Assembly: GCA_052168235.1 (NCBI GenBank)
Contig: JBQLZK010000002.1
Span: 32,001 to 96,000 of the forward strand
DNA: 64,000 nt
Source: Thainema sp.
GTDB taxonomy: Bacteria > Cyanobacteriota > Cyanobacteriia > Phormidesmidales > Phormidesmidaceae
Reading direction: 5' to 3'
In this document: positions 1 to 64,000 of the stretch, piece after piece
How positions within the stretch are numbered: the stretch's first letter is position 1
Layout of the letters: each line of letters opens with the position of its first letter
Translations under genes and position numbers: made by a program
The notes under the pieces: generated by a model
The model's input: the letters and a program-made list of their open reading frames with translations, nothing else
Told to the model about the DNA's origin: nothing
The model's database searches: none

Positions 1-891
1 TCCTTTGGTGAACAGGCTAAAAAGAGCTTGGAAGTGTTTAGCCAGCTACGGGAAGAGTGGCGCGATCGCATTATCATGCAAGCCGTATCGCTGGTCTCTT
101 TGGACTATTTCCTCAAGCCGGAAGCTGAGCAATTAGCCGACTGGTACGCCGAGTACGGTGGGATTTTGGGCGGTGTTGCCTATATGAATCCAGATCTGGA
201 TATCCAGCTTGAACGAGTCTTTCAACTCGCGCAATCGCGAGGGTTAGATTTAGATTTTCATGTAGATGAAAGTACGGATCCCGAGGATGTGGCCCTACGC
301 CATATCGCTGAGCTGGCGCTGAAGCAAGAATTTGCTGGCCATATTGTCTGCGGTCACTGCTGTAGCCTATCGGTGCAGTCTGAGGAAGTGGCTAACGCCA
401 CGATGGACGCAGTAAAACAGGCAGGAATTGGTATCGTTAGCTTGCCCATGTGTAACCTTTATCTGCAAGACCGCATGATCGGGCGAATGCCGCGACTGCG
501 GGGCGTAACGCTGCTACCCGAATTGAAACAGCGGGACATCCCAGTTGCGATCGCAAGTGATAACTGCCGCGATCCCTTTTATGCCTATGGCGATCACGAC
601 GGTTGGGAAGTGTTTCAGCAGACGGTGCGGATTGGGCAACTTGATCGGCCCTTTGGCGACTGGCCCCGTGCCAACACCTGGACGGCAGCGGATTTAATGC
701 AGCTTGAAGATGTGGGGCGGATTAGTGAAGGCAACACGGCAGATTTAATTGTCTTTAAGGCCCGGAATTTGAATGAACTAGTGGCGCGATCTCAACATGA
801 TCGGCTCGTTCTGCGTAAAGGACAACCGATTGATACCACCCTGCCAGATTATGCTGAATTAGATGATTTGATGCCCTTGGAGTTAGGTTAA
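1..891 (+). CDS. Cytosine deaminase-like metal-dependent amidohydrolase (5' end outside window)
   Basis: Frame open from base 1. Motifs DFHVDE, GHCCSL, VSLPMCNLYLQ and ASDNCRDPFY are typical of the CodA family. Confidence 0.85.
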   Translation, partial: SFGEQAKKSLEVFSQLREEWRDRIIMQAVSLVSLDYFLKPEAEQLADWYAEYGGILGGVAYMNPDLDIQLERVFQLAQSRGLDLDFHVDESTDPEDVALRHIAELALKQEFAGHIVCGHCCSLSVQSEEVANATMDAVKQAGIGIVSLPMCNLYLQDRMIGRMPRLRGVTLLPELKQRDIPVAIASDNCRDPFYAYGDHDGWEVFQQTVRIGQLDRPFGDWPRANTWTAADLMQLEDVGRISEGNTADLIVFKARNLNELVARSQHDRLVLRKGQPIDTTLPDYAELDDLMPLELG

Positions 892-2259
892 ATGACGGTT
901 AGCCCGGTTCACGCTATTGATTGGGATGCCTTTATCGCGGCGCTAGATGGCGTCGAGGTGATTCAAGATCCCCATCAGATCGCGAAACTTTCGCAGGATT
1001 ACTACACGTTTAGTCCTGTTTTACAGACTGTTTTGGCCGATAAAATAGGCGATATCGTGGTGCGACCTGCGACCGAAGAACAGGTTATCCAAGTCGCAGC
1101 AGAATGCGCCAAGCGTCGCATCCCGGTGACGATTCGTGGTGCAGGCACGGGCAACTACGGTCAATGCGTCCCTCTCGCGGGTGGCGTCATTCTCGATATG
1201 TCCCACCTGAATCAAATCTGCTGGATTAAACCGGGACTGCTGCGGGTGCAAGCCGGGGCAAAGCTGGCCACAATCGACAAAGCAACTCGTCCGGAAGGCT
1301 GGGAACTGCGGATGGTGCCGTCTACTTACCGCACGGCCACGATTGGCGGGTTTATTGCCGGGGGCAGTGGCGGCATTGGCTCAATTCTCTATGGTCAACT
1401 GCGCGATCGCGGCAGCCTGATCGCCGTCAAAGTGATCACGTTGGAAGAAGAACCCCGCGTGCTGGAACTGCGCGGCGATGAGGTGCAGAAAGTGAACCAC
1501 GCCTACGGCACCAATGGCATTATCACTGAATTAGAAGTGCCGCTGGGCACCGCCTACAACTGGGTGGACTGCATTGTCACCTTCGATAACTTTATGACAG
1601 CAGCCCGCTTTGGACAGGCACTGGGTGATGCTGATCCGATTATTAAAAAGCTGGTCAGTGTTCACGCTTGGCCCATTCCCAGTTACTTTGCTGCCCTCCA
1701 GTCCTTTCTACCGGAGCAGCAGCACGCGGTTTTAGTCATGATCGCCGATACCAATTTGGAACCGTTTCGCGATCTGGTTCAAGCCTGGGGCGGTACGATT
1801 ACCTACGAAAAAGCACCGGGTGATCCCAATCGCAAAGCGCCACTGCTGGAATTTACCTGGAACCACTCCACCCTCCACGCCCGCAGCGTTGATCCGACAC
1901 TGACCTACCTGCAAACTATGTTCCCCTACGATCCGGAACTCGAACTTTTACAGCACATGTACGAGCATTTCGGTGATGAGGTGATGATGCATATTGAATT
2001 TTTGCGATCGCAAGGCCGCGTTATCCCCGCTGCACTACAAATTGTGCGCTATTCCACAGAAGAACGGCTGAACGAGATCATCCGCTACCACGAAGCGCAG
2101 GGAGCGCTCATCGCCAATCCCCACACCTATATTCTGGAAGATGGTGGACGCAAGACCATCGACACCGTTCAGGTCAACTTTAAGCAAGAAGTTGATCCCT
2201 ACGGTTTGCTCAATCCTGGCAAGATGCGGGGGTGGATGGAGAGAGGGGCAGGAGAGTAA
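892..2259 (+). CDS. FAD-binding oxidoreductase (FAD_binding_4 / GlcD-like)
   Basis: RGAGTGNYGQ, ATIGGFIAGG and C-terminal DPYGLLNPGK motifs. ATG directly follows the upstream TAA. Confidence 0.85.
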   Translation: MTVSPVHAIDWDAFIAALDGVEVIQDPHQIAKLSQDYYTFSPVLQTVLADKIGDIVVRPATEEQVIQVAAECAKRRIPVTIRGAGTGNYGQCVPLAGGVILDMSHLNQICWIKPGLLRVQAGAKLATIDKATRPEGWELRMVPSTYRTATIGGFIAGGSGGIGSILYGQLRDRGSLIAVKVITLEEEPRVLELRGDEVQKVNHAYGTNGIITELEVPLGTAYNWVDCIVTFDNFMTAARFGQALGDADPIIKKLVSVHAWPIPSYFAALQSFLPEQQHAVLVMIADTNLEPFRDLVQAWGGTITYEKAPGDPNRKAPLLEFTWNHSTLHARSVDPTLTYLQTMFPYDPELELLQHMYEHFGDEVMMHIEFLRSQGRVIPAALQIVRYSTEERLNEIIRYHEAQGALIANPHTYILEDGGRKTIDTVQVNFKQEVDPYGLLNPGKMRGWMERGAGE

Positions 2260-2418
2260 GCTTTTGGCGTAAATTATTTCATTGTTTTTCAAATTGGATT
2301 TTGTAAACCCGCTGTTAACTGAGATACATCCCAGAGAATATCTGCCTTTCGCCTCTTGCCAAGTTGGCCTCTCAGTCGGACACTAGGGGGGAGACATGTC
2401 TGGCAAATGGAGGTTGCT

Positions 2419-3708
2419 GTGAAACGAGTGCTTGCAATTATTTTAGGGGGCGGTGCGGGAACGCGGCTTTATCCGCTAACCAAGCAGCGTGCCAAGCCAG
2501 CAGTATCGTTAGCAGGTAAATATCGTCTTATTGATATTCCAGTTAGTAACTGCATCAATTCAGGAATTCTTAAAATCTATGTTTTAACCCAGTTCAACTC
2601 AACATCGCTCAATCGGCATATTGCCCGAGCCTATAATTTCTCGGTCTTTAGCGATGGCTTTGTTGAAGTGCTGGCTGCACAGCAAACTCAAGAAAATCCA
2701 AGCTGGTTCCAGGGTACAGCGGATGCTGTACGCCAGTACCTCTGGCTACTGAAAGATTGGGATGTAGATGAGTATCTCATCCTTTCCGGTGATCATCTGT
2801 ATCGGATGGATTACGGCAAGTTTGTTGAACACCATCGCGAAACAGGCGCAGATATTACCTTATCTGTACTGCCCATCGATGAAGAGCGGGCCAGCAGCTT
2901 TGGCCTGATGAAAATTGACGATAGCGGTCGGGTGATCAACTTTAGCGAGAAGCCCAAGGGCGACGCGCTGAAGCAAATGCAAGTAGACACAACCACTCTT
3001 GGTCTAGATGCAGAGGCGGCAAAGGTTAAACCTTACATCGCTTCAATGGGAATTTACATCTTTAAAAAGCAGGTTTTGATTGATCTGCTTCAGCAATCTA
3101 AAGATGAAACCGATTTCGGTAAAGAGGTTATTCCCAGCGCGATCGACACCCATAATCTGCAAGCTTACCTGTTTGATGATTACTGGGAAGACATCGGAAC
3201 GATCAAGGCGTTTTATGAGTCCAATTTGGCTCTAACGAAACAGCCTCGGCCTAGCTTCAGCTTCTACGACGAGAAAGCACCGATTTACACTCGTCCTCGT
3301 TTTCTGCCACCGACCAAGATGCTGAACTGCGAAATCACGGAGTCGATTGTGGGTGATGGCTGCATTTTGAAAAACTGCCGCATTCATCACTCAGTGCTGG
3401 GAGTTCGTACCCGCATTGATGAAAACTGTGTAATTGAAGATTCCCTGTTAATGGGTTCTGATTTCTATCAGGCTTCTGAAATGCGTGTTCATGCTTTCAA
3501 AGAGGGACAAGTACCGATGGGCATCGGTGAGAATTCCGTCATTCGCGGTGCCATCATCGATAAAAATGCTCGTATCGGCAAAGATGTGAAGATCATCAAC
3601 AAGGACAACGTTGAAGAAGCCGATCGGGAAGATCAAGGCTTCTTGATTCGCAACGGTATTGTCGTCGTGGTCAAAAATGCGGTGGTTCCGGATGGCACGG
3701 TGATTTAG
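2419..3708 (+). CDS. glgC: Glucose-1-phosphate adenylyltransferase
   Basis: GTG start after GGAGG gives [29 protein letters not shown]; also WFQGTADAV; 429 aa. Confidence 0.97.
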
Positions 3709-3782
3709 GCTTAGGTTGCGTGGCTTGATCTTGTTATTTACACAAGGGCTAAGTCCATACATCCCTACAAAACTGATACGTT

Positions 3783-3829
3783 GCCAAACAGAAGGGGCTG
3801 ACCCATTGAGTCAGCCCCTTCTGTTTGGC
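3783..3829. terminator. Bidirectional hairpin between convergent glgC and gvpJ
   Basis: 20-bp perfect stem GCCAAACAGAAGGGGCTGAC/GTCAGCCCCTTCTGTTTGGC followed by a T-run. Confidence 0.75.
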
Positions 3830-3835
3830 TTTTGC

Positions 3836-4201
3836 TTATCGTTCTGTTGATTGCGGTTCTGGTGCAGCTCTTAAAGCTCGTAGTTCTGCTTCTAGTCCTT
3901 CAATCCGCTGCTGGAGCTGACGGTTCGATTCCAATAGTTCTCGCGATTGGCCGCTGAGATAAGGATCGCTTTCCCACCAGTTGATACCGATCTCCTTGGC
4001 TTTATCCACTGAGGAAACGAGTAGACGAATGCGAATTGTCAGCAGTTCTGTAGAACCAACGGAGATCGCAATATCGCCAGCGATGACGATGCCTTTATCG
4101 AGTACCCGCTCCAGCACATCGGCTAGAGTTGAGGCTTGAGTCGATGTGGCGATTGGGCGTTGAGGGCTACTTTGGGGACGGTTATAAGTAGTGCCAGTCA
4201 T
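3836..4201 (-). CDS. gvpJ: Gas vesicle protein GvpJ
   Basis: LADVLERVLDKGIVIAGDI...GINWWESDPYLS; lies downstream of gvpN. Confidence 0.9.
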   Translation of the reverse strand: MTGTTYNRPQSSPQRPIATSTQASTLADVLERVLDKGIVIAGDIAISVGSTELLTIRIRLLVSSVDKAKEIGINWWESDPYLSGQSRELLESNRQLQQRIEGLEAELRALRAAPEPQSTER

Positions 4202-4280
4202 GGATTACCTAGTTAGTCAATAGACTCAGGGTTGGGACGGCCAGTCTGCGATCGCAGTTCACTTCGCCAAATGGCTAAAG

Positions 4281-5810
4281 CTAGCGAATCTTAAACATGG
4301 ATGGCTTGCCTTGTCCGCCCACCTGAGTGATTAAGCCGAGTTCAGCAAGGCGCTTGAGCGCATTTACAGTTTGGAAACGGTTCAATCCCAAGGCGGCCTC
4401 TAGCTGAGATAGCCGAGCTGGGCCATCCGTGTTGAGCTGCTTGTAAACTGCGATCGCATCGGGGTTTTGGATGCGGGCAGCAGGGTCTGCCGCCGGAGCT
4501 GCTTTGGTGGCCGTTGCTTTTGCAGGTGCAGCTGATTGAGCTACCGCTGATTGAGCCGTTGTCGGCTGATCAGCAACTGGTTTGGCAACGGATTGGGCGA
4601 CAGGCTGTGGACGGTTCGGGCGCGGTTCTGCCTCTAGGGTAGCAGTTGTGGCTGGTGTTGGAGCTGATTCATTGGTTTGCGGTTGAGCAGGGGGAGAGGG
4701 CGGGGAAACTGCGATCGCAGTTTCTTTCTCTACTGTTTCTACTGTTTCTATTAGCTCTATCGTTGCGGAATTAGCTGTATTCGCTGCTCCAGCACCGTTT
4801 TGTGTAGGATTCAGCTTACCGTTTCCATTAATGAACTCAGGATGCTTGGGCTGAGTCAGGGTAGCTTCCGGTTCGGTCAAATCCCGGATTTCGGTAGCTA
4901 AGTCAACACCTGGCACAATCAGGTCGCTGACGATGACGCTGTTGAACAGAGACCAGAGAATCTGACGAGCTTCGTCAACGGGGACAGCGGCGCGTGAGAG
5001 GAGAATGTCGCTGCAGGTATCGCGAAAGTCTACATCCTCCGGAACAACCCGCACATCATGCTCCTGGCAAACCTTGGCAATCATCATGCTGGCTCGCAGG
5101 CTGGACGCGCGTTCTTTGCTCGCTTTCCGCTGAAAGGCTTTTACCATACGTACGATCGCCAGTGCTGCCGAACGCTCAATATTGGTTTTCTGAACCAGGA
5201 TTTCCTGCTGGGTCAGCTCGTCCGGCTCCGGCATATCGATGGTAATTAAGCGATCCATCAGCGCATCTTGCGTACCGTGAACGCCGCAGTATTCTTCAGG
5301 GTTCGAGGTGAAAATGCCGCGAAAATGAGGATTTACTCGGATATATTCGGGCCGATTACCGCTGGGTGGTAGAACAATCAGCTTTTCCTCTAACGCCGAC
5401 AGCAGAACGTTGTTGACTTCAGGCCGAGAGCGGTTGAATTCGTCGTAAACCAGCGTAAATCCTTCCCGACAGGCCAGGGTCAAGCGGGAATCGACCCAGG
5501 TTTGCCGCATTTCGTCTTCGACTTTAATTACACTGTGGATAAAGTTATCCACCACTTTTTTGCGGGTATAGCCGGACTGGTTGCCGATTAGGTCAGAGGT
5601 TTTGTACTCATCATCGCCAAACAGCAGCATGATCGGACGACTGAGCAAATCGGCCAAGTGCATAGCCAATGTCGTTTTCCCCGTACCCGCAGGGCCGCGT
5701 AAATGAATGGAATAGCCCGACTGGAGGTAGCGGAGCGATCGGGCCGCGATGCGCTCAACGCTGGGGGTACTGACGAATTGCCGGGGGCGAGCTTGCAGAA
5801 CCGTGGTCAC
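4281..5810 (-). CDS. gvpN: Gas vesicle AAA+ ATPase GvpN with long Pro/Ala/Thr linker and C-terminal wHTH-like domain
   Basis: GPAGTGKT Walker [27 protein letters not shown] start. Confidence 0.93.
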
Positions 5811-5814
5811 GATG

Positions 5815-7089
5815 TTACCTCATTACCTTATGCACAACATAAACGCCGTCGCGTCGAACCACTTGGCCGTTACAAATTAGCGATCGCAACGCATCTACTG
5901 CTTGAACACGATTGAGATTAAGCTGACGTTCAATTTCATTCAGCCGCAGTCCACCCATTTGGTTCAGGCAGTCATAAACTGCTTGCTCCGTCACATTTAA
6001 CGATGGCTGAGCTACTGCTACTGTGGGAACCGGAATAGGTGTGATCGCAGGTGCCACCTCTTCCAGGGTTAGCGCTGGCAAAGTTGCCACGGCTGTTGCT
6101 TGGGGTGCTGCGGCTACGGGAGCAGACTGAGCAACGGGCTGAGCGGCGACTCGGACAGGTGCAGACTGTGCGGTAGCAGCCGGAACCGAGCGGGGCATAG
6201 CCGATTTCACAGCGACTTTAGCGGTTGTGGGTACAGACCGCTGGGCCACAGGTCGGCTAGGTGGGGGTGGGCTGGGTTGGCCCGACTTTTTGGCGGAGGT
6301 CGCAGGTGCTACAGGTTTAGGAGCAGGGTGGCGAGGTGGCATGGTCGAACGCACCGGGGTGCGCGCTATGATGCCGTCGGATCCCCAAACATAGGCTTGA
6401 ATTTGATTGCGATAGTCTTGCAGTTCGGTTCGAAACTCAGCGAATTCAGCAAACAATGCGTCCACTGCTACGAGACGCTCTTGCTGGCTCTGATCCAACA
6501 TCTGTCGCAGTTCAAAAATCCGCTCTTGGCGCAGCACGTCGAGTTCCAGTAAATAAGTTTCGACATCAGCTTGGAGCTGCTGCACAAACTGAGTCAGTTC
6601 CTGTTGCTGCTGGGCACTCATGGCAACGCGATCGTGACGGTGCTGGGCCAATTGAACCTGGGTAATCGTTTGCAGAGCTTGAACCCTAGCTTGGAGATCG
6701 CTGCGTAGCTCGGCTACAGCCTGCTGCATTTCAGCATGAAACTGGCTGAGCGTTTGCGAGACTTCCTGTGCCATCAGAACGCGATCTGCTGCCGTCAACG
6801 ATAGGAAATCAGCCGTTTCGGCTCGTAGAGATTCAACAAACTGGTGGAGTCGCTCGGCAACTTCAACACGGCGCACCTGCCGATCTTGAGCGGTCTGATT
6901 CAAAAAGGCTTGCGTGTCTTGCTGAAGCGCAAACGTGAACTGGCTCAAGTCATCTCGCACCTGTGCGGCTTGAATCGTGCGATCAATAGAGAAGGCAGCC
7001 AGAATATCCTGCACCTGCTGCTGCCGATTGAGAATTTCAGCCTGGCGATGTTGCCGCTGCTCTTGCCACTGTGCCTGGAGTGAAGTCAC
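5815..7089 (-). CDS. gvpC: GvpC-like gas vesicle scaffold protein with C-terminal wHTH-like domain
   Basis: Sits between gvpA and gvpN; Q/A/L/F-rich helical pseudo-repeats; GTG start after AGGAGG. Confidence 0.75.
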
Positions 7090-7232
7090 GGGCGCGACCT
7101 CCTAAGTACGCTTCTTAAACGGGTAAATTGCGAATGAGCTAATCGTTGAAAATGTAGCTTTGAGAATTTAGCTGTCGAAAATTTTGGATGTTGAGAATTA
7201 GTTTTTGGCAACTAAATTAAAAACTTGAACTC

Positions 7233-7292
7233 AAAAAAAGGGGAAAGGATGGACACGCAATTAGCATAGTTGCGATCGCATCTTTTCCCCTT
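7233..7292 (-). terminator. Stem-loop after gvpA (attenuator/stabiliser)
   Basis: AAGGGGAAAGGATG...CATCTTTTCCCCTT stem with a U-tract on the minus strand. Confidence 0.55.
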
Positions 7293-7298
7293 GTGTGA

Positions 7299-7517
7299 TT
7301 AAGCGTTAGGAACAGCAGCTTGTGCGGTCAAACCAACTGCTTCGGCATATTTCAGATAGGTTTCAACAGAAGCGATAACGACGCGAGCTTCTACAGCGAG
7401 AAGTTCGATACCTACCAGAGATACACGAACCCATGCGTCAACTACGATGCCTTTGTCGAGAATGCGGTCAACAACTTCAGCTAGGCTAGAGGAGGAATTA
7501 ACTTTTTCAACTGCCAT
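7299..7517 (-). CDS. gvpA: Major gas vesicle structural protein GvpA
   Basis: [63 protein letters not shown]. Confidence 0.98.
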
Positions 7518-7931
7518 GGTTTAGGTTCCCTAATTTAATGCGTCAAGTACGAGATAAAGGTGAAAAACTTCAAGTTGTGAGTGAAAGATTGACGGCTCAG
7601 CGAGTGCGGAGTTAACGGAAACTATCCCTGTCCATTGGATTGGTTTACAGGTTGTTTTCTTGCCAGGTGGTGCTGTGCAAGTTGGAGGCTGAGCAATCTA
7701 CAGAGCGATGGTAACGACAATGAATAGTGATCATTGGTCAGCTATTAATCGCTTTCATTTCAATCACTTCAGTTGAAGCTATCGCTATCATTCCCAAGTC
7801 CGATTTGAAAATCGCTATACAGGGCGATTAAAGTTAATGAAACGCAATGATGTTGTTGCAACCGTTGATATAGCAGTGCGGTTGACCTGTTGTTGAGGGG
7901 TTCTGAGGGGTGCTGAAGGGTGCGATCGCGC

Positions 7932-8555
7932 TTATCCACTTGCCGGATTGTTTGGGTGGAGCTGATCGGTTTGCCAATTGGCCGGATTTGTCTGGATGTA
8001 GTATCGAATCTGCTCTAGCGATTCTTTGTTACGGATAATGTGTTCGTAATAATTGCGCTGCCAAACGGGGGTTCTGGGTGTATTTCTCAGGAGATTAATG
8101 CGTTTAGTTGCCGTCGATTTGAATCCGGTTATGAATGACGATAATGAACGTGGCCGCATGAATGGCGTCACATGTTGTATGGGTGAATGACCGTTCTGTA
8201 GGGGCGAATGGCCATTCGCCCCTACGGGATTTTGCGGCTGATTAGACACCTGGGATGAATTATCTGATACCTGTTGTGATGTTTTGTCCTGAATAAATAC
8301 GATGCCGTGAATGTGATTAGGCATGATAACCCAGGCATCCAAATTGATTTCTTGTCGGATATTTTGCGATCGCAACCATTCCTCGGCAACAATTTGCCCC
8401 AATGAATCTAATTGCATTTTGCCATCAACAATATCGCCGAATAAACATTCGCGTTGATGAGTGCAAATGGTAATGAAATACGCGCCTGGTGATGAATAAT
8501 CGTATCCGTTGAGGCGAATGGAACGACGATGATGTTTATCCGGGTTGTATTTCAT
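7932..8555 (-). mobile_element. REP-associated tyrosine transposase (RAYT, Y1 HUH family)
   Basis: HRRSIRL..YDYS..GAYFITICT, MPNHIHGI (HUH), WQRNYYEHIIR, YIQTNP. Identical REPs lie inside and upstream. Confidence 0.9.
8198..8225. repeat. REP palindrome class 1 (inside RAYT ORF)
   Basis: GTAGGGGCGAATGGCCATTCGCCCCTAC, a perfect 28-bp palindrome with GTAG ends. Confidence 0.9.
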
Positions 8556-8642
8556 GCGAGATGGATTTGATGCACCAATGATTTAGGATGCCCATGTTGT
8601 TATTTGAATTCGTAACCCTTGTTGGAAGCACCATAACGATAT

Positions 8643-8670
8643 GTAGGGGCGAATGGCCATTCGCCCCTAC
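8643..8670. repeat. REP palindrome class 1 (upstream of RAYT)
   Basis: Identical 28-mer. Confidence 0.9.
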
Positions 8671-8797
8671 GGGGTGTTTGCACTATCCCAGATCCCCAAT
8701 CATGATTGGTGCCAGGTATCGGATCTCCGGAACGATGATTCTTCGTAAGGAACAGCCCTGGAAATAAAAGTTTAGGAGAAACGGAAAGCTTTATGCC

Positions 8798-10570
8798 TTA
8801 CACTTTACAAGTCTGGATGCGAGAGAAGAGACTCCCCTCCCCCGACCCACACCACAAAACCCACACCCACTCCCACTCCCCGAAAGGGAGGTGGCCTTGG
8901 GGTGCTGAGGTGCTAAATGTTACATCAAAGTAGTAAATATACGAGCCGTTCACTCTCCATCCAGTGCGATCGCAGAATTCTCCCCAAATCTTATCACCTG
9001 GATATTTCCCGTCGAGCTTGGCTCCACACTGGACGTAAATTTCTTTTTGCACGCTGAAGCCAAATTGACCGTTGCTGTACTTCACCCACAGTCGATCTAT
9101 CGTTTTCAGATCCGCACAGGGGAAGTTTAAGAGTTCTTCTGATTTAAGCAAGTCGCCTGATTTCTTCCCAACTGCCCGGATCATCACTTCGTAGGTTTCT
9201 TTGTCCGCCTCTTCCCACTCACCCGCCTTCAGCAAATCCCGCAATCGCGTATAGTTAATCCCCTTGTCCGAAGCCAAGCTAACTGTTTCTGCGATTTCAT
9301 GGAGCGCACTTTCTACGGCACTATGCATATGCGCCCATAAATGAATCGTGCTGTTAAATACTTTTTCCCCAAGGAGAGCTTTTTCTTTGCTATCCAAACC
9401 TGATAAAGCATGTTGCGCACTTGTTTCTGTGCTTACCTGTAGTTCGTAATTAGTTGCATTTTTTTCAGGTGTGGATGAAAACGAGCCTTTAGAAGCTTGG
9501 GAAGGTTCTAAGATGTGCGCTTCAATCTTCTGCACATCCTCATCCCGCAGTTGCTTCCGATCTTGAATTCGCTTCAGTTTTCGTCGCTGTAACTCATCCA
9601 GCGGATACTGCTGAGCAATCGCGGTCTGAAATGCACGCTGATAAAACTCAACGCGCTCTTTCAGTTCCCTAAACGGCTGAAGGATAGACGATTCAATCGC
9701 TTTCGCATCAGTTTCAGATAAATTTAACTCATCCCGAATATCGTCCAAATCTAGCCGATCCAGCTCGCTAATGAATCCCTGATTTTCCTGAACAACTCGC
9801 TCTACCTCTTGCCGATAGCGCAACTTCGGATCGCCAAGCGCCACCTTTGCCAACTCAATCCGAAATCCCTCGTCCTTCAAAACAATGATTTTTGGAGACA
9901 TCGCAGGTGCTGCTTCTTTCACCTTTAGCTCAGCATACTGGTGCAGCTCATCCACTGAGATTTGCCCGTCTTTATTCAGGTCGGCTGCCCCTGTCTCAAT
10001 ACCTTCAACCAAATAGCGCGTGTAAATCGACAAGTCTGAACCCGGTTGCTCAAATGAATATTGCACCGCACTTGAAGAAGTCAGCACGACTCTTCCCTCT
10101 GCACCAAGCTGTTCAACCAGATTTAATGCTCCATCATCTTTAGCGGTTAAATTACCAAACGCACCACTAAAGCAACAGTCCAAAATCACCACCTGCCGCC
10201 GCGCCCGACTCCGCAAAATGCACTCATGCACAAACGCAGCATCAAGCGCAGTTGAACTAATCAAAAAATCACCATCTTTGCGGGTATTACTGGCTGCAAA
10301 ATACAGCTTGCCTCGATCATCTTTGACCCCATGACCCGAAAAATAGAGCAGCGCTAGATCATCTCGTTGCCGTCGTCGGAACCAGGTTTCAATTGTTGCA
10401 GCGATTTCCCCATTAGTTTGGTCAATTAGTGTTTGTACGTCATCGAAGCAGCCGATTTCTGGATTCTGCAAAACTGCCTGCAACGCTACTACATCCTTCG
10501 GTGCCGCAGGTAATGCCTTGAATCCTTTTTGATATTGACTGGTGCCGATGAGCAGTGCCGTTTTCGCCAT
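8798..10570 (-). CDS. Caspase-family (peptidase C14, EACC1-associated type) protein with C-terminal GUN4-like domain
   Basis: KTALLIG, YFSGHG (His) and ILDCCFSG (Cys). C-terminal YTRLRDLLKAGEWEEADKET...IDRLWVKYSNGQFGFSVQ...PQGHLP is the GUN4 signature. Confidence 0.88.
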   Translation of the reverse strand: MAKTALLIGTSQYQKGFKALPAAPKDVVALQAVLQNPEIGCFDDVQTLIDQTNGEIAATIETWFRRRQRDDLALLYFSGHGVKDDRGKLYFAASNTRKDGDFLISSTALDAAFVHECILRSRARRQVVILDCCFSGAFGNLTAKDDGALNLVEQLGAEGRVVLTSSSAVQYSFEQPGSDLSIYTRYLVEGIETGAADLNKDGQISVDELHQYAELKVKEAAPAMSPKIIVLKDEGFRIELAKVALGDPKLRYRQEVERVVQENQGFISELDRLDLDDIRDELNLSETDAKAIESSILQPFRELKERVEFYQRAFQTAIAQQYPLDELQRRKLKRIQDRKQLRDEDVQKIEAHILEPSQASKGSFSSTPEKNATNYELQVSTETSAQHALSGLDSKEKALLGEKVFNSTIHLWAHMHSAVESALHEIAETVSLASDKGINYTRLRDLLKAGEWEEADKETYEVMIRAVGKKSGDLLKSEELLNFPCADLKTIDRLWVKYSNGQFGFSVQKEIYVQCGAKLDGKYPGDKIWGEFCDRTGWRVNGSYIYYFDVTFSTSAPQGHLPFGEWEWVWVLWCGSGEGSLFSRIQTCKV

Positions 10571-10971
10571 TAACGCGGATTGATGATGTTGACCTTTATT
10601 TTAGAGAGTCGCAGCCGCTCAATGGTTTGAATCTGTTGTTCCAAATCCTTTTGCGTTTGGTACACCAGTTTATAGCGTGCGCCATCTTCTTCGTACTCAA
10701 TTTCCTTTAGTCTGCCCGGAAACCGATTACCAAGGAACTCCAGCACCGTTCTGGCATTTGCCCACGTCACCTCTGCAAACAAAATTCCTTGCAGAAAAGC
10801 CCCAACACCCTTGCTACCTTCAGGTACTTCAGACTCTCTCGCGAGACGGGATTCCAAAGCAACCTCACGGATTTCATCAGCCAAATTCAACGTGTCTTGC
10901 TCTAGCTGTTCTGGATCATCATTTAGACCAGCCTGGTTGATATCAATCAAAATTTGAAAGGTTTCAGTCAT
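10570..10971 (-). CDS. EACC1-like small membrane-associated partner of the caspase
   Basis: D.E.LE..T..L..E.RE...VPEGSKG plus a hydrophobic stretch; TAATG stop/start overlap with the caspase gene. Family call from recall. Confidence 0.65.
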   Translation of the reverse strand: MTETFQILIDINQAGLNDDPEQLEQDTLNLADEIREVALESRLARESEVPEGSKGVGAFLQGILFAEVTWANARTVLEFLGNRFPGRLKEIEYEEDGARYKLVYQTQKDLEQQIQTIERLRLSKIKVNIINPR

Positions 10972-11029
10972 GGGTCACCGTTATCTGGAAATCAGAAAAT
11001 CTGAAGTGCGATCGCAGATATCACTGCAC

Positions 11030-11218
11030 TTACAGTCCCAACTCTGCCCGCAAAGATTTCAACGAAACTGTCGCTTTTTCCTGAGACAGTTCTTCCAAAA
11101 ACGCCATGAACTCAGGATTTTTCTTTAGCAGCTCCACCTCAACATCAAAATCATCAACAGGTGCGACATTCTTGGGCATAGGGGTTTGAGGATAAACAGG
11201 CACATCAATTATAAGCAA
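11030..11218 (-). pseudogene. Probable 5'-truncated antitoxin-like gene remnant
   Basis: DDFDVEVELLKKNPEFMAFLEELSQEKATVSLKSLRAELGL resembles C-termini of small cyanobacterial antitoxin-like proteins; the N-terminal part looks unrelated. Confidence 0.4.
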
Positions 11219-11309
11219 TCAAGATTTAGTCCAATTGGGATCAAAATTTCTCACCAGATCACCCTCATCCCTCGGTACAATAAGACGGTTGTATTCTGCG
11301 ACACGGGCC

Positions 11310-12605
11310 TTGATAGAACGCTACACCCTGCCCGAGATGGGCGATCTCTGGACGGACGACTATAAACTGAAAACCTGGCTGCAAGTGGAAATTGCCGTTT
11401 GCGAAGCCCAGGCCGAATTGGGCTATATTCCTGCCGAAGCGGTTGAGGAAATTAAAGCCAAGGCCAACTTTGATCGCGATCGCGTTTTAGAAATCGAAAA
11501 AGAAGTTCGTCACGATGTGATTGCCTTCTTGACCAACGTGAACGAGTACGTCGGCGACGCTGGCCGCTACATTCACTTGGGCATGACCAGTTCCGACATG
11601 CTAGACACGGCATTGGCGCTGCAACTGGTCGCTAGTATTGAGCTGATCATGCGGCGGCTAGAAGACCTGATTCAGGCGATTCGCTATCAGGCGCAGCAGC
11701 ACCGCAATACCGTCATGATCGGTCGCTCTCACGGCATTCACGCCGAGCCGATTACCTTTGGCTTTAAGCTGGCGGGTTGGCTAGCTGAAGTGCTGCGCCA
11801 TCGCGATCGGCTGGCAGCAGTCAGCAGCCAGATTGCCACGGGCAAAATCTCTGGTGCGGTTGGCACCTACGCCAACGTTGATCCGCGCATTGAGTCCTTG
11901 ACCTGTCAGAAACTGGGTCTACAGCCTGATGCGGCTTCCACTCAGGTGATCTCCCGCGATCGCCATGCAGAGTACATGCAGGCATTGGCGCTGCTGACCG
12001 CTTCGATTGAGCGGTTCGCGGTGGAGATTCGCAACCTCCAGCGTACCGACGTGCTGGAAGTGGAAGAGTATTTCTCCAAAGGACAAAAAGGCTCCTCCGC
12101 CATGCCCCACAAGCGCAACCCAATTAAATCAGAGCGTTTGACTGGCATGGCGCGGATTGTGCGCGGACATGCGATCGCAGCTTTGGAAAACGTGGCCCTC
12201 TGGCACGAGCGCGATATTTCCCACAGTTCCGTTGAGCGGGTGATGTTCCCGGATGCCTGCATCCTTACCCACTTCATGCTGGTGGAATCGACCGACCTGA
12301 TCAAGAATCTGCTGGTCTATCCCGAAAATATGCAGCGCAACATGAACGTCTACGGCGGCGTGGTGTTCAGTCAGCGAGTGCTGCTGGCGCTAGTTGACAA
12401 GGGCATGTCTCGCGAAGAGGCGTACAAGGTAGTGCAGTCTAACGCTCACGAAGTCTGGAACGTGGAAGGCGGCGATTTCCATCAGCGCATTTGCGATGAC
12501 CCGCGCGTGAAAGAGCATCTCTCGCCGGAGGAAATCGAAGCCTGCTTCGACCCGCAGCATCACCTGAAGAATCTTGATGCGATCTATCAGCGATTGGGAA
12601 TTTAA
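11310..12605 (+). CDS. purB: Adenylosuccinate lyase
   Basis: TTG start gives MIERY; RHDVIAF, GSSAMPHKRNP signature; 431 aa. Confidence 0.97.
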   Translation: MIERYTLPEMGDLWTDDYKLKTWLQVEIAVCEAQAELGYIPAEAVEEIKAKANFDRDRVLEIEKEVRHDVIAFLTNVNEYVGDAGRYIHLGMTSSDMLDTALALQLVASIELIMRRLEDLIQAIRYQAQQHRNTVMIGRSHGIHAEPITFGFKLAGWLAEVLRHRDRLAAVSSQIATGKISGAVGTYANVDPRIESLTCQKLGLQPDAASTQVISRDRHAEYMQALALLTASIERFAVEIRNLQRTDVLEVEEYFSKGQKGSSAMPHKRNPIKSERLTGMARIVRGHAIAALENVALWHERDISHSSVERVMFPDACILTHFMLVESTDLIKNLLVYPENMQRNMNVYGGVVFSQRVLLALVDKGMSREEAYKVVQSNAHEVWNVEGGDFHQRICDDPRVKEHLSPEEIEACFDPQHHLKNLDAIYQRLGI

Positions 12606-12641
12606 GCCCAAAACACCTAGTCTGTAATTGATAAACATTCG

Positions 12642-12707
12642 GTAGGGGCAGGTTTAGCAGATCCGTAATTGCATTGTAATTAGGGTTTCGGCAAAACCTG
12701 CCCTTAC
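12642..12707. repeat. REP doublet (REPIN-like), class 3
   Basis: GTAGGGGCAGGTTT ... AAACCTGCCCTTAC inverted arms around an AT-rich spacer. Confidence 0.6.
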
Positions 12708-12754
12708 AGGTTTCTGATAACAATTCAATCATTCACCTATCCCAAACAAGAACA

Positions 12755-13171
12755 ATGGATAAAGCCGAACAGCTGATTATGATGGCCGAGGACGAGCTGA
12801 CTCAGTACAGCACCGAGGCTCGTAAAATCGAAAAGCTGCGCCCGAAGTACGGTCTGGCTGTACCTTATCCGCAGCAAAAAGAGGTCAGAACTGCGATCGC
12901 AGATAGTATGCCGAAAAACTTCATTGCCAAACTGGTGGAAAACAATCGCCAACTGGTGGCGCTGCCGTTTTGGGGCATTGGCGGCTTGGGCTTGCTAATC
13001 GGCATTTCTTGGCGGCAACCGCTCGATTTCACCGCTACAGCGATTGGGTTTTACGTCGCGTTTGCAATTCAAAAATGGGGCTGGAATTTGGAAGCCAAGC
13101 GACTGGCAATTAAGACGCTGAATGCAATTGAGTCGGATATGTTGAAAGAAAAAGCGGAGAGAGAGGAATAG
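12755..13171 (+). CDS. Conserved hypothetical membrane protein
   Basis: 138 aa ORF with two hydrophobic segments. Confidence 0.7.
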   Translation: MDKAEQLIMMAEDELTQYSTEARKIEKLRPKYGLAVPYPQQKEVRTAIADSMPKNFIAKLVENNRQLVALPFWGIGGLGLLIGISWRQPLDFTATAIGFYVAFAIQKWGWNLEAKRLAIKTLNAIESDMLKEKAEREE

Positions 13172-13269
13172 GACTACTTAACCTCTACCCTTTTACCGAC
13201 GCCTTAAGTATGAGTTCCTTTCAACAATAGGATTAGTGTTGCTAGAGCAGTCAGCAATTATCGTTTGAG

Positions 13270-14061
13270 ATGACAGAGGTACAGCCTAATCGGGATCAGT
13301 CGGAAGCACTAGCGGGTACGACGAGTCGCTTGGATAGACAAAGCGCGATCGCACAGCATCAAGCAGAAGATCAAGCGATTGCCACGTTTACCGAGCGAGC
13401 AGAGAAGGATATTTACTTCATCAGTGGTCTTGGAGCGGATGAGCGCGTCTTTCGGGAGCTGAAGTTTGAGGGCTATCGTCCGGTACATATTCACTGGCTA
13501 GAGCCGGAACGGGGTGAATCCCTCAGTAGCTATGCCTGCCGTTTGTCTAAGCAGGTTCAGTCGGATCAACCGATTCTAGTTGGCCTATCCTTTGGTGGAT
13601 TAGTCGCGGTGGAGATGGCCAAGCAGATTGATGTCGAGCAGGTAATTCTCCTGTCTAGCGCCAAGACCACTGCCGAAATTCCGTTTTACTACAAAATTTT
13701 TCGCTGGTTTCCCCTGCATCGCGTCTTTCCCTTCAAGACGTTGCTGTGGGCAGTTTATTGGTTTGCCTATTGGGTATTTAGCGTGGAAACCGTGGAAGAA
13801 CGGAAGTTGCTAAAAGTTATTTTGCTAGATACCGACCCGCATTTTCTCAAATGGGCACTGCATCGCGTGGTGGTGTGGAAAAATCACACCATCCCCGATT
13901 CTCTGCATCATATTCATGGATTGTGCGATCGCATTTTTCCCATGCGTTGGATTAAACCTGACGTGGCGATTGAGCAAGCCGGACACCTGATGGTGCTGAA
14001 TCGAGCCAGCCAAGTCTCTGAGCTAATCACTCAAATTATTGAGACAAACTCAAACCAATAG
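13270..14061 (+). CDS. Alpha/beta hydrolase
   Basis: ISGLGAD, GLSFGG nucleophile elbow, HG..D, AGH. Confidence 0.85.
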   Translation: MTEVQPNRDQSEALAGTTSRLDRQSAIAQHQAEDQAIATFTERAEKDIYFISGLGADERVFRELKFEGYRPVHIHWLEPERGESLSSYACRLSKQVQSDQPILVGLSFGGLVAVEMAKQIDVEQVILLSSAKTTAEIPFYYKIFRWFPLHRVFPFKTLLWAVYWFAYWVFSVETVEERKLLKVILLDTDPHFLKWALHRVVVWKNHTIPDSLHHIHGLCDRIFPMRWIKPDVAIEQAGHLMVLNRASQVSELITQIIETNSNQ

Positions 14062-14163
14062 CCCCTACCTTTGGCAGGCTGAGATCAGCCCTGTGATGGA
14101 CGTTCTGACTGTAAGACTCACTACTATGAAACCTGTACACAGAACTCCTCATAAAACTAAAAC

Positions 14164-14604
14164 ATGAATTTCTTAAAACGAACCCTTGGAATCCTCTTTG
14201 CTGGAATGCTGTTGTTCATCACAACCGCTTGTAGCAATCCCTCAACCTCTGCTAGCACCAAGGCCGTGCCCCAGCGCAGTACATCCAACGTTGAGCGAAC
14301 GATTACTGACCAAGTTAGTCGCCCTAGCCGACCAGCTGCGGAAGTTAAGAGAGATGCCGAAAGGATAACGAAGCAGGCTAGAGAACAGCAAGCCAAAAGA
14401 ACGGGTGATGTTAGGGAAAACGCTCAACGCGTTCTGGACAGTACCTCTGAGAATGCAAAGCGAGTTGGTAATCAAATCGAAAACAAAGCCAGTGAAGCCA
14501 AAAATCGGTTAGAAGATCAAGCAAATGCATCACTCGATTCGGCTGAAACCAAAGCAGAACGAGCTTTGGATAAAGCAGAAAATACGGTTGATGACTTGAG
14601 CTAA
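14164..14604 (+). CDS. Putative lipoprotein, LEA/apolipoprotein-like helical repeats
   Basis: Signal peptide with lipobox TTAC; charged helical body. Confidence 0.7.
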   Translation: MNFLKRTLGILFAGMLLFITTACSNPSTSASTKAVPQRSTSNVERTITDQVSRPSRPAAEVKRDAERITKQAREQQAKRTGDVRENAQRVLDSTSENAKRVGNQIENKASEAKNRLEDQANASLDSAETKAERALDKAENTVDDLS

Positions 14605-14629
14605 TTCGGCATGTAGAATTCGGCGAATT

Positions 14630-14722
14630 TATAGCGATTCTAGATAAGAACAAGAGAGGAGAGTGCCTCATGATGAGGCACTCTCCTCTCTTGTTTTCTC
14701 ATTCTTAACTGGAATCACTATA
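14630..14722 (+). mobile_element. MITE family A copy 1 (93 bp incl. flanking TA)
   Basis: TATAGCGATTCTAG...CTGGAATCACTATA with an internal hairpin; homologous to 41717-41809 and 44425-44517. Confidence 0.8.
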
Positions 14723-14724
14723 AC

Positions 14725-14748
14725 AGGGACATGGCATTGCTGTGTCCC
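14725..14748. repeat. Degenerate REP class 2
   Basis: AGGGACATGGCATTGCTGTGTCCC, similar to 35749-35777. Confidence 0.55.
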
Positions 14749-14754
14749 GATATT

Positions 14755-14933
14755 TATAGCGGTTCTAGAGCTGTCAATTCCTTCCAGCTTGTTGTAGGCA
14801 AAAATTAGGCAAAAATGGAGGGGCAGACTTGGTCAAACACCGATGCCACCGTATTCACCGAGCCAAACACTTCAATGCCTAGACTGAACCAGCGTTGATC
14901 CAAGGCAATTATCTCAGCAATTTCGACGCTATA
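14755..14933. mobile_element. Putative 179-bp TA-flanked MITE sharing family A end
   Basis: Left end TATAGCGGTTCTAG is identical to the family A end at 44504-44517 (rc); right end is CGCTATA. Confidence 0.45.
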
Positions 14934-15086
14934 CCCCGTCTTGTTAGGCTGCTAAAGTGCATTACCAGAGGGCATTAGCGCGACTCATGTTCTGTTCCCT
15001 CTCTGGTTGCCGCATCGCAGCTCTTCGTACTCGCTAATGCTTCCGACTTATCCTGATGTAGCCGTACCTCGAAGAGAATTAGATGA

Positions 15087-16502
15087 CTAACGTAAACCAG
15101 TTGGAGGCAGGAACGGGTCGGGTTGTCCGGTTTGGAACAGAATTCGGCCATCCTGTACGGCGGCCAAATCAACTAAAACCGGGCCAGAGGCATAAATGGG
15201 CTGAGTTGCGATCGCTTGTAGGCTGACGGGCTGCCCATAGCGCTGCACCTGTTCTAAAAAGCGAAAGATGGTTTCTGGACGCCCCGCCACATCAACGTCG
15301 TCCACGACTACGCCAGCCTGCCGCGAACGAAACTGCGAGGTTGCTAAGAGTAAATACAATCGCTCTCGCAGGCCCTGAGTCGTTAAATTTTCGCGCTCAA
15401 TAGGTGTGGCCGCGACGACATCTCCTGTGTCAAAAATCAAGTCATTGGGAACGGCATCCCAAAATACTTGAATACAGGGATCGTTCTCCTCCAAAACGCA
15501 GGATTCGCCAACTAAGTAGTTTGCCGCTGACAGAATTCGCACTACATAAGCTTGTCCGTCATCAACCTGTTCAACAAGCTGCTGGACTTCCGGGTTCGTA
15601 ATAAAAATAATTTGCTGCTCTGGATCGTTGAAGTTTGGTAGAACCGCGCGAAGCGCGGTTCGATTGGCCTCCTGAAGAATTTGGCGAATCGCATCCACTG
15701 CTGCTTCGGGTTGCTCAACCCGAAATACACCCGAAGCCAAGACCTGATTGCGAGCCAGTGCCACATTGCCTTGACGCAGTCCTTGTGCTTCTTGCTCCAG
15801 CCGTCTAACCTCGGTCGATAGATAATCCTGCTGGGCTTCCAGTTCTTCCAGTAAGTTTTTCTGACGTGCGATCGCAGTATCTCGTTGGCCAATTTCGCGA
15901 TCGCGCTCCTCAATCAGCGCCCGAATTTCCCGTTCCCGCTCAATCAATGCCTGTCGTTCCGTCTGAAGCTGCTGGACTTCCTGCTGTAGCTCCTGCTCCT
16001 GCTGAGAGAGCTGACGCAGTTGACGTTGGGCTTGAGCATAGCTGCGCTCGCTCTGCTGTAGCTCTGTTTGAGTCTGACTAAGCTGTGCCTGTGTCTGTTG
16101 CTGACGCTCTACCGCCGCGTTGAGTGAACTATTAATTTCTTGCAGCCGCTGCTGCGCCTTCTTTTGACGACTCTGGGCTTCTTCCAGTTCGTCTTCGATT
16201 CGTTCGCGATCGCGCTGCACCTGCTGGAGATCCGTCTGTGCCTCCCGCAGATCCGTCTGCACTTCTTCGAACTCAAAAACGCCTTTGCGAAGCTGGCTGC
16301 TGACGGCAAATAAAATTCCCAGAGTAGAAGCCGAAATCAAGCTGCCCGTAATTACGCTAACCAATGTCGCAGTCTGCCGTGGACGCAGATTGAACAGGGT
16401 AAGCCGAGCTTTTCCCACCTTCATGCCGATGCGATCGCCCAATGTTGCGATCACACCACCAAGAATGAGAATAGCCACAATCAGGACGTACCCTATGGTC
16501 AT
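15087..16502 (-). CDS. DUF3084 coiled-coil membrane protein
   Basis: GGVIATLGDRIG.KVGKARL.LF.LRPRQTA N-terminus, long coiled coil; usual position downstream of ntcA. Confidence 0.85.
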   Translation of the reverse strand: MTIGYVLIVAILILGGVIATLGDRIGMKVGKARLTLFNLRPRQTATLVSVITGSLISASTLGILFAVSSQLRKGVFEFEEVQTDLREAQTDLQQVQRDRERIEDELEEAQSRQKKAQQRLQEINSSLNAAVERQQQTQAQLSQTQTELQQSERSYAQAQRQLRQLSQQEQELQQEVQQLQTERQALIEREREIRALIEERDREIGQRDTAIARQKNLLEELEAQQDYLSTEVRRLEQEAQGLRQGNVALARNQVLASGVFRVEQPEAAVDAIRQILQEANRTALRAVLPNFNDPEQQIIFITNPEVQQLVEQVDDGQAYVVRILSAANYLVGESCVLEENDPCIQVFWDAVPNDLIFDTGDVVAATPIERENLTTQGLRERLYLLLATSQFRSRQAGVVVDDVDVAGRPETIFRFLEQVQRYGQPVSLQAIATQPIYASGPVLVDLAAVQDGRILFQTGQPDPFLPPTGLR

Positions 16503-16723
16503 GGAAGAGTTTAGTTAACCTACAGCAACAGCCTGTTCAATCGACGCAATGGACTGAGTTTCAGGATCTCGGCTTCAACCTATACGTGAGGCATAGCCAC
16601 GTTCCTCTACCAGCATAGGTTTAAATGCCAAGCTTCGGGGTCAATTGCGAACAAGCTCACTGTAGAACAAAAAGGCAACGACAAATCAGTGTTGCGCTGA
16701 TCGATAAACAAATGACGCACAGG

Positions 16724-17395
16724 CTACGTAAACTGCCGACTCAAAATGACAGGATTGTGTACAGTAATCTTTTTCTTGTGAATCGAAATCATCTCATCTT
16801 GGCGCAAATCACCTAACAGGCGGGTCACCGTTACGCGAGTTGAACCGATCGCTTCTGCGATCGCTTGATGGGACAGCTTGAGATCGATCGTAATACCGTC
16901 TTTGCTGGGTACGCCAAAATCGCGACAGAGAATCAGCAGGAAACTGACTAGCCGTGATCCCATATCCCGATGGGCGAGGGTCTCAATCATCATCTCGGTT
17001 TGCAAAATTCGCGAGGATAGACCTTGCAGCATGAGCATGGCTAATTCCGGATGCTCACCCAGGGCCTTGGAAACCTGCTCAATTGGCACCGATAGCAGTT
17101 CCACCGGAGTAAAGGCGACAGCATGGTAGAACCGATCGGAGCGATTGCCCGTAATCAGTGACAGAACACCAAACACGCTATTTTCTCGCAATAGCGCTAC
17201 GGTAATTTCTTCTCCCGCTTCATAGACCCGCGAGAGCTTGACTGCGCCTTTTAATAAAAAGTAGACGCGCTCAGCCGGATCGCCTGGGAAAAAAATGGTT
17301 TTACCTCGTTCAAATGACTCAACTACCGGTGGAAAAATACCGCCGCTGAGCTGCTTAAATAAATCCGCGAGTGGTCGCTCTTGCGTCACTACCAT
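16724..17395 (-). CDS. ntcA: Global nitrogen regulator NtcA
   Basis: [23 protein letters not shown]...[26 protein letters not shown] after GAGGT. Confidence 0.97.
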
Positions 17396-17523
17396 ACCTC
17401 TTTGCCCTACCACCTGTTTGTGCTGGTTTTACGTATTTACCCACACGTATGGGACGAAACAGACCGTCTGTATCAACGCCTATATATTAGACCCACTAAA
17501 ACCTACTCTTGAAACACTTTTTT

Positions 17524-17537
17524 GTGATAAATGCTAC
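17524..17537 (-). promoter_or_regulatory. Possible NtcA autoregulatory box (GTA-N8-CAC variant)
   Basis: Minus strand tGTAGCATTTATCACa upstream of ntcA. The nearest TAN3T is 18 nt away, not the canonical 22-23. Confidence 0.4.
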
Positions 17538-17820
17538 ATATTCTTAAGGATAGGGATTGATTTTCTAAGGTTTTCTCGGTTTACGCCAATAATTCACCTC
17601 AATCATAAGCGGAGAAACTGGATTATGTGTGGATATTGCCATCCCTTGTCACTCTGAGAGTTCGCAATGAGTTGCAAGTAGTTGGTGCGCATCGCCCGAC
17701 TACTGAGCCACTCTTCTGACCAAATGATTTGCGATCGCGATCGCTCACGAATTGACGAGCTGGCATGAGAGGATTGGGAACAGACGTTGACTATTGAACT
17801 ACAGACATAAACGGACGACC

Positions 17821-18597
17821 ATGCTAAATCTCTCAGGGAAAAACGCGTTTGTTACGGGTATTGCCAATAATCGTTCCATTGCTTGGGGCATTGCCCAACA
17901 GCTCCATCAAGCTGGGGCCAATTTAGCCATTACCTACTTGCCGGACGAGCGGGGTCGTCATGAAAAGAAAGTGGCTGATCTGGTTGAATCGCTCAATCCT
18001 GACCTGTTTCTCCCCTTAAATGTGCAGAACGATGAGCAAGTAACTGCGGCATTTGATGCGGTAAAGGAAAAGTGGGGACGAGTTGATATTTTGGTTCATT
18101 GCCTTGCGTTTGCCAATCGGGATGACCTGACGGGCAACTTTGTGGATACCTCTCGCACCGGATTTCAAACCGCGCTAGATATTAGTGCTTATTCACTGGT
18201 GCAGTTGGCTAATGCCGCTAAGCCGTTGATGACCGAGGGCGGCAGTATCATTACTCTGACCTATCTAGGCGGCGTCAAAGTTGTTCCGAACTACAACGTG
18301 ATGGGTATCGCTAAAGCTGCACTAGAGATGAATGTCCGCTATCTAGCCGCCGATCTAGGCCCAGCCAATATCCGCGTCAACGGCATTTCGGCTGGCCCGA
18401 TTCGCACGCTGGCCTCTTCTGCCGTTGGTGGCATTCTGGACATGATTCACCATGTTGAAGCCACAGCGCCCCTGCGCCGCACTGTAACCCAAAAAGAAGT
18501 GGGCAATGCAGCCGCTTTTCTCTGCAGCGATTTGGCCAGTGGGATTACCGGACAAATTCTCTACGTGGATTCTGGCTACGAAATTATGGGCATGTAA
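17821..18597 (+). CDS. fabI: Enoyl-ACP reductase
   Basis: GIANNRSIAWGIA, YNVMGIAKAALE, SAGPIRTLA; 258 aa. Confidence 0.97.
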   Translation: MLNLSGKNAFVTGIANNRSIAWGIAQQLHQAGANLAITYLPDERGRHEKKVADLVESLNPDLFLPLNVQNDEQVTAAFDAVKEKWGRVDILVHCLAFANRDDLTGNFVDTSRTGFQTALDISAYSLVQLANAAKPLMTEGGSIITLTYLGGVKVVPNYNVMGIAKAALEMNVRYLAADLGPANIRVNGISAGPIRTLASSAVGGILDMIHHVEATAPLRRTVTQKEVGNAAAFLCSDLASGITGQILYVDSGYEIMGM

Positions 18598-18659
18598 GAT
18601 CGTACGTTCACGGTTGCCGCGACTAAGTTGAATTGGCTACAACTGGAACGCATAAATCG

Positions 18660-18701
18660 TCAGCAGAGGAGGATTTGCGATCGCAAATCCTCCTCTGCTG
18701 A
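18660..18701. repeat. 42-bp perfect loopless palindrome centred on HIP1
   Basis: TCAGCAGAGGAGGATTTGCGA|TCGCAAATCCTCCTCTGCTGA. Confidence 0.85.
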
Positions 18702-18744
18702 TCCTCAATTCATCAACATTCATCAACTCATCAACCAACCTGAC

Positions 18745-19212
18745 ATGACGGATTTAAAGCGGGCTATTCCTCAAGTTATCGCCTTGGCGGCAGTTGCGAT
18801 CGCGCCGATCGCTTGTGCCTTCACCAGCCCACCATTGCATCAATCCCTAGCGCAGTCTCCATCAGCGATTGCCCAAGCCAGCGAACAGGTCATTCTGGAT
18901 GCCTACGCTCAGCATGCGTCCAACGTCATGGTAGAAGCCGCAGGTCAAGTTGATCGGTTGCTATCAGATGATTTAGAGGGTTCCCGTCATCAGCGCTTCA
19001 TCGTTCGCCTCTCGTCTGGACATACGGTTCTCATCAGCCACAATATTGACCTTGCACCCCGGATTGATGCTCTGCGTCAAGGAGACACAGTGCGATTTCG
19101 GGGGGAATACGAGTGGAACAGTCAAGGCGGAGTGGTGCACTGGACACATCATGATCCCAATGGCTCTCATCCCGGCGGCTGGATCGAGCATCAAGGGCAA
19201 CGCTACGAATAA
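18745..19212 (+). CDS. DUF3465 secreted OB-fold-like protein
   Basis: LSDD.EGSRHQRFI, HNIDLAPRI, GEYEWN..GGVVHWTHHDP. Confidence 0.85.
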   Translation: MTDLKRAIPQVIALAAVAIAPIACAFTSPPLHQSLAQSPSAIAQASEQVILDAYAQHASNVMVEAAGQVDRLLSDDLEGSRHQRFIVRLSSGHTVLISHNIDLAPRIDALRQGDTVRFRGEYEWNSQGGVVHWTHHDPNGSHPGGWIEHQGQRYE

Positions 19213-19321
19213 TGCCGACCAATGGTGCTACGGATAATACTCCACCACCGTTACGGATCAGCCCGCACGAATGGTGCAGCTAGCGCGATAGGATAGATCC
19301 TGAGAGCTATTTATTTGACCC

Positions 19322-19960
19322 ATGCAGACCCGCGATCGCCAAATTTCCACCGTCAACAATCTAGATACTGCTGCTCGGATTGCCTCGGTCAGCCGTACCA
19401 CCAAAGAAACCGACATCCACGTTACGGTCAATCTCGACGGTCAGGGAAAATGTATCGCTGAAACCGGAATTCCCTTTCTGGATCACATGCTGGATCAAAT
19501 TTCATCTCATGGCTTGATTGACTTGGAAGTACGCGCCACGGGTGACTTGGAGATCGATGATCACCACACCAATGAGGATGTGGGCATCACACTTGGCCAA
19601 GCCATTCATCAAGCCCTGGGCGATCGCAAAGGTATCCACCGCTTTGGTCATTTTGTTGCGCCGCTGGATGAATCACTCGTTCAGGTCGCCCTTGACTTTT
19701 CAGGACGGCCTCACCTGTCCTATGGCTTAGACATTCCCACCCAGCGAATTGGCACCTACGACACGCAACTGGTACGCGAGTTTTTCGTTGCCATTGTCAA
19801 TCACGCTCAGATGACTCTGCATATTCGGCAACTGGACGGGATCAACTCTCACCACATTATTGAAGCGACATTTAAAGCGTTTGCTCGCGCTATGCGGATG
19901 GCGATTGAAGCCGATCCACGCCGCATTAATACCATTCCTAGCTCAAAAGGAGTTTTGTAG
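19322..19960 (+). CDS. hisB: Imidazoleglycerol-phosphate dehydratase
   Basis: [23 protein letters not shown]. Confidence 0.97.
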
Positions 19961-20265
19961 TCACCTCGCGACGCACTGCTGATTTCGCTCAGTATTTCTC
20001 GCTCAGTATTTTTACTCAGTATTGACTGAGCAGTTGAGCAAGTCTGGGCCAAGAATTCAGTAACCAAATGCAAAGTTACTTGAGAGAATATAAATAAAAT
20101 GTTAAGACATAAGAAGTCGCGGCGACTCTGTCGTGATGCCGAACGTTCCAGGAGTTAATTCCTCGAATTATGCAGCATCAGCCAGCTCTATCTACGTGCC
20201 ACACGCTGCCACGTAAGAGGTGCCTGACTGCTTCAATCTACGATGCCTATTGGAGCGATTTACCT

Positions 20266-20727
20266 ATGGCTTCTCAGCTGTCAAAGACTGTTGCTGCACC
20301 CTCTACTCATCCTGAAATTACTGATTCAATCTCATCGCGACTACCGTTGGTGCTAGCGGTCGATGATGATGAAGACAGCCTACTACTGCTGTGTAAGGTG
20401 CTGGATATGTTTCACATTCCTTACCTCAGTACGACTAATCCACTAAAGGCGCTAACGCTGATTCAAGAGCATTGTCCCTCTCTCATTTTGTTGGATGTGG
20501 TGATGCCGGAAGTGAGCGGGCTAGATATTATTTATGCTTTAAAGCGCTCTGCCAAAACCCAGTTGATACCCGTTGTAGCCATCACGGCGCTGGCCAAGAT
20601 GGAAGATCGTCAGCTTCTGCTGCAATCTGGCTTTGCTGATTACCTCAACAAACCCTACAACATTGATGATCTACAGGCGTTGCTGATCCGGTATTTAACC
20701 GCAGCTCACGTTGTAGAGGCTGACTGA
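20266..20727 (+). CDS. Single-domain response regulator receiver (start uncertain, 20170 possible)
   Basis: LAVDDDED, LLDVVMPEVSG, AITA, KP. Confidence 0.85.
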   Translation: MASQLSKTVAAPSTHPEITDSISSRLPLVLAVDDDEDSLLLLCKVLDMFHIPYLSTTNPLKALTLIQEHCPSLILLDVVMPEVSGLDIIYALKRSAKTQLIPVVAITALAKMEDRQLLLQSGFADYLNKPYNIDDLQALLIRYLTAAHVVEAD

Positions 20728-20992
20728 AAAACTGCCTGATCTACGGAAATAGCATCTTATTTCCTGTGACGGAACAAATTGCTGCCTATTCCAACTGCTA
20801 TTGATGAACTGGACTGGGTATCATGGGTTTAGAGGCTTGGATGATTATGACATCGCATCCTCAAACCCAGTCATATTTAATCCTGTAGCCCAACTCAATA
20901 TCAAGTGAAGACTAAGCAAATTCTTACAACTGCGAGGATGCCACATTGTTTCTAACCTTATTTCTGTAGAGCACTCTGATAGGTGACAACTC

Positions 20993-21682
20993 ATGGCTCA
21001 TACGGTTCAGTCCTCCTACACTCAAGAGCAAATTGCTACCTGGCTAAGAGGACTGTTGACGATTGCTTGGGCAGACGGACATTTTGATGAGGAGGAAAAA
21101 GACCTCATTCACACGATTCTGGATGATGAACTGGCCAAAGACATTAACTTTGAGACGTTTGAACCCGTTACGGCTACCAGCTTAGCGGAGCATATCGGTC
21201 AAGATAGCCACATGGCGGAAAATTTTCTCCGCACTGCTGTAATGGTCGCGCTAGCGGATGGTGTATATTCCGCATCGGAAGATGAAAAGCTCCAGAGCTT
21301 TTGTGAAGCACTCAGCCAAGAAATTGAAGTACTCAATTCGCTGCGGTCTACACTGTATGACCTCTCTGGTTCCGAGCCGACAGCAGCGGCACCTGCGATC
21401 GCACCTGGCAGTCACGATGGCAAAATTGATCCGCTCAAACCCGCCCGCGAGTGGCTAGACCAGCTTGATGTACAAGATCCGCGTTTGGCACGATTTATCT
21501 GCAAACTGGTGCCACCCCAGTGTCCCTTTGAGCGGGATGTCAAGCTGTTTGGCAAGAAGATTGTTCACATTCCACCCATGTGTAAGCTCAATCCGCTGTA
21601 TGAACAGCTTGTCGGTTTACGCTTCCGAGCGCTCTCCTATTTAGCGGATGATTGCAACGAGGATGTAACACCTTACATTTAA
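20993..21682 (+). CDS. TerB-like plus Mo-dependent nitrogenase C-terminal domain protein
   Basis: AWADG/ALADG TerB-like motifs; CPFERD..IPPMCKLNPLYEQLVGLRFRAL.YLAD. Confidence 0.85.
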   Translation: MAHTVQSSYTQEQIATWLRGLLTIAWADGHFDEEEKDLIHTILDDELAKDINFETFEPVTATSLAEHIGQDSHMAENFLRTAVMVALADGVYSASEDEKLQSFCEALSQEIEVLNSLRSTLYDLSGSEPTAAAPAIAPGSHDGKIDPLKPAREWLDQLDVQDPRLARFICKLVPPQCPFERDVKLFGKKIVHIPPMCKLNPLYEQLVGLRFRALSYLADDCNEDVTPYI

Positions 21683-21714
21683 GACTCAAGCTGTATCACT
21701 CAGGCTTAAACAAG

Positions 21715-21795
21715 GGAATTGCTGATTTTAAGTATGAATTGTGATGTGGGAGCGATGCCCCCACATCACAATTCATACCCAGATTAAGCAACGCC
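21715..21795. mobile_element. 81-bp MITE with 9-bp target-site duplication
   Basis: Imperfect TIRs GGAATTGCTG/TAAGCAACGCC, flanked by TTAAACAAG at 21706-21714 and 21796-21804. Confidence 0.8.
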
Positions 21796-21835
21796 TTAAA
21801 CAAGAGGCCGCACATTGTGCGGCCTCTTGTTTAAG
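21795..21835. terminator. Bidirectional hairpin between convergent genes
   Basis: CTTAAACAAGAGGCCGCAC att GTGCGGCCTCTTGTTTAAG. Confidence 0.7.
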
Positions 21836-21843
21836 CTCTAATT

Positions 21844-23556
21844 TTAAGATGCGCCAGATTGCGATCTCGACACCTGCCAACTGAGCAGCATAACGGGAAT
21901 CAAACCAACCAGCACAATTGCTAGCGCCGGAGCCGCAGCCTCGGCTAGACGCTCATCCGACGCGAGGCGATACACCTGTACCGCCAGCGTATCAAAGTTA
22001 AACGGGCGCACGATCAGTGTGGCTGGTAGCTCTTTCATTACGTCAACAAACACCAGAATGGCGGCGGTAACTAGCCCCCCTCCCATCAGGGGCGCATGGA
22101 TTTTGAGCAGCGTTGATATGGAACCGTAACCCAGCGAGTGGGACGCGTCGTCTAAGCTGGGTTTGATGCGGCTGAGGCTGGACTGCACGGTGTTGTAGGA
22201 AACCGCTAGAAAGCGGACAAGATAGGCAAAAACGAGGGCGATAATCGTGCCACTGAGTAACAATCCGGTTGAGATGCCCAACAGGCTCTGCATGGAGCGA
22301 TCCAACCAGTTATCAAATCGGCCCAGCGGCATCAGAATTCCGACCGCGATGACAGCTCCGGGTACCGCATAGCCAATTGAGGCTACGCGTACAGCAACAG
22401 CCATACTCGGTTTGGGCCGCAACCGTAAGCCGTAGGCCATGATCAAAGCCAGGACAACGGCTAGCCCAGCAGTTAGAAAGGCCAGAACTAAGCTATTGCT
22501 GGCGTACTGCCAAAATCCAGTACTAAAGTTATCAGTCATATTTGCGATCGCCATTTCGGCCAGCACCACCGCTGGAATCAAAAATCCCAGAATGATTGGC
22601 AGGGCGCACATGAAGCTCGCTCCGACTGCTCGCCAATGGTGTAACTGAAAGGCTGAAAACGGCTGCTGACTGTTGTGGCTTTGATAGTACTTGGTGCGGC
22701 GGCGTGACCATTGTTCCAACACCAGCAGCGCCAAGATGAAGGTGAGCAGCAGCGCCGATAGCTGAGAAGCCGCAATCCGTTCGCCCAAACCAAACCAGGT
22801 GCGATAAATTCCGGTTGTAAATGTTTCAACGCCAAAAAACTGGACGGTGCCGAAATCATTTAACGTTTCCATCAGCGCCAGCGCTACGCCGCCCATAATT
22901 CCGGGACGCGCCAGCGGCAGCGCCACTCGAAAAAAGCCGTTCCATGGATTGCAGCCTAATGACCGACTGGCCTCTAGGGTACAAACCGACTGGTCGAGAA
23001 AGGCAACGCGGGTAATCAGGTAGACGTAAGGATAGAGCACGAGCGTCAGCATTGCGATCGCACCACCAAGCGAGCGAATATCAGGAAACCAGTAATCATT
23101 GACACTGCTCCAGCCAAAGATTTGGCGCAGGCTCGACTGAACCGGCCCATAGAATTCCAGTAGATCCGTATACACATAGGCCAAGATATAGGCCGGAGCG
23201 GCAAGCGGCAGCAGCAGTGCCCATTCGAAGACACGACGGCCTGGAAATTGACAGGTTGTTACCAGCCATGCTGTGCTGACTCCGATGATCGTGACGCCCA
23301 AACTCACACCGACCATCAGCCAAAACGATTGCAGCATATAGGTCGGCAATACAGTTGAGGCCAAATGGCTCCAAATTTCTTGACTAGAGGGAGTAAAGAC
23401 CGAGCCGATGACCACCAGGATGGGCGAAGCAATCAAAATTGCGATCGCACCCACAACCAGCATCCATCCATCTATTCGTAAGTGTGAAGATCGCAAGTGT
23501 GAAGATACCTGCTTAACCCGATCTATATATTTGGTTGCCATTCTTCCTCGGCTCAC
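21844..23556 (-). CDS. futB: Fe(III) ABC transporter permease (FutB/FbpB)
   Basis: Two permease repeats with LEASRSLG and LDDASHSLG EAA loops; PLAAPAYILAYVY; KELPATLIVRPFNFDTLA. Start uncertain. Confidence 0.85.
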   Translation of the reverse strand: MSRGRMATKYIDRVKQVSSHLRSSHLRIDGWMLVVGAIAILIASPILVVIGSVFTPSSQEIWSHLASTVLPTYMLQSFWLMVGVSLGVTIIGVSTAWLVTTCQFPGRRVFEWALLLPLAAPAYILAYVYTDLLEFYGPVQSSLRQIFGWSSVNDYWFPDIRSLGGAIAMLTLVLYPYVYLITRVAFLDQSVCTLEASRSLGCNPWNGFFRVALPLARPGIMGGVALALMETLNDFGTVQFFGVETFTTGIYRTWFGLGERIAASQLSALLLTFILALLVLEQWSRRRTKYYQSHNSQQPFSAFQLHHWRAVGASFMCALPIILGFLIPAVVLAEMAIANMTDNFSTGFWQYASNSLVLAFLTAGLAVVLALIMAYGLRLRPKPSMAVAVRVASIGYAVPGAVIAVGILMPLGRFDNWLDRSMQSLLGISTGLLLSGTIIALVFAYLVRFLAVSYNTVQSSLSRIKPSLDDASHSLGYGSISTLLKIHAPLMGGGLVTAAILVFVDVMKELPATLIVRPFNFDTLAVQVYRLASDERLAEAAAPALAIVLVGLIPVMLLSWQVSRSQSGAS

Positions 23557-23687
23557 TCATCAACCCTAGTAGCCAATCCTAGCGTTTCAAATGCCCCATC
23601 TAAAGCATTCGCCTGTCGGAAGACACCTGACTGGAGGCGACAGAACTGCCTACCAGAACGTTGACTCCTGCCAAGTGACAACTGCAA

Positions 23688-23777
23688 TAGACTTTATTGG
23701 AAATAAAGTTTTTGGGGTTGGAAATTGTTTTGTAGCGCGGCTTCGCCGCGCTACAAAACAATTTCCGATAAAGTCTA
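23688..23777. mobile_element. 90-bp MITE-like element
   Basis: 17-bp TIR TAGACTTTATTGGAAAT/ATTTCCGATAAAGTCTA (1 mismatch) and a 22-bp perfect internal hairpin. Confidence 0.65.
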
Positions 23778-24107
23778 AGATATGGCCCAACAGAAATCTC
23801 TGCGCTGTCTTTGGCAAGAGATCGACAGTACAACCCTTTTGCCAAAAACGTTTGCTAAAAATGTAGGTTCTTATCTCAATGCTTCCCGGCTGTTGGAGCT
23901 GGTCAAACAAATTATGGATTCGTGATCTACGATGACAGTATTCACTCCGCCAAGTATAAACTCGTATGGAGAATGTAAATTAGTTCTTCCCTGTTTTTGG
24001 TTGGACAGAGCGAGTCATTAACATTAGGGGTGCTTCCACAGAATCTTGTCCTGACGTTGCAGATGTAGTTGTGAAAAAAAGCCTAGTGGTTTTACAGGAA
24101 AGCGACC

Positions 24108-25808
24108 TTGCGGCGTAATTTACCTTCATCAAAACTAGATGTTTCTGATCAGCTAGAGTCACCAAAATTTGTCAGCTTGCGCGTCAAATTACTGTTGGGC
24201 TTTAGCGTGATTTTTAGCATCGTTTTCGCGGGTGCTTTTTATTGGTTCTATACCTTTACAACTGAAAAAACAATTGACCGACTGCGGACAGAACTGCGAT
24301 CAACTCTCAAAGGGGCAGCAGAAGGGGTCGATGTTGAAGAACTGCTGGAGCTGTATGAAACTGGGGAGCGAAACGCCGCTGGATTTTCAGACGATCCGCG
24401 CTATCAGCGGCAGCTAGAGTGGTTTGAAACGGTGCATCGATTGCGCCCCGATACCTGGCTTTATTCAATGGTGGTGGGCAAAGCGGCTGATAATCGACGG
24501 ATCGGCCCTGCCGTCGTTGCTCCCAATGAACGGGAGATGATCTATCTGGTCGATTTGCGGGTGAACTATGTACCTGAAAAGGCGGTCAAGTTTTTAGAGC
24601 CCGATATTTTGAGTTTGCGGGCGCGCAAAGTGCTGGAAACGGGTGAATTAGCTGAGCATTCTCGACTGTATACCGATAAGTGGGGCACCTGGCTATCGGC
24701 TTCTGCACCGTTGAAAAATGATGCTGGTGAAGTGGTCGCCATCCTGGGACTGGATATTGATGCGCGCCATGTGCGAGACATTCAGCAGACGATCCGACAT
24801 CGGGTGATTATCGCCTTTGCGATCGCATACGGAGTACTGTTTGTTCTGATTTATGTCCTATCTGGTGTTTTAACCCGTAATTTAATTGTGCTGACTGAAG
24901 CAGCCGAGCGAGTCGCTGACGGCGAATATGTGCAAAAGATTGCGTTCCCGCGTCAGAGTCGCTTTCCAGATGAAATGGATCGGCTGGCTCAGGTGTTTGA
25001 CGTGATGGTGGAGCGCATTCGGACGCGGGAACGGCTGATCCGACATGGTAAGAGGGTGGAAACGGAAATTCGCAATGCGCTAGAAGAAGAAAAAGAACTG
25101 AATGCGCTCAAGTCCCGCTTCATCTCGATGGTCTCCCACGAATTTCGTACGCCGCTGACGGTGATTCGCACCTCGGTTGAACTACTGGAACAGTATGGCC
25201 ACATTGCCTCTGCCGCGAAGCGCCAGGAGTATTTTCAGCGCATTCGCTCAGCCATTCGCAACATGTCCCACCTAATGGAAGATGTCCTCACCATCGGCAA
25301 AGCAGAGGCAGGCAAGCTAGAGCTAGAGCTGACTCCAGTTGATTTACAAGCCTTTTGCCAGGATTTGATCGATGAGATTCAGCTCAGCATCGGCAAATCC
25401 CATACTATTTCGTTTACTTGCGATCGCAACTGTCCCACTTCGGCACTGGTTGATCCCAAACTGCTGCGATCAATTTTGACCAATCTGTTATCCAATGCGG
25501 TCAAATATTCGCCGAGCGGCAAACCCATCGACTTTCACCTCACCTGCTCTGACACCAGCGCAATGTTCCAAATCGAGGATCACGGCATCGGTATCCCGGA
25601 CGAAGATCAGCCTAAGCTGTTTGAGACGTTCCATCGTGCCCAAAATGCCATCAACATTCGCGGCACCGGACTCGGACTCGCCATCGTCAAGCAGTGCATT
25701 GAACTGCACAACGGCCAGGTTTCGTTTTCCAGCCAGCAGGGAGTCGGCACTGTCTTTCGAGTCGAGCTACCGCTAAACCTAAGTCAAAGCCACCTAGAAC
25801 AACACTAA
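24108..25808 (+). CDS. Membrane sensor histidine kinase (2 TM, HAMP, HisKA, HATPase)
   Basis: SHEFRTPL, NLLSNAVKYS, DHGIGI, GTGLGL. Confidence 0.93.
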   Translation: MRRNLPSSKLDVSDQLESPKFVSLRVKLLLGFSVIFSIVFAGAFYWFYTFTTEKTIDRLRTELRSTLKGAAEGVDVEELLELYETGERNAAGFSDDPRYQRQLEWFETVHRLRPDTWLYSMVVGKAADNRRIGPAVVAPNEREMIYLVDLRVNYVPEKAVKFLEPDILSLRARKVLETGELAEHSRLYTDKWGTWLSASAPLKNDAGEVVAILGLDIDARHVRDIQQTIRHRVIIAFAIAYGVLFVLIYVLSGVLTRNLIVLTEAAERVADGEYVQKIAFPRQSRFPDEMDRLAQVFDVMVERIRTRERLIRHGKRVETEIRNALEEEKELNALKSRFISMVSHEFRTPLTVIRTSVELLEQYGHIASAAKRQEYFQRIRSAIRNMSHLMEDVLTIGKAEAGKLELELTPVDLQAFCQDLIDEIQLSIGKSHTISFTCDRNCPTSALVDPKLLRSILTNLLSNAVKYSPSGKPIDFHLTCSDTSAMFQIEDHGIGIPDEDQPKLFETFHRAQNAINIRGTGLGLAIVKQCIELHNGQVSFSSQQGVGTVFRVELPLNLSQSHLEQH

Positions 25809-26425
25809 AGCGCCTGACCGGAGGCAATACTTTGGGCACCGGGTTCATGAATGTAGAGAATGCAGTCCGTTTCGCTCTTGACCATAATCAGGTCATCGCC
25901 CCGCTGAGCAATTTTTGTGATCAGCTCCAGCGCTCGATCCATGTCAGGCTCCTGACGGAAAAAGCTGTAGTAGCCACCGTTAAACGCGATCGCAACTAGA
26001 GGTTTATCTAGATCCGGTGTGCGAATGTAGCACGGCTGATACTGGGCGCGGTCAATTAAAATCGTACAGGTGCCCGGTGCGATCGCATTTAGGCCAGCCG
26101 CAGACGTGCGGGTTTTGCAGACGATGGGCGTTGCATTGGGCTCCAAACCCCAGAGACTGTAGCCTTTAGGGGTAGCGAGAATTGCGACTTCTTCGCCCCG
26201 ATAGCTCAACTTGGTCAACAACCTCAGCGTTTTGGCCACAGTGTCGGTCGCTTTTAGAAAGCTGTAGAATCCTCGCCCCGTTTGAATCGACGGCAAGCTG
26301 TGGTCACAGTCCGGAATTTGAATGCGGCAGGTATGGTACTGCTGGCGGGAGGCGAGAAAAACGGTAGCGGCTGGCACATGATGCTTAAGCTGTTCAGATG
26401 ATAGTGACACAGTTCGAGATTGCAT
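25805..26425 (-). CDS. Hypothetical protein with an internally duplicated ~90-aa domain
   Basis: QYHTCRI..PD...YSF...RGE...EP repeated as QYQPCYI..PD...YSF...RGD...EP. Confidence 0.7.
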   Translation of the reverse strand: MQSRTVSLSSEQLKHHVPAATVFLASRQQYHTCRIQIPDCDHSLPSIQTGRGFYSFLKATDTVAKTLRLLTKLSYRGEEVAILATPKGYSLWGLEPNATPIVCKTRTSAAGLNAIAPGTCTILIDRAQYQPCYIRTPDLDKPLVAIAFNGGYYSFFRQEPDMDRALELITKIAQRGDDLIMVKSETDCILYIHEPGAQSIASGQAL

Positions 26426-26441
26426 GGAGACACACAAAAGG

Positions 26442-27242
26442 ATGGATGGGTATACCGCTAAGAGTTCCCCACTTTACCAGCAAAATCCCACGGAACGGTT
26501 CTCAAATCGAGCACAGGACTACGCTCAGCACCGACCCAGCTATCCTGCAACTGCGATCGCGCATATTCTGGCTGACTTAGGCGACCCGTCCAGCCTCACT
26601 GCGGCTGATATCGGCGCAGGCACAGGCATTTCGGCGCGTCTGCTAGCCGAACAGGGGGTGACGGTATGGGCGATTGAACCCAATGCCGCCATGCGCCAGG
26701 CTGCTGAACCCCATCCCCACATTACCTGGCAGGACGGACAGGCCGAAACCACGGGTTTACCTGACGCTGCTGTTGATCTAGTTACCTGCTGCCAAGCCTT
26801 TCACTGGTTTCGGCCTGAACCGAGTCTGCAAGAGTTTCACCGGATTTTGCGACCGAGCGGGCGACTAGCACTGATGTGGAATGACCGTGACGAGAGCGAC
26901 GAATTTGTGGGCCAGTACACTCAACTCCTCCGTGATGCAGCAGGCAATCGCTACCTCAACCATGCTGATCATCGCGAGCTAGAGGTCGTGCAGCACAGTC
27001 CGTTATTTAAGGACTATCAAGCGTTGACCTTTCCCTATCATCAGTTCCTCACCCTTGAGGGGCTGATTGGCCGCGCCATGAGTTCGTCCTATGTGCCGCA
27101 ATCAGGTGCTGCCGCTGAGCAGTTGGTCACCAACCTCACGCAGTTGCACCAGCGGTTCAGCGATGCCGATGGGCGAGTCCGCTTTGCCTATGTCACTCGT
27201 CTCTATCTAGTCACCTATCGAGAGACAGTGAATCATGCCTGA
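26442..27242 (+). CDS. Class I SAM-dependent methyltransferase
   Basis: Y..HRPSYP, ADIGAGTG, QAFHWF, ILRPSG. Start at 26424 or 26442. Confidence 0.9.
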   Translation: MDGYTAKSSPLYQQNPTERFSNRAQDYAQHRPSYPATAIAHILADLGDPSSLTAADIGAGTGISARLLAEQGVTVWAIEPNAAMRQAAEPHPHITWQDGQAETTGLPDAAVDLVTCCQAFHWFRPEPSLQEFHRILRPSGRLALMWNDRDESDEFVGQYTQLLRDAAGNRYLNHADHRELEVVQHSPLFKDYQALTFPYHQFLTLEGLIGRAMSSSYVPQSGAAAEQLVTNLTQLHQRFSDADGRVRFAYVTRLYLVTYRETVNHA

Positions 27243-28059
27243 AGGCCCTGAAATCAAGCGCTCAGCCGACAAAATTGCCGCTGCGATCGCACATCGTCCA
27301 ATTAAAGAGATCTTCTTTGCCTTTGACCACCTCAAACCCTACGCTGAAAAGCTACAGGAGCGCCAAGTTATCGCCGTAGAGCCACGAGGCAAAGCTCTGC
27401 TCACGCGGTTCGACAACGGGCTGAACATCTACAGCCACAATCAGCTCTACGGCAAATGGGTGATTCGCAAAGCCTACTCTTATCCCGAAACCAATTGGCA
27501 GCTCCGGCTAGCCATTCACACGGAGCGCAAGTCAGCCCTACTCTACAGCGCCTCTGACATCGACGTGCTAGCGGATGCCGATTTGGCGCATCATCCGTTC
27601 TTACAGCGCATTGGGCCAGATGTGCTAGATGAGCAGGTTACCGTTGAACAAGTGATGGAGCGACTGCGCGATCGCGAATTTCATCGCCGCAAGTTCACCA
27701 CGCTGCTGCTGGATCAGCATTTCCTGGCTGGATTAGGCAACTATTTGCGTACCGAAATTTTGTTTGTAGCGCGGGTTCATCCCGAACGGCGTCCGGTCGA
27801 TTGTACCGAGGCAGAATTGCACCAAGTCGCTGAAGCTGCGATCTCAGTTTCGCGCCAGTCCTACGTCACGGCGGGCATTACCAACGATGTTGATTTAGCC
27901 AATCAGTTGAAAGCGCAGGGCTATAAACGCTCGGCCTATCGCCACTGGGCCTTTAACCGCCAATATCAGCCCTGCTTTGTCTGCGGTACGCCGATTGTGA
28001 AAGCCATGTCCGGTGGGCGTCGCTACTACTTCTGTCCAGCCTGCCAGAGCACCACTTAA
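27235..28059 (+). CDS. nei: Endonuclease VIII (Fpg/Nei DNA glycosylase)
   Basis: MPEGPEI, YSHNQLYGKW, GLGNYLR.EILF, C-terminal C4 zinc finger. Confidence 0.9.
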   Translation: MPEGPEIKRSADKIAAAIAHRPIKEIFFAFDHLKPYAEKLQERQVIAVEPRGKALLTRFDNGLNIYSHNQLYGKWVIRKAYSYPETNWQLRLAIHTERKSALLYSASDIDVLADADLAHHPFLQRIGPDVLDEQVTVEQVMERLRDREFHRRKFTTLLLDQHFLAGLGNYLRTEILFVARVHPERRPVDCTEAELHQVAEAAISVSRQSYVTAGITNDVDLANQLKAQGYKRSAYRHWAFNRQYQPCFVCGTPIVKAMSGGRRYYFCPACQSTT

Positions 28060-28287
28060 CGTGTTCCCTTTTAGCCAAATCTGCCAGCACCTGATAGGTC
28101 TGACAAATGTGCGGGAATAATGAGTGCTGTGCGACGTTGTAATGCTTAGACATTACCGTCTGTCAAGATGCTAACCTCTGAAGTAGCCGCAGACTCATAC
28201 GCGATCGCAAATTTCACTGGCGTCATCAGCGCCAACATCAGAATCACTCTATTGTCCTCAATGGACGATAAACAATAAACCGAAAAC

Positions 28288-29277
28288 ATGACCATCGCAT
28301 TATCCGAGGAGATGGAGGTAATGGACAATTTGACCATCGGCTTAGACCCAACAAGCCGCCCCCTAAGTAGCCGAGGCCGTCCCGCCAAGCCCAAAATGTT
28401 GGTTGTGGACGATGAGCCAGACAACCTTGATCTTCTGTATCGGACATTTCGGCGGGATTTCCAGGTTTTAAAGGCCGAAAGCGGCATTATGGCGCTCGAA
28501 GTACTGGAATCCGAGGGCGAAGTGGCGGTGATCATTTCTGACCAGCGGATGCCAGAGATGAAGGGAACGGAATTTCTGAGTAAAACCGTCCCTCAATTTC
28601 CCAACACCGTGCGGATTATTCTGACGGGCTTCACCGACGTGGAAGATTTGGTTGAAGCGATCAACTCTGGTCAGGTTTACAAGTACATCACCAAGCCCTG
28701 GGATCCGAACGAACTCAAAATCGTGGTGCAGCGGGCGGCTGAAACCTATGAGTTACTCAATCAGCGCACTGAAGAACTGGTGAGAGCACAGGCTCAAATG
28801 TCGCTATTGAAGACGATTGTATCGGTTGCTCGTGAGCAAGATACCGTCCAAACTAGCCTTGAACCGCTCGCTAAAGCCTTTAGCCAAAGTTTCTCAACCA
28901 ACTGCTGCGTCATCTGTCCCTTAGCCGACGGCTCAACGGGCGATGAAATCGGCTGTTATCCGGCTGGCATCAGCACCGATTGGTTGGCGAACGATCCCCT
29001 GGTGCAAAAAGCGATCGCAGAAAAGTCGCTCCAGGTTGCCACCAATATTCCAGCCGATGCCGAGCTTTCTGCCGTGTCCCATTACACCGCAGGTGATATT
29101 CAAGCGCATCTCGTCGCCCCGATTATTTACCGCGACCAGGTGATTGCCCTGCTCTCCCTCCAGTGGAAGCAGCCCTGCCAACTGCGGGATGATGAGCTAT
29201 GCCTGATTGAGCTATCGGCGCAGCAAGCCGCTCTCGCCTTGATTAGCACTCGCTACTATAATATGGCGCAGGTCTAA
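28288..29277 (+). CDS. Response regulator receiver plus GAF domain protein
   Basis: VVDDEPDN, ISDQRMP, LTGF, KPWD; C-terminal APIIYRDQVIALL GAF-like region. Confidence 0.85.
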   Translation: MTIALSEEMEVMDNLTIGLDPTSRPLSSRGRPAKPKMLVVDDEPDNLDLLYRTFRRDFQVLKAESGIMALEVLESEGEVAVIISDQRMPEMKGTEFLSKTVPQFPNTVRIILTGFTDVEDLVEAINSGQVYKYITKPWDPNELKIVVQRAAETYELLNQRTEELVRAQAQMSLLKTIVSVAREQDTVQTSLEPLAKAFSQSFSTNCCVICPLADGSTGDEIGCYPAGISTDWLANDPLVQKAIAEKSLQVATNIPADAELSAVSHYTAGDIQAHLVAPIIYRDQVIALLSLQWKQPCQLRDDELCLIELSAQQAALALISTRYYNMAQV

Positions 29278-29300
29278 TATCGGCTTCATCACAACTTGGC

Positions 29301-30035
29301 ATGGCTAAAACTGTTCAAACCGATGAGCCGCTTTCTCTCAGTGCAGAAGCGGCTCATATTCGTTCGTTATTCAATCAAATTGCCCCTGTTTACGATCAGC
29401 TCAATGACTGGCTGAGTCTTGGCTTACACCGAGTTTGGAAACAAATGGCGGTGCAGTGGGCTAACCCCCATGCGGGTGATACCTGTCTGGATTTATGCTG
29501 CGGCAGTGGCGATCTGGCTCGCCGCCTCGCCCGCGCCGTTGGCCCAGCAGGTCAGGTTTACGGGGCCGACTTTTCACCCGCTCAACTTGCGATCGCACAG
29601 CAAATCGCTCAGGCCAATACCCTACCGCTACCGATCACCTGGGTGGAAGCCGATGCGCTGAATCTACCATTCGACGATGATTTTTTCGACGCCGCCACGA
29701 TGGGCTATGGCTTACGCAACGTCACCGACATTCTCCGCTGCTTACAAGAATTACATCGGGTACTAAAACCGGGAGCTGCGATCTCAATTCTAGATTTCCA
29801 CCGTCCCAGCACTGCACCGATGCAGCAGTTCCAGCAGTGGTACCTTGATCAGGTTGTCGTGCCGATCTCAGAGCAGTTTCAACTCAAAGAGGAATATGCC
29901 TACATTAGTCCCAGTTTGGAACGCTTTCCCATCGGCTCAGAACAGGTGCAGCTTGCTCAACAGGCGGGTTTTACCACAGCCACCCACTACCCCATCTTGG
30001 GTGGCATGATGGGTGTTTTAGTTGCCCAAAAGTAA
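29301..30035 (+). CDS. menG: Demethylphylloquinol/demethylmenaquinone methyltransferase
   Basis: FNQIAPVYDQLND.LSLG.HR.WK, LDLCCGSGD, GYGLRNV, RVLKPG. Confidence 0.88.
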   Translation: MAKTVQTDEPLSLSAEAAHIRSLFNQIAPVYDQLNDWLSLGLHRVWKQMAVQWANPHAGDTCLDLCCGSGDLARRLARAVGPAGQVYGADFSPAQLAIAQQIAQANTLPLPITWVEADALNLPFDDDFFDAATMGYGLRNVTDILRCLQELHRVLKPGAAISILDFHRPSTAPMQQFQQWYLDQVVVPISEQFQLKEEYAYISPSLERFPIGSEQVQLAQQAGFTTATHYPILGGMMGVLVAQK

Positions 30036-30043
30036 CTTTAAAG

Positions 30044-30084
30044 AGCGGTGTGGTCATACGGCTCAGCCGTATGACCACACCGCT
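30044..30084. terminator. Bidirectional hairpin between convergent menG and pxcA
   Basis: AGCGGTGTGGTCATACGGC tca GCCGTATGACCACACCGCT. Confidence 0.7.
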
Positions 30085-30091
30085 AAATGAC

Positions 30092-31510
30092 CTACTCATT
30101 CATCGTTCGATAGGTTGCCACTGCTGAGGGCGAGATGCGGTTCAGATATCGGAAAATCCAGTACTTAAACACCGTATCTAGAATCACCGGGAACGTGGCG
30201 ATAAATAGGAAGATAAAGTCGCGGTTTGCAGGTAAACCAAAGTGGCGCGAAATTCCTTCCAGCAGCACTTCCCAGCCGTGGGGAGAGTGATATCCCACAA
30301 ACGTATCGGTGAACAGAATGATAATGAACGCCTTGGCGCTATCGCTGAGGCCATAGACAATCTCATCGATAAACGACTTGAGAATGGCGATCTCACGCCG
30401 ACTGTTTAGTAATACCGCCGCAAATGCCACTGACGCAAAAATATCGGCAAAGACATTTTTAATTGCGTTAGTACTCAGCGCTAGATACTCTGCTTCAAGT
30501 TCAATCGCCTTTTCACGGATGCGCTCCTCGATCTCCCCTTCCGACATTGGCTCTACTTTGCCGATAAACTCCTCGAATCGCAACCGCTCCGAATACCGCT
30601 GGAGTTCGTGCAGCGCTTCTTCCTCCATCTCCATATTGAGGAAGTTGTCAGCCTGATCGCGCTGAATGGCCGCTACGTAACCGCGATCAACAATTGGCCC
30701 AACTAGGATATTTTTGCTCACCTGCTGCACCAACAGCGGCACAATGATCAGCAACAGGATAAACTTCAGCGCCGAGAGCGTTTTAGCCCGCGATACGCGA
30801 AAACTTTGGACGACTTCTTCTTCCGCATCTGGATCGAGCTCTTGTTTAATCCGATCAACAGTACGCAGAATCGAACGGGGTAAAAAGCTAGCTTGATCAG
30901 ACAAAGCATCCACATTCGATGGCACCTCCTCCTCCCTCGGCTGAACCATCTCTGGTTTGGGCACGTAGGCTTTTGGTGAACCAGCCGGAGTTTTAGAGCG
31001 AGCTTTCGTCGTTGTCTGAGTAGAGGCTGAACCTAGAAGTCCGTCGTTTGACGCTTTGCGGGACGCCGCTTTGTTAGACGAAACGGATTGCTGAACGAGT
31101 GCTGAGTTGCGAGGCGTTCGGTAGCGACTGAGCGTCTCGTCAATGTACTGGAGCTTCTTCAGGACAGCAGCAGGCTGATCGACGACATCAACGGTATACC
31201 AGTCTGAGGGCTGTTCTGAAACTTGAACTTCAGCACGGCGATAGTCCGGATCCCGAACTGTACTGCCTCTCTTGTGAAACAAAGCAAGCTGCCACTTGAT
31301 TTCACTGAGATACTCTTTGAGTTTACTGTCAAAGTAAGTCTGAGAACTTTGCCCATAGTCTGCGTTTTCAGCGGCGATCCGTTGACCATTGAAGTATCGA
31401 TCTTCGATTGACCGAAGACGCTGAGCTGCGACATACGCTCGATCCAGTGCTTGTTCTGAGGATTGAGACAACCACTGTTTAGCTCTCCGAAAATACCCCT
31501 GGATGCTCAT
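30092..31510 (-). CDS. pxcA: Proton extrusion protein PxcA (CemA family)
   Basis: LSDSAKAFIIILFTD.FVGYHSPHGWE, ATFPVILDTVFKYWIFRYLNRISPS. Confidence 0.95.
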   Translation of the reverse strand: MSIQGYFRRAKQWLSQSSEQALDRAYVAAQRLRSIEDRYFNGQRIAAENADYGQSSQTYFDSKLKEYLSEIKWQLALFHKRGSTVRDPDYRRAEVQVSEQPSDWYTVDVVDQPAAVLKKLQYIDETLSRYRTPRNSALVQQSVSSNKAASRKASNDGLLGSASTQTTTKARSKTPAGSPKAYVPKPEMVQPREEEVPSNVDALSDQASFLPRSILRTVDRIKQELDPDAEEEVVQSFRVSRAKTLSALKFILLLIIVPLLVQQVSKNILVGPIVDRGYVAAIQRDQADNFLNMEMEEEALHELQRYSERLRFEEFIGKVEPMSEGEIEERIREKAIELEAEYLALSTNAIKNVFADIFASVAFAAVLLNSRREIAILKSFIDEIVYGLSDSAKAFIIILFTDTFVGYHSPHGWEVLLEGISRHFGLPANRDFIFLFIATFPVILDTVFKYWIFRYLNRISPSAVATYRTMNE

Positions 31511-31795
31511 ATAAGAATGTCGTTAATGGCTGGAAAAGATAGATTAATACCAAGTCCGCTTGATCTGCACCGTGTTTAGGTTAAAACGTTTGGGTCTAAC
31601 GATGTCAAACGTCCATACCAGTTTAGATGGCATAAATAAATCCAAAATCAGGAAAATGCCTAGAGAGAGCCCCCTCCAGTTTGGTTGTTTAGTTTCCGGG
31701 CGTTTGGATTGCTGATATTCCATTGCCTGGGGGTGATGGCAGCGGTCAGACGGTGAGATGAAGCGTTAAAGTCAACTCATCCTATCAAATTCTGT

Positions 31796-34006
31796 TTGAG
31801 GATTGCGGTGTCACCATCTTCTTTTTGGATCACAGGATCAACCCGCAGCGGCAAAACCGCTCGCCTGATTGAGCTAGGACTACGCTGGCAGGCCGAACAG
31901 TCTTCGGTTGAACAATCGGTTGTGCTTCAGTCGGTTGGCCGTTCAAGCTATCAAATAAATGATCAACCCTCAACTTTGCAGAACCGTCTAGCTACGCCAC
32001 CTGGTAGCGTTCTCCTCGTGATGGCTGCTACGGGCGAAACCCGCATTGATCTGATGGATCGGCTGCTGGCTCAAACTCAAGGTCGGTTGCCTGTCGAATC
32101 CACAACGCCACTGGGCTTTATTCAATCGGAAGTACAGCTTTTTTGGCCGCTGCTACGGCAGCAACTCGACATCAGCACTCAGTTTCCGATTCGGCTCCGT
32201 CCCGAAAAGGAGCAGGAGTTGGCCACTCAGCTTTGGCAGTCTGATTTAGAGCAGGGACGGCTGCAAATGGATGGCGTCTCGGAGTTTTACCAAGTCCGGC
32301 GCATCCTTGATTTGGTTCAATTGGCGGCCTTCGCGATGGTGCCGCTAGAGGATATTCCCACCCTGATGACCGAGGGTTGGACGCAGACCAATCCTGCACA
32401 GCTATGGCAAACCGTGGGCGAGGCGATTCTACACTGGCGCTCATGGTGTTTGGAACAGGGACTGCTGAGTTATGGCTTGATGACGGATTTGTATTGGCAA
32501 TACTTGTTGCCCCATCCCCTCTATCAAGAGCGATTGCGATCGCGTTTTTGGGGTGTTCTAGCCGATGATGTGGATGAATATCCTGCGATCGCACATGCCT
32601 GGTTTTCTTGTTTACTTGATCAGGGTGCGGTCGGTGCGTTCACGTTTAATCCGGATGGGCAGGTGCGGTTAGGTCAGGGGGCTGATCCGCCGTACATTGA
32701 GCAACTGGCCGGACGCTGTGAAATTATTGCCCTGGAGCATGCTTCTGTGGATTCTCTAGGTTTTACCTGGAGCGAATCGATCATTAACTGGGTGCAAGAT
32801 CCGTTTACGATTGAGGAACTACCAGAACCGTTTACGGCGATTCAAGAAACCTCGCGGGCACAGCTTTTGCGCCGATTGGGAGAGGCGATTACTCATGCAG
32901 TTCAAACGGGGCAAGTGGAACCCAAAGATATTGCCATCATCGGTCCAGGTCTTGATCCAATCGCTCGCTATACGCTGACCGAAATCTTGTCTAAACAGGG
33001 GATTCCGATCACCATTCTGAACGATCAGCGACCGCTGATTAGCTCACCAATTGTGCGATCGCTGTTGACGCTGCTGTGTTTGATCTATCCCAACCTGGGC
33101 CGCTGGATCGATCGAGAAGCGATCGCAGAAATGTTAATTGTGTTTAGCCAAACCCCGGCTCAAACCGTAGGGCAATCCTGGATTGATCTAGCCCGCATTG
33201 ATCCCGTGCGAGCTGAACTGCTAGCCGATCACTGCTTTGAACCCCATCCCAATCAGCCCAAGCTGTTGCCAATGACCGCATTCTCCCGCTGGGATCGGCT
33301 GGGCCACCAAGCGGCGGAGGCTTATGAGAGCCTGTTGAACTGGCTCAATGACCAAATTCAACAGCAGCAGCAGCGGCTGATCCCTAGCGTTGTGGCATTA
33401 CTGGATCGGGCGATTCAACAGTTTCTCTGGCGGGGTAGCCACTTGCCCTATGATCAGCTGGCGGTGTTGCGGGAGCTAATCGAAACCGCTCAGCACTACT
33501 GGGATGTAGAGGGGCGACTCAGGCGAGAGGATGATTTAGGAGCTTCAGAAGCTTCAGGGGCTTCGGGAGAAATTGCAGATTTCATTCAGCTTTTACGCTC
33601 TGGTGCGGTTAGTGCTGATCCCTATCCGGCTAAGCCCGTTGAGCAAACCCCGCCGATCACCCTAGCCACGGTGTATCAGTATCGTGCGCGCCGCCTGTCT
33701 CACCGCTGGCAGTTCTGGCTGGATGCGAGTTCTCCCCGCTGGCTCACGGGGGATGACAGTCGCTATGGTGCGCCCGTTTTCTGGCGCGACAGACCGCTGC
33801 ATCCTTGGACAGCGGAAGACACACTCAACTTTGGCGAAGCACGACTGCGACGGATTCTGCTGGACTTATTGGCGCGTACATCTGATCGAGTGATTCTTTG
33901 TCACAGCGATTTGTCTACGAGTGGTCAGGATCAGACGGGGCCGTTGCAGACGTTGGTAAATGCGGCACAGGGGATTGAGAGTGAGGGAGTTAGGAGTGAG
34001 GAGTGA
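31796..34006 (+). CDS. Conserved cyanobacterial P-loop protein, degenerate UvrD/SF1-helicase-like
   Basis: WITGSTRSGKT Walker A, LADDVDEYP Walker B-like, DIAII, late LLART..VIL. Confidence 0.65.
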   Translation: MRIAVSPSSFWITGSTRSGKTARLIELGLRWQAEQSSVEQSVVLQSVGRSSYQINDQPSTLQNRLATPPGSVLLVMAATGETRIDLMDRLLAQTQGRLPVESTTPLGFIQSEVQLFWPLLRQQLDISTQFPIRLRPEKEQELATQLWQSDLEQGRLQMDGVSEFYQVRRILDLVQLAAFAMVPLEDIPTLMTEGWTQTNPAQLWQTVGEAILHWRSWCLEQGLLSYGLMTDLYWQYLLPHPLYQERLRSRFWGVLADDVDEYPAIAHAWFSCLLDQGAVGAFTFNPDGQVRLGQGADPPYIEQLAGRCEIIALEHASVDSLGFTWSESIINWVQDPFTIEELPEPFTAIQETSRAQLLRRLGEAITHAVQTGQVEPKDIAIIGPGLDPIARYTLTEILSKQGIPITILNDQRPLISSPIVRSLLTLLCLIYPNLGRWIDREAIAEMLIVFSQTPAQTVGQSWIDLARIDPVRAELLADHCFEPHPNQPKLLPMTAFSRWDRLGHQAAEAYESLLNWLNDQIQQQQQRLIPSVVALLDRAIQQFLWRGSHLPYDQLAVLRELIETAQHYWDVEGRLRREDDLGASEASGASGEIADFIQLLRSGAVSADPYPAKPVEQTPPITLATVYQYRARRLSHRWQFWLDASSPRWLTGDDSRYGAPVFWRDRPLHPWTAEDTLNFGEARLRRILLDLLARTSDRVILCHSDLSTSGQDQTGPLQTLVNAAQGIESEGVRSEE

Positions 34007-35708
34007 GAAGTAGCGATTTTCCTTCCAAATACTCCGGCTTTTCAGCTTCGATTAAATCTAAAATCGTTGGCGCTAAATCGATCACCTCGGCTGTCGGCAA
34101 GTCAGTTCCAGGCTCAACTTGAGGGCTTTTCAGCAGCACGAATCCGTCCGGCATGTGTCCCCCAGTGCGGTAGTAGGTGATGGGGCCGATGCGTCCGAGC
34201 ATTGGATGATCCACAACATCCGTGACCTGATCGTGCCAGAGCACCACCAAATCGGCATCGGGTAACTGGGGATCGCAACTGATTGCTTGATCCTGCGATC
34301 GCACGTTTACCACCGACTTGACTAACGGCTGACCTGTCCGGGCATCCGTTAGCTGATACAGCAGTTGAGTCAGCTCCTCACAGGTTTGCTCATAGTCAGC
34401 TACGTCAACCACACCCTGACCTTCTCGACCTGCTAGATTAATCCGAATATGCCCAGCCGCAAAGGCAGGCAGGGCAAAGGCTTTCATCTGCGGCCAGAGA
34501 TTGGCGTACCACATGGCGGGCATCCAATTAAGGGGCTGATTGCGATCGCGCATTTCATAGGGCGAGGTTAAGCGGGGATTCGAGCCAGCGTTGAGCCAGG
34601 TATCGAACCGACTCGGCACCCAGGGCATCAGCAGTCGCTTGAGCGGATTGGGGTCGTAGCGGCGCTGCCACACTTCGCCTGCCCAGCTTTTGCGACGGGG
34701 ATGCAGGTAAGGAGGACGCGGAGGACGGTTGGTTGTATTTGGTGCGATCGCAACTTGCCCCGGAAAGCTGTAGCGGTACATCAGCTCCGGCAGGATGGTC
34801 ATGCTGTTCATGTCGGTGACGTTGTCGCCCATGCCGTGAACGGCGAAGATCACCACTTGAGCATCGTCAGGAGCAGCCGCCACAATCTCACCAATGGCCT
34901 GATCGATGTGTTGGAAGGCAGTTAGTAGTGGGTCGTTGGTAGGTTGGTGCTCAGCGATGGATTGATTCGTGCTATTCCCCTTCCGCGATCGCGGATGGAG
35001 GGGATGGCTGGCCTGGTGCAAGTGCCAGAGATCGTGACCAGCGGTATGAGATTCACCGAAAACGGTGAGCAGCAGATCCCACTGTTCTTGTTGCAGGAGT
35101 TCCTGACAGATCTGCGATCGCACGTTTGCGCTTTTGGCAATTCCCGTTTGAATACGCTCCAGATAACTCGCATCCCACCAGTTGCCGTAGTCCTGATGCA
35201 GCAGCGGATTTTTGCCGTAGCGCTGCAGCAAATCGGGCAGGACGTGTTCCGGCGACGAGCGGCTGGGTGTATGAGGCGCATGGCCACCCCAGCCCAGAAT
35301 TTGGATGCCGTTCACCTGATCGGCCAGCGCTGAAACAGGTACGTCAAATACTGCCAGCCGTCGCGACTCGTCTAGGCTCCAAAATGGTGGATACTGCTGA
35401 TAATCATAGGCTCCATTGATCGTGTCGTGAGTGATCCGATAGTCCTCCGCATCGAACTGAACCGGACTCCAGTACCCTGTCGTGTCAGGCCGACAGCCGC
35501 TGCTAAACATCACCCACAGTCGTTCCGTCGATGAAGTTTCGGTGAGATGGCCGCCGTAGTTGACCTGCGATCGCAGCCGACCGTAAGCTCCCTGCTGCCG
35601 GATGCGCTGCAAATGGGGCAGATCGCCACGCTGCATCCAGGTTTCTAAGCGATTGGGATCAGCCGCATCTAGGCCAATGGCAATAACGGGAGCTGACATA
35701 GAACTCAT
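33990..35708 (-). CDS. Alkaline phosphatase superfamily / nucleotide pyrophosphatase-phosphodiesterase
   Basis: IGLDAAD, HTAGHDLW, VHGM, IRINLAGRE, GGH..DG, IDLAPTIL. Confidence 0.85.
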   Translation of the reverse strand: MSSMSAPVIAIGLDAADPNRLETWMQRGDLPHLQRIRQQGAYGRLRSQVNYGGHLTETSSTERLWVMFSSGCRPDTTGYWSPVQFDAEDYRITHDTINGAYDYQQYPPFWSLDESRRLAVFDVPVSALADQVNGIQILGWGGHAPHTPSRSSPEHVLPDLLQRYGKNPLLHQDYGNWWDASYLERIQTGIAKSANVRSQICQELLQQEQWDLLLTVFGESHTAGHDLWHLHQASHPLHPRSRKGNSTNQSIAEHQPTNDPLLTAFQHIDQAIGEIVAAAPDDAQVVIFAVHGMGDNVTDMNSMTILPELMYRYSFPGQVAIAPNTTNRPPRPPYLHPRRKSWAGEVWQRRYDPNPLKRLLMPWVPSRFDTWLNAGSNPRLTSPYEMRDRNQPLNWMPAMWYANLWPQMKAFALPAFAAGHIRINLAGREGQGVVDVADYEQTCEELTQLLYQLTDARTGQPLVKSVVNVRSQDQAISCDPQLPDADLVVLWHDQVTDVVDHPMLGRIGPITYYRTGGHMPDGFVLLKSPQVEPGTDLPTAEVIDLAPTILDLIEAEKPEYLEGKSLLLTPHS

Positions 35709-35748
35709 AAGCTTAGGAACGCGGATTTAACAACGTGAAATTCTGGGG

Positions 35749-35777
35749 GTAGGGACACGGCATTGCCGTGTCCCTAC
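35749..35777. repeat. REP palindrome class 2
   Basis: GTAGGGACACGGC att GCCGTGTCCCTAC. Confidence 0.8.
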
Positions 35778-35814
35778 GGATGGAATGATTGATAGGCTAC
35801 TTAATTCACAATCT

Positions 35815-36981
35815 TTAGGGCCACAGGGCAGGTTCTTCCGCGACCGGATCGAGAGCGGAATCAAGGGGTTGTGGCGGACTGGAAACGCCCAGTTCTGTGG
35901 TGCCGGACTCTAGCGAGTTGCGATCGCACTTTAGCGATCGCACCTGAAATAAATTTATGAGAGCCGAGATCGCAGATCGTGCTGCTTGCGCCGTTTTACT
36001 CGAAAAAAAATGACTGGAAAAAAAAGCCCGCCATAAGTGCGATCGCATGAGCCAAAAGAAGGGGCTGATCAGGCTACACCACAGCATTTCCAATTCACAA
36101 GCTGTCACCACATCGCGCTTAGACTGACGCACGCTCATCGCTAAACCTAATAGATAGCGCCGCAGATCATTGCCAAAATACAGCACGCTCATCGCTGGCT
36201 GCTGCCAATTTGACCAGCGCATCATCCGAATATGATGACGGCTCAAGCCAATACAGCGCACTAGACTCAGCAGATAATCCGGTTCTAATCGCCAAGCCGG
36301 AATGTGGTGCCAAATTTCCAGCGTTGGTGCATACCAAATTTGCCAGCCTGCTTTTTGAATGTGCAGCACCGCCTCTAAATCTTCACTGGCCAAAAAGGCC
36401 TCTTTACCGCGATGATTCAAAACGAGCTGATGCGGAACCGATGCCAACCAGGCCTGACGCTGCACCACCAGTCCCGCTCCGGGCGGCAGCATTTTCTGAT
36501 CAAATTGATACTGATGAGCCTCTGCTCCCCGCTCCACAATGGCAAAGTAGGGCGCAATCTGCTCAAACCGCTCTGGCACCTGCACATCTGGCTCAAACCG
36601 AGGCCGCACCCGTCCGCCATAGGCACCCGCCTGTGGATGCGCTCGACCAAAGGCATAAGCCATCGCCACCCAATCTGGAGCAGGCCAGTTGTCATCATCT
36701 AAAAAGCCAATCCACTCACCTTGCGCCATTTCCACCGCCCGCTGCCGCGCAAAGGCCGCACCTTGCTTAGACTCCGTGCAATATCGCAAGGGCCATGCCG
36801 CTGTCCACTGCTGCTGATAATGCCGCACAATCTGCGCAGTTTGATCGGTGCTATTGTTATCCACCACCACAATTTCCCACCTAAACTGTTCGGTACCCGT
36901 TTGACGGTGCAGCCGATCGAGCACAGCGGGTAAACGCTGTTCCCCATTGAAGGTTGGAATGGCAATGGTGAAATCGACCAT
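35815..36981 (-). CDS. hpsE: GT2 glycosyltransferase, HpsE-like
   Basis: DFTIAIPTFNG..RL, VVDNNSTD, FLDDDN, PPGAGL, SEDLE. Confidence 0.7.
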   Translation of the reverse strand: MVDFTIAIPTFNGEQRLPAVLDRLHRQTGTEQFRWEIVVVDNNSTDQTAQIVRHYQQQWTAAWPLRYCTESKQGAAFARQRAVEMAQGEWIGFLDDDNWPAPDWVAMAYAFGRAHPQAGAYGGRVRPRFEPDVQVPERFEQIAPYFAIVERGAEAHQYQFDQKMLPPGAGLVVQRQAWLASVPHQLVLNHRGKEAFLASEDLEAVLHIQKAGWQIWYAPTLEIWHHIPAWRLEPDYLLSLVRCIGLSRHHIRMMRWSNWQQPAMSVLYFGNDLRRYLLGLAMSVRQSKRDVVTACELEMLWCSLISPFFWLMRSHLWRAFFSSHFFSSKTAQAARSAISALINLFQVRSLKCDRNSLESGTTELGVSSPPQPLDSALDPVAEEPALWP

Positions 36982-37663
36982 GAAGATTCCAGCAGAGTCC
37001 TAAGCCTAAGCGAATTTCGAGAATCGTCCAGATACAAGTGTTACGAAACAGCGTTGCCAGCTTGAATATTTCGCTTTGGATGTTTCGCTTATCTAGAGAA
37101 TGCACCGTTTATTAAGAAGTGGCAGTCAAACGCAGTCGGCTCCATGCTACTCGGTTTCGAAAAACAGAAACCGATCTCAATCACAGCATGCCTTCGGGAT
37201 TTAACCATCCCTCTTACCTTATAGAAACAGCAGATCTACAGCATGTTCCGAGCAAATGGTTCGTCTAACGACGTAGTCCATTGGGCTGAGGTTGCAGAAT
37301 CTACGGGAACTCTACAGTAAGAAAATAAAGATCATGTAAAGGCATATAGAATTACGTACCGCTCCTTTATGAAGTTTGCTACTTTTACTCATAAGGGTAT
37401 CTAGCTTTAATACCTTGGGTGCATTGTGTCGACTGGCTTTCGTACTTAAATTCCAGATGAGTACGAGCTTGATTATCGGCTTCGAACCGCTGTGCTAACG
37501 GAGCCAACATGTGTTCCATAGCAGCTCAAATGAGCGAGATCACAGCTCCTCGTAAACCTATGGCTTACGCTGGTCTACGAAATTCCACTGAGACAGCCAA
37601 ACAATATGACCAAACAATATGGGTAGTGGTTCGAGAAGGACATCTATCGGATTCGCAAGTTTT

Positions 37664-38512
37664 ATGAAAAGCAGTTTAATCCTATTTGCTAAGCCACTGA
37701 TGCGATCGCAACCTGTCAAGGCCTGCGGCGTCGCCCTATTCTTTGCTGGACTTGCATTTGCCAGCCCAGCCAACGCCGCTAGTTATACCATCGACTTTGA
37801 AACCGATGCGGCTGGGAACCCGATTAAGGTTGGGAATGGCAAAAAATCAGACGGTAACGGCGATCTGATCAGTGATCAATGGCTCGACTGGGGGGTCAAC
37901 ATCAGTGCAGAGCGCAACGGTAGCCCGGAGCCTTTGCTGCTGTTCAACAGCAACTGCTTTGGAGAAAGCTGCACTGGCGACCCAGACGATGACTTGGCGA
38001 CTGGCGAACCGTTTGGGACAGAACCGCAGGGTAATGTGCTGATTATTCAGCAAAAGAACGATAAGCTCTGGGATCCCAATGATGATTGGCGGGGCGGCAC
38101 GATTAGCTTTGACTTTATGGATGGTGGTGTCAATCTGGACTCCATTACTCTGCTAGACGTGGACGATGACTTTGGCCGCAACGGTGTCGATAGCATCATG
38201 TTCACGGCTTATTTCACCGATGGTACGACTGAGGAAATTGATATTTTCTCGCTACCTAACGGGCCAGATGGCATTGTTAAACAACTATCCGATGTCACGG
38301 GGGACAACTCACTCTACGAGTTTTCACTTGGCCTATCTGACGTCATGAAGTTTGACGTGACTTATCCCGGTAGCGGTGCGATCGCATCTATTAAGTGGGA
38401 CGATGAAGTCACACGAGATATCCCTGAACCTGTTTCTGCCGTTGGCTTACTCGCCGCTAGTGCTATTGGTGCAGGTGCTACCTTGCGGCAAAAGCGAACC
38501 CGCCAATCCTAA
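37664..38512 (+). CDS. PEP-CTERM sorting domain surface protein
   Basis: Signal peptide (ASPANA-A), D/G/N-rich body, C-terminal IPEP + hydrophobic helix + RQKR. Confidence 0.88.
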   Translation: MKSSLILFAKPLMRSQPVKACGVALFFAGLAFASPANAASYTIDFETDAAGNPIKVGNGKKSDGNGDLISDQWLDWGVNISAERNGSPEPLLLFNSNCFGESCTGDPDDDLATGEPFGTEPQGNVLIIQQKNDKLWDPNDDWRGGTISFDFMDGGVNLDSITLLDVDDDFGRNGVDSIMFTAYFTDGTTEEIDIFSLPNGPDGIVKQLSDVTGDNSLYEFSLGLSDVMKFDVTYPGSGAIASIKWDDEVTRDIPEPVSAVGLLAASAIGAGATLRQKRTRQS

Positions 38513-38604
38513 TTCAAAATCAACTCCAAAACCCAAACTTCGAAGGCACAATCCGCCCAGTATCTCTTATCCTGAGGACTGGGCGTTTTTTGGCAGCTTA
38601 AACC

Positions 38605-39390
38605 GTGAAGATCGCGACTTGGAACGTTAACTCAATTCGAACCCGCTTAGCGCATGTCACCGAGTGGCTCGACACTAATCCGGTAGACGTACTCTGTCTC
38701 CAGGAAACCAAAGTGATCGACGATGATTTTCCGCGCGATCCCTTCGAGGAACGGGGCTATTCCCTCTACGTTTTCGGCCAAAAATCCTACAACGGTGTGG
38801 CAATGGTCAGCCGCGAACCGCTGAGTAATGTGCAGATGGGCTTTAGTGCGATCGCACCTTCGGAAACCGCCACAGAATTTGATGCCCAAAAGCGCGTCAT
38901 CACCGGAGTCGCCAACGGCATCCGCATCGTCAATCTCTATGTGCCCAATGGTTCCTCCATCGGCAGCGATAAGTATGACTACAAGCTGCGCTGGCTGAAA
39001 ACCCTGGAGCAGTATCTAGGAGTACTACTCGACCAGCCCGAACCGATCAACGTCTGCGGCGATTTCAATATTGCACTGGAAGACAAGGACATTCACAATC
39101 CGGAAAAACGAGAGAAGCACATCATGGCCTCGGACGCTGAACGCGAGGCACTGCAAAATGTTCTGCAACTGGGCTTCCAAGATGTCTTTCGCAAGTTCAC
39201 CGAAGACGGCGGCCACTTTAGCTGGTGGGACTACCGCGCCGCTTCGTTCCGCCGCAACCTCGGCTGGCGCATCGACCATCACTATGCCTCGGCCTCGCTC
39301 TATGAAAAAGCTCTAGCCTGCAAAATTGATGTGGAACCTCGCAAACTAGAAAAACCCAGCGATCACGCCCCCGTCATCGTCGAGTATTAA
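38605..39390 (+). CDS. xth: Exodeoxyribonuclease III
   Basis: KIATWNVNSIR, LQETK, YNGVA, GDFNIA, WWDYR, RIDH, SDHAP. Confidence 0.96.
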   Translation: MKIATWNVNSIRTRLAHVTEWLDTNPVDVLCLQETKVIDDDFPRDPFEERGYSLYVFGQKSYNGVAMVSREPLSNVQMGFSAIAPSETATEFDAQKRVITGVANGIRIVNLYVPNGSSIGSDKYDYKLRWLKTLEQYLGVLLDQPEPINVCGDFNIALEDKDIHNPEKREKHIMASDAEREALQNVLQLGFQDVFRKFTEDGGHFSWWDYRAASFRRNLGWRIDHHYASASLYEKALACKIDVEPRKLEKPSDHAPVIVEY

Positions 39391-39450
39391 ATGTGATGAC
39401 TCCTAATGTAATTGAGCGTGAGTTAGTGCGATCGCAATTTTGCATTTCTG

Positions 39451-39478
39451 GTAGGGGCGAATGGCCATTCGCCCCTAC
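39451..39478. repeat. REP palindrome class 1, remote copy
   Basis: Identical to the RAYT-associated 28-mer. Confidence 0.9.
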
Positions 39479-39736
39479 GCAAGGTCTGACGATGATATTG
39501 CGGCGGAAATTCAGGCTGTACGCCAGCGATCCAAGTCGGTATGAGACCACAGACGGTTATTGATGCTTACGCTCATAGAACATTACAGATTTGTTACCGA
39601 TTTCTAAGCCGCTGATCGGTAGGGTATCCTCCCTACGGTAAGCTGGATATCTGTGAGTGAATTCGACGAGTTCATTCAGCGCCTTGATTGATCGATTTTT
39701 GTATCCTGTTTTAGTCAAATTGAGTCAAAGTCACTA

Positions 39737-40696
39737 ATGGTTGCTAGTCCTCCCCGCACGATTCGCATTGGTTCTCGGAAAAGCCAGTTGGCTATGGTGC
39801 AAACCCATTGGGTGCGCGATCGCTTGCAGGAATGCTATCCCGATCGCAAATTCGAAATCGAAACCATGAGCACCCAAGGCGACAAAATCCTCGACGTTGC
39901 CTTGGCCAAAATTGGCGACAAAGGTTTATTTACCAAAGAGCTAGAAATTGGCATGTTGGAGGGCAGCATTGACTTTGCCGTGCATTCCCTCAAAGATTTG
40001 CCGACCAACTTGCCCGAAGGCTTGATGCTGGGCTGCGTCACCGAGCGCGAAAACCCGGCTGATGCCCTGGTGGTTCACAGCAAATTCGAAGACAAGCAGA
40101 TCGATAAGCTGCCAGAAGGTGCCGTAATCGGGACATCGTCTCTGCGTCGTCTGGCTCAGCTGCGCCACCACTATCCGCATTTCACCTTCAAAGACGTGCG
40201 CGGCAACCTCAATACTCGCCTCGCCAAGCTGGATGCAGGTGAATATGATGCGCTGATCCTGGCTTACGCAGGTTTGGAGCGGTTAGGGATGCGCGATCGC
40301 ATTCATCAGGTTCTAGCACCGGAAGTGTCCCTACATGCTGTTGGCCAAGGCGCACTGGGCATCGAGTGCCGCTCCGATGATCCTGAAATTTTGGATCTCT
40401 TGAAAGCTATTCAGCATGAACCCACTGCTCAGCGCTGCGCTGCAGAGCGTTCCTTCCTGCGGGTGCTCGAAGGCGGTTGCCAAGTTCCCATCGGTGTGAA
40501 TACCGCGATTGAAGGTGATACGCTGACTCTAACTGGCATTGTGGCTAGCTTAGACGGCAAGCAACTCGTCAAAGGTACTGTGTCTGGTACTCCAGCGGAA
40601 GCAGAATCCTTGGGGATTCAACTCGCTAATCAGCTCAAGGCTGAAGGGGCTCAAGAAATTCTAGACGCAATCCTGGCTGAGATTCAGCGCAGCTAG
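39737..40696 (+). CDS. hemC: Hydroxymethylbilane synthase
   Basis: [13 protein letters not shown]-like [38 protein letters not shown]. Confidence 0.97.
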
Positions 40697-40732
40697 TTAT
40701 TCAGTGCAGCTAATTGGCTAGTTTCTATAACC

Positions 40733-40763
40733 ATAAAAGGCCGCGCATTGCGCGGCCTTTTAT
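40733..40763. terminator. Terminator hairpin after hemC
   Basis: ATAAAAGGCCGCGC att GCGCGGCCTTTTAT. Confidence 0.75.
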
Positions 40764-40780
40764 CATGTCAATATTTTGTA

Positions 40781-40873
40781 TATACAGCGATAGCCATATT
40801 GGTTAGGACGTTGTTATGGCGCGGCATCGCCGCGCCATAACAACGTCCTTGTTCTAACTTAGCTGGCTACAGC
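40781..40873 (+). mobile_element. MITE family B copy
   Basis: TAGCCATATTGGTTAGGACG-hairpin-CGTCC..TTCTAAC..GGCTACAGCT; homologous to 49604-49690. Confidence 0.65.
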
Positions 40874-40881
40874 TTCAATCG

Positions 40882-41634
40882 CTACAACGAGCCTGATTCC
40901 GTGTTGGTTGGGACAACGATATAACCAGATTCAAGATTGCCGAGGACGAGATTACGCTCAAGGCCCCAAACCCACCAGTAGGCAGCGATGTAGGCGCAAA
41001 TAATGCTGTCGAGGCGATCCTCTAGGTCTTTCAAGGCTTTGCCCGTTTTGGGAATTTTGGCCCAGTTGGTATGGGTGAGATTTAGTTTGGGAGTTTGGGT
41101 GGGTAAGCCGTTGAAAATGCGATCGCGCAATTGAGTTAACCCAATCTTCCGTTCGGCTAAACGCCCCTTCTTGTACTTTAGAATGCGCTCTAGCCCAAAC
41201 AGGCCGATCATGGCGGCATGGGGAAAGACTTCGATTTGGTAGCGCCCAAGCTGCTGGCGGGTAATCCTTGGTGCATGCACAAAACCACGCTGCTCTAAAC
41301 TGTGGCCTAATCCAGTGGTGCGCTCAGCAAAGGGACGCCCTAAATTGGCGGGATAGCAGCCAGCGTGATATTTGCCAAAATGCTGATGAGCTAGGCGATC
41401 TGGCCGTCTCATGCCTGTAGAGTTAGGAATAATCGTCGGTGCATCAACGGCAATTAGAGCGGGTTCACTGGCAGGTGCGATCTCATCTACCCAAGCCAAG
41501 ATATCTGCCATATCGGTTAGGCACCGCAGGTCAACCAGATGCAAACCGTCTTCAACATAATTGGGCTGGAGTTCTAGGCAGCATAAACCGCTAGCCCCCG
41601 AAGTCCACCCCAAATCAATCCCGATAAATTTCAA
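40882..41634 (-). CDS. DUF429 family protein (RNase H-like predicted nuclease)
   Basis: FIGIDLGW, AVDAP, IEVFPH, EDRLD..ICAY; TTG start. Confidence 0.85.
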   Translation of the reverse strand: MKFIGIDLGWTSGASGLCCLELQPNYVEDGLHLVDLRCLTDMADILAWVDEIAPASEPALIAVDAPTIIPNSTGMRRPDRLAHQHFGKYHAGCYPANLGRPFAERTTGLGHSLEQRGFVHAPRITRQQLGRYQIEVFPHAAMIGLFGLERILKYKKGRLAERKIGLTQLRDRIFNGLPTQTPKLNLTHTNWAKIPKTGKALKDLEDRLDSIICAYIAAYWWVWGLERNLVLGNLESGYIVVPTNTESGSL

Positions 41635-41686
41635 AAAGCTCGCTCGACAATCGCACTACGTTCGCTGATTATATGTTTCCTCCTTG

Positions 41687-41875
41687 TATAGCGCTATGCG
41701 CTTAGAACCAGACAGATATAGCGGTTTTAGATAAGAACGAAAGAGGAGCGTGCCTCATCCTGAGGCACGCTCCTCTTTCGTTCTCTCACTCTTAACTGGA
41801 ATCACTATAGTTTTTGAGAAGCCGCGCAAAGCGTGGCTTCTCAAAAACTATCTGTCCTAATTCCGTCAGGCTATA
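41687..41875 (-). mobile_element. Family B-like MITE interrupted by a family A MITE
   Basis: TATAGC...GCTATA ends; removing 41717-41807 restores a 22-bp perfect stem. Confidence 0.7.
41717..41809 (+). mobile_element. MITE family A copy 2 (nested, TA duplication)
   Basis: TATAGCGGTTTTAG...CTGGAATCACTATA, 93 bp. Confidence 0.85.
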
Positions 41876-42151
41876 GGTGCCGTTTCACACAAAAGAGCAA
41901 TGTTAGCTTGTCGCTAGATTACCCGAAGCAAGTTGACTAGTTTTGAGAGGTTGCTCTACATGTTGAACACGCTTAAACGAGCCACAACTCAATCACTATA
42001 GGACGTTTCATCACATGTGCTTTACATCACGAAAATTGCCTTCTACACCGCATGTCTGCGTGCAGAAGGCAATTATGTATGAGGCCGTGAGCGCGAAAAT
42101 TACAGCATGAAAAGTGGCCAAACGCTAGCTTCTATCGCTCATCCTGCTTCG

Positions 42152-42466
42152 TTAGGCAACGTCACTCGATGAATATGGAGTTGAGAACCGCGATCGTGGT
42201 GAAACAGCATCCGTCATGGTGGCGCTGACCGGAACTGCCTCTTTCTCATGCGATCTCGACAGCGGCAATACCTTGACGTCCCAGCTATCGCAGTTTGCTA
42301 TCAGAGCTTCCCAGGTAGGTGCAAACGGTGGGATCGCTAACGGACAGGACTTCCATTCTCCCTGAACGGGTACATCGAGCTGTTGGCAATACCCCCCTCT
42401 ACGTCCTTCCGGGGTATAACAACCACAGTATCGACATACGGAAGAATTAGAATCGAAGTTCCTCAT
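42152..42466 (-). CDS. Small Cys-rich conserved hypothetical protein
   Basis: CRYC..YTPEGRRGGYCQQL..PVQGEWKSC.L..PPF. Confidence 0.7.
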   Translation of the reverse strand: MRNFDSNSSVCRYCGCYTPEGRRGGYCQQLDVPVQGEWKSCPLAIPPFAPTWEALIANCDSWDVKVLPLSRSHEKEAVPVSATMTDAVSPRSRFSTPYSSSDVA

Positions 42467-42913
42467 GGTTTTCGTGCGTAGCGCATAAATTTCAATTTTG
42501 ATTGTCTGCGATTTCTAGTGATCCCCATCGCTTCATTTAGGCTTCAAAGATCAAATGGAGCAAGGATTTCAGGCGTTTTTCCTAAGAAAACTCTTTTATG
42601 ATCTCTTTATTTTCATGTAAAGAACAATTGCATTCTCTAATTGGAGAAAACAGGTAGAGTTTGGGCAAAAATATATTGGGGATCAACAAAAATTGAGGCT
42701 AGCTCATTCCAGAATATTTTATTTGCTGTCGTCGAGCTTTGCTGCGAACTGATCCGTACTAACAACGTTGCTCTCTATAAAGAGTTCCCTTTTAAACCGT
42801 AGATTTCCCATGCCGCTAATCATAATTTCATCTGTCATTTGGCATAGATTGCATCCAAATAGCAGCCATTTTTTTCGTGATTTCTGTTGAAATGTAACGA
42901 GCTATTAGAGTGC

Positions 42914-43474
42914 TTACCATCGCTTTGTAATACAAAGTGAACACATTGACCAGCGTTCTAGCTCACCTTTGGGCGTTGGGCAGTTGCATTGAGGGCAAAG
43001 CGGCAGAGACTGCGATCGCACCTGTACCTGTTTGGCCCATCGCTCAAATACCTCACGGGGATCAGTCACTGCGTTTGTTAGAACGTGGGCCTCAGACGGG
43101 TTGGACTGATCCGGCATGCGGCTGGGGTGCTGCTGCCATACTTTTAGTGAGTCGTTCATCGGTGTGTTTGTTCCAGTGGATGAATTCCACTGTGCTGTCG
43201 AGAATCGAATATCACGCAGGCTCAAGCTCAGCTCTGTATTGATTTTTTGCATGAGCCGTCGTCGCTCAAACATGAGGTTCTGCGCCCAAGATGCATTGGC
43301 TACGGCTACCTGTAACACCTGATTCTGTAAGCTTGTGGGACGCGTTTGTAGAGCAACGGCATCGCCAACTAATTCGGCCCAGCGAGATGTGATCTGGCGA
43401 AACACCTGCTGCGATCGCCAAGCTTTTTGCTGTTCAATTTGCTTCATCAAACGCTGGAGCGATTGCAGCGCCAT
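42914..43474 (-). CDS. DUF721/DciA-family protein with C-terminal Zn ribbon
   Basis: W..LVG..VA.QTRP....VL.VAV...WAQNL; CPQC...CSLC. Confidence 0.85.
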   Translation of the reverse strand: MALQSLQRLMKQIEQQKAWRSQQVFRQITSRWAELVGDAVALQTRPTSLQNQVLQVAVANASWAQNLMFERRRLMQKINTELSLSLRDIRFSTAQWNSSTGTNTPMNDSLKVWQQHPSRMPDQSNPSEAHVLTNAVTDPREVFERWAKQVQVRSQSLPLCPQCNCPTPKGELERWSMCSLCITKRW

Positions 43475-43912
43475 AGAACGAGATAAACCTGAAGGGTGTG
43501 ACTAGTGACTTCGACCCAAAACTGTAACACAGTCTAAGCAAAGGCGACGTAAGTCAGAAGTCAGAGCCGACTTTTGTTTGCTGCTGATTAGCTTTATGAG
43601 AAATTCATACGATTTGCGATCGCAGATCCTCCAAATGGCAGAGAAGATTATGCTGAGCAGACGGTTATGCTTGATACATAAGAAATTACAATCAAAATAT
43701 GATCGGCTACCTCAGGTCAAAAAAATTTGAGCTCAGGCTGAACAAAGATCCGTTAATAAACCAGGTTACATATCGGTTTCGTTGATGCAGGCTGTGTTAA
43801 CGAAATATGTAAACCGACAATTAGTTGATTCAACCAGACCGAAGGGTTCGATTGTTAAATGACCATCCAGCCCTGCCCAAGTTAGTTCCCGCATAAGCCC
43901 AAGTTAAGTGTA

Positions 43913-44329
43913 ATGTTGTCTTACAAATCAGTCTCGACCCGCCCGATCAGTGTGGTGATCGCAGATGATCACGACCTAACTCGTTTGAGCCTCAAGCTAG
44001 CAATTAAGCAGCGTGGGCCCACAAACTTGGTTGGAATGGCCAAAAATGGAAAAGAGGCCGTTGAACTGGTCCAGCAGTGTCGGCCAGATGTTGTTGTACT
44101 GGATATGCAGATGCCCGTCATGGATGGGCCAAGTGCATCCCATTTGATTCGGCAAATTCAGCCGAACGCGAAGATTATTGCCTACTCATCTTTAGCAGGC
44201 AAATCCCTGGAACAGATGTTGCAAGAGGCAGAGTACGATGCCTTCTGCGACAAAGAAACGGACACCCAAGAACTACTGGATTTGATCATTGAGCTTGGCA
44301 ATACTCAAACAAGTGCTTGGACCGGTTAA
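43913..44329 (+). CDS. Single-domain response regulator (NarL-type receiver)
   Basis: IADDH, VLDMQMPVMDG, YSS, K. Confidence 0.85.
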   Translation: MLSYKSVSTRPISVVIADDHDLTRLSLKLAIKQRGPTNLVGMAKNGKEAVELVQQCRPDVVVLDMQMPVMDGPSASHLIRQIQPNAKIIAYSSLAGKSLEQMLQEAEYDAFCDKETDTQELLDLIIELGNTQTSAWTG

Positions 44330-44424
44330 GAGGCCAGCTACTTAATCCAGCCAATATGTGTTGCATGAATCATCAGACGATAAACCAATCAACGCGCCGC
44401 TCATTATGAGCGGCGCATTAGTTT

Positions 44425-44517
44425 TATAGTGATTCCAGCTAAGAGTGAGATAGCGAGAGAGGAGAGTGCCTCAGGATGAGGCACTCTCCTCTCTCGTTCT
44501 TAACTAGAACCGCTATA
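44425..44517 (-). mobile_element. MITE family A copy 3 (inverted)
   Basis: TATAGTGATTCCAG...CTAGAACCGCTATA, 93 bp; next to a small hairpin at 44394-44416. Confidence 0.85.
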
Positions 44518-44566
44518 TGTCTGGTTGGACTGGAGGCTGGAGGCCGAATCCCAGTTGAATCCAAGT

Positions 44567-45883
44567 CTAATTAGGCCCAATGGGTGAGGGTGGAACTGTC
44601 CCTGTACTTGTGTTAGCACCTGCGTCTGTATCTGCTGTATCTGCGATCGCATCCGTCAGAAATGCCTCTAGGTTAAACCGAACCGCGATTTGATTCAGAA
44701 TTGTTTGTTCTTCATGAGTGATCTCCCGTCCATGTGCCTTGGCCATGTTGTAACAGCGCGACAGAACTGGCAGGGCAAACTCAGGCTGTAGCTGATCGAG
44801 CAGTTGATTAAGTGGAACTTGTTGTTCCAAATGTTGAGCAATATCAGCCGACAAGTCTAAATTATTAGATGCTTGGTGCAAACCTGCGACGACCGCTGGC
44901 CAGCTTTTATCGGGTTGGCTGGCCAAATACATGTGAGTCAGAATTTGGTCGATAATGGCCTGCTGTTCCAGCGTCGTTGCCCAATAGGCTGCGCTGTCAG
45001 ATTGAATTGTTTGTAAATCCGCAGGCGTGGGTGTAGAACCCAGCTTCTGCTTCATCTCATAGTATTGACAGGCAGCGTAGCCCACCGTGTAAAGCACCGC
45101 AATATCTGTGCTGGCTCCAATCACGGGGCCTGCCAGTGGAATATTGCGGAAGATCCCTAAACCAGTTTTGACGATGTTGGTACTGCCCATCGCCAGCCCT
45201 ATTACCAAAACTAACTCTCCCTTCCGCGCGGGTTCTTTGAGGTCGAACCCATAGGCGGCAGCAATTTGATAAACCATTTCCGCTTGAATGGCAGTGGTTG
45301 CGGCTAGATCAATTGCCAGCAAGGCAACTGCCACCCCTGGGATCAAGCTGCTGGTGAATCCGGTACCGCCTGCAACCACAGCTTTCTGGTTCATGATGCG
45401 CTGGGCAATTTCCAGGGCCGATTCGTTGGGATACTGTTGCTGAAGATCCTCAACGGCCTGCTTAGCCTGACGCGCATTCACCTTTTCGCCACTGTCCACT
45501 AACCAGTCCAGCCGAAACAAGCCTGCGACTCGATCGGCGAAGGGTAACTGACCGACAGCGGTTACGGCTTGCCCTGTTCCTTCAGCAGCCCAGTCAATTA
45601 ATTGATAAACCTGCTGGTTGGCCAATTCACCCCATTCCGTCAAAGTGCCCGAAACGGGTTGAGTGGCATCATAAACCGATTTGCCCACCACTTCGCCAAG
45701 GGCTATTGTGGTTGCGATCGCAGTTTCGCCCATTTGTGCGAGTTGCTCAAACGGCGTCGTTGGTTTGCGATCGCGAGACTGGGCATGAGCTTGCGGCCCA
45801 GTTTTAGCATTCTCTTGAGCCTGGGCTTGGGATGCGGCGTCTGAATTGATATCAGAGTATTCGGAATAAACAGAGCTATCCAT
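44567..45883 (-). CDS. EcsC-family/DUF697-like protein with TerB-like tail
   Basis: AGG.G...LIPG...AIDL......QAEMVYQIAAAYG.DL....RKGE. Confidence 0.75.
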   Translation of the reverse strand: MDSSVYSEYSDINSDAASQAQAQENAKTGPQAHAQSRDRKPTTPFEQLAQMGETAIATTIALGEVVGKSVYDATQPVSGTLTEWGELANQQVYQLIDWAAEGTGQAVTAVGQLPFADRVAGLFRLDWLVDSGEKVNARQAKQAVEDLQQQYPNESALEIAQRIMNQKAVVAGGTGFTSSLIPGVAVALLAIDLAATTAIQAEMVYQIAAAYGFDLKEPARKGELVLVIGLAMGSTNIVKTGLGIFRNIPLAGPVIGASTDIAVLYTVGYAACQYYEMKQKLGSTPTPADLQTIQSDSAAYWATTLEQQAIIDQILTHMYLASQPDKSWPAVVAGLHQASNNLDLSADIAQHLEQQVPLNQLLDQLQPEFALPVLSRCYNMAKAHGREITHEEQTILNQIAVRFNLEAFLTDAIADTADTDAGANTSTGTVPPSPIGPN

Positions 45884-45963
45884 AGCGGTATAAAAACAGT
45901 AAAAAAGTGGAAGTAGTCAAAAAATGGTCAGTTTGGCTGTGCTAGAGCGGAATCAGACGCATC

Positions 45964-46212
45964 CTATTCCTCATCGTCATGACGAAGATCAGAACGAAGC
46001 GCACGCGAGTCGCTAAAGGTTTCAGGCACCACGCTGGGATTATGAACGGCTTCGCGCGGGTTTTCCGGTATTCTCTGGTTGTAGATTAAATCCTGGGTAT
46101 CGACCGTCTTCTCGTCTAGCTCTTTTTTGATCTGATCAACCTGTTGATCTTGAGCTTTGTCTACCGAGTTGGAGTTGGAGTTTGGCTTCGGATTGGGATT
46201 GTTGTGTGACAT
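45964..46212 (-). CDS. Small hypothetical protein
   Basis: Hydrophilic ORF, co-oriented with the next gene. Start at 46212 or 46236. Confidence 0.5.
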   Translation of the reverse strand: MSHNNPNPKPNSNSNSVDKAQDQQVDQIKKELDEKTVDTQDLIYNQRIPENPREAVHNPSVVPETFSDSRALRSDLRHDDEE

Positions 46213-46490
46213 ATTAAGCAGTAGCTCGCTGATCATGACTAGTCATTTTTGTTTATCGTGAACGATTAGCGCATCGTCTGACGCAATGCAGATACATAGC
46301 AGATACATCATGATGCAGACAAACACGATAAACAGTTTCACAATAAGAACTGCTGCTCTGCTTTTCACCTACCGTTTGACCCGTATTTCTTATCACAATC
46401 GATAGATTTGGGTAGATTGAGCAACTTTATGGCTGGCCTGACATTCAGAATCTGCATGGAGAATCTGTATGGAGTCATACACTGAATCTA

Positions 46491-47330
46491 ATGCCTAACT
46501 TTTGCTCAGTTACGACAAGCGCCTGCTTACTCAGTCTGGGGTTGTGGTTGAACAGCCTATGGTTGAGCCGTTCAACCGCTGCGATCGCACAACCAATTGC
46601 CGCTGAACCAGTTTCTTCTCAAACCTACTCAATTTGGCAGCCACCGCTTCCGCTCGCCGAATTCATGGTCAGTCAAGCCGCGAACCAACAAGAACCAGCC
46701 GATTCATCTAGTCCAGCCTCGACCTCACCCGTAGACGCGTTCGACCTTGATCCAGACATTTACGAGAACAGTCCGGTGCTGCAGGAATGGTTGGCCGATC
46801 CGCCGGATATTGCAGACGAGATTCGCCATGATCCCAGCTTTCGTACTCGGTTGAAATTCGGCTGTGTGCAGTTTCCCTCGACCAACCAGGCCAGCGGCTT
46901 TAACCTAGGCATTGAAGATGTGTTCATCGGTCGTACGGGACTCACCGTCAGTGCCGACTACCAAGCGGCCTTTGATCGCGATCGCACCTCCTATGGCGCA
47001 GATCTGCATTACTTTGTCCGACCGCTGGGCCGCTATATTAATGTGGCTCCTCTGGTCGGCTATCGATATTTGGAAACGGACGACTACACCGAAGAGGGAC
47101 TCAATGTCGGTATCCGGCTGATGCTGGCTCTATCCCGTACCGGAGCTGCAGACATTTCGCTATCCCAAAGCTGGGTAGATGTGGGCACAAGTCAAGAAGT
47201 GGGACTGACCTCCATTTCGGTTGGATACGCTCTCACGCAGCACCTGCGGCTTTCTGCCGACATCCAGAAGCAAAATTCCACCCACGGACGAGACAGTATG
47301 GTCGGAATTGGGCTGGAGTGGCTGCTATAA
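46491..47330 (+). CDS. Conserved exported protein, probable outer-membrane beta-barrel
   Basis: Signal peptide; SPVLQEW...I..DPSFRTR; alternating beta strands ending GIGLEWLL. Confidence 0.7.
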   Translation: MPNFCSVTTSACLLSLGLWLNSLWLSRSTAAIAQPIAAEPVSSQTYSIWQPPLPLAEFMVSQAANQQEPADSSSPASTSPVDAFDLDPDIYENSPVLQEWLADPPDIADEIRHDPSFRTRLKFGCVQFPSTNQASGFNLGIEDVFIGRTGLTVSADYQAAFDRDRTSYGADLHYFVRPLGRYINVAPLVGYRYLETDDYTEEGLNVGIRLMLALSRTGAADISLSQSWVDVGTSQEVGLTSISVGYALTQHLRLSADIQKQNSTHGRDSMVGIGLEWLL

Positions 47331-47872
47331 AGTTCGCTGTAGGAATCTGCTGTAATGACGTTGATGCAATGATTTTGGTGTAGTGTCGAGAACTGCGATC
47401 GCAGTTCTCAAGGTTGCCAGATGGTGTGTTAGGTTAGAAACAGAGTCTACCCGCAGGGTGGGCAATTTTAGAGCGAATGTTAACGCTGGTAAAAGCATTC
47501 GCAAATTCTGCTAAAGTAAGTAGGCTTTTCACAATTCGGTCAATGTCTGGGGGTGAGCGCAAAATCGTCAGTTCATGAATGAGGTCACTAAGCAGCGACA
47601 GTCAGCATCCAAGCGGAAGCTGATGGCCAAGATATGCGCGACTGCTTAGTTGGACAAGCCCTAGACAGCCACAATCTTTTACTTATCCACTGCTCCTAGA
47701 GAAACGTTCTGCGTGTGTAGCGTTTACGCATGCTTGATGTATGCTCCGGGAGAACAAGTGGTCTAATATCGCATCGCTTAGGTGCGATCGCGGGGAGTGT
47801 CATCCCGAGTTTTTGATTTCAGTTACAAACTGTTGTTAACCGTAGACATAAGTTAATTAGGAGTGAATGCTT

Positions 47873-48049
47873 ATGACTCAAGTTGTTGTTGGCGAAAACG
47901 AAGGAATTGAATCTGCACTGAGACGCTTTAAGCGTCAGGTCTCAAAGGCCGGTATCTTCGCAGAGGTGAAGCGTCGTCGTCATTACGAAACGCCCCAAGA
48001 AAAGCGTAAGCGTAAGGCCGTTGCTCGCCGCAAGAAGCGTTATCGCTAA
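47873..48049 (+). CDS. rpsU: 30S ribosomal protein S21
   Basis: [28 protein letters not shown]...HYETP; AGGAG upstream. Confidence 0.97.
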
Positions 48050-48080
48050 ACCACTTGCAGTTTAGCTAAGTTGAATCACC

Positions 48081-48114
48081 GAAAGAGCTTTTCCCAGTGG
48101 GTGAAGCTCTTTTG
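48081..48114 (+). terminator. Terminator after rpsU
   Basis: AAAGAGCTTT..CCCAGTGGG..GAAGCTCTTTT. Confidence 0.6.
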
Positions 48115-48270
48115 GCTGTTTGTGCTTGTGTTTAATGCTGGCGTCCCATCTAACAACATCACACTTCAGTAGTCACTTTTGGCAAAATAGATTAGGCTTT
48201 GAGGCGAGTGCGATCGCGCTTGCATTTTTTGTTTGTGGATCATGTTACCCGTGACTGAAAGGAGGCCACT

Positions 48271-49599
48271 GTGCTGAACTTGCTCGCCACCGCACTAGCA
48301 GTGCTGGGGTTAGGGATTGGAGACGTGCAGCGCCTCAATCCTGTTGACAAAACCGTCTGGACAGAAACCGTCGATAGTTTAGATGCCTGGTCAGATACAG
48401 CCTTTCAGGTCGCCGTACAGCGTCCCGATCCGCAAGCCAAGCAAATTGTGGCTCAGTATCTACAATCTCTTAATACCGCAGGTAATCCAGTCGGTAGTCA
48501 GAGCGTTTTAGTGCAAATCGGCTCGGCTCCAATTGCTGCGCATCAAGCCACTAGTCCCCTGCCAGCGGCCTCGTTGACTAAGGTTGCCACTACGCTGGCA
48601 GCGCTGGCGACGTGGAATCCCAACCATCGTTTTGAAACCGTGATTGCCGCTACTGGCCCAGTGCAAAATGGTGTTCTACAGGGGGACTTAGTTGTTCTCA
48701 GCCAAGGCGATCCGCTGTTTGTATGGGAAGAAGGGATTGCCTTGGGCAATGCGCTCCAGGATGCTGGTATTCAGCAGGTCAACGGTAATTTACTGGTTAC
48801 GCCCGCCTTCACGATGAACTTCAGCCCAGATCCGGCTCAATCCGGCCAGTGGCTCCAGCAGGCAATTAACGCTGATCAGTGGGAATGGGAAGCTGAGCAG
48901 CAGTTTGCAACGCTGCCGCTCAATACGCCCCGTCCTCGCATCGTCATTAACGGCGGCATTCAAGTCATTTCTCCTTCTGCGCCAATTTTGCAATCTGTCA
49001 AGCCGCTAGTCAGCCATAAATCGCTGTCGCTGTTTGCCATCCTCAAGTCGATGAACATCTACAGCAACAATGAGATGTCGGAACAGATTGCCCGTCTCAT
49101 TGGTGGCCCGACTGCGGTATCCAGCAAAGCGGCTCAAGCCTCTGGCGTTTCAGTTGATCAAATTCGGCTGATCAATGGTTCCGGCTTGGGACAAGAAAAT
49201 CAAATTTCTGCGATCGCAGTTGTGCAAATGTTCCGTGCCATCCAGCTCATTTTGGAAGACACTGAGTTCAACGTGGCCGATCTATTTCCAGTTTTTGGTC
49301 GCGATGGTGGCACGTTGGACTATCGCAGCATGCCGACTGCGACCACAGTTAAGACCGGTACTCTCAATGGAGTGTGTACTTTAGCGGGAGTGCTGCCCAC
49401 CCGCGATCGCGGTTTAGTTTGGTTTGCCATTTTTAATCAGGGCTCCAACATAGAAGACCTGCGGGCACGTCAAGATCAGCTGTTGCAAGCGCTCACCCAG
49501 CATTGGGGAGCCGCCCAACCTCTCCCCCAAGACATCACGCCGTCAGCCCTACCAGAATCTGAGCAGCTCGGCGCTGCTAGCCGCAATCAGGTCATTTAA
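48271..49599 (+). CDS. dacB: D-Ala-D-Ala carboxypeptidase/endopeptidase (PBP4, S13)
   Basis: SxxK (ASLTK), GDP, SNN, NGSGL, KTGTL. Confidence 0.88.
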   Translation: MLNLLATALAVLGLGIGDVQRLNPVDKTVWTETVDSLDAWSDTAFQVAVQRPDPQAKQIVAQYLQSLNTAGNPVGSQSVLVQIGSAPIAAHQATSPLPAASLTKVATTLAALATWNPNHRFETVIAATGPVQNGVLQGDLVVLSQGDPLFVWEEGIALGNALQDAGIQQVNGNLLVTPAFTMNFSPDPAQSGQWLQQAINADQWEWEAEQQFATLPLNTPRPRIVINGGIQVISPSAPILQSVKPLVSHKSLSLFAILKSMNIYSNNEMSEQIARLIGGPTAVSSKAAQASGVSVDQIRLINGSGLGQENQISAIAVVQMFRAIQLILEDTEFNVADLFPVFGRDGGTLDYRSMPTATTVKTGTLNGVCTLAGVLPTRDRGLVWFAIFNQGSNIEDLRARQDQLLQALTQHWGAAQPLPQDITPSALPESEQLGAASRNQVI

Positions 49600-49603
49600 A
49601 ACC

Positions 49604-49690
49604 ATAGCCATGTTGGTTAGGACGTTTTTGTAGTACTCTCTGCCGCACCACAAAAACGTCCGTATCCTAACAGAGCTGACTACAGCTATA
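49604..49690 (+). mobile_element. MITE family B copy (degenerate apex)
   Basis: ATAGCCATGTTGGTTAGGACG...CGTCC..TCCTAAC..GACTACAGCTATA. Confidence 0.6.
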
Positions 49691-49697
49691 ACTTCAC

Positions 49698-49740
49698 CCC
49701 AAGAGCAACAAGCGGGCTAAGCCCGCTTGTTGCTCTTGGG
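49698..49740. terminator. Bidirectional hairpin between dacB and lptC
   Basis: CCCAAGAGCAACAAGCGGGC taa GCCCGCTTGTTGCTCTTGGG. Confidence 0.7.
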
Positions 49741-49750
49741 ATTTGACTGG

Positions 49751-50893
49751 TTACTGAGGAATAATCTCCGTTATCACTGGGCCACCGCGCACCACGACCG
49801 TTTGATTTTCTAGACGGCCCACGGCCTGATCGCCCCTTAGATTAAACGGCGGATCGGTTTGCCGATAGCGGACATTGCCTCTGGCGTTAACCTGCTGGGT
49901 CGGAATGATCCAGGTTAGCTCGTTGGCATTGAGCTGAGAGCCATCTCGTTGGCCCACAGCCTGCACATTTTGACTGAGATAGACAATTTCTTGCTCCAGA
50001 TCCATGCGACCGGTGTCAGCCGTGAGCGTGACTCCTTCGGTTTGATGCACGATGCGGATTGGCTGATTGCTGACGATTGTATTTTTACCCAAATTCCAAA
50101 ACATATTGTTGCTGGAAACCTGCACCGGCGGCTCCCTTAACGTCAGCAGCGCATCCTCCGTGATTCTGACCAAATTTTCTTGCAGCTTGACTTCGGCCTG
50201 TTTCCCCGTCACCGTATCAATAATTTGGTTGCCTTCATAGCGTTCCACCTTGATTGGGACTGGACTCACAACTGTTTCAGCTTGCAAATTCCACAAAATC
50301 TTTTCGCTTTGTAGACGAACATTCGGATCTTTGGTTGTCGCAATTACTTTGCCAGTAATTTCCATCGTGCGATCGCGCGTCATCACCTTGGCTTCTTGAG
50401 CCGAAGCATTCATTTTGGGATGAGTGCCCTGGATTCCGCCCCGCACAAAGATGACATTCGCCTGTGGTCGCCACTCCAGTTCTTCACCCTTGAGCACGGC
50501 TCCGTCGCGCGTATCCGTGGCCACTACGTCACCGCGCAGATAGATCACCTCTCCATCCTGGTGAACTTCGGCGGTTTTGGCCTCTACGTTGTAAATTTTC
50601 TCGCCATCCTGTAGCAGATCGCCGATGGGATTGGTTACCGTGGCAATCTTTTGGTCAGGGCTGTAATTGGCCTCTTCTGCTTTAATACTCCAAACCGGGT
50701 TGCCTGCTTCGTCGGACTGGCTTAAGGTGATGTTCTCAAAGGTCAGATTGCTGGTTTGTTCCTGCACTGCTGAGCTATCTTCCGCAATCTGATCGGCGGC
50801 CCGATTTCTGCGATCGCAACTTACCAAGCCACCCCCAATCAGAGTGATGGCGAGGCATACCCCGATAGGGCGCGTCCATTGGCCATTCTTCAT
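49751..50893 (-). CDS. lptC: LPS export periplasmic protein LptC (cyanobacterial long form)
   Basis: Lipoprotein signal (LVSC); repeated beta-jellyroll segments (L.Q.DE.G.PVW.I.A..A.Y). Confidence 0.8.
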   Translation of the reverse strand: MKNGQWTRPIGVCLAITLIGGGLVSCDRRNRAADQIAEDSSAVQEQTSNLTFENITLSQSDEAGNPVWSIKAEEANYSPDQKIATVTNPIGDLLQDGEKIYNVEAKTAEVHQDGEVIYLRGDVVATDTRDGAVLKGEELEWRPQANVIFVRGGIQGTHPKMNASAQEAKVMTRDRTMEITGKVIATTKDPNVRLQSEKILWNLQAETVVSPVPIKVERYEGNQIIDTVTGKQAEVKLQENLVRITEDALLTLREPPVQVSSNNMFWNLGKNTIVSNQPIRIVHQTEGVTLTADTGRMDLEQEIVYLSQNVQAVGQRDGSQLNANELTWIIPTQQVNARGNVRYRQTDPPFNLRGDQAVGRLENQTVVVRGGPVITEIIPQ

Positions 50894-50975
50894 TCGACGT
50901 TCGTCCTTATGTAGACCGTGCCGTGACTATTCTGACACGGACGTTTCATGAACATCATTTTGCATTAAAGCCCAG

Positions 50976-51092
50976 TAGTGCTGTGTCAAATCAGTTTTGA
51001 TGGTTGATACATCGCGCTTTGCGCGGCATATCAATCATCAAAACCCATCAAAACCCATCAAAACCCACCAAAACAACGTTGACAAACCAATA
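50976..51092. mobile_element. MITE-like element with internal 10-bp tandem expansion
   Basis: TAGTGCTGTGTCAA...TTGACAAACCAATA ends; hairpin; CATCAAAACC x~4 at 51036-51074. Confidence 0.55.
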
Positions 51093-51237
51093 GAGGGAAT
51101 TGGCTACCAAGTCACGGCAACTCGTCACCTCTTCTAAGCTGGGAGATAAGTTATGAGACGAAACATCAGCAGTGTCTCATAGATTGTCGTCTAGGATGGG
51201 ACAAGGCTTCCATCACAAAACCGATTTTCGATTCAGT

Positions 51238-52986
51238 ATGGCTCGTTCTCAACTGCATAAACTAGGCACCTACCTGCGCCCCCACTGGAGACTAGAAACA
51301 ATCGGAATCCTATGCCTGTTTGCCGTGAATGGACTTGGCACCTGGATTCCCTTGATCATTCGAGACAGCGTCGATGAACTCCAAGTGACGTTCGACTTCA
51401 ACCAAGTTTTGCGCTATGTCGTGCAGATTTTGGTGATGGCAACCATCATGCTGGGTTTCCGAATGGTCTCACGCATTGTGCTGTTTGGCGTGGGGCGACA
51501 GGTCGAGTTTGACCTCAAGCAAAAGATTTTTCGCCACTTGTTGACCCTTGAACCGGCCTATTTCGCTCGCAATACAGCCGGGGAGTTAATCAGTCGCGCC
51601 ACCAGCGACGTGGATAATATTCGACGGCTGGTCGGCTTTGCCGTCTTAAGTTTGGCCAACACCATCTTTGCCTATGCGATTCGACTACCTGCCATGCTGT
51701 TTATCAACGTGCGCTTGACCCTGGCAGCGATTGTGATTTACCCCATCATGCTGATTCTGGTGCAAGCCTTTAGCCACAAACTGCGCTCAGAGCAGCTCAA
51801 TGTGCAGGAACGTCTATCAGACTTGAGTGATTTGATCCAGGAAGATATGAGCGGTATGCCGCTGATCAAAATTTATGCTCAAGAAGAAAACGAACGCCGC
51901 GCCTTTCACCAGCGGAATCAGAAATTACTGGGGGCAAACCTAGCACTGGCCAAAACTCGCAATACGCTATTTCCCCTGCTGGGCGGACTAGCCAGCATCA
52001 GCTTATTGATTCTGCTGGCGTTAGGAGCTGGAGCCATCTCTACAGGGCAAATTTCTGTGGGCGACTTTGTTGCGCTGCTAATTTATGTTGAGCAGCTCGT
52101 CTTTCCCACTGCGCTGCTCGGCTTCACGATTACGGCTTATCAGCGTGGTGAGGTCAGTATTGATCGAGTAGAAGCTATTCTGACCGCTCAACCGCAAATT
52201 AAAAATGAACCAGATGCCATCGATTTACCGTTGGAAGATGTATCCGGACGACTAGAAGCACGACAGTTGACCTATACCTATCCCGATGCTGCCGAACCGG
52301 CTTTGCTCTCAGTCAATTTTTCACTCAATCCCGGTGAAACCATTGCTATTGTTGGCCCAATCGGTTCTGGTAAATCGACTCTAGCTAATGCTTTACCGCG
52401 TTTACTGGATATTGAACCAGGTCAACTCTTTCTGGACGGGATTGACGTGACCCGTATTCGGCTCCAGGATCTGCGACGTGCGATCGCATATGTTCCCCAA
52501 GACAGCTTTCTGTTCAGCACATTAATTAAAGACAATATCCGATACGGCGACCCCTTAGCCTTCCAAACAGACGTAGAACATGCCGCCAAAGAAGCGCAAA
52601 TCCATGAAGAAGTTCTCAATTTTCCAAAGCAATACGAGACCATCGTTGGAGAACGCGGCATCACTCTATCGGGAGGTCAGCGTCAGCGCACTGCTTTGTC
52701 CCGTGCGTTACTCGTGGACTCATCCATCCTGATTTTGGATGATGCTTTATCCAGCGTCGACAACCAAACTGCCACCCGTATCCTCAATAACTTGTCCACA
52801 GGCACACAGCGCAAAACCGTACTGTTTATTACCCACCAAATGTCTGCCGCCGCCACCGCCGATCGCATTTTGGTCATGGAGGCTGGTCAAATTGTCCAAT
52901 CAGGCTCTCATACTGAACTCGTTAGCCAACCGGGGCTATACCAATCCCTCTGGGAGCAGCACAAGCTCGAAGAAATTTTGCAGTAA
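51238..52986 (+). CDS. ABC exporter, fused permease/ATPase (MdlA-like)
   Basis: TM domain plus GPIGSGKS, VPQD, LSGGQRQR, ILDD. Confidence 0.93.
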   Translation: MARSQLHKLGTYLRPHWRLETIGILCLFAVNGLGTWIPLIIRDSVDELQVTFDFNQVLRYVVQILVMATIMLGFRMVSRIVLFGVGRQVEFDLKQKIFRHLLTLEPAYFARNTAGELISRATSDVDNIRRLVGFAVLSLANTIFAYAIRLPAMLFINVRLTLAAIVIYPIMLILVQAFSHKLRSEQLNVQERLSDLSDLIQEDMSGMPLIKIYAQEENERRAFHQRNQKLLGANLALAKTRNTLFPLLGGLASISLLILLALGAGAISTGQISVGDFVALLIYVEQLVFPTALLGFTITAYQRGEVSIDRVEAILTAQPQIKNEPDAIDLPLEDVSGRLEARQLTYTYPDAAEPALLSVNFSLNPGETIAIVGPIGSGKSTLANALPRLLDIEPGQLFLDGIDVTRIRLQDLRRAIAYVPQDSFLFSTLIKDNIRYGDPLAFQTDVEHAAKEAQIHEEVLNFPKQYETIVGERGITLSGGQRQRTALSRALLVDSSILILDDALSSVDNQTATRILNNLSTGTQRKTVLFITHQMSAAATADRILVMEAGQIVQSGSHTELVSQPGLYQSLWEQHKLEEILQ

Positions 52987-53255
52987 ACCCGCATCTTGCA
53001 CTGAATCTCCAAAATTACACTTTAAAGCTCTTGTTGTTTGGTTCTTGCTCTATAGAGCAAGTTCAACTATGTAGCAGCTCAATAATCTTTGGTGAAAGCT
53101 CCGCTTAGAATGGGTTTCACTGAAGATTAGTGCTTATCTTGGTAGCAGATTTTGTATGACAATTTACGGTGAGTGCGTGTGCAGATGACTGGTTTCCATG
53201 AGCAAATTTGGTATACGACGGGCAAACTGATCTAGACCACTATCATTGGCGCAGT

Positions 53256-54134
53256 ATGGTTTCGTTATTGCACAAATTAAATTACTATCGGCAAACCGTC
53301 CCACGAGAACTGCCGTACTGGATGCGAGATCAGATCCGGCTAACACTGCAAGCCCCTAGCCTTGAGCAGGTTGTCAATCAGCGAGAAATTCGAGTTTTAG
53401 GCCTGCGTCGCAGCGGAAATCACGCCATTATTAACTGGATACGCCATCAGCTGTCTGGTAACATCTGGCATTTGAACAACATTCGGCCCGATAAAAATCC
53501 CTATCGGGTTTTGTATCAGCACTACCCCAAAGATCATCTCAAGCCAGAGGCTTGGGGCAATTTCACGCCGAAAGATGCATTAATTTATTCCTATGAGGAC
53601 TATCGCCTAAGCGATATTGTCACCTCTAAAACCACGGCTCATCATGACCTCTATCTAGGCCGCAGCGCCCAAACAACTACCATTTTGATTCTGCGCGATC
53701 CGTTCAACCTATTTGCCAGCCGCCTCAAACAGGGATTTATTAAAGTCAAATCTCCTGCCCACAGCATGGTCGATTTGTGGTTGGAATATGCACAAGAATT
53801 TGTGAGGGAGAGCCAGTTTTTGGATGATTCCACCATCTTCGTAAACTACAATGAATGGTTTCGCAGCCCAGCCTACCGTCAAACCATTGCGGCTCAACTA
53901 AACATCCCATTCTCCGACGCAGGACTGGAACAGGTTAAGTCCCAAGGCGGCGGCAGTTCGTTTGATGGGCAAGCTTTGCAGGGACGTGCCCAAGAAATGA
54001 GCGTGTGCGATCGCTGGCAGCACTTTGCCACCGATCCAACCTATCTCCAGCTCCTCTCAAATCCCGCCATCAGCCATTATTCAGAACTTATTTTTGGCCA
54101 TATCCCTGGCACAGAAATTACTTCACAAACCTAG
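53256..54134 (+). CDS. Putative sulfotransferase
   Basis: GLRRSGNHA (5'-PSB-like loop) and LRDPFNLFASR (3'-PB-like motif). Confidence 0.7.
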   Translation: MVSLLHKLNYYRQTVPRELPYWMRDQIRLTLQAPSLEQVVNQREIRVLGLRRSGNHAIINWIRHQLSGNIWHLNNIRPDKNPYRVLYQHYPKDHLKPEAWGNFTPKDALIYSYEDYRLSDIVTSKTTAHHDLYLGRSAQTTTILILRDPFNLFASRLKQGFIKVKSPAHSMVDLWLEYAQEFVRESQFLDDSTIFVNYNEWFRSPAYRQTIAAQLNIPFSDAGLEQVKSQGGGSSFDGQALQGRAQEMSVCDRWQHFATDPTYLQLLSNPAISHYSELIFGHIPGTEITSQT

Positions 54135-54175
54135 ACTACAAACCGAAAGGTAAACAGAAGGTGATGAAGGAGAAG

Positions 54176-55621
54176 CTAAGCTGTACGGTCTGGTAGCCAT
54201 GTCGCCAATTCATTTTTGATCCCTGAATAGGCCGGATCACCTGCTAAATTTGTCCATTCATTTGGATCAGTCTGATGATCATAAAATTCTTCAGTTCCAT
54301 CAGAGTAGCGAATGAGCCGGAATTGCTCGGAACGGACGCTGGAATGAGCAGACCATGTTGTAATAGCTGGGTAATTCCATTCTGCTGCTGGATTCTTCAA
54401 TAATGGAACTATACTTCGCCCATCTATATCAGCGTTTGAATTGGTATCTAAATTTAGTCCACATAATTCAATTAGAGTTGGATAAATATCGATTAAACTG
54501 ACAGGCCGGCTACAGACCTGCCCTAACTGATTATTCTGCTGATACATAGATGGAGGAAACCTGAAAATAAGTGGAATTCGAGTTGCTTCTTCCCAGAGCG
54601 TAAATTTTCGCCAGTGCAACTTTTCACCCAAATGCCAGCCATGATCCGACCAGAGGACTACTATAGTGTTATCTCTGTATGGACTAGCATCCAGTGCAGT
54701 TAAAACTTGCCCTAACATTTCATCCATAAAGTAGATTGAGGCCAGATAGGCTTGAACAGCCTGCTGATACTGATTATGCTTTAAGACTTTTGAGTGATCA
54801 TCTTGGGGATGAGCGAGTTTAACTCCAGCTAGAGGAATATCATTAAGATCGTCATCTTTAATGATGGGAAGCTGAATATTTTCTAAGGGAAATTCATCAA
54901 AATACTTTGAAGGAAGATACCAAGGTAGATGAGGACGAAAGAATCCGCAAGCCAAGAAAAAAGGACGTTCATCGCTTTCAGTACTCAACGTTTGAAGCTG
55001 TTCAATAATCCAGCTTGCAACATTGACGTCATACATATCTTGAGTCTGATTCGAAATCGGGCCCCAATCAAAAATACCTGGATTTGGTAAGCCATTTAAG
55101 GGTGGATTATCAGGAAAAGGCCCTGGATTGATTGCACCATTACTCGGAAAATAATCATTCCATCCTTCTCGCTGTATATCAGTTAAGCTTTCGCCATTGT
55201 GATAAATTTTTCCTGCACCTTTAACCTGATAACCATTTTGTTGGAATAGTTGAGGAATGGTAACTGCGTCAGGCAAAATTTTGCGCCAAAACGTTTTGTT
55301 GTCGTATAGTCCTGATCGATAAGGCTCAATTCCGGTTAAGACGGCTGTTCTCGAAGCATTACAGGAGGGAGCAGAACAGTATGCTTGGCTAAAAAGAATG
55401 CCCTGATTGGCTAGACGATCTAAATGAGGTGTCTTAGCTTGCGGATGGCCCTTTAGAACTCCAACCCAATCATTTAAATCATCGATGCTGATAAATAGCA
55501 CATTAGGCTGCGAGGATCGAGTGGAAAAACTGTTGTTCACTGCCCTTTGCTTTTGACAATTAGTAGCTAAAGCTGAGAGAAGTGAAGCACCTGATAATAA
55601 GCAAAAGTCTCGTCGTTTCAT
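54176..55621 (-). CDS. Formylglycine-dependent sulfatase (iduronate/choline sulfatase-like), Tat lipoprotein
   Basis: KRRDF twin-Arg, PNVLFISIDDL, CNASR..LTG, GKIYH, PHLP, SDHG..LGEK. Confidence 0.9.
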   Translation of the reverse strand: MKRRDFCLLSGASLLSALATNCQKQRAVNNSFSTRSSQPNVLFISIDDLNDWVGVLKGHPQAKTPHLDRLANQGILFSQAYCSAPSCNASRTAVLTGIEPYRSGLYDNKTFWRKILPDAVTIPQLFQQNGYQVKGAGKIYHNGESLTDIQREGWNDYFPSNGAINPGPFPDNPPLNGLPNPGIFDWGPISNQTQDMYDVNVASWIIEQLQTLSTESDERPFFLACGFFRPHLPWYLPSKYFDEFPLENIQLPIIKDDDLNDIPLAGVKLAHPQDDHSKVLKHNQYQQAVQAYLASIYFMDEMLGQVLTALDASPYRDNTIVVLWSDHGWHLGEKLHWRKFTLWEEATRIPLIFRFPPSMYQQNNQLGQVCSRPVSLIDIYPTLIELCGLNLDTNSNADIDGRSIVPLLKNPAAEWNYPAITTWSAHSSVRSEQFRLIRYSDGTEEFYDHQTDPNEWTNLAGDPAYSGIKNELATWLPDRTA

Positions 55622-55678
55622 CTAATCGCTGTTAGGGCTTTGATGGAAATTCCGTGGATAAGTAGAGTTGAATTCACC

Positions 55679-56371
55679 TTAATCTAAGGTCACTAACTCC
55701 GTACTGCTCAATGGCGCATAATTAAAACGTAGTTTAAAGTGATCAGCAAATTGCTGGATCAGAACAGGTTCCACATCGGCACGAGTGATACCTGGCATAA
55801 ATTGTGCTAGGCTCCCGACTGGTTTGTCCGTGATGCCACAGGGCACGATGTGCTGAAAACCAGCCAAATCAGGGCAGATGTTGAGGGCAAAGCCGTGCAT
55901 AGTAATCCATCGACTGGCCTTGATGCCGATTGCAGCTACTTTACAGTCTGCAATCCAAACTCCAGTTAAACCTGGAATTCGCTGTCCTGTTAAGCCCAGA
56001 TGAGCCAAGGTTTGAATTAATATTTCTTCAAGTTGGCGTAAGTACCAATGTAAGTCTTTTTGATGTCGGACTAGGTTCAATATCGGATAGCCAACTAACT
56101 GTCCGGGCGTGTGATAGGTGATTTCGCCGCCCCGCTCAACTCGATACAATTCGACATCAAGACTAGCGGGATCACTCTTAAGAAATTCTAAACTTGCGCC
56201 TTGCCCAAGGGTGTAGACTGAGGGATGCTCTAGCAACAGTAAAACATCGGGTAAATCCGGCTGCTGACGGCGAGCTTCAACGAGTTGTTGCTGCCACTGC
56301 CAAGCGGTTGCATAAGGGATTTTTCCCATTTGATAAAGCTGGCAAATCGGCTGCGATCGCACATTAGGCAT
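55679..56371 (-). CDS. lipB: Octanoyltransferase LipB
   Basis: [36 protein letters not shown]. Confidence 0.95.
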
Positions 56372-56565
56372 AGCGAAGAAAGATGAAAAAAACAAGCGGA
56401 TTTTACCTGAAACTGGCTTGAAAATGTGACGAAACACGTCAAGAAACGTCAAGCCATGCAAAGGATCTTAAAGGAGTCTGTTGTCCAGAATACAAGGTGT
56501 TAGGGTGAAAGTATCCCACAGATCTACAGGGATGTAACACCCAATAAGTAAGGGGAGGAAGCTGT

Positions 56566-57219
56566 ATGAAGCTTGTTATCCAGGGTAAAAACATAGACAT
56601 CACAGACTCTATCTATGATTACGTCCATCAAAAAATTGAGAAGGCAGTGAGCCACTATGAAAATCTGACAACCGAAGTCGATGTGACATTGTCGGTGGCT
56701 CGTAATCCCCGGATAAATCCAAAGCAAACGGCTGAAGTTACGATCTACGCTAATGGAACGGTTGTTCGTGCAGAAGAAAGCAGCGAAAACCTTTATGCCA
56801 GTATCGATTTAGTCGCCAACAAGATTGCTCGCCAGTTGCGCAAGTATAAGGGTAAGCGAAATCGCAAATCGCACACAACTGCCAAACCCAATGAAGTGTT
56901 CCGTGGTCAGCAGATCACGACGGATGTTTCACGTGTCCTACATGAGCGTCAGCCAGAGCTGCCATCGGAAGTAGTGCGGGCAAAGTACTTTGCCATGCCG
57001 CCGATGACCGTTGCAGAGGCACTAGAGCAGCTAGAGCTTGTGGATCATGATTTTTACATGTTCCTCAATGCAGATACTGATGAGATCAACGTGATTTATG
57101 AACGGAATCACGGTGGGTATGGTCTCTTGCAACCCCGCAAAGCTAATCATCATGAGAATGGCAATGGCTTCCATGCTGAGATGGAAGAAGAAGCCCTCGA
57201 AGCGTTAAGCCAAAGCTAG
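56566..57219 (+). CDS. lrtA: Ribosome hibernation factor, long HPF (LrtA)
   Basis: [34 protein letters not shown]-like [11 protein letters not shown]. Confidence 0.93.
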
Positions 57220-57225
57220 ACAACG

Positions 57226-57309
57226 CTAAATTCCCAATACTCTTATAAAGTCCCAAAGAGCCATGATGCCGTCGCAACGCGACGGCATCATGGCTCTTTG
57301 GGACTTTAG
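57226..57309. repeat. MITE-like hairpin between convergent genes (30-bp perfect stem)
   Basis: CTAAATTCCCAA...TTGGGACTTTAG ends; stem 57246-57308 with GC-aac-GC apex. Confidence 0.65.
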
Positions 57310-57332
57310 GATCTGGCAACAGGGCAATCTTT

Positions 57333-58127
57333 TTAGCGTAAAGGCCACCAAGAGACCTTGTCGCGTGTAGCGCTGTAAGCTTCTTTGAGTCCTTCTGGAT
57401 TCGTGACATGCACGATATCGTTGCTGCCGTCGGATGCTTTACCTGATTTCAAGAGCCCAACTTTAATCATTCCTTTTAACACCTGCTCGACGGTGCGATG
57501 ATTAAGCTGGCAGGCTTTAGCGATGATATCTACGGGGAGGTCGAAATCAAACGTGGCGGTGTCATCAGGCAGGTGCCGCAGCGTGCGCTCTTGATAAACT
57601 AACGCCCGTAACAACGAGGCAACAGCTTGAGGCGGATAGGCGCTACAGTTCAGCAGATGGTACTGAAACTTTTCCCGCAGTTCGAACAGCATGTTGTAGC
57701 GATCGCAAAATAGAGCATTGTTTTCGTAGAGCGCTTGAATCGCTGCCACAGGAATTTTGACGACATCCGTGGTTTTATAGGCTTCCACCAAACTAGGAAA
57801 CGCACGGCAGACTTTACCGTAAGCAAAATCCAAATTACGCATCCCGAAGCAGCCGCCGGGATAAGTAACGGCAATAATCCGATCGAGCGGTGTACTGCGA
57901 ATCACCACTGGCCCACCCGCCGTAACCACATAAAGGTGCTCAAGGGAATGATCAGGACGAAATGCCGTGTAGATCGGACGACTGGAGTACAGTTTTTCGA
58001 CAATGAGCTGATTGGAATCGAGATAAGTTGCGACATCGGCAGCATTCATACCCTGGAACAAAAAATTGCCCTGAATCAACAGGTCGATGAGGTCAGATGG
58101 AGCTAAATGCTTTGCCTGCTTTGTCAT
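57333..58127 (-). CDS. Crp/Fnr-family regulator (divergent cNMP-binding domain plus HTH)
   Basis: NFLFQG, LYVV..G, PGGCFG; C-terminal IAKACQLNHRTVEQVLK. Confidence 0.7.
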   Translation of the reverse strand: MTKQAKHLAPSDLIDLLIQGNFLFQGMNAADVATYLDSNQLIVEKLYSSRPIYTAFRPDHSLEHLYVVTAGGPVVIRSTPLDRIIAVTYPGGCFGMRNLDFAYGKVCRAFPSLVEAYKTTDVVKIPVAAIQALYENNALFCDRYNMLFELREKFQYHLLNCSAYPPQAVASLLRALVYQERTLRHLPDDTATFDFDLPVDIIAKACQLNHRTVEQVLKGMIKVGLLKSGKASDGSNDIVHVTNPEGLKEAYSATRDKVSWWPLR

Positions 58128-58532
58128 GCCGATGCTCCCGACGAGTTAGCCAACCTATTGTGGCATATGGAATCAAGATTTTTGGGCCGTCTCAAGAATT
58201 GGGGCTGATGAGTTTCATGAAAGCTGTAGCGTGCTACCAGCATAATCTTTCAGGCTTTAGATTAACTCCGCGAGCGCGGTCTATTGGCAGATTTAGTGTG
58301 AGTTTTCGATAAAGCTAAATTAAATCGATTTGAATCTGAATACATTTAAGATACACTCAGGAATCAAATGCATTTGCATTCTTAGCCTTGTGAAAGGCTG
58401 CTCAAGTTAAAGGTGCTGTTTCAGTTGAAGCAGTTTTCTTGTCTCAGCGTTGATTCCGTTCAACATTGATTGATGAATGTGGGCACACTATGACCGCTCC
58501 ACTCCCTCGCTCTATTTCTCAAGGGATCTGAT

Positions 58533-60446
58533 ATGCAAATTACACGGTTCAGATTTTTACGTGGATCTTGGCGGCGCAGTCCGTGGCAAAGTCTTGGCTT
58601 ACTGGTTTTGCTGGGTGCTGGGTTGAGTGTTGGTATAGCCTTAATCGGCGGAACAGAGCTTGCGCTACCGCTGGATTTGACTTGGCAGGGTTGGCTTGCG
58701 ATCGCAGTTACTGTATTGGCGTTCTTGCTCAATGCACTGACCCAACTACCAGCCGATATCGTGTTTTTGGGCGGCTTAGCCGTCCTTTTTTTGACGGGAG
58801 TACTGGATGAGCAGGCAGCTCTGGCCGGATTCAGTAATTCCGGTTTACTGACTGTAGGTGTGCTCTACATTGTGGTGATGGGCCTGCAACAAACGGGGGG
58901 ACTGGCCTGGATTTCCCAGCGCGTCTTGGGTTTACCAAAAGGATTATTTCGGGCGCTGTTACGTCTCATCTTGCCCGTCGTCGGTATGAGCGCTTTTTTG
59001 AACAACACGCCCGTTGTCGCCATGTTTGTTCCCGTGGTGAATGACTGGTCGCGTAAGTTACGCCTCAGCCCGTCGAAACTGATGATTCCGCTCAGCTATG
59101 CTGCGATTTTTGGCGGTATTTGTACGCTAATTGGTACCAGTACAAATCTGGTGGTCAACGGTTTGCTGATTGCCAATACGGATTCTCCTGGCCTGAGAAT
59201 GTTTGACATCACGCTAGTCAGCTTGCCCTGTGCGGCAGCGGGTTGTATTTACCTGCTGGCCGTCAATCGCTGGCTCCTGCCCGATCGCAAGCCCGCCCTG
59301 AGCAACTATGACGATCCCCGTGAGTACACTGTTGAAATGGTGGTTGAGCCCGGCAGTCCTCTAGCTGGTAAGAACATTGAGCAGGCTGGCTTGCGCCATT
59401 TGCCCGGACTGTATTTGGGTGAGATCGTGCGCGATGGCCGCATGATTGGAGCAGTTAGTCCCCAAGAAGTCCTACAGGAAGACGATCAACTGGTATTTGT
59501 TGGCGTTATTGACTCAATTGTCGATCTGCAAAAGCTGCGCGGCCTCAAACCTGCCACCAATCAAGTCTTTAAGCTGGATGAGCCACGGACAGAACGCTGC
59601 CTGATTGAAGCCGTGGTATCCAATACCTGCCCGATTGTGGGCCAAACCATTCGCGAAGGCCAGTTTCGCACTCGCTACAATGCTGTCGTGATCGCCGCTG
59701 CCCGCAATGGTGAACGCTTGCAGGGCAAAATTGGCGATATCATTCTGCGTCCGGGCGATACGCTCCTGCTGGAGGCCAGCCCTTCCTTTCTAGAGCGGCA
59801 GCGCGGCTCCCGCGATTTCTATTTGTTCAGCGCCGTGCCCAATTCGGAACCGTTGAACCACGATAAAGCTCCCCTAGCGCTAGCAATTTTGGTTGGTATG
59901 GTGCTGCTAGCGGCGTTTGGCTGGATGAGTATGCTACAGGCGGCGGTATTGGCATCGGTTTTGATGATTGTGACCCGCTGCTGTACGCCTGATAAAGCGT
60001 TGGGCAGCGTGGAATGGTCGGTGCTGCTCGTCATTGCAGCGGCATTAGGTATCGGTCAAGCCCTGGAAAGTACCGGAGCTGCAACCGCGATCGCAACTTC
60101 ATTTGTGTCCCTGGCAGGCGATAATCCCTGGATTGCCTTAACCGTGGTTTACGGGATCACCACGATTCTGACGGAGGTCATCACCAATAATGCGGCGGCG
60201 GCGCTGGTCTTTCCAATTGCACTGGCGGTTTCTCAAAGTTTAGACGTGAACTTTATGCCGTTTGCGATCGCAATTATGATTGGCGCATCGGCAAGTTTTG
60301 CCACTCCCATTGGCTATCAAACAAATCTGATGGTTTATGGCCCCGGTGGCTATAAGTTCACCGACTTCATGCGAATCGGCATCCCGCTCAATCTGCTGTT
60401 CTGGGTTCTAACCGTTACCATCACCCCTCTGGTTTACCCGTTCTAA
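58533..60446 (+). CDS. SLC13/DASS family permease with TrkA-C domains (Na+/sulfate-type)
   Basis: SAFLNNTPVVA, GTSTNL, two RCK_C repeats, TNNAAA, TPIGYQTN. Confidence 0.9.
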   Translation: MQITRFRFLRGSWRRSPWQSLGLLVLLGAGLSVGIALIGGTELALPLDLTWQGWLAIAVTVLAFLLNALTQLPADIVFLGGLAVLFLTGVLDEQAALAGFSNSGLLTVGVLYIVVMGLQQTGGLAWISQRVLGLPKGLFRALLRLILPVVGMSAFLNNTPVVAMFVPVVNDWSRKLRLSPSKLMIPLSYAAIFGGICTLIGTSTNLVVNGLLIANTDSPGLRMFDITLVSLPCAAAGCIYLLAVNRWLLPDRKPALSNYDDPREYTVEMVVEPGSPLAGKNIEQAGLRHLPGLYLGEIVRDGRMIGAVSPQEVLQEDDQLVFVGVIDSIVDLQKLRGLKPATNQVFKLDEPRTERCLIEAVVSNTCPIVGQTIREGQFRTRYNAVVIAAARNGERLQGKIGDIILRPGDTLLLEASPSFLERQRGSRDFYLFSAVPNSEPLNHDKAPLALAILVGMVLLAAFGWMSMLQAAVLASVLMIVTRCCTPDKALGSVEWSVLLVIAAALGIGQALESTGAATAIATSFVSLAGDNPWIALTVVYGITTILTEVITNNAAAALVFPIALAVSQSLDVNFMPFAIAIMIGASASFATPIGYQTNLMVYGPGGYKFTDFMRIGIPLNLLFWVLTVTITPLVYPF

Positions 60447-60458
60447 CGAAACGCTTCC

Positions 60459-60502
60459 AAAACAGTAAGCCCTGCCGCAACTGCGGCAGGGCTTACTGTT
60501 TT
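60459..60502. terminator. Bidirectional terminator hairpin
   Basis: AAAACAGTAAGCCCTGCCGC aact GCGGCAGGGCTTACTGTTTT. Confidence 0.75.
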
Positions 60503-60527
60503 TAGGCTAGTCAGAAATTCAGTCCCC

Positions 60528-60555
60528 GTCGGGACACGGCATGCCGTGTCTCTAC
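60528..60555. repeat. REP palindrome class 2 (variant)
   Basis: GTCGGGACACGGCATGCCGTGTCTCTAC. Confidence 0.7.
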
Positions 60556-60578
60556 AGCAGGCTCATCAACCCGCAATT

Positions 60579-61988
60579 CTAGAGTTGCTTCACTTCAGCC
60601 ACTAGCTCAGACACCACGTCTTTCGCGCTGCCGAACATCATCATGGTTTTGTTCTTGTAGAACAGCTCATTATCGATGCCCGCAAAGCCAGTATTCAGGC
60701 TGCGCTTAATCACAATGGTGTTTTTGGCTTTATCAACTTCAAGAATCGGCATCCCGTAGATAGGGCTGCTCTGGCTGTCCCGTGCCGCAGGATTCACCAC
60801 GTCATTGGCACCAATGACCAGAACCACATCTGTCCGATCGAACTCAGGATTAATGTCATCCATATCGGCAAGCTGCGTATACGGTACATTGGCCTCGGCT
60901 AGCAAGACGTTCATGTGACCTGGCATCCGGCCTGCAACGGGGTGAATCGCGTACTTCACACCCACGCCCAGCCGCTCTAGCTGATCAACAAGTTCCCGTA
61001 CCGAATGCTGCGCTTGAGCAACGGCCATACCGTAACCGGGCACAATCACCACGCTGCGAGCATAGCCGAGCATCATTGCGCCTTCTTCTGCTTCGATGGA
61101 ATGCACCACCTTATCAGTCACAGTGCCACCGCCACCTGTTGCACTGCCAGCCGCGCCATCTGTACCAAACGCACTAAACAAGACGTTGGTAATCGAGCGG
61201 TTCATCGCCTTACACATGATTTGGGTCAGGATAATCCCTGATGCACCAACCAATGCACCGGCAATGATCAGCATGTTGTTGCCCAAGATAAAGCCAGCGG
61301 CACTCGCAGCCAAACCCGAATAGGAGTTCAATAGCGAAATGACCACGGGCATGTCAGCCCCGCCAATCGGGATGACAAACAAAACTCCGAGTAGTGCCGA
61401 AACAGCCACTAATCCCAGAAATAGAGCGGAATTAGCCGGATTCCACAGCAGATAGCCACTACCCGCAAGAAACAGACCCGCTAGTACAATGCTAACGACC
61501 CGCTGCCCAGGAAATAAAATGGGGCTACCGGACATGATGCCTTGTAATTTTGCAAAAGCGACTAAGCTACCCGTCAGCGTAACGCCACCAATAAATACGC
61601 CAAGCACAGCAATCAGCGTGGCATCCAACGGGACTCGGCTCGGTTCACCCAGCAGTCGGTAAAACTCACCCACGGCAACGAGGGCTGATGCCGCACCGCC
61701 TAAACCGTTGAGTAAACCTACCATCTGTGGCATATCAGTCATTTCGACTTTGCGAGCTGCGATCGCACCAATCAGCGAACCGATAATGATCCCCACCAGA
61801 ATCATTTCGTAGTTGAGGACGTTCTGGTTTAAAAGCGTGGCGACTATTGCTGCCAACATGCCGACTGAAGCGAGAATATTACCTTGACGGGCTGTGGCAG
61901 GCGATCCCAGTCGTTTGAGACCGACAATAAATAAGGAGGCGGCCAGCAGATATGTGAGTTCGATTCCGGTATTTAACATTGAATTCAT
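60579..61988 (-). CDS. pntB: NAD(P) transhydrogenase beta subunit
   Basis: IGGADMPVVIS.LNSYSG, VPGYGMAVAQAQ, HPVAGRMPGHMNVLLAEA. Confidence 0.97.
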   Translation of the reverse strand: MNSMLNTGIELTYLLAASLFIVGLKRLGSPATARQGNILASVGMLAAIVATLLNQNVLNYEMILVGIIIGSLIGAIAARKVEMTDMPQMVGLLNGLGGAASALVAVGEFYRLLGEPSRVPLDATLIAVLGVFIGGVTLTGSLVAFAKLQGIMSGSPILFPGQRVVSIVLAGLFLAGSGYLLWNPANSALFLGLVAVSALLGVLFVIPIGGADMPVVISLLNSYSGLAASAAGFILGNNMLIIAGALVGASGIILTQIMCKAMNRSITNVLFSAFGTDGAAGSATGGGGTVTDKVVHSIEAEEGAMMLGYARSVVIVPGYGMAVAQAQHSVRELVDQLERLGVGVKYAIHPVAGRMPGHMNVLLAEANVPYTQLADMDDINPEFDRTDVVLVIGANDVVNPAARDSQSSPIYGMPILEVDKAKNTIVIKRSLNTGFAGIDNELFYKNKTMMMFGSAKDVVSELVAEVKQL

Positions 61989-62000
61989 GCCTTCACCTCC

Positions 62001-62279
62001 CTATTTCTTGAACATTTGCAGCATACGGTCAGTCACCAGAAAACCACCGACTACATTCACCGTTGCCAAAACCACGGCAATCAAACCCAAAATGACAGTA
62101 ATATTCCATTCTCTTGGCCCCGCAATCAGTAGAGCGCCGACGACGGCAATTCCTGAAATGGCGTTTGCACCCGACATCAGCGGCGTATGGAGGGTTGGCG
62201 GGACTTTATTAATCACCTCAAATCCCACAAACGATGCCAGCACAAATACAAATAAGCTAGCGATAAATAGTCCGGTCAT
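62001..62279 (-). CDS. pntA: NAD(P) transhydrogenase alpha subunit, membrane part
   Basis: VPPTLHTPLMSGANAISG, NVVGGF.VT.RML.MF. Confidence 0.95.
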   Translation of the reverse strand: MTGLFIASLFVFVLASFVGFEVINKVPPTLHTPLMSGANAISGIAVVGALLIAGPREWNITVILGLIAVVLATVNVVGGFLVTDRMLQMFKK

Positions 62280-62312
62280 AATTTTTCTATTGCGTCCTTC
62301 TTCTGTGCTTGA

Positions 62313-63464
62313 CTACATCAGAGCTACTTCCAGCGCATCCTGTACCCGCTGATTCAAAATTTCGCCATTGTGGGTAACACAGGCTCCGCTGATAATGTCG
62401 TCACCAAAATCGAGATTCAATTCGCCATCTTTGACGATCAGCTGCACCAGTGTTTGCAAATTCTTGGCATAGAGCTGGCTGGCATGCACGGGTACTGAAG
62501 ACGGTAAATTCGTAGGGCCAATAATCGTGACTCCATGCCGCACCACATCGCGCCCAGATTCAGATCCAACCACATTGCCGCCCTGATCGGCTGCTAAGTC
62601 CACAATGACGGAACCCGGAGCCATGCTGGCCACCATCTCATCGGTCACTAGGATCGGTGCTTTCTTACCCGGCACCTGAGCAGTGGTGATCACGACATCC
62701 GCCTGACTCACATGTTCAGCGACTAACTCACGCGATCGCTGTTTTGCCTGTTCCGACAGTTCCTTGGCATAGCCGCCTGCTGCCGCTGTTTCTTCATCCA
62801 GCGTCACTTCGACAAACCGTGCGCCCAAGCTCTGCACTTCTTCCTTCACCGCTGGCCGAATATCAAAGGCTTCCACGACAGCACCTAATCGACGAGCAGT
62901 TGAGATCGCTTGTAATCCGGCAACACCCGCTCCCATGACAAATACCTTGGCCGGACGGATAGTTCCCGCTGCCGTCGTCAACATTGGGAAATATTTAGGC
63001 AGTGCAGTTGCTGCAATTAACGCTGCTTTGTAACCAGCAATACTAGCTTGGGATGACAGTGCATCCATGCTTTGCGCCCGCGTCGTGCGGGGGATCATTT
63101 CCATGCTGAATGCAGTGACGCGGCGGTTGGCTAGGCGACGGGCAATTTCTGGCTGACCCAGTGGATCCATAAAGCCCACGAGAACTGATCCATCTCGAAG
63201 CAAATCCACTTCCGATCGCCCATCTTGATCTTGAGGGGGCCGCACCTTGAGCAGGATATCGGCTTCCCGCCACAGCTTTTCTCGATCGGTAATAATCTGG
63301 GCACCCACAGCCTCATACTCTGCATCCGGAAAATAAGCACGATCCCCAGCGCCAGCCTCAACCCAAACGTCAAAGCCCTGCTTCACGAGTCGCGATACGA
63401 CATCGGGGATCAAAGCAACTCGACGTTCACTAACTTCGATTTCTCTTGCTACTGCAATTTTCAT
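62313..63464 (-). CDS. pntA: NAD(P) transhydrogenase alpha subunit, NAD-binding part
   Basis: ERRVA, PRTTRAQSMDALSSQ, GAGVAGLQA. Confidence 0.96.
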   Translation of the reverse strand: MKIAVAREIEVSERRVALIPDVVSRLVKQGFDVWVEAGAGDRAYFPDAEYEAVGAQIITDREKLWREADILLKVRPPQDQDGRSEVDLLRDGSVLVGFMDPLGQPEIARRLANRRVTAFSMEMIPRTTRAQSMDALSSQASIAGYKAALIAATALPKYFPMLTTAAGTIRPAKVFVMGAGVAGLQAISTARRLGAVVEAFDIRPAVKEEVQSLGARFVEVTLDEETAAAGGYAKELSEQAKQRSRELVAEHVSQADVVITTAQVPGKKAPILVTDEMVASMAPGSVIVDLAADQGGNVVGSESGRDVVRHGVTIIGPTNLPSSVPVHASQLYAKNLQTLVQLIVKDGELNLDFGDDIISGACVTHNGEILNQRVQDALEVALM

Positions 63465-64000
63465 AAATATTCCTCAATAAACAACGCTAAAGCCTGAAAC
63501 ACTCAGGCTCAAGCAGTGTATCGATAGCATGGAATCGTTGATTTAGACGTTAATGACAACCACACTGCTGCAACATTTGCGTCAAATTGCTTGCGTCTCA
63601 ACTTTGACTCATTCCAATTCGTCTCAACAGCTTTGATAAATCGTCCAATCCAGCACTTCTCAAAACCATGTTTTTTTGCTGCCATCTCACAGCAGTGCTG
63701 ATAAATTCAAATCGCACTCATTTCAAATTCTAAAGAGTTTTTTCGCTACAGCGTCCTGTTCTTTAGCTTGTTTTATAGATTGAATGACATTGACTCCGTG
63801 CTTATCCAAATTTTCTTGGATTTCAACCTGATTCTTTATATTTAGCTCAAAAAGCAGAGGTATATAGACCTACTCTTTGACAACGTCTAAATCTACAGCA
63901 GGAGTATTTAACTCGATCTTTTTGTTTTTAGCTATTTAGTTTTATCTGATACCTCTCATCGCCTCAATCTGTATCTTCAGATGCTTGCTCGGGCCAATTA

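Follow-up and report, generated by a model that had tools for sequence, protein, structure and literature searches.

A G-rich tract in a cyanobacterial caspase-GUN4 gene, probably a frame-tolerant linker between a conserved sensor core and a triple-frame tail-and-stop block

The G-rich tract close to the 3' end of a caspase-GUN4 gene in the 64-kb stretch of Thainema sp. DNA analyzed in this study (hereafter the window) is probably a linker that is remade by insertions and deletions, tolerates changes of reading frame, and belongs to a three-part 3' architecture of cyanobacterial GUN4 paralogue genes. In this architecture, a conserved GUN4 core ending in GHLP is followed by a linker of approximately 30–200 nt without codon structure, encoding a peptide rich in Gly, Val, Trp, Phe, Cys, and Leu, and by a DNA block of approximately 125 nt, of which the first 45 nt or so supply a tail and a TAA stop codon in each frame. 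In relatives, the far end of this block overlaps or abuts the 3' end of a convergent gene for a TnpA_REP-like Y1 (HUH) enzyme. This enzyme may have a role in linker change; no such gene is present in the 64 kb of the window.

The caspase-GUN4 gene (8798..10570, minus strand) encodes a protein of 590 aa, as deduced from its translation and profile matches. Residues 4–218 were assigned to the EACC1-associated caspases (PF00656, 3.8e-18; NF047832, 181.7 bits at a cutoff of 140), followed by a middle stretch without Pfam match (residues ~220–433) and a GUN4 paralogue domain placed by Pfam at residues 434–571 (PF05419, 7.1e-39, 133.6 bits vs. a cutoff of 29.2), the single GUN4 domain of the window. 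The gene forms a protein cluster of one member, and the protein database contains no close strain, the closest match being 78% identical over the domain. The conserved core ending in GHLP (8885..9271, minus strand; residues 434–562) resembles the solved GUN4 structures 4ykb, 1z3x, and 1y6i (phmmer E 1.6e-17 to 3e-14), and the alignment to all three stops at GHLP+1. The domain did not pass as a true GUN4, featuring FGEWEW... where LxNxLR and Arg214 are expected directly after GHLP; the linker takes the place of Leu210, Arg214, Arg217, and the LxNxLR motif, a motif described for true GUN4 and as absent from paralogues (PMC10156173, PMC1084334). The variable stretch is located exactly where true GUN4 binds tetrapyrrole/porphyrin. 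A term search of PMC10156173 returned no mention of 'transposase' or 'C-terminal'. In an AF2 model of the domain based on a 20-row alignment, pLDDT values were below 50 for residues 128–167, i.e., the C-terminal 40 residues, and the lid and tail helix are therefore not informed by the model. An ORF of 133 aa (10570..10971, minus strand), which overlaps the start of the caspase gene, is EACC1-like by position only, having no Pfam, NCBIfam, or PADLOC match; the adjoining caspase profile NF047832 carries the name 'EACC1-associated'. The PADLOC candidate PD-T4-6 was rejected because the assignment demands that the profile match over its full length, N-terminal kinase part included, while only profile positions 295–448 of 450 match residues 424–589 and the N-terminus is a caspase, not a kinase.

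The reverse complement of positions 8834–8881, GEWEWVWVLWCGSGEG, is in frame with the ORF 8798..10570 (minus strand). Recounting reproduced the composition given in the initial annotation, namely 32 G, 12 T, 3 A, and 1 C, 14 of 16 codons ending in G, seven G3+ tracts, and a canonical G4 motif, which was located at 8860–8881 (minus strand) and is the sole one on both strands of the window. The tract represents the 48-mer richest in a single base within the window (32 vs. at most 25 outside; mean 12.2, sd 3.2). Since third-position G accounts for 26.3% of 9,508 codons in 25 Pfam-supported window ORFs, at least 14 G-ending codons out of 16 are expected with P = 5e-7; furthermore, all four Gly codons are GGG, vs. 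11.2% in window genes. In a G4Hunter-like scan, the highest 25-mers of the entire window were found at 8831–8858 (2.04), and ViennaRNA yielded -24.2 kcal/mol with the G-quadruplex option vs. -7.5 kcal/mol without it, a difference that is indicative only, as the G4 terms are not DNA-calibrated. The tract had been placed right after GHLP; it does lie inside the variable stretch, but is preceded by GHLPF, and the variable linker, FGEWEWVWVLWCGSGEGS, spans 8831..8884 (minus strand; 54 nt, 18 codons from F to S, 89% G+T, 61% G), including the tract and the G4 motif. A phase-variable simple repeat was rejected for the window tract, since it has no G run longer than 5 and the three copies of the hexamer GNGTGG are imperfect.

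The variable part is bounded by GHLP on one side and, on the other, by a conserved DNA block common to GUN4 paralogue genes (8708..8833, minus strand; nhmmer E 1.4e-27), i.e., a conserved intergenic sequence stands beside a sharply bounded variable coding part. The block is single copy in the window, was modelled from an alignment of 47 sequences, and was found at 71 of the 80 genome loci kept, all from genomes other than the window's own, being detected after 70 of 73 GHLP sites. Its tail-and-stop part (8791..8830, minus strand) reads LFSRIQTCKV followed by TAA (8798–8800) in the frame used, and the other two frames reach TAA at 8805–8807 and 8791–8793. Among relatives, the linker-to-block offset modulo 3 was 0, 1, and 2 in 34, 14, and 22 of 70 cases, respectively, giving the tails xLFSRIETCKL, SLLSHRDL, and SSLASRLVNCNI, each ending at a stop; within the first ~45 nt, each block frame encodes an L-x-S-R/H tail closed by a separate TAA, and any linker length consequently yields a complete protein. 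Frame class is random across the domain tree, with 30 changes on the tree of 69 domain bodies vs. 29.3 for shuffled labels, and well-supported branches alone require at least 9, 9, and 8 frame changes when each of the three classes is scored separately. The majority base was present in 71–93% of 70 aligned sequences across block columns 1–40 (10-column bins), and in an ungapped comparison the first 46 nt of the block reached a mean pairwise identity of 0.69 vs. 0.51 for third codon positions of the domain body. Coding sequence that ends in a similar tail and stop whichever frame is read is unusual in itself, and it indicates that frame changes upstream are regular and that the gene is adapted to them. 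RNAalifold predicted 0 pairs for 47 block copies on the sense strand, hence no conserved hairpin; no Rfam family reached its gathering score anywhere in the window (8500–9000 showing only noise, E up to 10), and a promoter and terminator scan of 7800–9100 placed none inside the block.

Cyanobacterial GUN4 paralogue domains differ from each other in both length and sequence of the stretch from GHLP to the tail. An alignment of 20 domains displayed a core of 60–72% identity up to GHLP, an unalignable stretch, and a conserved tail, and such paralogue alignments bear out the sharply bounded variable block proposed earlier for the C-terminal end of the caspase's GUN4 sensor domain. Among five syntenic Nostoc orthologues, the flanks align well and are mostly identical, whereas the linkers are unalignable and of unequal length; in one orthologue pair (L057/L061), identity is 80% and 87% over the 60-nt flanks, compared to 41% for linkers of 46 and 28 nt. 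Likewise, tandem paralogues at one locus (L073) share flanks at 98% and 92% identity and linkers of 33 and 34 nt at 62%. Linkers are unrelated once domain divergence exceeds 10%, i.e., they are replaced wholesale, and are the same in near-identical genes. For representative sequence pairs with domains at least 90% identical, linker length was equal in 70/70 and linker identity was below 50% in none; in two pairs (L066/L069 and L034/L048) the linker DNA is identical. The expected variation among close relatives was thus not seen on the strain time scale in these 70 pairs. Duplications were recorded at the borders, comprising three partial copies of the block start (L059), block copies in tandem (L039 and L079), and duplicated GHLP (L047 and L012). 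At five loci (L028, L062, L064, L075, and L076), the linker or its vicinity contains stops, as expected for simple decay of some copies. Small mobile genes (23S_rRNA_IVP, Uma2, GIY-YIG, and DUF559) were also observed to gather downstream.

The G-biased composition and excess variation predicted for paralogues were both recovered, the former as a bias at the DNA level. In 55 non-window linkers (3,465 nt), G+T amounted to 69.6, 68.6, and 72.8% at codon positions 1, 2, and 3, compared to 55.9, 46.5, and 46.4% in the domain body, and at four-fold sites to 415/557 (74.5%) vs. 1,173/2,858 (41%) in bodies (chi-square P = 3e-47). G+T exceeded 50% in 56/56 linkers (median 0.70; bodies 0.45–0.55). Since the coding strand of linkers contains little A and C, stop codons are rare in any frame, and 15/56 linkers were open in all three forward frames vs. 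2.1 +/- 1.4 for length-matched body segments. The canonical G4 motif occurs in only 8/56 linkers, which argues against the G4 as the defining feature it had been taken for. Linker composition is weakly linked to Y1 status, with G+T values of 0.754 next to an intact Y1 gene (n=13), 0.742 next to a relic (n=11), and 0.708 where none was present (n=46).

A Y1 gene or relic was present at 31 of the 67 genome loci where the block is followed by 800 nt or more of sequence; 14 of these are near full length, and all are convergent to the GUN4 gene. Surviving Y1 3' ends have their stop inside the block or no more than about 10 nt from its end. Searching plasmids for Y1 first gave four sites with a preserved Y1 3' end, each of them facing a GUN4(-like) gene or the block. 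Intact GUN4/Y1 pairs are found, for example, on the Nostoc plasmids NZ_CP024793.1 and NZ_CP060823.1. The family is 69–80% identical across cyanobacterial orders. Its members in relatives are 246–258 aa long, feature the motifs NHVH, FWE, and YIHANP, and score 67–73 bits against REP_Tyr_transpos, under the cutoff of 80. TnpA_REP subclass 2.1, or RAYT group 1, has been described as having NHVH, W[EQ], and Y[IV]HxNP, a length of ~240 aa, a C-terminal extension, and no REP (PMC6006769, Table 1). No flanking repeat was found beside the relatives' Y1 genes, and this partner appears to be subclass-2.1-like, as judged by motifs, length, and lack of REP. A classical IS200 structure was not recovered, there being no conserved DNA past the Y1 start codon; of TIRYT-type G-rich inverted repeats, the motif was found near 2/14 Y1 genes, with no G-rich arm on the far side.

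In the window, the last codons of a lost convergent Y1 gene (WCQV...stop; 8707..8748, plus strand) were found embedded in the block by comparing the translation with intact Y1 C-termini. About four codons are recognizable and nothing recognizable lies upstream of them; a subclass-specific search of the 64 kb gave no Y1 match (best E 6.5). Homology to the GUN4/Y1 arrangement breaks at a REP hairpin (8643..8670), a 28-nt perfect palindrome starting with GTAG, beyond which lies a RAYT gene (7932..8555, minus strand) with NHIH, WQ, YIQTNP, and a REP copy in frame at 8198–8225. The initial annotation had located REP and RAYT ~130–240 bp past the caspase-GUN4 stop, which agrees with the 128–243 bp determined here, and had considered nicking by an HUH nuclease. 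The RAYT that it pointed to is of a different subclass (2.4-like, with REP insertions; subclass traits from PMC6006769) and is a neighbor, not the conserved partner. The HUH idea is half borne out, a different, subclass-2.1-like Y1 family facing GUN4 genes in relatives. The window's own Y1 partner was lost to the REP/RAYT insertion, and the tract is therefore probably a standing product rather than an active site.

As a mechanism, the linker would be remade by insertions, deletions, and duplications at both of its borders. Slippage in G runs is one possible source of such changes; alternatively, the Y1 enzyme may cut and rejoin single-stranded DNA, and the G-rich non-template strand would favor single-strandedness. 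In PMC3479197, E. coli TnpA_REP is described to cleave single-stranded DNA at CT dinucleotides and to be able to transfer the covalently bound end onto a different 3'-OH. No depletion of CT or AG dinucleotides beyond base composition was seen that could mark cutting by Y1, and the linker model leaves unexplained why G+T is favored rather than A merely avoided. Changes of the linker would retune the lid of the ligand pocket in a sensor that presumably controls an EACC1-type caspase. It is doubtful, though possible, that GUN4 paralogues of immune or signaling proteins harbor a template-free generator in which a Y1/HUH enzyme rewrites the sensor lid; a domesticated TnpA_REP subclass 2.1 enzyme would then cut and rejoin single-stranded DNA at the block border, and the equivalent tail and stop in three frames would make each insertion length productive. 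If true, this generator would parallel junctional diversity in a bacterial setting, with the same engine proposed for prochlorosins. Literature searches returned nothing linking RAYT to GUN4, and for GUN4 with 'hypervariable' and cyanobacteria only DGRs and conflict systems in general. Since hosts of such linkers include cultured cyanobacteria, e.g., Nostoc punctiforme PCC 73102, the Y1 hypothesis is directly testable.

The linker may, alternatively, reflect relaxed selection, the peptide after GHLP being dispensable, the linker drifting under strand-biased mutation with the ORF running to the first stop, and the Y1 gene being a selfish neighbor homing to the site. This is consistent with the loss of the LxNxLR ligand motif in paralogues, the missing order after residue 128 in the AF2 model, the premature stops in some copies, the stability of linkers among near-identical genes, a composition barely tied to Y1 status, and the other small mobile genes downstream. 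We nevertheless consider it unlikely, because stops are avoided in three frames, all three block frames encode a tail and TAA, the block is conserved, the Y1 family is as conserved as a host gene, and the 70–95% G+T bias present in 56/56 linkers is far above usual strand skews. Quite unlikely, in turn, is a contingency locus in which G-run slippage toggles three alternative tails with no dedicated enzyme: many frame-class changes on the tree, a block accepting all frames, G runs of 7–9 in 8/70 linkers, and over-represented GG (1.33) and TT (1.12) dinucleotides would suit it, but runs do not exceed 6 in the other 62/70, nor 5 in the window, relatives differ by wholesale replacement instead of +/-1 nt, and near-identical genes showed no frame or length difference in 70/70.

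Selection at the protein level alone, for a Trp/Gly/Val-rich loop contacting a ligand or membrane with the nucleotide bias as a by-product, is very improbable. Linkers show a 1.7–2.6-fold enrichment of the residues G, V, F, W, and C, and the loop occupies the porphyrin-binding position of true GUN4; however, the bias is equally strong at four-fold sites, the window's use of GGG and GAG codons points beyond the amino acids, and orthologues conserve neither linker sequence nor length. Least probable of all, at the very margin, is the explanation proposed initially, a DGR variable region or a pilE-like, G4-driven conversion of cassettes. The C-terminal sensor position resembles that of DGR targets, the window tract does contain a G4 motif, and EACC1-caspases fused to DGR-diversified domains exist according to 10.1101/2025.11.14.688446. 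However, a Pfam scan of 47 window ORFs detected no reverse transcriptase, nor did profile scans of the three local ORFs (7932–8555, 8798–10570, and 10570–10971), a remote enzyme being possible as the scans cover the window, and 8780–8960 gave only 10–12-nt chance matches in the window instead of a template-like repeat. The varying length and frame contradict a DGR as well, and the tract is marked by a scarcity of A, not by variation at A sites. Conversion between paralogues, also suggested, is at odds with the mutually unrelated linkers of relatives, the absence of visible donor cassettes, and the lone GUN4 domain of the window; the scarcity of G4 motifs in linkers speaks against a pilE-like process.

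Bacterial variation focused on one gene segment is known to arise from DGRs, invertases, cassette conversion, and slippage, which are few mechanisms. The frame-tolerant linker has G runs inside a coding region and frame differences between relatives in common with contingency loci, whereas a frameshift in GUN4 swaps equivalent tails without truncation, and most GUN4 tracts are too short and irregular for classical phase variation. In Neisseria pilE, a G4 located upstream drives copying from silent cassettes; a G4 motif near a variable coding segment is the common trait, while GUN4 differs in its rare motifs and in showing no donor copies. Vertebrate antigen-receptor genes carry variable-length G-rich filler at a fixed junction, and their G-rich switch regions have a non-template strand prone to single-strandedness; the comparison is an analogy of working, with neither homology of parts nor evidence of template-free synthesis in the GUN4 linker. 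DGRs, as described in PMC7517822 and 10.1101/2025.11.14.688446, act on sensor domains at the C-terminus of cyanobacterial kinases and caspases, so that the hypervariable patch, including that of EACC1-caspase/DGR fusions, is likewise found at the C-terminal end of a sensor. The GUN4 linker differs from them in lacking a reverse transcriptase, template repeat, and adenine pattern, in changing length and frame, and in residing in a GUN4 instead of a C-type lectin fold.

The closest parallel is provided by the procA genes, which have a subclass-2.1 tnpA_REP gene facing them at a conserved distance, with a conserved intergenic sequence in between, and feature an indel-rich variable core with a predicted G4 at its border (bioRxiv 10.1101/2020.03.09.984088). 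The authors of that study noted in addition that there was no strong evidence for or against causality, and that the closest cyanobacterial TnpA_REP relatives are not located beside lanthipeptide genes. Both systems combine a conserved 5' coding part with an indel-rich variable C-terminal coding part, a convergent subclass 2.1-type Y1 gene (for GUN4 at the 31/67 loci of relatives and not in the window), a conserved intergenic sequence and distance, many truncated relics, and a G-rich, G4-prone border on the coding strand. They differ in their target, a lanthipeptide precursor vs. the sensor domain of signaling and defense proteins in filamentous cyanobacteria, and neither the triple-frame block nor a G+T bias at every codon position, as seen for GUN4, is described for procA. 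With the procA/TnpA_REP pairing as the first instance, the GUN4 case represents a second, independent, and much broader one of a variable C-terminal segment facing a TnpA_REP-type gene, and the position of its linker at the tetrapyrrole site bears on what is detected by these abundant sensors, which serve caspase, TIR, and kinase effectors.

The caspase-GUN4 gene is located on the minus strand (8798..10570) and represents an ORF of 590 aa, whose N-terminal part belongs to the EACC1-associated caspase type (NCBIfam, 181.7 bits vs. a cutoff of 140) and whose C-terminal part is a GUN4 domain (Pfam, 133.6 bits). Read as its reverse complement, 8834-8881 gives GEWEWVWVLWCGSGEG, in frame with this ORF. 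For this tract, the initial annotation had listed 32 G, 12 T, 3 A, and 1 C, 14 of 16 codons ending in G, seven G3+ tracts, and a canonical G-quadruplex (G4) motif, all of which was borne out, the motif at 8860-8881 being the sole one on both strands of the 64 kb. The tract is preceded by GHLPF and not, as had been proposed, by GHLP, and the full odd stretch spans 8831-8884. No other 48-mer of the window is as rich in a single base (32 vs. at most 25 elsewhere), and the G4 propensity predicted for the tract in silico is unmatched in the window. GGG encodes four out of four Gly residues in the tract, compared to 11.2% of the Gly codons among 9,508 window codons, and, with G at 26.3% of third positions overall, at least 14 out of 16 has P = 5e-7. 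The tract, which is real and non-random, ignores host codon habits. The next G-richest 48-mers of the window (24-25 G) are found on the plus strand at 2213-2224 and 6229-6292, and G4Hunter-like scores of ≥1.5 were obtained near 2200, 4700, 6250, 7900, 32650, and 41600.

A search with the GUN4 part yielded 2,086 relatives with a top identity of 78%, and the searched database therefore holds no close orthologue of the caspase-GUN4 gene. The nearest relatives of the domain are cyanobacterial, including two Elainellaceae MAGs. Among the 120 proteins listed out of the 2,086, neither the length nor the sequence of the stretch from GHLP to the C-terminal tail (the linker) is constant, and W, G, V, L, F, and C are abundant in it. 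When 20 GUN4 domains taken from caspase, TIR, and other architectures were aligned, core identity was 60-72% up to GHLP, after which came an unalignable stretch and then the conserved tail. At the DNA level, 80 genome loci were fetched and 58 linkers delimited, 56 of them distinct, with 15 units lacking a recognisable tail anchor being left out. G+T exceeds 50% in all 56 linkers, and amounts to 69.6/68.6/72.8% at codon positions 1/2/3 in the 55 non-window linkers, compared to 55.9/46.5/46.4% in the GUN4 domain body. Four-fold degenerate sites featured the same bias (G+T at 415/557 sites in linkers vs. 1,173/2,858 in the domain body; P = 3e-47). Since codons built from G and T alone specify G, V, W, C, L, and F and no other residues, and are never stops, the peptide composition of the linker is set by the DNA, and not vice versa. 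Furthermore, 15 of the 56 linkers are open in all three forward frames (2.1 ± 1.4 for control segments). The window linker ranks first in G and fourth in G+T; the canonical G4 motif is present in just 8 of the 56 linkers, and 8 out of 70 linkers have G runs 7-9 nt long. The tract exemplifies a feature of the whole family. Five relatives' loci (L028, L062, L064, L075, and L076) have in-frame stops in the tail, in the linker, or next to it, which may reflect decay of the copy or misassembly of G runs.

Immediately 3' of the linker, and extending past the stop codon, a block of about 125 nt is kept across cyanobacterial orders. It is present after 70 of 73 GHLP sites, was matched in 71 of the 80 genome loci, and occurs in the window as a single copy (8708-8833, E 1.4e-27). 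Taken modulo 3, the spacing between GHLP and the block was 0, 1, and 2 in 34, 14, and 22 cases, respectively. The three known domain endings, xLFSRIETCKL, SLLSHRDL, and SSLASRLVNCNI, are the three reading frames of one DNA, each tail opening with L-x-S-R/H and each frame having a separate TAA (8805-8807, 8798-8800, and 8791-8793 in the window). Across 69 domain bodies placed on a tree, the frame class changed 30 times (shuffled mean 29.3), a random-like spread, and, with each of the three classes considered singly, well-supported branches alone forced at least nine, nine, and eight changes; the reading frame was therefore switched many times. No Rfam family matched the block, and no consensus RNA fold was found for its sense strand. 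In three further loci (L081, AP018319.1; L082, NZ_CP024793.1; L084, NZ_CP054694.1), genes annotated as WD40-, CHAT-, and AAA-like possess divergent GUN4-like ends with GSLP, PSLP, or GELP instead of GHLP, followed by the block; judged from the peptide alone, their linkers are not visibly enriched in Gly, Val, or Trp. Tandem heptamer repeats of the AGTCAAA or CAATTCG type start immediately behind the end of the block in six Nostocales loci (L007, L024, L029, L061, L037, and L054).

Concerning the tempo of linker change, each of the 70 domain pairs with ≥90% identity among the protein representatives has the same linker in both members; in the 80-90% identity range, linkers are unrelated in 35 of 38 pairs. 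Linker DNA is identical in two near-identical locus pairs, and linker variation is absent at the level of near-identical sequences. In five syntenic Nostoc orthologues, the flanks align well and are mostly identical; the linkers are unalignable and of different lengths. In one such pair (L057/L061), identity is 80% and 87% in the 60-nt flanks and 41% in the linkers (46 vs. 28 nt), and two tandem paralogues of Lyngbya PCC 8106 reach 98% and 92% in the flanks and 62% in the linker. Linker replacement is therefore wholesale, and faster than point substitution allows. Duplication and deletion at both linker borders are suggested by L059 (~3391-3500), where the first ~20 nt of the block occur as three tandem partial copies, by L039 (2798-3008) and L079, each with two tandem blocks, and by L047 and L012, in which GHLP is duplicated. 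A duplicated peptide was also seen at the linker border of L056.

In relatives, a Y1 (HUH) gene of ~255 aa is convergent to the GUN4 gene, its stop lying, where the Y1 3' end survives, inside the block or within about 10 nt of its far end. Using a subclass-specific profile, the gene was detected in 31 of the 67 genome loci with the block plus a flank of 800 nt or more, 14 near full length and the rest relics, all 31 being convergent. Starting conversely from Y1 genes on plasmids, four out of four places with a preserved Y1 3' end point towards the block or a GUN4(-like) gene. Identity within the family is 69-80% among the best 120 matches, all of them cyanobacterial wherever a source is named. 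Its motifs (NHVH, FWE, YIHANP), length, C-terminal extension, and absence of REPs fit TnpA_REP subclass 2.1/RAYT group 1, as tabulated in PMC6006769. Neither conserved DNA upstream of the Y1 start codon nor a G-rich inverted repeat flanking Y1 was found in the relatives' loci. Genes for 23S_rRNA_IVP (four-helix-bundle, Avd-like) directly follow the block in L037 (1469-1846), L054 (3679-4056), L007 (3602-3967), L020 (1768-2151), and L024 (3605-4114); in the first four they sit between block and Y1 relic, as if having replaced part of the Y1 gene, and L024 has no Y1 match. In other loci, Uma2, DUF559, and GIY-YIG genes occupy this spot.

The window has no match to the Y1 partner anywhere in its 64 kb, the sole remnant being its last codons (WCQV...stop) embedded in the block. 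Because this gene is lost, the window tract is probably a standing product. Homology to the relatives' arrangement ends at the REP hairpin 8643-8670, one of two identical 28-nt palindromes starting with GTAG. The other (8198-8225) is inserted in frame within the RAYT ORF 7932-8555 (motifs NHIH/WQ/YIQTNP), between the HUH and Tyr motifs of the Y1 domain. Such insertion is reported as typical of subclass 2.4 (PMC6006769), whose hallmarks this RAYT bears in its motifs and in-frame REP. The RAYT, which had been regarded as a relevant neighbour, is a later arrival and not the conserved partner. Genes further downstream (3836-7089, minus strand) resemble a gas-vesicle cluster: a Gas_vesicle protein (3836-4201), an AAA_5 ATPase ending in a winged helix (4281-5810), and an ORF of 424 aa whose single match is a weak one to GvpC repeats (5815-7089); these genes are therefore probably no vWA-MoxR partner of the caspase. 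HIP1-type octamers (GCGATCGC), typical of cyanobacteria, are located at 7922-7929, 8366-8373, and 8966-8973.

Within the protein, sequence homology with solved GUN4 structures ends at GHLP+1. According to sections of PMC1084334, Leu210, Arg214, and Arg217 of the α6/α7 loop, the next residues in Synechocystis GUN4, hold the porphyrin, Arg214 being essential, and the LxNxLR motif after GHLP is described in part of PMC10156173 as kept in orthologues and lost in paralogues. The variable linker thus replaces the ligand-contact stretch; in the L-x-S-R/H tail, we infer, Arg/His substitutes for the porphyrin-holding arginines. For residues 128-167 of the GUN4 domain, no confident model was obtained with AF2. 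Sections of 10.1101/2025.11.14.688446 describe EACC1 proteins as pore-forming effectors freed by their caspase, which is fused to diverse sensors, some of them DGR-diversified; the 133-aa ORF upstream of the caspase is EACC1-like by position only. The PADLOC profile PD-T4-6 (positions 295-448 of 450) matches aa 424-589 of the window protein, its GUN4 part (E 2.6e-44), and this defence family therefore has at least one profile with a GUN4-like domain, linker and tail included, at its end.

The tract had been considered a hypervariable cassette diversified by a DGR, by paralogue conversion, or by G4/HUH nicking. Among the 47 window ORFs scanned there was no RT, neither a template in the window nor donor cassettes were found, and linkers vary in length and frame; DGR and cassette conversion are therefore rejected. 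With architecture, DNA-level bias, frame freedom, replacement dynamics, and Y1 association established, the linker would rather be remade by indels at its borders, arising from slippage or from Y1-mediated cutting and rejoining of ssDNA. Regarding the latter, E. coli TnpA_REP cuts CT dinucleotides and strand transfer is possible, as described in parts of PMC3479197, and the block begins with a CT-rich run. However, linker composition has little or no correlation with Y1 status, CT depletion in linkers is absent, and Y1 action leaves the direction of the bias towards G+T unaccounted for.

The arrangement to which the tract belongs is previously undescribed, literature searches having returned no description of GUN4 linker, block, and Y1 gene together. 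The closest precedent is the procA/tnpA_REP pairing of marine picocyanobacteria (bioRxiv 10.1101/2020.03.09.984088), whose authors leave causality open, and whose geometry is the same, with a conserved spacer, a variable part rich in indels, and a G4 at the border.
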